Source of the DNA: a virus | Direction: 5' to 3' (one strand) | Length of the DNA stretch: 13,944 bases | UHGV virus genome: UHGV-1652516 | In this document: positions 1 through 13,944 of the stretch, piece after piece | Layout: the number at the start of each line of letters is the position of its first letter | How positions within the stretch are numbered: position 1 is the stretch's first letter | Translations under genes and position numbers: made by a program | The notes under the pieces: generated by a model | Database searches by the model: none | What the model was told of the DNA's origin: nothing | What the model saw: the letters and a program-made list of their open reading frames with translations, nothing else

Positions 1-434
1 GCCAGGTCGGCAGCCAAACGGAGAGCTTCAGGGAGACTCTGCGGAATAGCAGGTTGTAATCTTCCGGCTCGATAGTCGATAAATGTCTGGTTTACCTTCA
101 GCCGAAACGCGGGAGAAATCCAGCCTGCGTACTCCACAGCGAGCAATTCATGGGCAAAAGTGCCGCCGCCACGGCCTTCGAACGAAACTATGCAATTCTG
201 CATAGTTTCTTTTTCAAGCTCTTCGATGAGCTGTTTGGCTGACAGCGTTCTTAGCCATTGAGCTGGCGCTTTATGGGCACCGAGTCCGCTCGCTCTGTGT
301 AGAGCATTAAGGTTGTAACGGCCAGCGCGGTCGGTCGTAATTTCAACACCACAAATAACAGGCAGAGTCGTTGAAGGATCGACATTTTGATGAAGGTTTG
401 ATATATTCATATCCGCATTGAATGTTTGTTGCAT
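1..434 (-). CDS. Antirepressor-like protein with KilA-N-type N-terminal domain; 5' portion only, gene continues past the left edge of the window
   Basis: Minus-strand translation from ATG at 434..432 is open through position 1 (about 144 codons; absent from the ORF track because no stop lies in the window): MQQTFNADMNISNLHQNVDPSTTLPVICGVEITTDRAGRYNLNALHRASGLGAHKAPAQWLRTLSAKQLIEELEKETMQNCIVSFEGRGGGTFAHELLAVEYAGWISPAFRLKVNQTFIDYRAGRLQPAIPQSLPEALRLAADL. The core FEGRGGGTFAHELLAVEYAGWISPAFRLKV resembles the KilA-N domain. The terminal IPQSLPEALRLAADL matches IPQTLPEALRLAAELA in the neighbouring antirepressor. GGAG lies 6 nt upstream of the ATG. Confidence 0.65.
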   Translation of the reverse strand, partial: MQQTFNADMNISNLHQNVDPSTTLPVICGVEITTDRAGRYNLNALHRASGLGAHKAPAQWLRTLSAKQLIEELEKETMQNCIVSFEGRGGGTFAHELLAVEYAGWISPAFRLKVNQTFIDYRAGRLQPAIPQSLPEALRLAADL

Positions 435-461
435 TTTTTCTCCAAATTTGCATCAACCTTC

Positions 462-485
462 AATCACCAGCTCGAAATGGTGATT
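462..485. promoter_or_regulatory. Perfect palindrome AATCACCA-N8-TGGTGATT, candidate operator in the leader of the left antirepressor gene
   Basis: Seen directly: 8-bp arms 462..469 and 478..485 are exact reverse complements with an 8-bp spacer, 28-53 bp upstream of the ATG at 434 (minus strand). Function is inferred by analogy to operator sites in phage antirepressor control regions. Confidence 0.4.
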
Positions 486-562
486 CTTTGCACTTAGAAA
501 ACGAAATTTATTAGAGCAAATTTTTCTGACTCGATCCAGATCGGGTTGGTCGATCTGCTCAG

Positions 563-597
563 AAACCTGCCAGTTTGCTGGCAGGTTTTTTCTTTTG
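563..597 (+). terminator. Rho-independent terminator hairpin, strong on the plus strand, weaker on the minus strand
   Basis: Perfect 11-bp stem AAACCTGCCAG (563..573) / CTGGCAGGTTT (578..588) with a 4-nt loop TTTG, followed on the plus strand by a T-run TTTCTTTTG (589..597). It sits 1 bp past the stop (598..600) of the minus-strand antirepressor gene; on the minus strand it is preceded by an A-run but followed by only a short U stretch. Confidence 0.6.
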
Positions 598-1635
598 TTA
601 ACCTATTGCTACTGGTTTTAACAAACCAGCATCAAGTAGCTTGCGAGTTAACCACTGCTGGCCTTTACCCGTTAATTGGGGCGTCAGCCGTATCTGGTAG
701 CCATTTTCATCATCCAGCACCACTTCTTTCACCGTGAAATACCCGGCGTTGATGTACTGTTGGCGCGGTACGTTTTTGCGCGCACCAAAAGCCATGAGAA
801 TGCCGTTCTGGCGCAACCATGAGAAAAGGGCGTTTTGCTTAAGTCCAACGACCTTTGCAAAGTTCCCGATCAGGATTCCATTAGCCACTGATACCCGGTC
901 GGCAAAATCGACTTTAGGGGCTGCGGCCACCAGCTGTTGTTCCAGCTGCATTTTCTGTTCTGCCAACTCGGCAGCCAGGCGTAGAGCTTCTGGTAATGTT
1001 TGGGGGATCGATGGGGCAGGGGAGTTTGCCTGCTGCAATTCTTCCAGTTTGTCGATCAGCGAACGGCGGACCGCTTTTGACTCGCGCGCGGCGACTCGCA
1101 GGGCTTGTTTGAAAGTCATGGTTATGACAAGCATTGATGTTTTGTTCATTTTTTCCACTACACTTTTTGTGTAGTGCTCACCATCAAGCTCATCGAGTAT
1201 TTTTTCGATGAATTTGTTGTTCCGAACCTCTGGTTCCCCACATAACTTACGCGCTTCATTGACCATCTTTAACAGTGTCAGGCTGTCGATTGTGTCTCCG
1301 GTGTTGGAGATAACATTCACTGCTGGTGATGGCGTAGCTGAAGCAACAGGTGCTGGTTTTTCAACATTCAAATTATTACCGGTCATTCTGCGCGCCTCCT
1401 TTCTCATTTCTGCTGCCACTGTTGCGTAACGTAGACGTCCTTGTTCAATCAAATAATCCCTGATCTCGGCTATCAGTAGCCTGTTGATCACAGCCTTATC
1501 TGTTCGGGTATAAAAACGTCTGGTTATCATGAAATAGTTGGCAATTGCGCCGGGGATCTCCCGTGTCGGCATACAGGTTGTATGCAAAGCGATCGCTTCG
1601 GCTATTTCATTACGGGTGACGAGAGGTGTTTTCAT
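598..1635 (-). CDS. Phage antirepressor, 345 aa, with KilAC/ANT-type C-terminal domain; central region resembles Rha-type phage regulatory proteins
   Basis: 345-aa ORF. The C-terminal half (LPEALRLAAELAEQKMQLEQQLVAAAPKVDFADRVSVANGILIGNFAKVVGLKQNALFSWLRQNGIL...) has the pattern of the KilAC domain of phage antirepressors. The central segment (SLTLLKMVNEARKLCGEPEVRNNKFIEKILDEL) resembles the Rha regulatory family, a weaker by-eye call. GGGGGG lies 3 nt upstream of the ATG at 1635. Confidence 0.75.
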   Translation of the reverse strand: MKTPLVTRNEIAEAIALHTTCMPTREIPGAIANYFMITRRFYTRTDKAVINRLLIAEIRDYLIEQGRLRYATVAAEMRKEARRMTGNNLNVEKPAPVASATPSPAVNVISNTGDTIDSLTLLKMVNEARKLCGEPEVRNNKFIEKILDELDGEHYTKSVVEKMNKTSMLVITMTFKQALRVAARESKAVRRSLIDKLEELQQANSPAPSIPQTLPEALRLAAELAEQKMQLEQQLVAAAPKVDFADRVSVANGILIGNFAKVVGLKQNALFSWLRQNGILMAFGARKNVPRQQYINAGYFTVKEVVLDDENGYQIRLTPQLTGKGQQWLTRKLLDAGLLKPVAIG

Positions 1636-1853
1636 AAACCCCCCTGAACGTTGGCAGAGAAGGGGAGGCTCCAGTAACTAAGTGAATTGCGCGAGTCAGT
1701 TGAAAAACGGGCAGTAAAAATGCAGGGGCCATCAGGCAATTGAGAGCGTGCTTCGTCTTCAGTTGCTGAGATAACGAAGTGATAGTGGTGTTTTTTACAG
1801 GAATAGAAACGCCAGATGAATTCTGGGCGTGCGCAAGGATTGGCATTAACCAT
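1632..1853 (-). CDS. Hypothetical small protein (73 aa) possibly translationally coupled to the antirepressor gene
   Basis: Its TGA stop overlaps the antirepressor ATG in an ATGA arrangement (1635..1632), and GAGG lies 8 nt upstream of its ATG at 1853. Amino-acid composition (C/W/H-rich) is not convincingly protein-like, so this is a weak call. Confidence 0.25.
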   Translation of the reverse strand: MVNANPCARPEFIWRFYSCKKHHYHFVISATEDEARSQLPDGPCIFTARFSTDSRNSLSYWSLPFSANVQGGL

Positions 1854-2099
1854 AGTTACGGCCTCACAATCAGGTTTAACAACCTGCTACCCGCTGCTAA
1901 ACAGGTGGCAGGACGTGACGGGGTTAGCAGACTGGCGATTGTGAAACCAGCAGGCCGAAGGCTCCCCATCACGCCCCACCATAATTTGGGCGTAACGCGG
2001 TTTTACGGACACAAAAATACCGCAATATCGGATATCTGCGGCTGTCCGCACAATCATTCAGGCTGCTAAACCCGGTCGCAGAATTTGCTACGACGGCGG

Positions 2100-2253
2100 A
2101 ACTATAAGCCTGAACGATTAAAAGGTCAATATGATGCGAAAAGATAGCATTCGCGACTTAAAAATACAAATCTATTAGAGCATTATCTGATTAGTAAATA
2201 CACAACTGGATCTAATAACCTCTTTTTTTTAAAGGCGAAAATATGTACCCTAA
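2100..2253 (+). promoter_or_regulatory. AT-rich upstream region of the secreted-protein cassette; probable promoter region, exact -35/-10 not assigned
   Basis: Strongly AT-rich segment directly upstream of the first cassette gene with several TATAAT-like hexamers; no single convincing -35/-10 pair could be fixed by eye. Confidence 0.3.
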
Positions 2254-2280
2254 ATGAGTTATAAGGCAGGTGAGGTTATA

Positions 2281-2928
2281 ATGAGAAAACTATTACTACC
2301 GTTATTATTTATGGCTGGGACTGTTAATGCAGCATCAAGCGTAAAGGAGATTTGTACCGATTATACGAAATACCTTGGGCACGTTTACGGCTTTGCTGTC
2401 AGTCAAGACGAATCCATGCGCAAGAAGTTACTGTCAGATATGAAACGCCTTAAACTTTCTGAAGCGATGGTGCAGCAAGAACTGTATAAAGTCGCAACCA
2501 ACGAAAATGCTAAATATCAATATTCTCGCCTGTTAAATCCCGACGCAAACGAGATCAATCGAAGCTCTTTCGATTATATGGTAAAGGCATGCGAAACCGC
2601 TCCTGATTTTGCTATTCCTAGCTGGGGTGTGCTGGTGGCGAGCAATGCCGTTAATAAAGAAGACGTTGGAAGAAATGGCATTGATTCAATCAGAAACTCA
2701 CCGGGAATGCGCCATCAAAACGTTCAGGGTACGCTTGAAGAACGGGCCAGGGGGCCGGGTACAAACTCCCCAATGGGAAACCTCTCCCCGGAGGAATTGC
2801 AAGAGTATAACCAACGGATGGAGCAGTATGAGAAAGCTGCACGCGAAAAAATGGAACAACAAAAAAACGGATCTCTTAATACTTTCCAGCAAGGTTTAAA
2901 AGCGCTTAATTTACCCTATGAATGGTGA
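2281..2928 (+). CDS. Secreted (periplasmic) protein of unknown function with signal peptide; C-terminal region shares a motif with the tape measure protein
   Basis: Start placed at ATG 2281 rather than the track's 2254, because GGTGAGG lies 7 nt upstream and the product then begins with a canonical signal peptide MRKLLLPLLFMAGTVNA|ASS (basic n-region, hydrophobic core, V-N-A cleavage motif). No lipobox. AT-richer than the tail genes. Contains NSPGMRHQNVQGTLEERARGPGT, which recurs in the 1130-aa protein. Confidence 0.75.
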   Translation: MRKLLLPLLFMAGTVNAASSVKEICTDYTKYLGHVYGFAVSQDESMRKKLLSDMKRLKLSEAMVQQELYKVATNENAKYQYSRLLNPDANEINRSSFDYMVKACETAPDFAIPSWGVLVASNAVNKEDVGRNGIDSIRNSPGMRHQNVQGTLEERARGPGTNSPMGNLSPEELQEYNQRMEQYEKAAREKMEQQKNGSLNTFQQGLKALNLPYEW

Positions 2929-2979
2929 ATATATGGTGGTTAACTAATTAAAATATTAATATCCAAAGGAGATAAATTA

Positions 2980-3456
2980 ATGCGCATCAAACGATTTTTA
3001 CTAGTTATTGCTTTGCTTACTCCGTTTTCATCAATGGCAAATGTAAGCAAATGGTCAACCGGCGAGACTCATGGTGTTCGTTCTTATGCTGTTTCCAGCA
3101 AAGATAATTATACGCTTACATTTGAGTGCGATGTTGAATTTAATAATACGGATCCCAATCAAGTAGGAACACGACTACTCACTCTCATGAAAACAGAACC
3201 TGGCGGTGAGTCATTTGATGCTAAAAAAGAACAAATAACGCTGAAAGTTGGTGATGATGAATATCCTATCAGTTCTATCGGTTCCTCTGTGGGTGATAGT
3301 TACTGGTATGGTTTTTGGTCAGATACCCCTGATATGGAAGTTAAAACATTCGATGCATACGTAGACGGAAAAAAAATCGCAACATTTACGCTACGTAAGG
3401 CCGCAGAGCTTTTCAACGCGGCACCTGAAGATGGCTGCCTGAAGCGCGCAAAATGA
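2980..3456 (+). CDS. Secreted (periplasmic) protein of unknown function, 158 aa, with signal peptide
   Basis: AAGGAG lies 8 nt upstream of the ATG. N-terminus MRIKRFLLVIALLTPFSSMA|NVS is a canonical Sec signal peptide. Two cysteines in the mature part; AT-rich codon usage. No family recognised. Confidence 0.75.
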   Translation: MRIKRFLLVIALLTPFSSMANVSKWSTGETHGVRSYAVSSKDNYTLTFECDVEFNNTDPNQVGTRLLTLMKTEPGGESFDAKKEQITLKVGDDEYPISSIGSSVGDSYWYGFWSDTPDMEVKTFDAYVDGKKIATFTLRKAAELFNAAPEDGCLKRAK

Positions 3457-3473
3457 CCTGTCACAAATGACTA

Positions 3474-4081
<608 letters not shown>

Positions 4082-4091
4082 GGGGGCTGAT

Positions 4092-4703
4092 ATGGGGCTT
4101 AATGTTGCTTCAGTAAAGTCTTATGTATCTTCGGCATTAACGACGACATTATTTGGCTCCGGCGTTGGTGAGCGGGAAGTTGGTAAGCTGACGTCAATCA
4201 TCATGAACAAAATGCTGTTCGCGCAAGGATGGCAGTTCTCTGTCGAAGTTGATGGTCTGGAGGGGGCAGACTTCTTTGCTAAAGACATTACCTACCACGA
4301 TTACAGCATCGAATATGAAACGATTAAAATCGGCGGAGGGAATATCCTTCAGCCAACGGAGCGTTCGCCTGGGCAGATAACAATGATGGTCAGGGATACC
4401 GTTGATGGCCTCGTTTTGGACTGGTTTAAGACGGCAAAAGGTCGGGTTATCAATCCGGACGGTACCGGGAATATACCGTCTAAATATTTGCTCAATGTGC
4501 GCATTTATCGGTTGCTGTCCTCCGGTTTAACCAAACTGGAAAATGAGATGACGGTATTCCCGGTCACTACCGGCGATGTCACCTATGCGCGGGATCAGGT
4601 TACGGAATTTAAGTCATTCCCAATGACCTTCGCATTGCACAGCACGTTTAACCAATCCTCAAGTTCTTTAGCTTCCCTTCTGGGCTTTAGTTTTTCTCTT
4701 TGA
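4092..4703 (+). CDS. Hypothetical phage tail protein, 203 aa; possibly the major tail (tube) protein
   Basis: GAGGGGG lies 5 nt upstream; it starts 10 bp after the previous stop. Size and position (two genes upstream of the tape measure gene) fit a major tail or tube protein, and the beta-rich sequence (WQFSVEVDGLEG...ITMMVRD...) is compatible with tube-family proteins. The functional call is low confidence. Confidence 0.6.
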   Translation: MGLNVASVKSYVSSALTTTLFGSGVGEREVGKLTSIIMNKMLFAQGWQFSVEVDGLEGADFFAKDITYHDYSIEYETIKIGGGNILQPTERSPGQITMMVRDTVDGLVLDWFKTAKGRVINPDGTGNIPSKYLLNVRIYRLLSSGLTKLENEMTVFPVTTGDVTYARDQVTEFKSFPMTFALHSTFNQSSSSLASLLGFSFSL

Positions 4704-4717
4704 ATTAAGGAGCAAGG

Positions 4718-5599
4718 ATGCTTTTACCTCTTTTCCCGCTACCATCGCGGCCAACTGAATTGATCCAGTTCCGTCAGCCAAATATTGCTGATGCGATGCG
4801 TTTCAACTCGATAACACCGGAGGAACAAGAACAACAGACAACGGCGTATTTAAAAGTCTTGCTGGCTGAACCCGCGAAATATGATCCCCTGACATGGACG
4901 GCGCAGGACCGGATTACCGCGTTATGGTGGATATTTACTGGCTCCCGTGAAACACCGGTCGAGACATTCACCTACACCTGTAAACATTGCGGTAAAGAGC
5001 ATTATTACGATTGCGATATGAATGCTCTGGCTGAAGATATCCAGGTCCTGGAAGTGGAACCGTTCATTGACGATATTGAGGTGTCTGTAGAGGGCGTGCC
5101 TTATCAATGGCGTATCGTGCCGCTTGATGGTTGGGCAATGGAAATGCTGGAGATGCGCCGTGCAGCATTGCCACCTGAAGACGACGCGGAATTCAAAGAA
5201 GCGATCGTTGATTTGCGTTTTTGGGAATTCGCTTATCAGTGTGAACTTTATAACGATGTTAGCGGTACTCGTGAAGAGCAGGCTGAGCGTCGTTATGAAA
5301 CGATCAAACGGATGGCCATTGAAACTGAATTTATCAAGCTGGCGGCACACATCCGGCTGGCTCATGAAAAGCTCGAACATGGTTTACCGTGCTACATCGA
5401 TAAAGGCGAAATGCGTCTTCGTCTCCCGCCGCACAAATGCCCAAACCAGGATACAAAGGAGTCCACAGAGGGTGCGTATACCCGTCTGTGGGTGCCCTTT
5501 CGGGCTACCGACTTCATTCCACAGGTGGGGATTGAAAAGCTATCAGACCTTAGTGTCCAACCTGGTTTTGTATGGGGGTATACCGATTCAGGACGCTGA
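4718..5599 (+). CDS. Hypothetical acidic protein, 293 aa, directly upstream of the tape measure gene; possibly a tail assembly chaperone
   Basis: AAGGAG lies 5 nt upstream. Acidic, Trp-rich protein with a CxxC...C cluster (CKHCGKEHYYDCD). The position immediately before the tape measure gene is where chaperones usually sit, but it is larger than typical and no canonical G/GT -1 frameshift is evident. Confidence 0.6.
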   Translation: MLLPLFPLPSRPTELIQFRQPNIADAMRFNSITPEEQEQQTTAYLKVLLAEPAKYDPLTWTAQDRITALWWIFTGSRETPVETFTYTCKHCGKEHYYDCDMNALAEDIQVLEVEPFIDDIEVSVEGVPYQWRIVPLDGWAMEMLEMRRAALPPEDDAEFKEAIVDLRFWEFAYQCELYNDVSGTREEQAERRYETIKRMAIETEFIKLAAHIRLAHEKLEHGLPCYIDKGEMRLRLPPHKCPNQDTKESTEGAYTRLWVPFRATDFIPQVGIEKLSDLSVQPGFVWGYTDSGR

Positions 5600-5680
5600 A
5601 AGGCTCACTGAATCCTATGCGTTTTTCCTGTTGGAGAAACTGGAAGAAAAACTTAAACCGAAGCGGTAGGCGATAAGATC

Positions 5681-8600
5681 ATGGAAAGAAAAAACGCCAA
5701 CATTGACGATGTGATAAGGACGGTTGAAACCGCCAGCGCAAAAGAGCTGGAAGAGCTTGCAGGTATTCGGGAAGCCGTTGAAGATTTGAAAGGGGGGCGA
5801 GTTGCTACAGTTGATCCTGTCTCTCGCAGTGTGTCGGCATTAAATCGCACAATCGAAAATTCCCGGCCAGACTTTGTGGCCAATGCGCCATCAGTGGACC
5901 CTATTGTTGAGGCAATGAAACGGCTTAATTTAGGGGACGTTTCTCGTGTAGTTCAGGAGGATGTTGCTCTACAGGAACCGCAGGCCAAATCAACTACGCG
6001 AAAGGGTAAAAAACGACGCAAGAAGGCTATAACAGAAGATGTAAAGGCGCAACGGACCGAAGCAGCCGAACACGCTCGCGAAATGTTCGGTCAAAAAGGC
6101 GGTGCGCAAAAAAGCCAAAACCAACGCGATGCGCGTGGTCGTTTTATTGGAAAGTCAGGGAGTAAGGCCGCAGCGGAAGATGCCCGTGCTGAACGTGCTG
6201 AAAAGGCCAGGCGCAAAGAGGATGATGAGCGTCTAAATGCTGAATCAGGTTTATTAAAAAAACTGTCAAAAGTAGCTGAAGGCATAGGTAACCCTTCAGA
6301 GACTCGTGCCGTCGATGCGTTAGGTTATGCCGTTGCTGGTCCATTGTGGGCAGCAGGGAAGGAGCTTGGCGGGATATCAAAAGAAGTTGGTGGATCGCTT
6401 AATGGTGCCAGAAAGTCTATTGCCGATGTGATTCGTGGCAATGACGATAACAGCCGTAGAAAAGGTTTTTTTAGGCGTAAATCGCAAAATAGTGCCGATG
6501 TCGTTCAGGTTAACACCCAAAAACGGACGGTTCAGGAACTTCAGGAGCAGACCAGCGAAATTAAAGAGGGCAATGACAAGATTCTCCGCGCCCTTGATCA
6601 GATAGCCAAAAACACCGGGAAAAAGAAGGGCGGCTTGCTGTCCAAACTATTTAGCCTGTTAGGGAAGGGGGCCGGTGGCGTCGCGTCGTTGTTAATGGGG
6701 CGTGGCATGCTGAAAAAAGCTGGAGCACTCGCTTTTGGCGCTCTGGGGGCAAAGAAACTTGTAGGAATGCTACGCGGTGGTGGCAAGAAGACTCTCGCCC
6801 ATGAAGGCGGAGATTTGGCTGCCCGGGCAGCAGGTAAACTTGGATTAAAGGCAGTTGGTAAAGGGGCGTTACGCGCAATTCCCCTAGTCGGCACAGTGGC
6901 TGGAGGTATTTATGATGCGGTAACCGGTTGGAATGATACAGAAGCGCAACGTCGAGCGTTTGGGCTTAAATCAGGACAAGATCCATCATTCCAGCAAAAA
7001 GCCGCTTATACGTTAGCTAATGTTCTTGATATGGGGGGACTGGTATCTGGTATTAGCAGCGCCATTGGTGAGGTTCTCAAATCACTTGGATTTGAGGATA
7101 TCGGCAATATGTTGCAATCATTTTCGACGGAAAGTATTGCCCAGGCCATTGATAGTGGGATTACCAACTTAGAAACATATATTTCTAACCTTGGCGACAC
7201 CATTTCTACCAAGTTCGATGATTACACAGCAAAGATTGGTGATGCTGTTTCAGCATGGTTTAGCGATACATCTAATAAGCTGCTTGAAAAGCTGGATGCC
7301 ATCAAAGACTTCTTTACTGTCGATAACCTGAAACAGGTTTTCAGTGATGCAATTGATAGTGCAATTGATTTCATTAAGAACCCAGGGAAACATATTAAAG
7401 AGGCGGCTGGTAATATTTGGGATGGGGTTAAAAATTTCCCCGGTAAAGCATTAGATGCAGCGGTTGATGCCGTTAAAAATACCCCTGCGGCAATGATTGT
7501 ATCAAAAATACCCAATCCGATCGGCGAGGCTAATGCGAAAGAAATCACTCCAGAGTTAAAAGCTCCGGTTAATAGCCACCAGGAGACATCTGATTCTAAA
7601 ACTGAATCCGATGCCAAACAGACTAATATTGTTACCCGCGTGATAAATGCGGCACTGGACACGGCGAAAGATAGCAATAAAACAGTTAAAGAAACTGCTA
7701 ATCAGATTATCAATGCAAATGCCGTAGAAACGGGCAATAGCGCGTTGCAGAAAATTGATAAAGCTATTGGTCAAAATAGCTCGTCATCATCGTCGCTTAA
7801 TACCACTGGCACCAGGAATGACATTCAGAAAGCTGCGGATACCTACAACAATGGCAACTTGGATGTAAAAGTCGGAAGTCTTGGCGCTGAAGGTAAGGCA
7901 AATCTCGATAAGTTGGCTCCGTATTTTGCCGAACTAGAGAATAAATACGGTCTTCCAGAAGGCACTCTTTACGCGATTGCTGCAACTGAATCTGGTGGTA
8001 ATCCGTATGCAAAATCCCAAACCGGTGCTCTGGGGATGTTTCAGTTCACGGGGATTGCTCGTGAAGAGACTGGCTTAGCTGAAGGTGAATCGTTTGATCC
8101 TGTGAAATCGGCAGAAGCTGCGGCTCTTCTCATGAGCAAATATCTGAAGCAAGCCAATGGAGACTTAAACGAGGCCATCACTGCATATAATGCTGGGTTT
8201 GGCACTATCAATAAGTGGAAAAAAGGCACAGGTGACTTATCGAAAGAAAACCGTGAGTACGCGATCAAGGTCAATACTCATCGTGCTCGCTATTTAGGTG
8301 GTGAAATCTATACACCTGGAGCAGGAGCACAGGGTGGGGCGCAATATGGAGTGAGGGGACCACTGCCTGATAACGCTGTTATCGATCAGTCTACTGGCCT
8401 GGCGTTTACCCCTGGTGATAGCCCGTTTGAGAAAGGCGGTCTGGTAGACAAAATTGGCAATGCTGTTGGCGTTAACGATCTGGTCAACAAATTCATGAAT
8501 GGCCGGGGTATGCGTCGGGAAGTCGTTCAGGGAACGCTCGAAGAACGTGCACGAGGGAAGGGGACCGCAACAGCAGCTGGCAATGTGTATGTTGATACTC

Positions 8601-13944: not shown

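What the first reader, a model, noticed from the sequence alone, without database searches (positions are those of the whole stretch)
379..597. Operator-plus-antisense-RNA layout in the spacer between two tandem antirepressor genes
Three things lie in 220 bp. A perfect palindrome AATCACCA-N8-TGGTGATT (462..485) sits in the leader of the left antirepressor gene. A strong plus-strand intrinsic terminator (563..597) points opposite to both antirepressor genes. A plausible sigma-70 promoter lies on the plus strand inside the 5' end of the left gene (TCGACA at 379..384, 17-bp spacer, TATATT at 402..407). A transcript from that promoter to the terminator would be about 180 nt and antisense to the Shine-Dalgarno and start codon of the left antirepressor gene (432..450), analogous in logic to the sar antisense RNA of the P22 immI region. 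The two antirepressor genes also share a C-terminal module (IPQ(S/T)LPEALRLAA) behind different N-terminal modules (KilA-N-type versus Rha-like), which points to domain shuffling.
Basis: partly seen in the sequence, partly recalled or inferred. Interest (0 to 1): 0.5.

Follow-up and report, generated by a model that had tools for sequence, protein, structure and literature searches.

The report
Known phage P1 kilA antisense-RNA control region

Summary
All three sequence elements are present at the stated coordinates. The window is a P1-like phage, 99.9% identical to vB_EcoM-Ro157c2YLVW and 95.5% to P1. Region 340-640 is about 99% identical to P1.

In the curated P1 record, the plus-strand promoter at 379-407 is PaskilA (formerly P53as). 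Its mapped start for an "RNA antisense to 5' region of kilA" falls at window 415. The terminator at 561-596 predicts an RNA of about 179 nt, matching the published 180-base transcript (Heinrich et al. 1995).

The left gene is kilA, the first gene of the kilA-repL lytic replicon. The right gene is ant1/ant2.

The C1 operator Op53 lies at 504-520, the promoter P53 has its -10 at 510-515 and -35 at 533-538, and there are three GATC sites.

The palindrome at 462-485 is not annotated in P1 or P7 and occurs only once in the genome. It lies downstream of both transcription starts, and nothing supports calling it an operator. It most plausibly forms a stem-loop in both the antisense RNA and the kilA leader.

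The shared KilAC C-terminal domain is confirmed. The "Rha-like" label for the Ant1 N-terminus is not. Verdict: already known, low interest.

The parts
1..434 (-). kilA, 5' part (144 codons; the gene runs off the left end of the window). It has a KilA-N domain, and the KilAC domain begins at the window edge.
   Evidence: Pfam KilA-N, E 1e-21. About 99% DNA identity to P1 kilA.
439..444 (-). kilA ribosome-binding site (TGGAGA on the minus strand)
   Evidence: RBS feature of P1 record X15638 mapped onto the window; sequence read.
379..407 (+). PaskilA (= P53as), a sigma-70 promoter for the antisense RNA: -35 TCGACA at 379-384, -10 TATATT at 402-407, with an extended -10 TG
   Evidence: Consensus scan. 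P1 annotation 'sigma 70 promoter PaskilA; corresponds to former P53as' at L001 1879-1907, which equals window 379-407. This stretch is identical to P1.
415..594 (+). Antisense RNA (as-kilA), about 179 nt. It is complementary to kilA codons 1-7, the RBS and the whole kilA leader (415 to about 503). It then runs across Op53/P53 to the terminator.
   Evidence: The P1 feature 'transcription start site of RNA antisense to 5' region of kilA' at L001 1915 equals window 415. The 3' end is predicted from the terminator. Fold energy -56.8 kcal/mol, z -4.72, with the anti-SD sequence UCUCC (439-443) in an apical loop.
462..485 (.). Perfect 8-bp palindrome with an 8-nt spacer, function unproven. It is predicted to form a stem-loop in both the antisense RNA and the kilA leader. 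It lies at about +18 to +41 from the P53 start and at +48 to +71 from the PaskilA start.
   Evidence: -9.9 and -10.2 kcal/mol. Unique in the 80.7-kb genome. Not annotated in P1 or P7. The few variants fall in the loop or the closing pair, plus one A466G change.
504..520 (-). C1 repressor operator Op53 (OrepL), TTTGCTCTAATAAATTT. This is the real operator of the region.
   Evidence: 16 of 17 matches to the C1 consensus. There are only two such sites in the window, and no shuffle gave two. P1 protein_bind feature and P7 feature.
510..538 (-). P53 (PkilA), the sense promoter of kilA-repL: -10 TCTAAT at 515-510 and -35 TGGATC at 538-533. The inferred start is near 503.
   Evidence: P1 annotation mapped onto the window; hexamers identical to P1. 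The start position is inferred from the -10.
533..555 (.). Three GATC (Dam) sites at 533-536, 539-542 and 552-555; the first lies within the -35 of P53.
   Evidence: P1 annotation 'Dam methylation site 1-3 within the regulatory region of kilA'; sequence read.
561..596 (+). Intrinsic terminator of the antisense RNA: a 13-pair stem, a 4-nt loop, then U6CU4. On the minus strand the same hairpin is followed by only UUU, so it is at best a weak terminator for ant.
   Evidence: The hairpin stays next to the kilA control region in variants that carry a roughly 480-bp insertion between it and the ant stop codon.
598..1635 (-). ant1 (345 aa), with the in-frame ant2 start at 1386. This is the last gene of the immI operon and has a C-terminal KilAC domain.
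   Evidence: Pfam ANT, E 1.3e-30. P1 annotation. Ant2 translation compared with P1.

Best explanation
The finding is the control region of the phage P1-type lytic replicon, and it is intact in this P1-like phage.

**Layout.** The sense promoter P53 (-35 at 533-538, -10 at 510-515, minus strand) transcribes kilA and then repL. The phage C1 repressor shuts it off by binding the 17-bp operator Op53 (504-520), which overlaps the -10. About 88 bp downstream, inside the first codons of kilA, the convergent promoter PaskilA/P53as (379-407, plus strand) is not under C1 control. It starts an RNA at 415 that stops at the intrinsic terminator at 561-596, giving about 179 nt.

**What the antisense RNA covers.** It is complementary to the whole kilA 5' leader, the ribosome-binding site and the first seven codons. 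Its synthesis also drives RNA polymerase across P53 itself.

**What is shown.** Work on P1 established the promoter, the start site, the 180-base transcript, its insensitivity to C1, mutual inhibition between P53 and P53as, and raised repL transcription and replication in a P53as-down mutant.

**What is inferred here.** This phage behaves the same way, because every element is identical or nearly identical. Inhibition probably combines two effects: transcriptional interference between the converging promoters, and RNA-RNA pairing that blocks kilA translation and destabilises the kilA-repL mRNA.

**The palindrome.** I read 462-485 as an RNA element rather than a protein operator. It forms complementary 8-bp stem / 8-nt loop hairpins in both the antisense RNA and the kilA leader. 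The loops (GCUCGAAA and UUUCGAGC) could nucleate pairing, together with the anti-SD loop at 439-443. This part is a hypothesis only.
For: - **Identity with P1.** Window 1-2300 is 95.5% identical to P1 and 99.9% to a P1-like phage. Region 340-640 differs from P1 at 4 substitutions and one T in the T-run, none of them in a promoter hexamer, the operator, the palindrome or the terminator stem.
- **Curated P1 features map exactly.** PaskilA/P53as falls at 379-407, the antisense start at 415, Op53 at 504-520, P53 at 510-538 and the Dam sites at 533-555.
- **Operator.** Op53 matches the C1 consensus at 16 of 17 positions. The only other such site in the window is Op51 at 2168-2184.
- **Terminator.** It is called only on the + strand, at -19.9 kcal/mol. 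A start at 415 and an end near 594 give about 179 nt, against the published 180-base transcript (Heinrich et al. 1995, NAR 23:1468, cited in PMC9948254; the abstract details are from my own knowledge).
- **Structure of the antisense RNA.** The predicted RNA is unusually structured (z -4.72, 0 of 200 shuffles as stable) and places the anti-SD in an apical loop.
- **Gene content.** The left gene has a KilA-N domain. In the 99.9%-identical phage genome, the gene after kilA is 98% identical to P1 RepL.
- **Linkage of the terminator.** It stays attached to the kilA control region when a roughly 480-bp insertion separates it from ant.
- **Conservation.** The 219-bp element is at least 95% conserved in 510 of 5426 complete E. 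coli genomes, almost always on P1-like plasmids, and in 501 PLSDB plasmids.
Against: - Nothing here measures transcription, so function in this particular phage rests on sequence identity with P1.
- I could not read the primary paper because it is not held. The experimental details come from the GenBank annotation and from memory of the abstract.
- The split between transcriptional interference and RNA pairing is not resolved.
- For the palindrome-as-RNA-hairpin idea there is no covariation. All relatives are at least 97% identical, no pair changes on both sides, and variable sites are no rarer in the stem than in the surrounding leader.
- A perfect 8-bp inverted repeat arises by chance in about 7% of simulated 219-bp regions.
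Confidence: 0.93

Rival explanations
1. One reading: the palindrome at 462-485 is a DNA operator bound by a dimeric repressor (from the phage, from the host, or KilA itself through its KilA-N domain). Bound there, the protein would control the left gene, for example as a roadblock to transcription from P53.
For: It is a perfect 8+8 palindrome whose half-site centres are 16 bp apart, and it lies in the kilA leader. It is almost invariant across about 145 P1-like contigs. KilA-N is a predicted DNA-binding domain (plus general knowledge of the family).
Against: - It is not annotated in the densely curated P1 and P7 records, which list the C1, IHF and C4 binding sites of this region.
- Neither the palindrome nor a 3-mismatch variant occurs again in the window, and no second copy exists in the 80.7-kb genome.
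- It overlaps no promoter core: it lies at about +18 to +41 from P53 and at +48 to +71 from PaskilA.
- The known operator, Op53, lies elsewhere.
- Its invariance is no greater than that of the surrounding leader.
- Distant KilA-N loci have no comparable inverted repeat upstream.
Confidence: 0.1
2. Pure transcriptional interference. PaskilA acts only because polymerases from the two convergent promoters, 88 bp apart, collide or occlude each other. On this view the 180-nt RNA is a by-product with no pairing function, and the palindrome is incidental.
For: The antisense transcript runs straight across the -10, the -35 and the operator of P53 (coordinates). Mutual inhibition of P53 and P53as was reported in P1 (my recollection of the Heinrich 1995 abstract). 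The kilA leader alone is not significantly structured (z -0.19).
Against: The antisense RNA is strongly structured (z -4.72) and has a proper terminator. Its anti-SD sequence sits in an apical loop, and a second hairpin has a loop complementary to its target. These are features typical of pairing antisense RNAs. Neither mechanism can be tested with the tools available here.
Confidence: 0.3
3. The hairpin at 561-596 is simply the terminator of the ant operon on the minus strand, and the plus-strand promoter-like hexamers are a chance match, so no antisense RNA exists.
For: The hairpin begins 2 nt after the ant stop codon. Promoter-like sites are no more frequent than chance in this region: 3 found against 2.8 expected.
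Against: On the minus strand the hairpin is followed by only three U residues, and the scan does not call it there. The P1 record documents the promoter and a mapped antisense start at the identical sequence. In the insertion variants the hairpin stays with the kilA side, not with ant.
Confidence: 0.03

Closest known systems
Phage P1/P7 lytic-replicon control region: Op53-P53 with antisense promoter P53as (PaskilA) and its 180-base transcript (Heinrich et al. 1995, NAR 23:1468; annotated in GenBank AF234172)
   Same: This is the same element. The promoter hexamers, spacer, start-site context, C1 operator, P53 hexamers, three Dam sites, palindrome and terminator stem are all identical. The flanking genes are the same: ant1/2 upstream and kilA(-repL) downstream.
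   Different: Over 300 bp there are only 4 point differences (360, 369, 531, 550) and a T-run of 6 instead of 7. None touches an annotated element.
Phage P22 immI sar RNA (a small antisense RNA against the ant ribosome-binding site)
   Same: The logic is the same. A constitutive promoter converges on the promoter of a lytic-switch gene and makes a short cis-antisense RNA that covers that gene's RBS and start codon.
   Different: - There is no sequence or structure homology: no Rfam sar match even at E<=1.
- sar is about 69 nt and lies in the arc-ant spacer (my own knowledge).
- Here the RNA is about 179 nt. Its target is kilA-repL (the lytic replication operon), not the antirepressor.
- The RNA also reads through the sense promoter and operator.
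- P1's own ant is controlled by a different RNA, C4.
P1/P7 C4 antisense RNA (Rfam RF01695) of the immI operon
   Same: It is encoded in the same window (1901-1986, minus strand, 62.7 bits). It is also an RNA repressor of a lytic-switch function.
   Different: C4 is processed from the same transcript as its targets and acts on the a2/b2 sites ahead of icd-ant. It is not a convergent cis-antisense transcript and is unrelated in sequence to the 415-594 RNA.

Membership tests
P1-type PaskilA/P53as antisense control of the lytic replicon | A sigma-70 promoter on the strand opposite kilA, inside its first codons, with the P1 hexamers and spacing | tested here: met
   TCGACA-17-TATATT at 379-407. It coincides with the P1 PaskilA feature and is 100% identical to P1 over 370-530.
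P1-type PaskilA/P53as antisense control of the lytic replicon | An antisense transcript of about 180 nt that ends at an intrinsic terminator | tested here: met
   The mapped P1 start corresponds to window 415. The plus-strand terminator at 561-596 predicts about 179 nt. This is a prediction; no RNA was measured.
P1-type PaskilA/P53as antisense control of the lytic replicon | A convergent sense promoter P53 overlapped by a C1 operator (Op53) | tested here: met
   Operator at 504-520, 16 of 17 matches to the consensus. P53 hexamers are identical to P1.
P1-type PaskilA/P53as antisense control of the lytic replicon | A kilA-repL operon as the target | tested here: met
   kilA has a KilA-N domain. 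repL lies beyond the window edge. In the 99.9%-identical phage genome, the gene after kilA is 98% identical to P1 RepL.
P1-type PaskilA/P53as antisense control of the lytic replicon | Constitutive, C1-independent transcription that lowers repL expression | not testable with these tools
   This needs RNA and reporter measurements. It is known for P1 only from the literature (reference cited).
P22 sar RNA family | Sequence and structure homology to sar (Rfam model) | tested here: not met
   The Rfam scan of 1-2600 at E<=1 gave no sar hit. The only hit in the region was a sub-threshold ctRNA_p42d match on the terminator (21 bits against a gathering score of 50).
P22 sar RNA family | Location in an arc-ant spacer of an Mnt/Arc-controlled immI region | tested here: not met
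   The flanking genes are ant1/2 and kilA, and the region is controlled by C1 operators and C4 RNA.
   It lies downstream of both transcription starts (coordinates). There is a single copy in the window, even allowing 3 mismatches, and a single copy in the 80.7-kb genome.
   137 of 144 P1-like contigs from the two pattern scans carry the identical palindrome (88 of 94 viral contigs; 49 of 50 metagenome contigs). However, the whole leader is equally invariant.
KilAC (Pfam ANT, PF03374) domain proteins | A C-terminal ANT/KilAC domain in both flanking proteins | tested here: met
   Ant1 E 1.3e-30 and P1 KilA E 2e-32. The two share 65% identity over 136 aa.
   No Pfam hit apart from a spurious Kinesin_assoc match at E 0.013. 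No NCBIfam hit.

The most novel reading that the evidence does not exclude
The palindrome at 462-485 is unannotated in P1, yet it may be a functional part of the antisense system. On this reading it forms the recognition stem-loop whose complementary 8-nt loops start a kissing interaction between the 180-nt RNA and the kilA leader. Each loop contains a YUNR-type tetranucleotide (CUCG and UUCG). The RNA product would then matter, not just convergent transcription. A less likely version is that the palindrome binds a still-unknown protein.
Probability: 0.3. Interest if true: 0.25.

Novelty: already known. Interest (0 to 1): 0.1.

Why it matters
This region controls when P1-type phage-plasmids switch on lytic replication. 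It also regulates the repL replicon used in PAC/P1 cloning vectors. The element occurs in about 9% of complete E. coli genomes, where RefSeq annotates only the coding genes. Transferring the P1 features (PaskilA, Op53, P53, terminator) would therefore improve annotation of many plasmids. It adds no new biology. The only open points are the role of the palindrome, and how much of the inhibition comes from RNA pairing rather than transcriptional interference.

Tried and rejected
- **Primary literature.** I tried to read Lobocka 2004 (PMC523184) and Heinrich 1995 (by DOI and as PMC306884). None is held. Full-text searches for P53as, PaskilA and Op53 found only a citing paper.
- **Covariation on 42 distinct P1-like sequences of the antisense RNA.** It was uninformative. 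No pair changes on both sides, and the shuffles equal the observed value. The helix 526-535/540-549 keeps pairing through G-U in every haplotype, including one with five adjacent transitions. However, 8 of 10 possible transitions in that arm would be neutral anyway, so I reject this as evidence.
- **Search for relatives of intermediate divergence.** tblastn of KilA against phages jumps from 99% to below 50% identity. The genome-contig scan found only KilA-N homologues of 56-72% identity in Chromatium, Thiocystis and Symbiopectobacterium. Their upstream regions are unrelated, with no comparable palindrome or antisense layout.
- **Pattern scans with the palindrome masked.** Scans of viral and metagenome contigs returned only near-identical copies, plus one unrelated chance match (L209).
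- **Rfam.** There is no family for this RNA.
- **Host-factor sites.** Recalling known motifs for IHF, DnaA and NtrC gave no convincing match to the palindrome. This is from memory and was not a formal test.
- **More copies of the palindrome.** None in the window or the genome.

Full report
**What the window is.**
A megablast of window 1-2300 against phage records gives 99.9% identity to Escherichia phage vB_EcoM-Ro157c2YLVW and 95.5% to phage P1, over the full length. The matched P1 segment carries c4, icd, ant1/ant2 and kilA. This is the junction between the immI immunity operon and the lytic replicon.

An alignment of window 340-640 with the curated P1 record AF234172 is about 99% identical. 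It has four substitutions (360, 369, 531, 550) and one fewer T in the T-run. Up to that T-run, P1 features transfer by the rule window = L001 - 1500.

**Checking the observation.**
- The palindrome AATCACCA-N8-TGGTGATT lies at 462-485.
- The plus-strand terminator has 13 pairs at 561-590, followed by T6CT4. The scan calls it on the + strand only. It folds at -19.9 kcal/mol, z -4.3.
- The promoter is TCGACA-17-TATATT at 379-407, with 10 of 12 matches and an extended -10 TG.
- The left gene starts at 434 on the minus strand. Its RBS at 439-444 matches the RBS feature in X15638.

On sequence statistics alone these features are unremarkable. Promoter-like sites are at chance density, 3 found against 2.8 expected. 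A perfect 8-bp inverted repeat appears in about 6.6% of simulated 219-bp regions.

**What it is.**
The curated P1 annotation places these features in the stretch:
- "sigma 70 promoter PaskilA; corresponds to former P53as" at window 379-407.
- [quoted passage not shown] at window 415.
- The C1-controlled operator OrepL/Op53 at 504-520 (minus strand).
- The sense promoter PkilA/P53, with its -10 at 510-515 and -35 at 533-538 (minus strand).
- Three Dam sites at 533-536, 539-542 and 552-555.

I confirmed the operator independently. The C1 consensus ATTGCTCTAATAAATTT, allowing up to 3 mismatches, hits the window only twice: at 504-520 (1 mismatch, Op53) and at 2168-2184 (2 mismatches, Op51 ahead of c4). 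None of 200 shuffles gave two hits. P7 annotates the same operator.

A start at 415 and termination in the U-tract after the 561-590 hairpin give an RNA of about 179 nt. The published P53as product is a 180-base transcript (Heinrich et al. [quoted passage not shown] That reference is cited in PMC9948254. The paper itself is not held, so the details of its abstract come from my own knowledge. The same citing paper states that P53 drives kilA and repL and is repressed by C1 at Op53.

The left gene is kilA: KilA-N domain, E 1e-21. The right gene is ant1, with the in-frame ant2 start at 1386. In the near-identical phage genome, the gene after kilA is 98% identical to P1 RepL.

**How it works.**
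P53 and PaskilA are convergent promoters whose starts lie about 88 bp apart. P53 is shut off by C1. PaskilA is not (literature).

The antisense RNA overlaps the entire kilA leader, the RBS and seven codons (415 to about 503). It then reads across Op53 and P53 to the terminator. Two mechanisms are therefore available: transcriptional interference and RNA-RNA pairing.

The predicted RNA is strongly structured (-56.8 kcal/mol, z -4.72). It has four modules:
- A 5' domain with the anti-SD sequence UCUCC (439-443) in an apical loop.
- The palindrome hairpin.
- A hairpin over the Dam-site cluster (514-560).
- The terminator.

These features suit a pairing antisense RNA but do not prove pairing. I put pure transcriptional interference at about 0.3.

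The terminator belongs to the kilA side. In four related contigs (L004, L029, L091, L095) homology to the window ends just after the hairpin. In L004 and L095 I confirmed a roughly 480-bp insertion between the T-tract and the ant stop codon, which leaves PaskilA-to-terminator intact. On the minus strand the hairpin is followed by only UUU.

**The palindrome.**
This is the one element not accounted for by the P1 record. The evidence is as follows.
- It is unannotated in P1 and P7.
- It has no second copy in the window, even with 3 mismatches, and none in the 80.7-kb genome.
- It lies downstream of both transcription starts rather than over a promoter.
- It folds as an 8-bp stem with an 8-nt loop in either RNA (-9.9 and -10.2 kcal/mol).
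- The two pattern scans returned 144 P1-like contigs, 137 of them with the identical palindrome. Their variants were three: two loop changes and a change in the loop-closing pair.
- One further variant, a G-U-compatible A466G, came from a related genome contig.
- The surrounding leader is just as invariant, so there is no detectable extra constraint.

No relatives of intermediate divergence exist. KilA identity falls from 99% to 72% or less. Distant KilA-N loci lack any such repeat.

An RNA recognition stem-loop is the more plausible function (about 0.3), and no function at all remains possible.

**The domain claim.**
KilA consists of KilA-N plus ANT/KilAC. Ant1 has ANT/KilAC only. The two C-terminal parts share 65% identity over 136 residues, beginning at the IPQ(S/T)LPEALRLAA motif. 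Shuffling of KilAC behind different N-terminal modules is a known feature of this protein family (my own knowledge). The Ant1 N-terminus gives no Rha hit and no other credible hit.

**Comparison and novelty.**
The region is a member of the P1 P53as/PaskilA system; effectively it is the same allele. It works like P22 sar but is not homologous to it: there is no Rfam sar match, and the gene context and target differ. No Rfam family covers this RNA.

The 219-bp element is at least 95% conserved in 510 of 5426 complete E. coli genomes, with 508 of 519 places on plasmids, and in 501 PLSDB plasmids. In those records only the coding genes are annotated.

**Verdict.**
The system is already known. Interest is 0.1.

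Noticed in passing
window 184-209 (+), inside kilA; L010 1674-1701 (-): An 11-bp perfect hairpin followed by T5 lies on the strand antisense to kilA (z -5.73; called terminator-like). It sits within the codons for EKETMQNCIVS. The same palindrome, with the same codon choices, is present in the Chromatium okenii KilA-N homologue (72% aa identity), although the flanking DNA is only about 70% identical. Two other homologues lack this segment. It may be an insulating terminator for antisense transcription upstream of PaskilA, or an mRNA structure. It remains unexplained.
   Followed up: partly
window 1901-1986 (-), 2055-2107 (-), 2168-2184 (-): The window contains C4 antisense RNA (Rfam RF01695, 62.7 bits) and its a1/b1 target element (RF03163, 55.5 bits). 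A second C1 operator (Op51, 2 mismatches) is also present. Together these are the known immI control elements for icd-ant.
   Followed up: partly
L004 1290-1776; also L095, L091 and L029 (between the terminator and the ant stop codon): Four related contigs lose homology to the window just after the terminator. In the two inspected (L004, an E. albertii plasmid, and L095) there is a roughly 480-bp insertion exactly between the antisense terminator and ant. In L004 it encodes a 38-aa hydrophobic ORF (MTLQKACKWIVTNIIVPVIIGASSSVLASVIASLLHIA) flanked by terminator-like hairpins on both strands. This is reminiscent of a type I toxin-antitoxin cassette. There is no Pfam hit, and only a sub-threshold rdlD-like Rfam hit.
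   Followed up: partly
window 527-531 and 550: A polymorphism hot spot lies in the spacer of P53. Five adjacent positions vary by transitions among P1-like contigs (for example CTGACTC against CCAGTCC), and T/A alternates at 550. The rest of the control region is nearly invariant. All haplotypes keep the plus-strand RNA helix 526-535/540-549 through G-U pairs, but this is not statistically significant.
   Followed up: partly
window about 1120-1180 (ant1/ant2 central part): Ant of this phage differs from P1 Ant in a short central segment (TKSVVEKMNKTSMLVITMT against TKSAKSHGTRAGRSFEVITMT, a 2-codon length difference). The C-terminal KilAC part is identical.
   Followed up: no
L008 (a MAG labelled Bacillota bacterium, 2.9-kb contig) and L015 (Acinetobacter idrijaensis, 251-bp contig): Short contigs 99-100% identical to P1 kilA are filed under unrelated taxa. 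This most likely reflects contamination or mis-binning rather than a true host range.
   Followed up: no
E. coli genome hits, e.g. NZ_LR134222.1 4715347-4715565: 11 of the 519 places holding this control region are on E. coli chromosomes rather than plasmids. This suggests integrated or mis-assembled P1-like elements.
   Followed up: no

Follow-up and report, generated by a model that had tools for sequence, protein, structure and literature searches.

Ltp of Streptococcus phage TP-J34 and gp15 of HK97 are prophage envelope proteins that block DNA injection, with the tape measure protein as their genetic target; the former is a lipoprotein with helix-turn-helix-like repeat domains and the latter an inner-membrane protein. 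To our knowledge, neither has been reported to copy a motif of the tape measure. In T4, the periplasmic protein Sp acts as an inhibitor of the gp5 tail lysozyme. The delivery of P1 DNA across the periplasm and its block by sim have been a puzzle since the 1980s, and a further source on the P1 sim superimmunity locus is Maillou & Dreiseikelmann 1990. The T4 protein Imm binds the T4 tape measure gp29 and blocks genome delivery (bioRxiv 10.64898/2026.03.06.709160). As the original papers are cited in PMC8546580, Sim of P1 is reported to keep superinfecting DNA from the cytoplasm (Devlin 1982; Kliem & Dreiseikelmann 1989). The sim genes are dispensable (PMC10695390), and eight variable regions are recognised in P1-like phage-plasmids, of which the sim region is one (PMC9603915). 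SimC is the protein annotated as responsible for superimmunity, and the annotation of P1 SimA extends only to a 'putative superimmunity accessory function'.

The whole stretch of DNA analysed here, referred to as the window, comprises 13,944 nucleotides of the virus genome UHGV-1652516 and is a P1-like phage-plasmid. It is 98.5% identical to Escherichia phage vB_EcoM-Ro157c2YLVW over 93% of its length, and about 97% identical to phages P1 and P7 over the shared parts. The gene layout was read off the annotated P1 and Ro157c2YLVW records. On the minus strand lie ant1 (598-1635), icd (1632-1853) and the C4 antisense RNA of the immI region (1901-1986; Rfam RF01695, 62.7 bits), followed by the a1b1 targets of the C4 RNA (2055-2107, also minus strand, from the Rfam analysis). 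A putative counterpart of the P1 C1 operator Oc4/Op51, placed at about 2168-2184 by homology only, that is by alignment to P1 and the P1 annotation of Oc4 and PsimA, falls between the divergent c4 promoter and the predicted simA promoter. The latter is predicted in the P1 record only, and a consensus promoter scan of the window did not recover it. Two plus-strand genes for secreted proteins follow, namely a full-length simA-like gene (2281-2928; phrog_3933, E=1e-136), whose open reading frame encodes a 215-aa signal-peptide protein, and the second gene of the cassette (2980-3456; phrog_3429 and hhalign), whose 158-aa product is a YfjT-family relative. The counterpart of the P1 late promoter LPsit (3465-3483, plus strand) was located from alignments to P1 and the P1 annotation. 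Between it and sit are pmgC, tub and pmgB, and after sit come pmgA, bplA, 16, R and S. The sit gene itself (5681-9073, plus strand) encodes the tape measure / structural injection transglycosylase of 1130 aa and is 97-98% identical to its counterparts in P1-like phages. With immI (C4 RNA, icd and ant1) on one side of the simA-like gene and the late promoter of the pmgC-tub-pmgB-sit operon on the other, the slot of gene 2281-2928 was shown to be the P1 sim (superimmunity) locus, outside the late operon.

P1 fills the same slot (c4 promoter/C1 operator to LPsit-pmgC), in the same orientation, with simA, simB and simC, and all products carry signal peptides. The translation of P1 simA, MSYKAGEVIMRKLLLPLLFMAGTVNAASSVKEICTDYTKYLGHVYAFAINDY followed by a stop codon, equals the N-terminus of the window protein cut after about 45 residues, and the residues MRKLLLPLLFMAGTVNAASSVKEICTDYTKYLGHVY of P1 SimA (P1_gp043, 'simA domain protein') match the N-terminus of the 215-aa protein. 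The first 171 nt (~170) of the simA-like gene are 94.7% identical to P1 simA, and the upstream promoter/operator region is common to both. The 53-aa SimA of P1 is a 5' stub of gene 2281-2928, and the window gene is the intact form of simA. Homology to P1 DNA stops at about 2396-2425, the left edge of the variable cassette, and resumes at about 3463, at LPsit; thus in P1 simB and simC have replaced the gene body and its neighbour. Unlike the window, P1 does not have the gene body and hence does not have the motif described below, and SimB and SimC are both unrelated to either cassette protein. Direct comparisons found no homology to SimC or SimB in the secreted protein (BLASTP best E=26 for the 215-aa protein against SimC), and SimC belongs to phrog_14355 and the 215-aa protein to phrog_3933. 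As superimmunity is annotated on the unrelated SimC, the position of the gene in the locus alone amounts to guilt by association. As the reference P1 genome has only a simA stub, any connection of the sim locus with the tape measure is invisible there. The first-pass annotation, made from the letters of the window, had recognised no described family for this gene, which holds in so far as only an accessory annotation exists for it and it is unrelated to SimC, but the gene is in fact full-length P1 simA.

The simA-like gene has a Shine-Dalgarno sequence, GGTGAGG, upstream, and its product begins with a predicted Sec-type signal peptide (nt 2281-2331), the predicted cleavage falling between MRKLLLPLLFMAGTVNA and ASS to give a putative mature N-terminus ASSVKE. 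The protein is predicted to be periplasmic by Sec export. No lipobox was found, since cysteine is absent from the predicted cleavage site of the 215-aa protein, and no hydrophobic stretch is present past the signal peptide. In the AlphaFold2 model the protein consists of a soluble helical domain at about aa 20-125 (pLDDT>90), a motif-bearing linker at about aa 130-170 (pLDDT about 48-58) and, in the 215-aa form, a long C-terminal helix at aa 170-208. C25 and C104 are invariant in the simA-like family, in line with the predicted export. Fold and profile searches gave no recognisable relative of the helical domain and no inhibitor fold was recognised, and no PADLOC model matches either cassette protein or P1 SimB or SimC.

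The secreted protein shares a segment with Sit, as a comparison of the two proteins by several routes showed. BLASTP aligned aa 122-168 (nt 2644-2784, plus strand) with aa 927-969 of Sit (E=6e-9, 23/47 identical) and gave a second, weaker match with a further unit of Sit (unit 2, E=1e-3). The Smith-Waterman score of the secreted protein against Sit was 101 against 40 +/- 5.5 for 1000 shuffles (z=11). When all proteins of the window were compared against each other, this was the sole notable cross-match (E=2e-8; next best E=0.12 and 0.97), and PHROG comparisons matched the secreted protein to the Sit family (E=1.2e-7) and Sit to the family of the secreted protein (E=1.6e-6). That the secreted protein carries a diverged copy of a motif repeated in Sit, as the first-pass annotation had claimed, is thus borne out by BLASTP, Smith-Waterman and PHROG alike. 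The core of the motif, GIDSIRNSPGMRHQNVQGTLEERARGPGT, spans aa 133-161 (nt 2677-2763) and holds N-S-P-G-M-R-H-Q and VQGTLEERARG; the earlier placement at 2675-2766 had the place right and the exact span slightly wide. The homologous segment is longer than the 29 aa then proposed, at about 47 aa. The suggestion that the gene was born from a 3' fragment of the tape measure gene fits this segment of ~47 aa, but not the folded N-terminal domain, as nothing in Sit is related to the helical domain.

The 11 residues VQGTLEERARG and the 7 residues RNSPGMR are identical in both proteins, as had been noticed, and the corresponding nucleotides are identical at 27/33 and 16/21 positions respectively, all differences being synonymous. 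The first-pass description of the segment as an old and conserved copy agrees with these counts. Over the 30-codon core, 19 codons specify the same residue and 12 of these 19 differ synonymously. Across all lineages examined, 29-73% of the codons for identical residues differ synonymously, and in 7/9 comparisons at least half of them do. From this synonymous divergence in the stretch shared by simA and sit it follows that the similarity is old and has been maintained at the peptide level, and, as read from the codons, the pattern points to long-term purifying selection on the shared peptide. A recent duplication, gene conversion or an assembly artefact was rejected, since synonymous sites are heavily diverged across the lineages. 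One Salmonella lineage (L072) is unlike the others in that the NSR(S/G)MRH stretch is identical at about 19/21 nt between simA and sit; this run may be micro gene conversion or chance. The motif segment of the simA-like gene has a GC content of 50% as against 41-43% in the rest of the gene, and GC3 differs little.

Sit is the tape measure protein of P1 (PMC9024508). The window protein matches phrog_2533 over its full length, is annotated as sit in P1-like phages and has its SLT domain at aa 748-857 (nt 7922-8251; Pfam SLT, E=6e-27). Both copies of the motif lie on the plus strand. Unit 1, identified by BLASTP and Smith-Waterman, covers aa 927-969 (8459-8587), with the core NDLVNKFMNGRGMRREVVQGTLEERARGKGT at nt 8474-8566, GMR at aa 943-945 and VQGTLEERARG at nt 8525-8557. 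Unit 2, GIDGLFDKLRNSPGMRKNNV, corresponds to the first half of the unit only and covers aa 998-1017 (8672-8731; BLASTP and unit-unit Smith-Waterman). The two units are related to each other (Smith-Waterman score 56 against 22.8 +/- 4.2, reached by 0/2000 shuffles) and are spaced by 68 codons (GMR at aa 943 and 1011), not about 55 as first stated. Among homologues of the Sit C-terminus the pattern G-M-R..V..G....RA.G.G is invariant. Unit 1 is nearly fixed in E. coli elements, and unit 2 is polymorphic among elements that are ~97% identical, with the variants RNSPGMRKNN, RNAPGMRKSN and INARGMRSNN.

When the last 260 residues of Sit were used in a full HMMER scan of 1.84 billion cluster representatives, no more than 16 relatives came up. 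The distant ones among them, tape measures of 30-37% identity, have the unit ..LG.D.LR.A.G[ML]RHQ once or twice, between the SLT domain and the conserved C-terminal end. The core GMRHQ of the simA-like protein fits this general tape measure consensus better than do the P1 Sit units themselves (GMRRE and GMRKN). A profile of 22 motif instances was compared with 5.8 billion proteins, and among the 82 candidates retrieved nothing but pieces of SimA or Sit was found, so that the motif is specific to these two families. The possibility raised in the first-pass annotation, that it might be a common low-complexity element scattered over unrelated proteins, was rejected by the C-terminus scan and the motif-profile search.

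In tailed phages the C-terminal end of the tape measure leaves the tail first and enters the periplasm after tail contraction. We read the simA-like protein as a periplasmic exclusion protein that mimics a linear motif of the tape measure and serves as a decoy in competition with the entering Sit, a reading that we put forward tentatively and at somewhat less than even chances. In a lysogen, the protein would be exported to the periplasm and would display, in a flexible linker, its maintained copy of what is the best-conserved linear element behind the transglycosylase domain of Sit. This copy would then compete with the Sit that enters from a superinfecting P1-like phage for the partner of the motif, which might be a host envelope component or some other part of the injection machinery, and DNA delivery would stall after adsorption, where P1 Sim is likewise reported to act. 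The YfjT-family neighbour might act together with the simA-like protein or independently of it. The identity of the locus as sim strengthens the exclusion reading, which is still a hypothesis. Since T4 Imm binds its tape measure, the tape measure is a plausible exclusion target in a contractile-tailed coliphage, and the most likely class of the protein is tape-measure-directed superinfection exclusion, new in being built on motif mimicry. A more specific version, which we regard as rather unlikely, is that the G[ML]RHQ unit docks P1-like tape measures to an envelope entry factor and that the secreted decoy has captured that segment.

The presence of the motif more than once in Sit and in distant tape measures would also suit contacts between units or multivalent contacts, and it is therefore possible to envisage that the motif is an element by which Sit associates with itself or docks, for example from one repeated unit to another or onto the SLT domain, the hub or the tube lumen. 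The secreted copy would in that case bind the entering Sit or the emptied tail tip directly and jam the channel. The action of T4 Imm by direct binding of its tape measure is in keeping with this, and the long C-terminal helix of the 215-aa form could serve to oligomerise the protein. However, AlphaFold2 docked the motif onto neither the SLT domain nor the SimA domain, both motif regions being of low confidence, and the 163-aa forms described below do not have the C-terminal helix, and we consider this explanation improbable. In the AlphaFold2 model of Sit the SLT domain is well modelled and everything after it, both units included, has pLDDT<50; the low pLDDT of the motif regions could reflect shallow alignments (18 and 9 sequences) rather than true disorder.

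The decoy reading places the simA-like protein beside the exclusion systems described at the outset, from which it differs in several respects. T4 Imm resembles the proposed role in being a phage-encoded block at the tape measure step in a contractile-tailed coliphage, but it spans the inner membrane several times and binds a folded domain of the tape measure, whereas the protein described here is soluble and predicted to be secreted, and has a peptide in common with the tape measure; the two show no evident homology. In contrast to Ltp-type lipoproteins, the simA-like protein has no lipobox cysteine, and in contrast to HK97 gp15, T4 Imm and P22 SieA its mature form has no predicted transmembrane helix. 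T4 Sp is alike, by description alone, as a periplasm-facing protein directed against a cell-wall-degrading component of the entering tail, but the motif shared here lies outside the SLT domain of Sit. A comparison with Sp brings in another explanation, which we likewise consider unlikely, namely that the motif directs the two proteins to a common structure in the envelope (peptidoglycan, for instance, or a host protein of the periplasm) and that the simA-like protein has another job there. It might protect the cell, in the manner of T4 Sp, from the incoming transglycosylase (lysis from without), or serve in lysogenic conversion.

The simA-like family is small, with 28 clusters at 90% identity, and the longest DNAs that carry its members mostly measure about 90-97 kb, as P1-like plasmids do. 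The forms of the gene were counted in 72 sequences, made up of 69 IMG/VR loci together with the window, Ro157c2YLVW and P1. The full-length gene of 215 aa was present in 26 of the 72, a truncated form of 163-165 aa in 14, the P1-type stub in 25 and diverged forms in 7. Thirteen of the truncated forms (163 aa; among L025-L038) end 2-3 residues past the motif, with ...ERARGPGVAP before the stop codon, and keep the motif; the recombination breakpoint of these 163-aa variants lies at the motif end. The fourteenth (L038, 165 aa) diverges inside the motif and ends ...EERASSSVGAITK before its stop codon. One locus (L034, 9974-12258) has, between its 163-aa variant and pmgC, another YfjT-family allele and then an additional ORF of 394 aa. 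In P0008 and similar 205-aa clusters a frameshift inside the linker leads into an alternative frame, …RECAIKTFRVRLKNGPGG… (the window frame 2609-2899); these frameshifted variants are pseudogenes or sequencing errors.

Across homologues that are 47-60% identical the linker is variable except for the core N-x-x-G-M-R-H-Q; in the simA-like family N139 and R144 never vary, and the conservation of G142 and Q146 is at least 90%. About half of the members retain the second half of the motif, V[QE]G[TS]L.ERA.G, and the others have a cysteine-containing tail in its place. As the motif is the best-conserved part of the linker, recurs in distant tape measures and was found nowhere else, it fits a functional linear motif. 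The locus is a mosaic whose breakpoints adjoin the motif, and in all diverged lineages simA-like genes occur together with YfjT-family genes, in some cases with two copies. It could accordingly be supposed that the active exclusion factor is the YfjT-family neighbour, or neither of the two genes, and that the Sit-like segment is a functionless relic of recombination. Against this, N..GMRHQ hardly varies in homologues of 47-60% identity, despite heavy divergence at synonymous sites, and the truncated forms keep the motif; we regard this reading as very unlikely. A co-evolution of the SimA motif with the cognate Sit was also considered and gave only a weak signal that was not convincing, the variable residues of N-x-x-GMR matching the cognate Sit unit in only 7/14 lineages, which are not independent. 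In the E. coli elements the variant of Sit unit 2 is not tied to the form of simA; the two assort freely.

A search of a plasmid collection gave 275 plasmids that match the region, 81 of which carry at least 80% of the cassette, and a scan of species-representative genomes gave only 4 simA-like loci. The pairing of a tape measure gene with a secreted small protein, which the first-pass annotation had proposed to look for in other prophages, does recur, as a full simA-like gene and a YfjT-family gene together lie directly upstream of pmgC-tub-pmgB-sit in diverged plasmids. In these plasmids, from Salmonella, Klebsiella and others, ant/icd on the minus strand are followed on the plus strand by the simA-like gene, then by 1-2 YfjT-family genes (PF27224) and by pmgC-tub-pmgB-sit. 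Since diverged P1/SSU5-like plasmids keep the pair of simA-like and yfjT-like genes, this pair is probably the ancestral content of the slot, and simBC of P1 is probably a later replacement of it. In L083 and L084, P1-like phages that are further removed, the immI/sim insert is missing altogether and the pairing is absent, and the cassette is thus accessory.

The neighbouring gene (2980-3456) likewise encodes a protein with a predicted signal peptide. A direct hmmscan of its product against Pfam gave no match at E<=1, yet hhalign aligned it with syntenic proteins that have a precomputed PF27224 assignment at a probability of 100% (E=1.7e-49, 35% identity), which identifies it as a divergent member of the YfjT family. 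This family (PF27224) is uncharacterised and is named after a gene of the CP4-57 prophage of E. coli K-12. The YfjT-family protein could itself be an exclusion factor.

If the simA-like protein acts as a decoy, it would be the first case of superinfection exclusion by molecular mimicry of a linear motif of the tape measure; no publication on full-length SimA or on tape measure mimicry was found in a search of incomplete coverage, so that an earlier mention is possible. It would show an exclusion protein built by copying a piece of the weapon that it disarms, and the binding target of the conserved post-transglycosylase motif of Sit would become directly testable, which would offer a handle for finding the P1 entry factor and for explaining the mechanism of sim. 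P1-like phage-plasmids spread resistance genes in Enterobacteriaceae, and the question is also relevant to the incompatibility of these elements and to how they exclude one another.

Further observations concern single loci and the end of the window. Toxin-antitoxin pairs (YhaV/PrlF and Gp49/HI1420-type) are located beside the ant genes in three diverged P1/SSU5-like plasmids (L074, 6498-7451; L080, 7358-8154; L081, 7376-8172), and these insertions are absent from the window. Two short contigs labelled as Bacillota or Paenibacillus MAGs (L076 and L077) have near-identical simA-like sequence and are most likely misbinned fragments of Enterobacteriaceae plasmids. The tail fibre gene S (about 12900-13400 of the window) has several tandem copies of TQKG.VQLSS.TNSTSE.LAATPKAVKAAYDLA.GK, and the window ends within S, 75 bases past the stop codon of a long reading frame.
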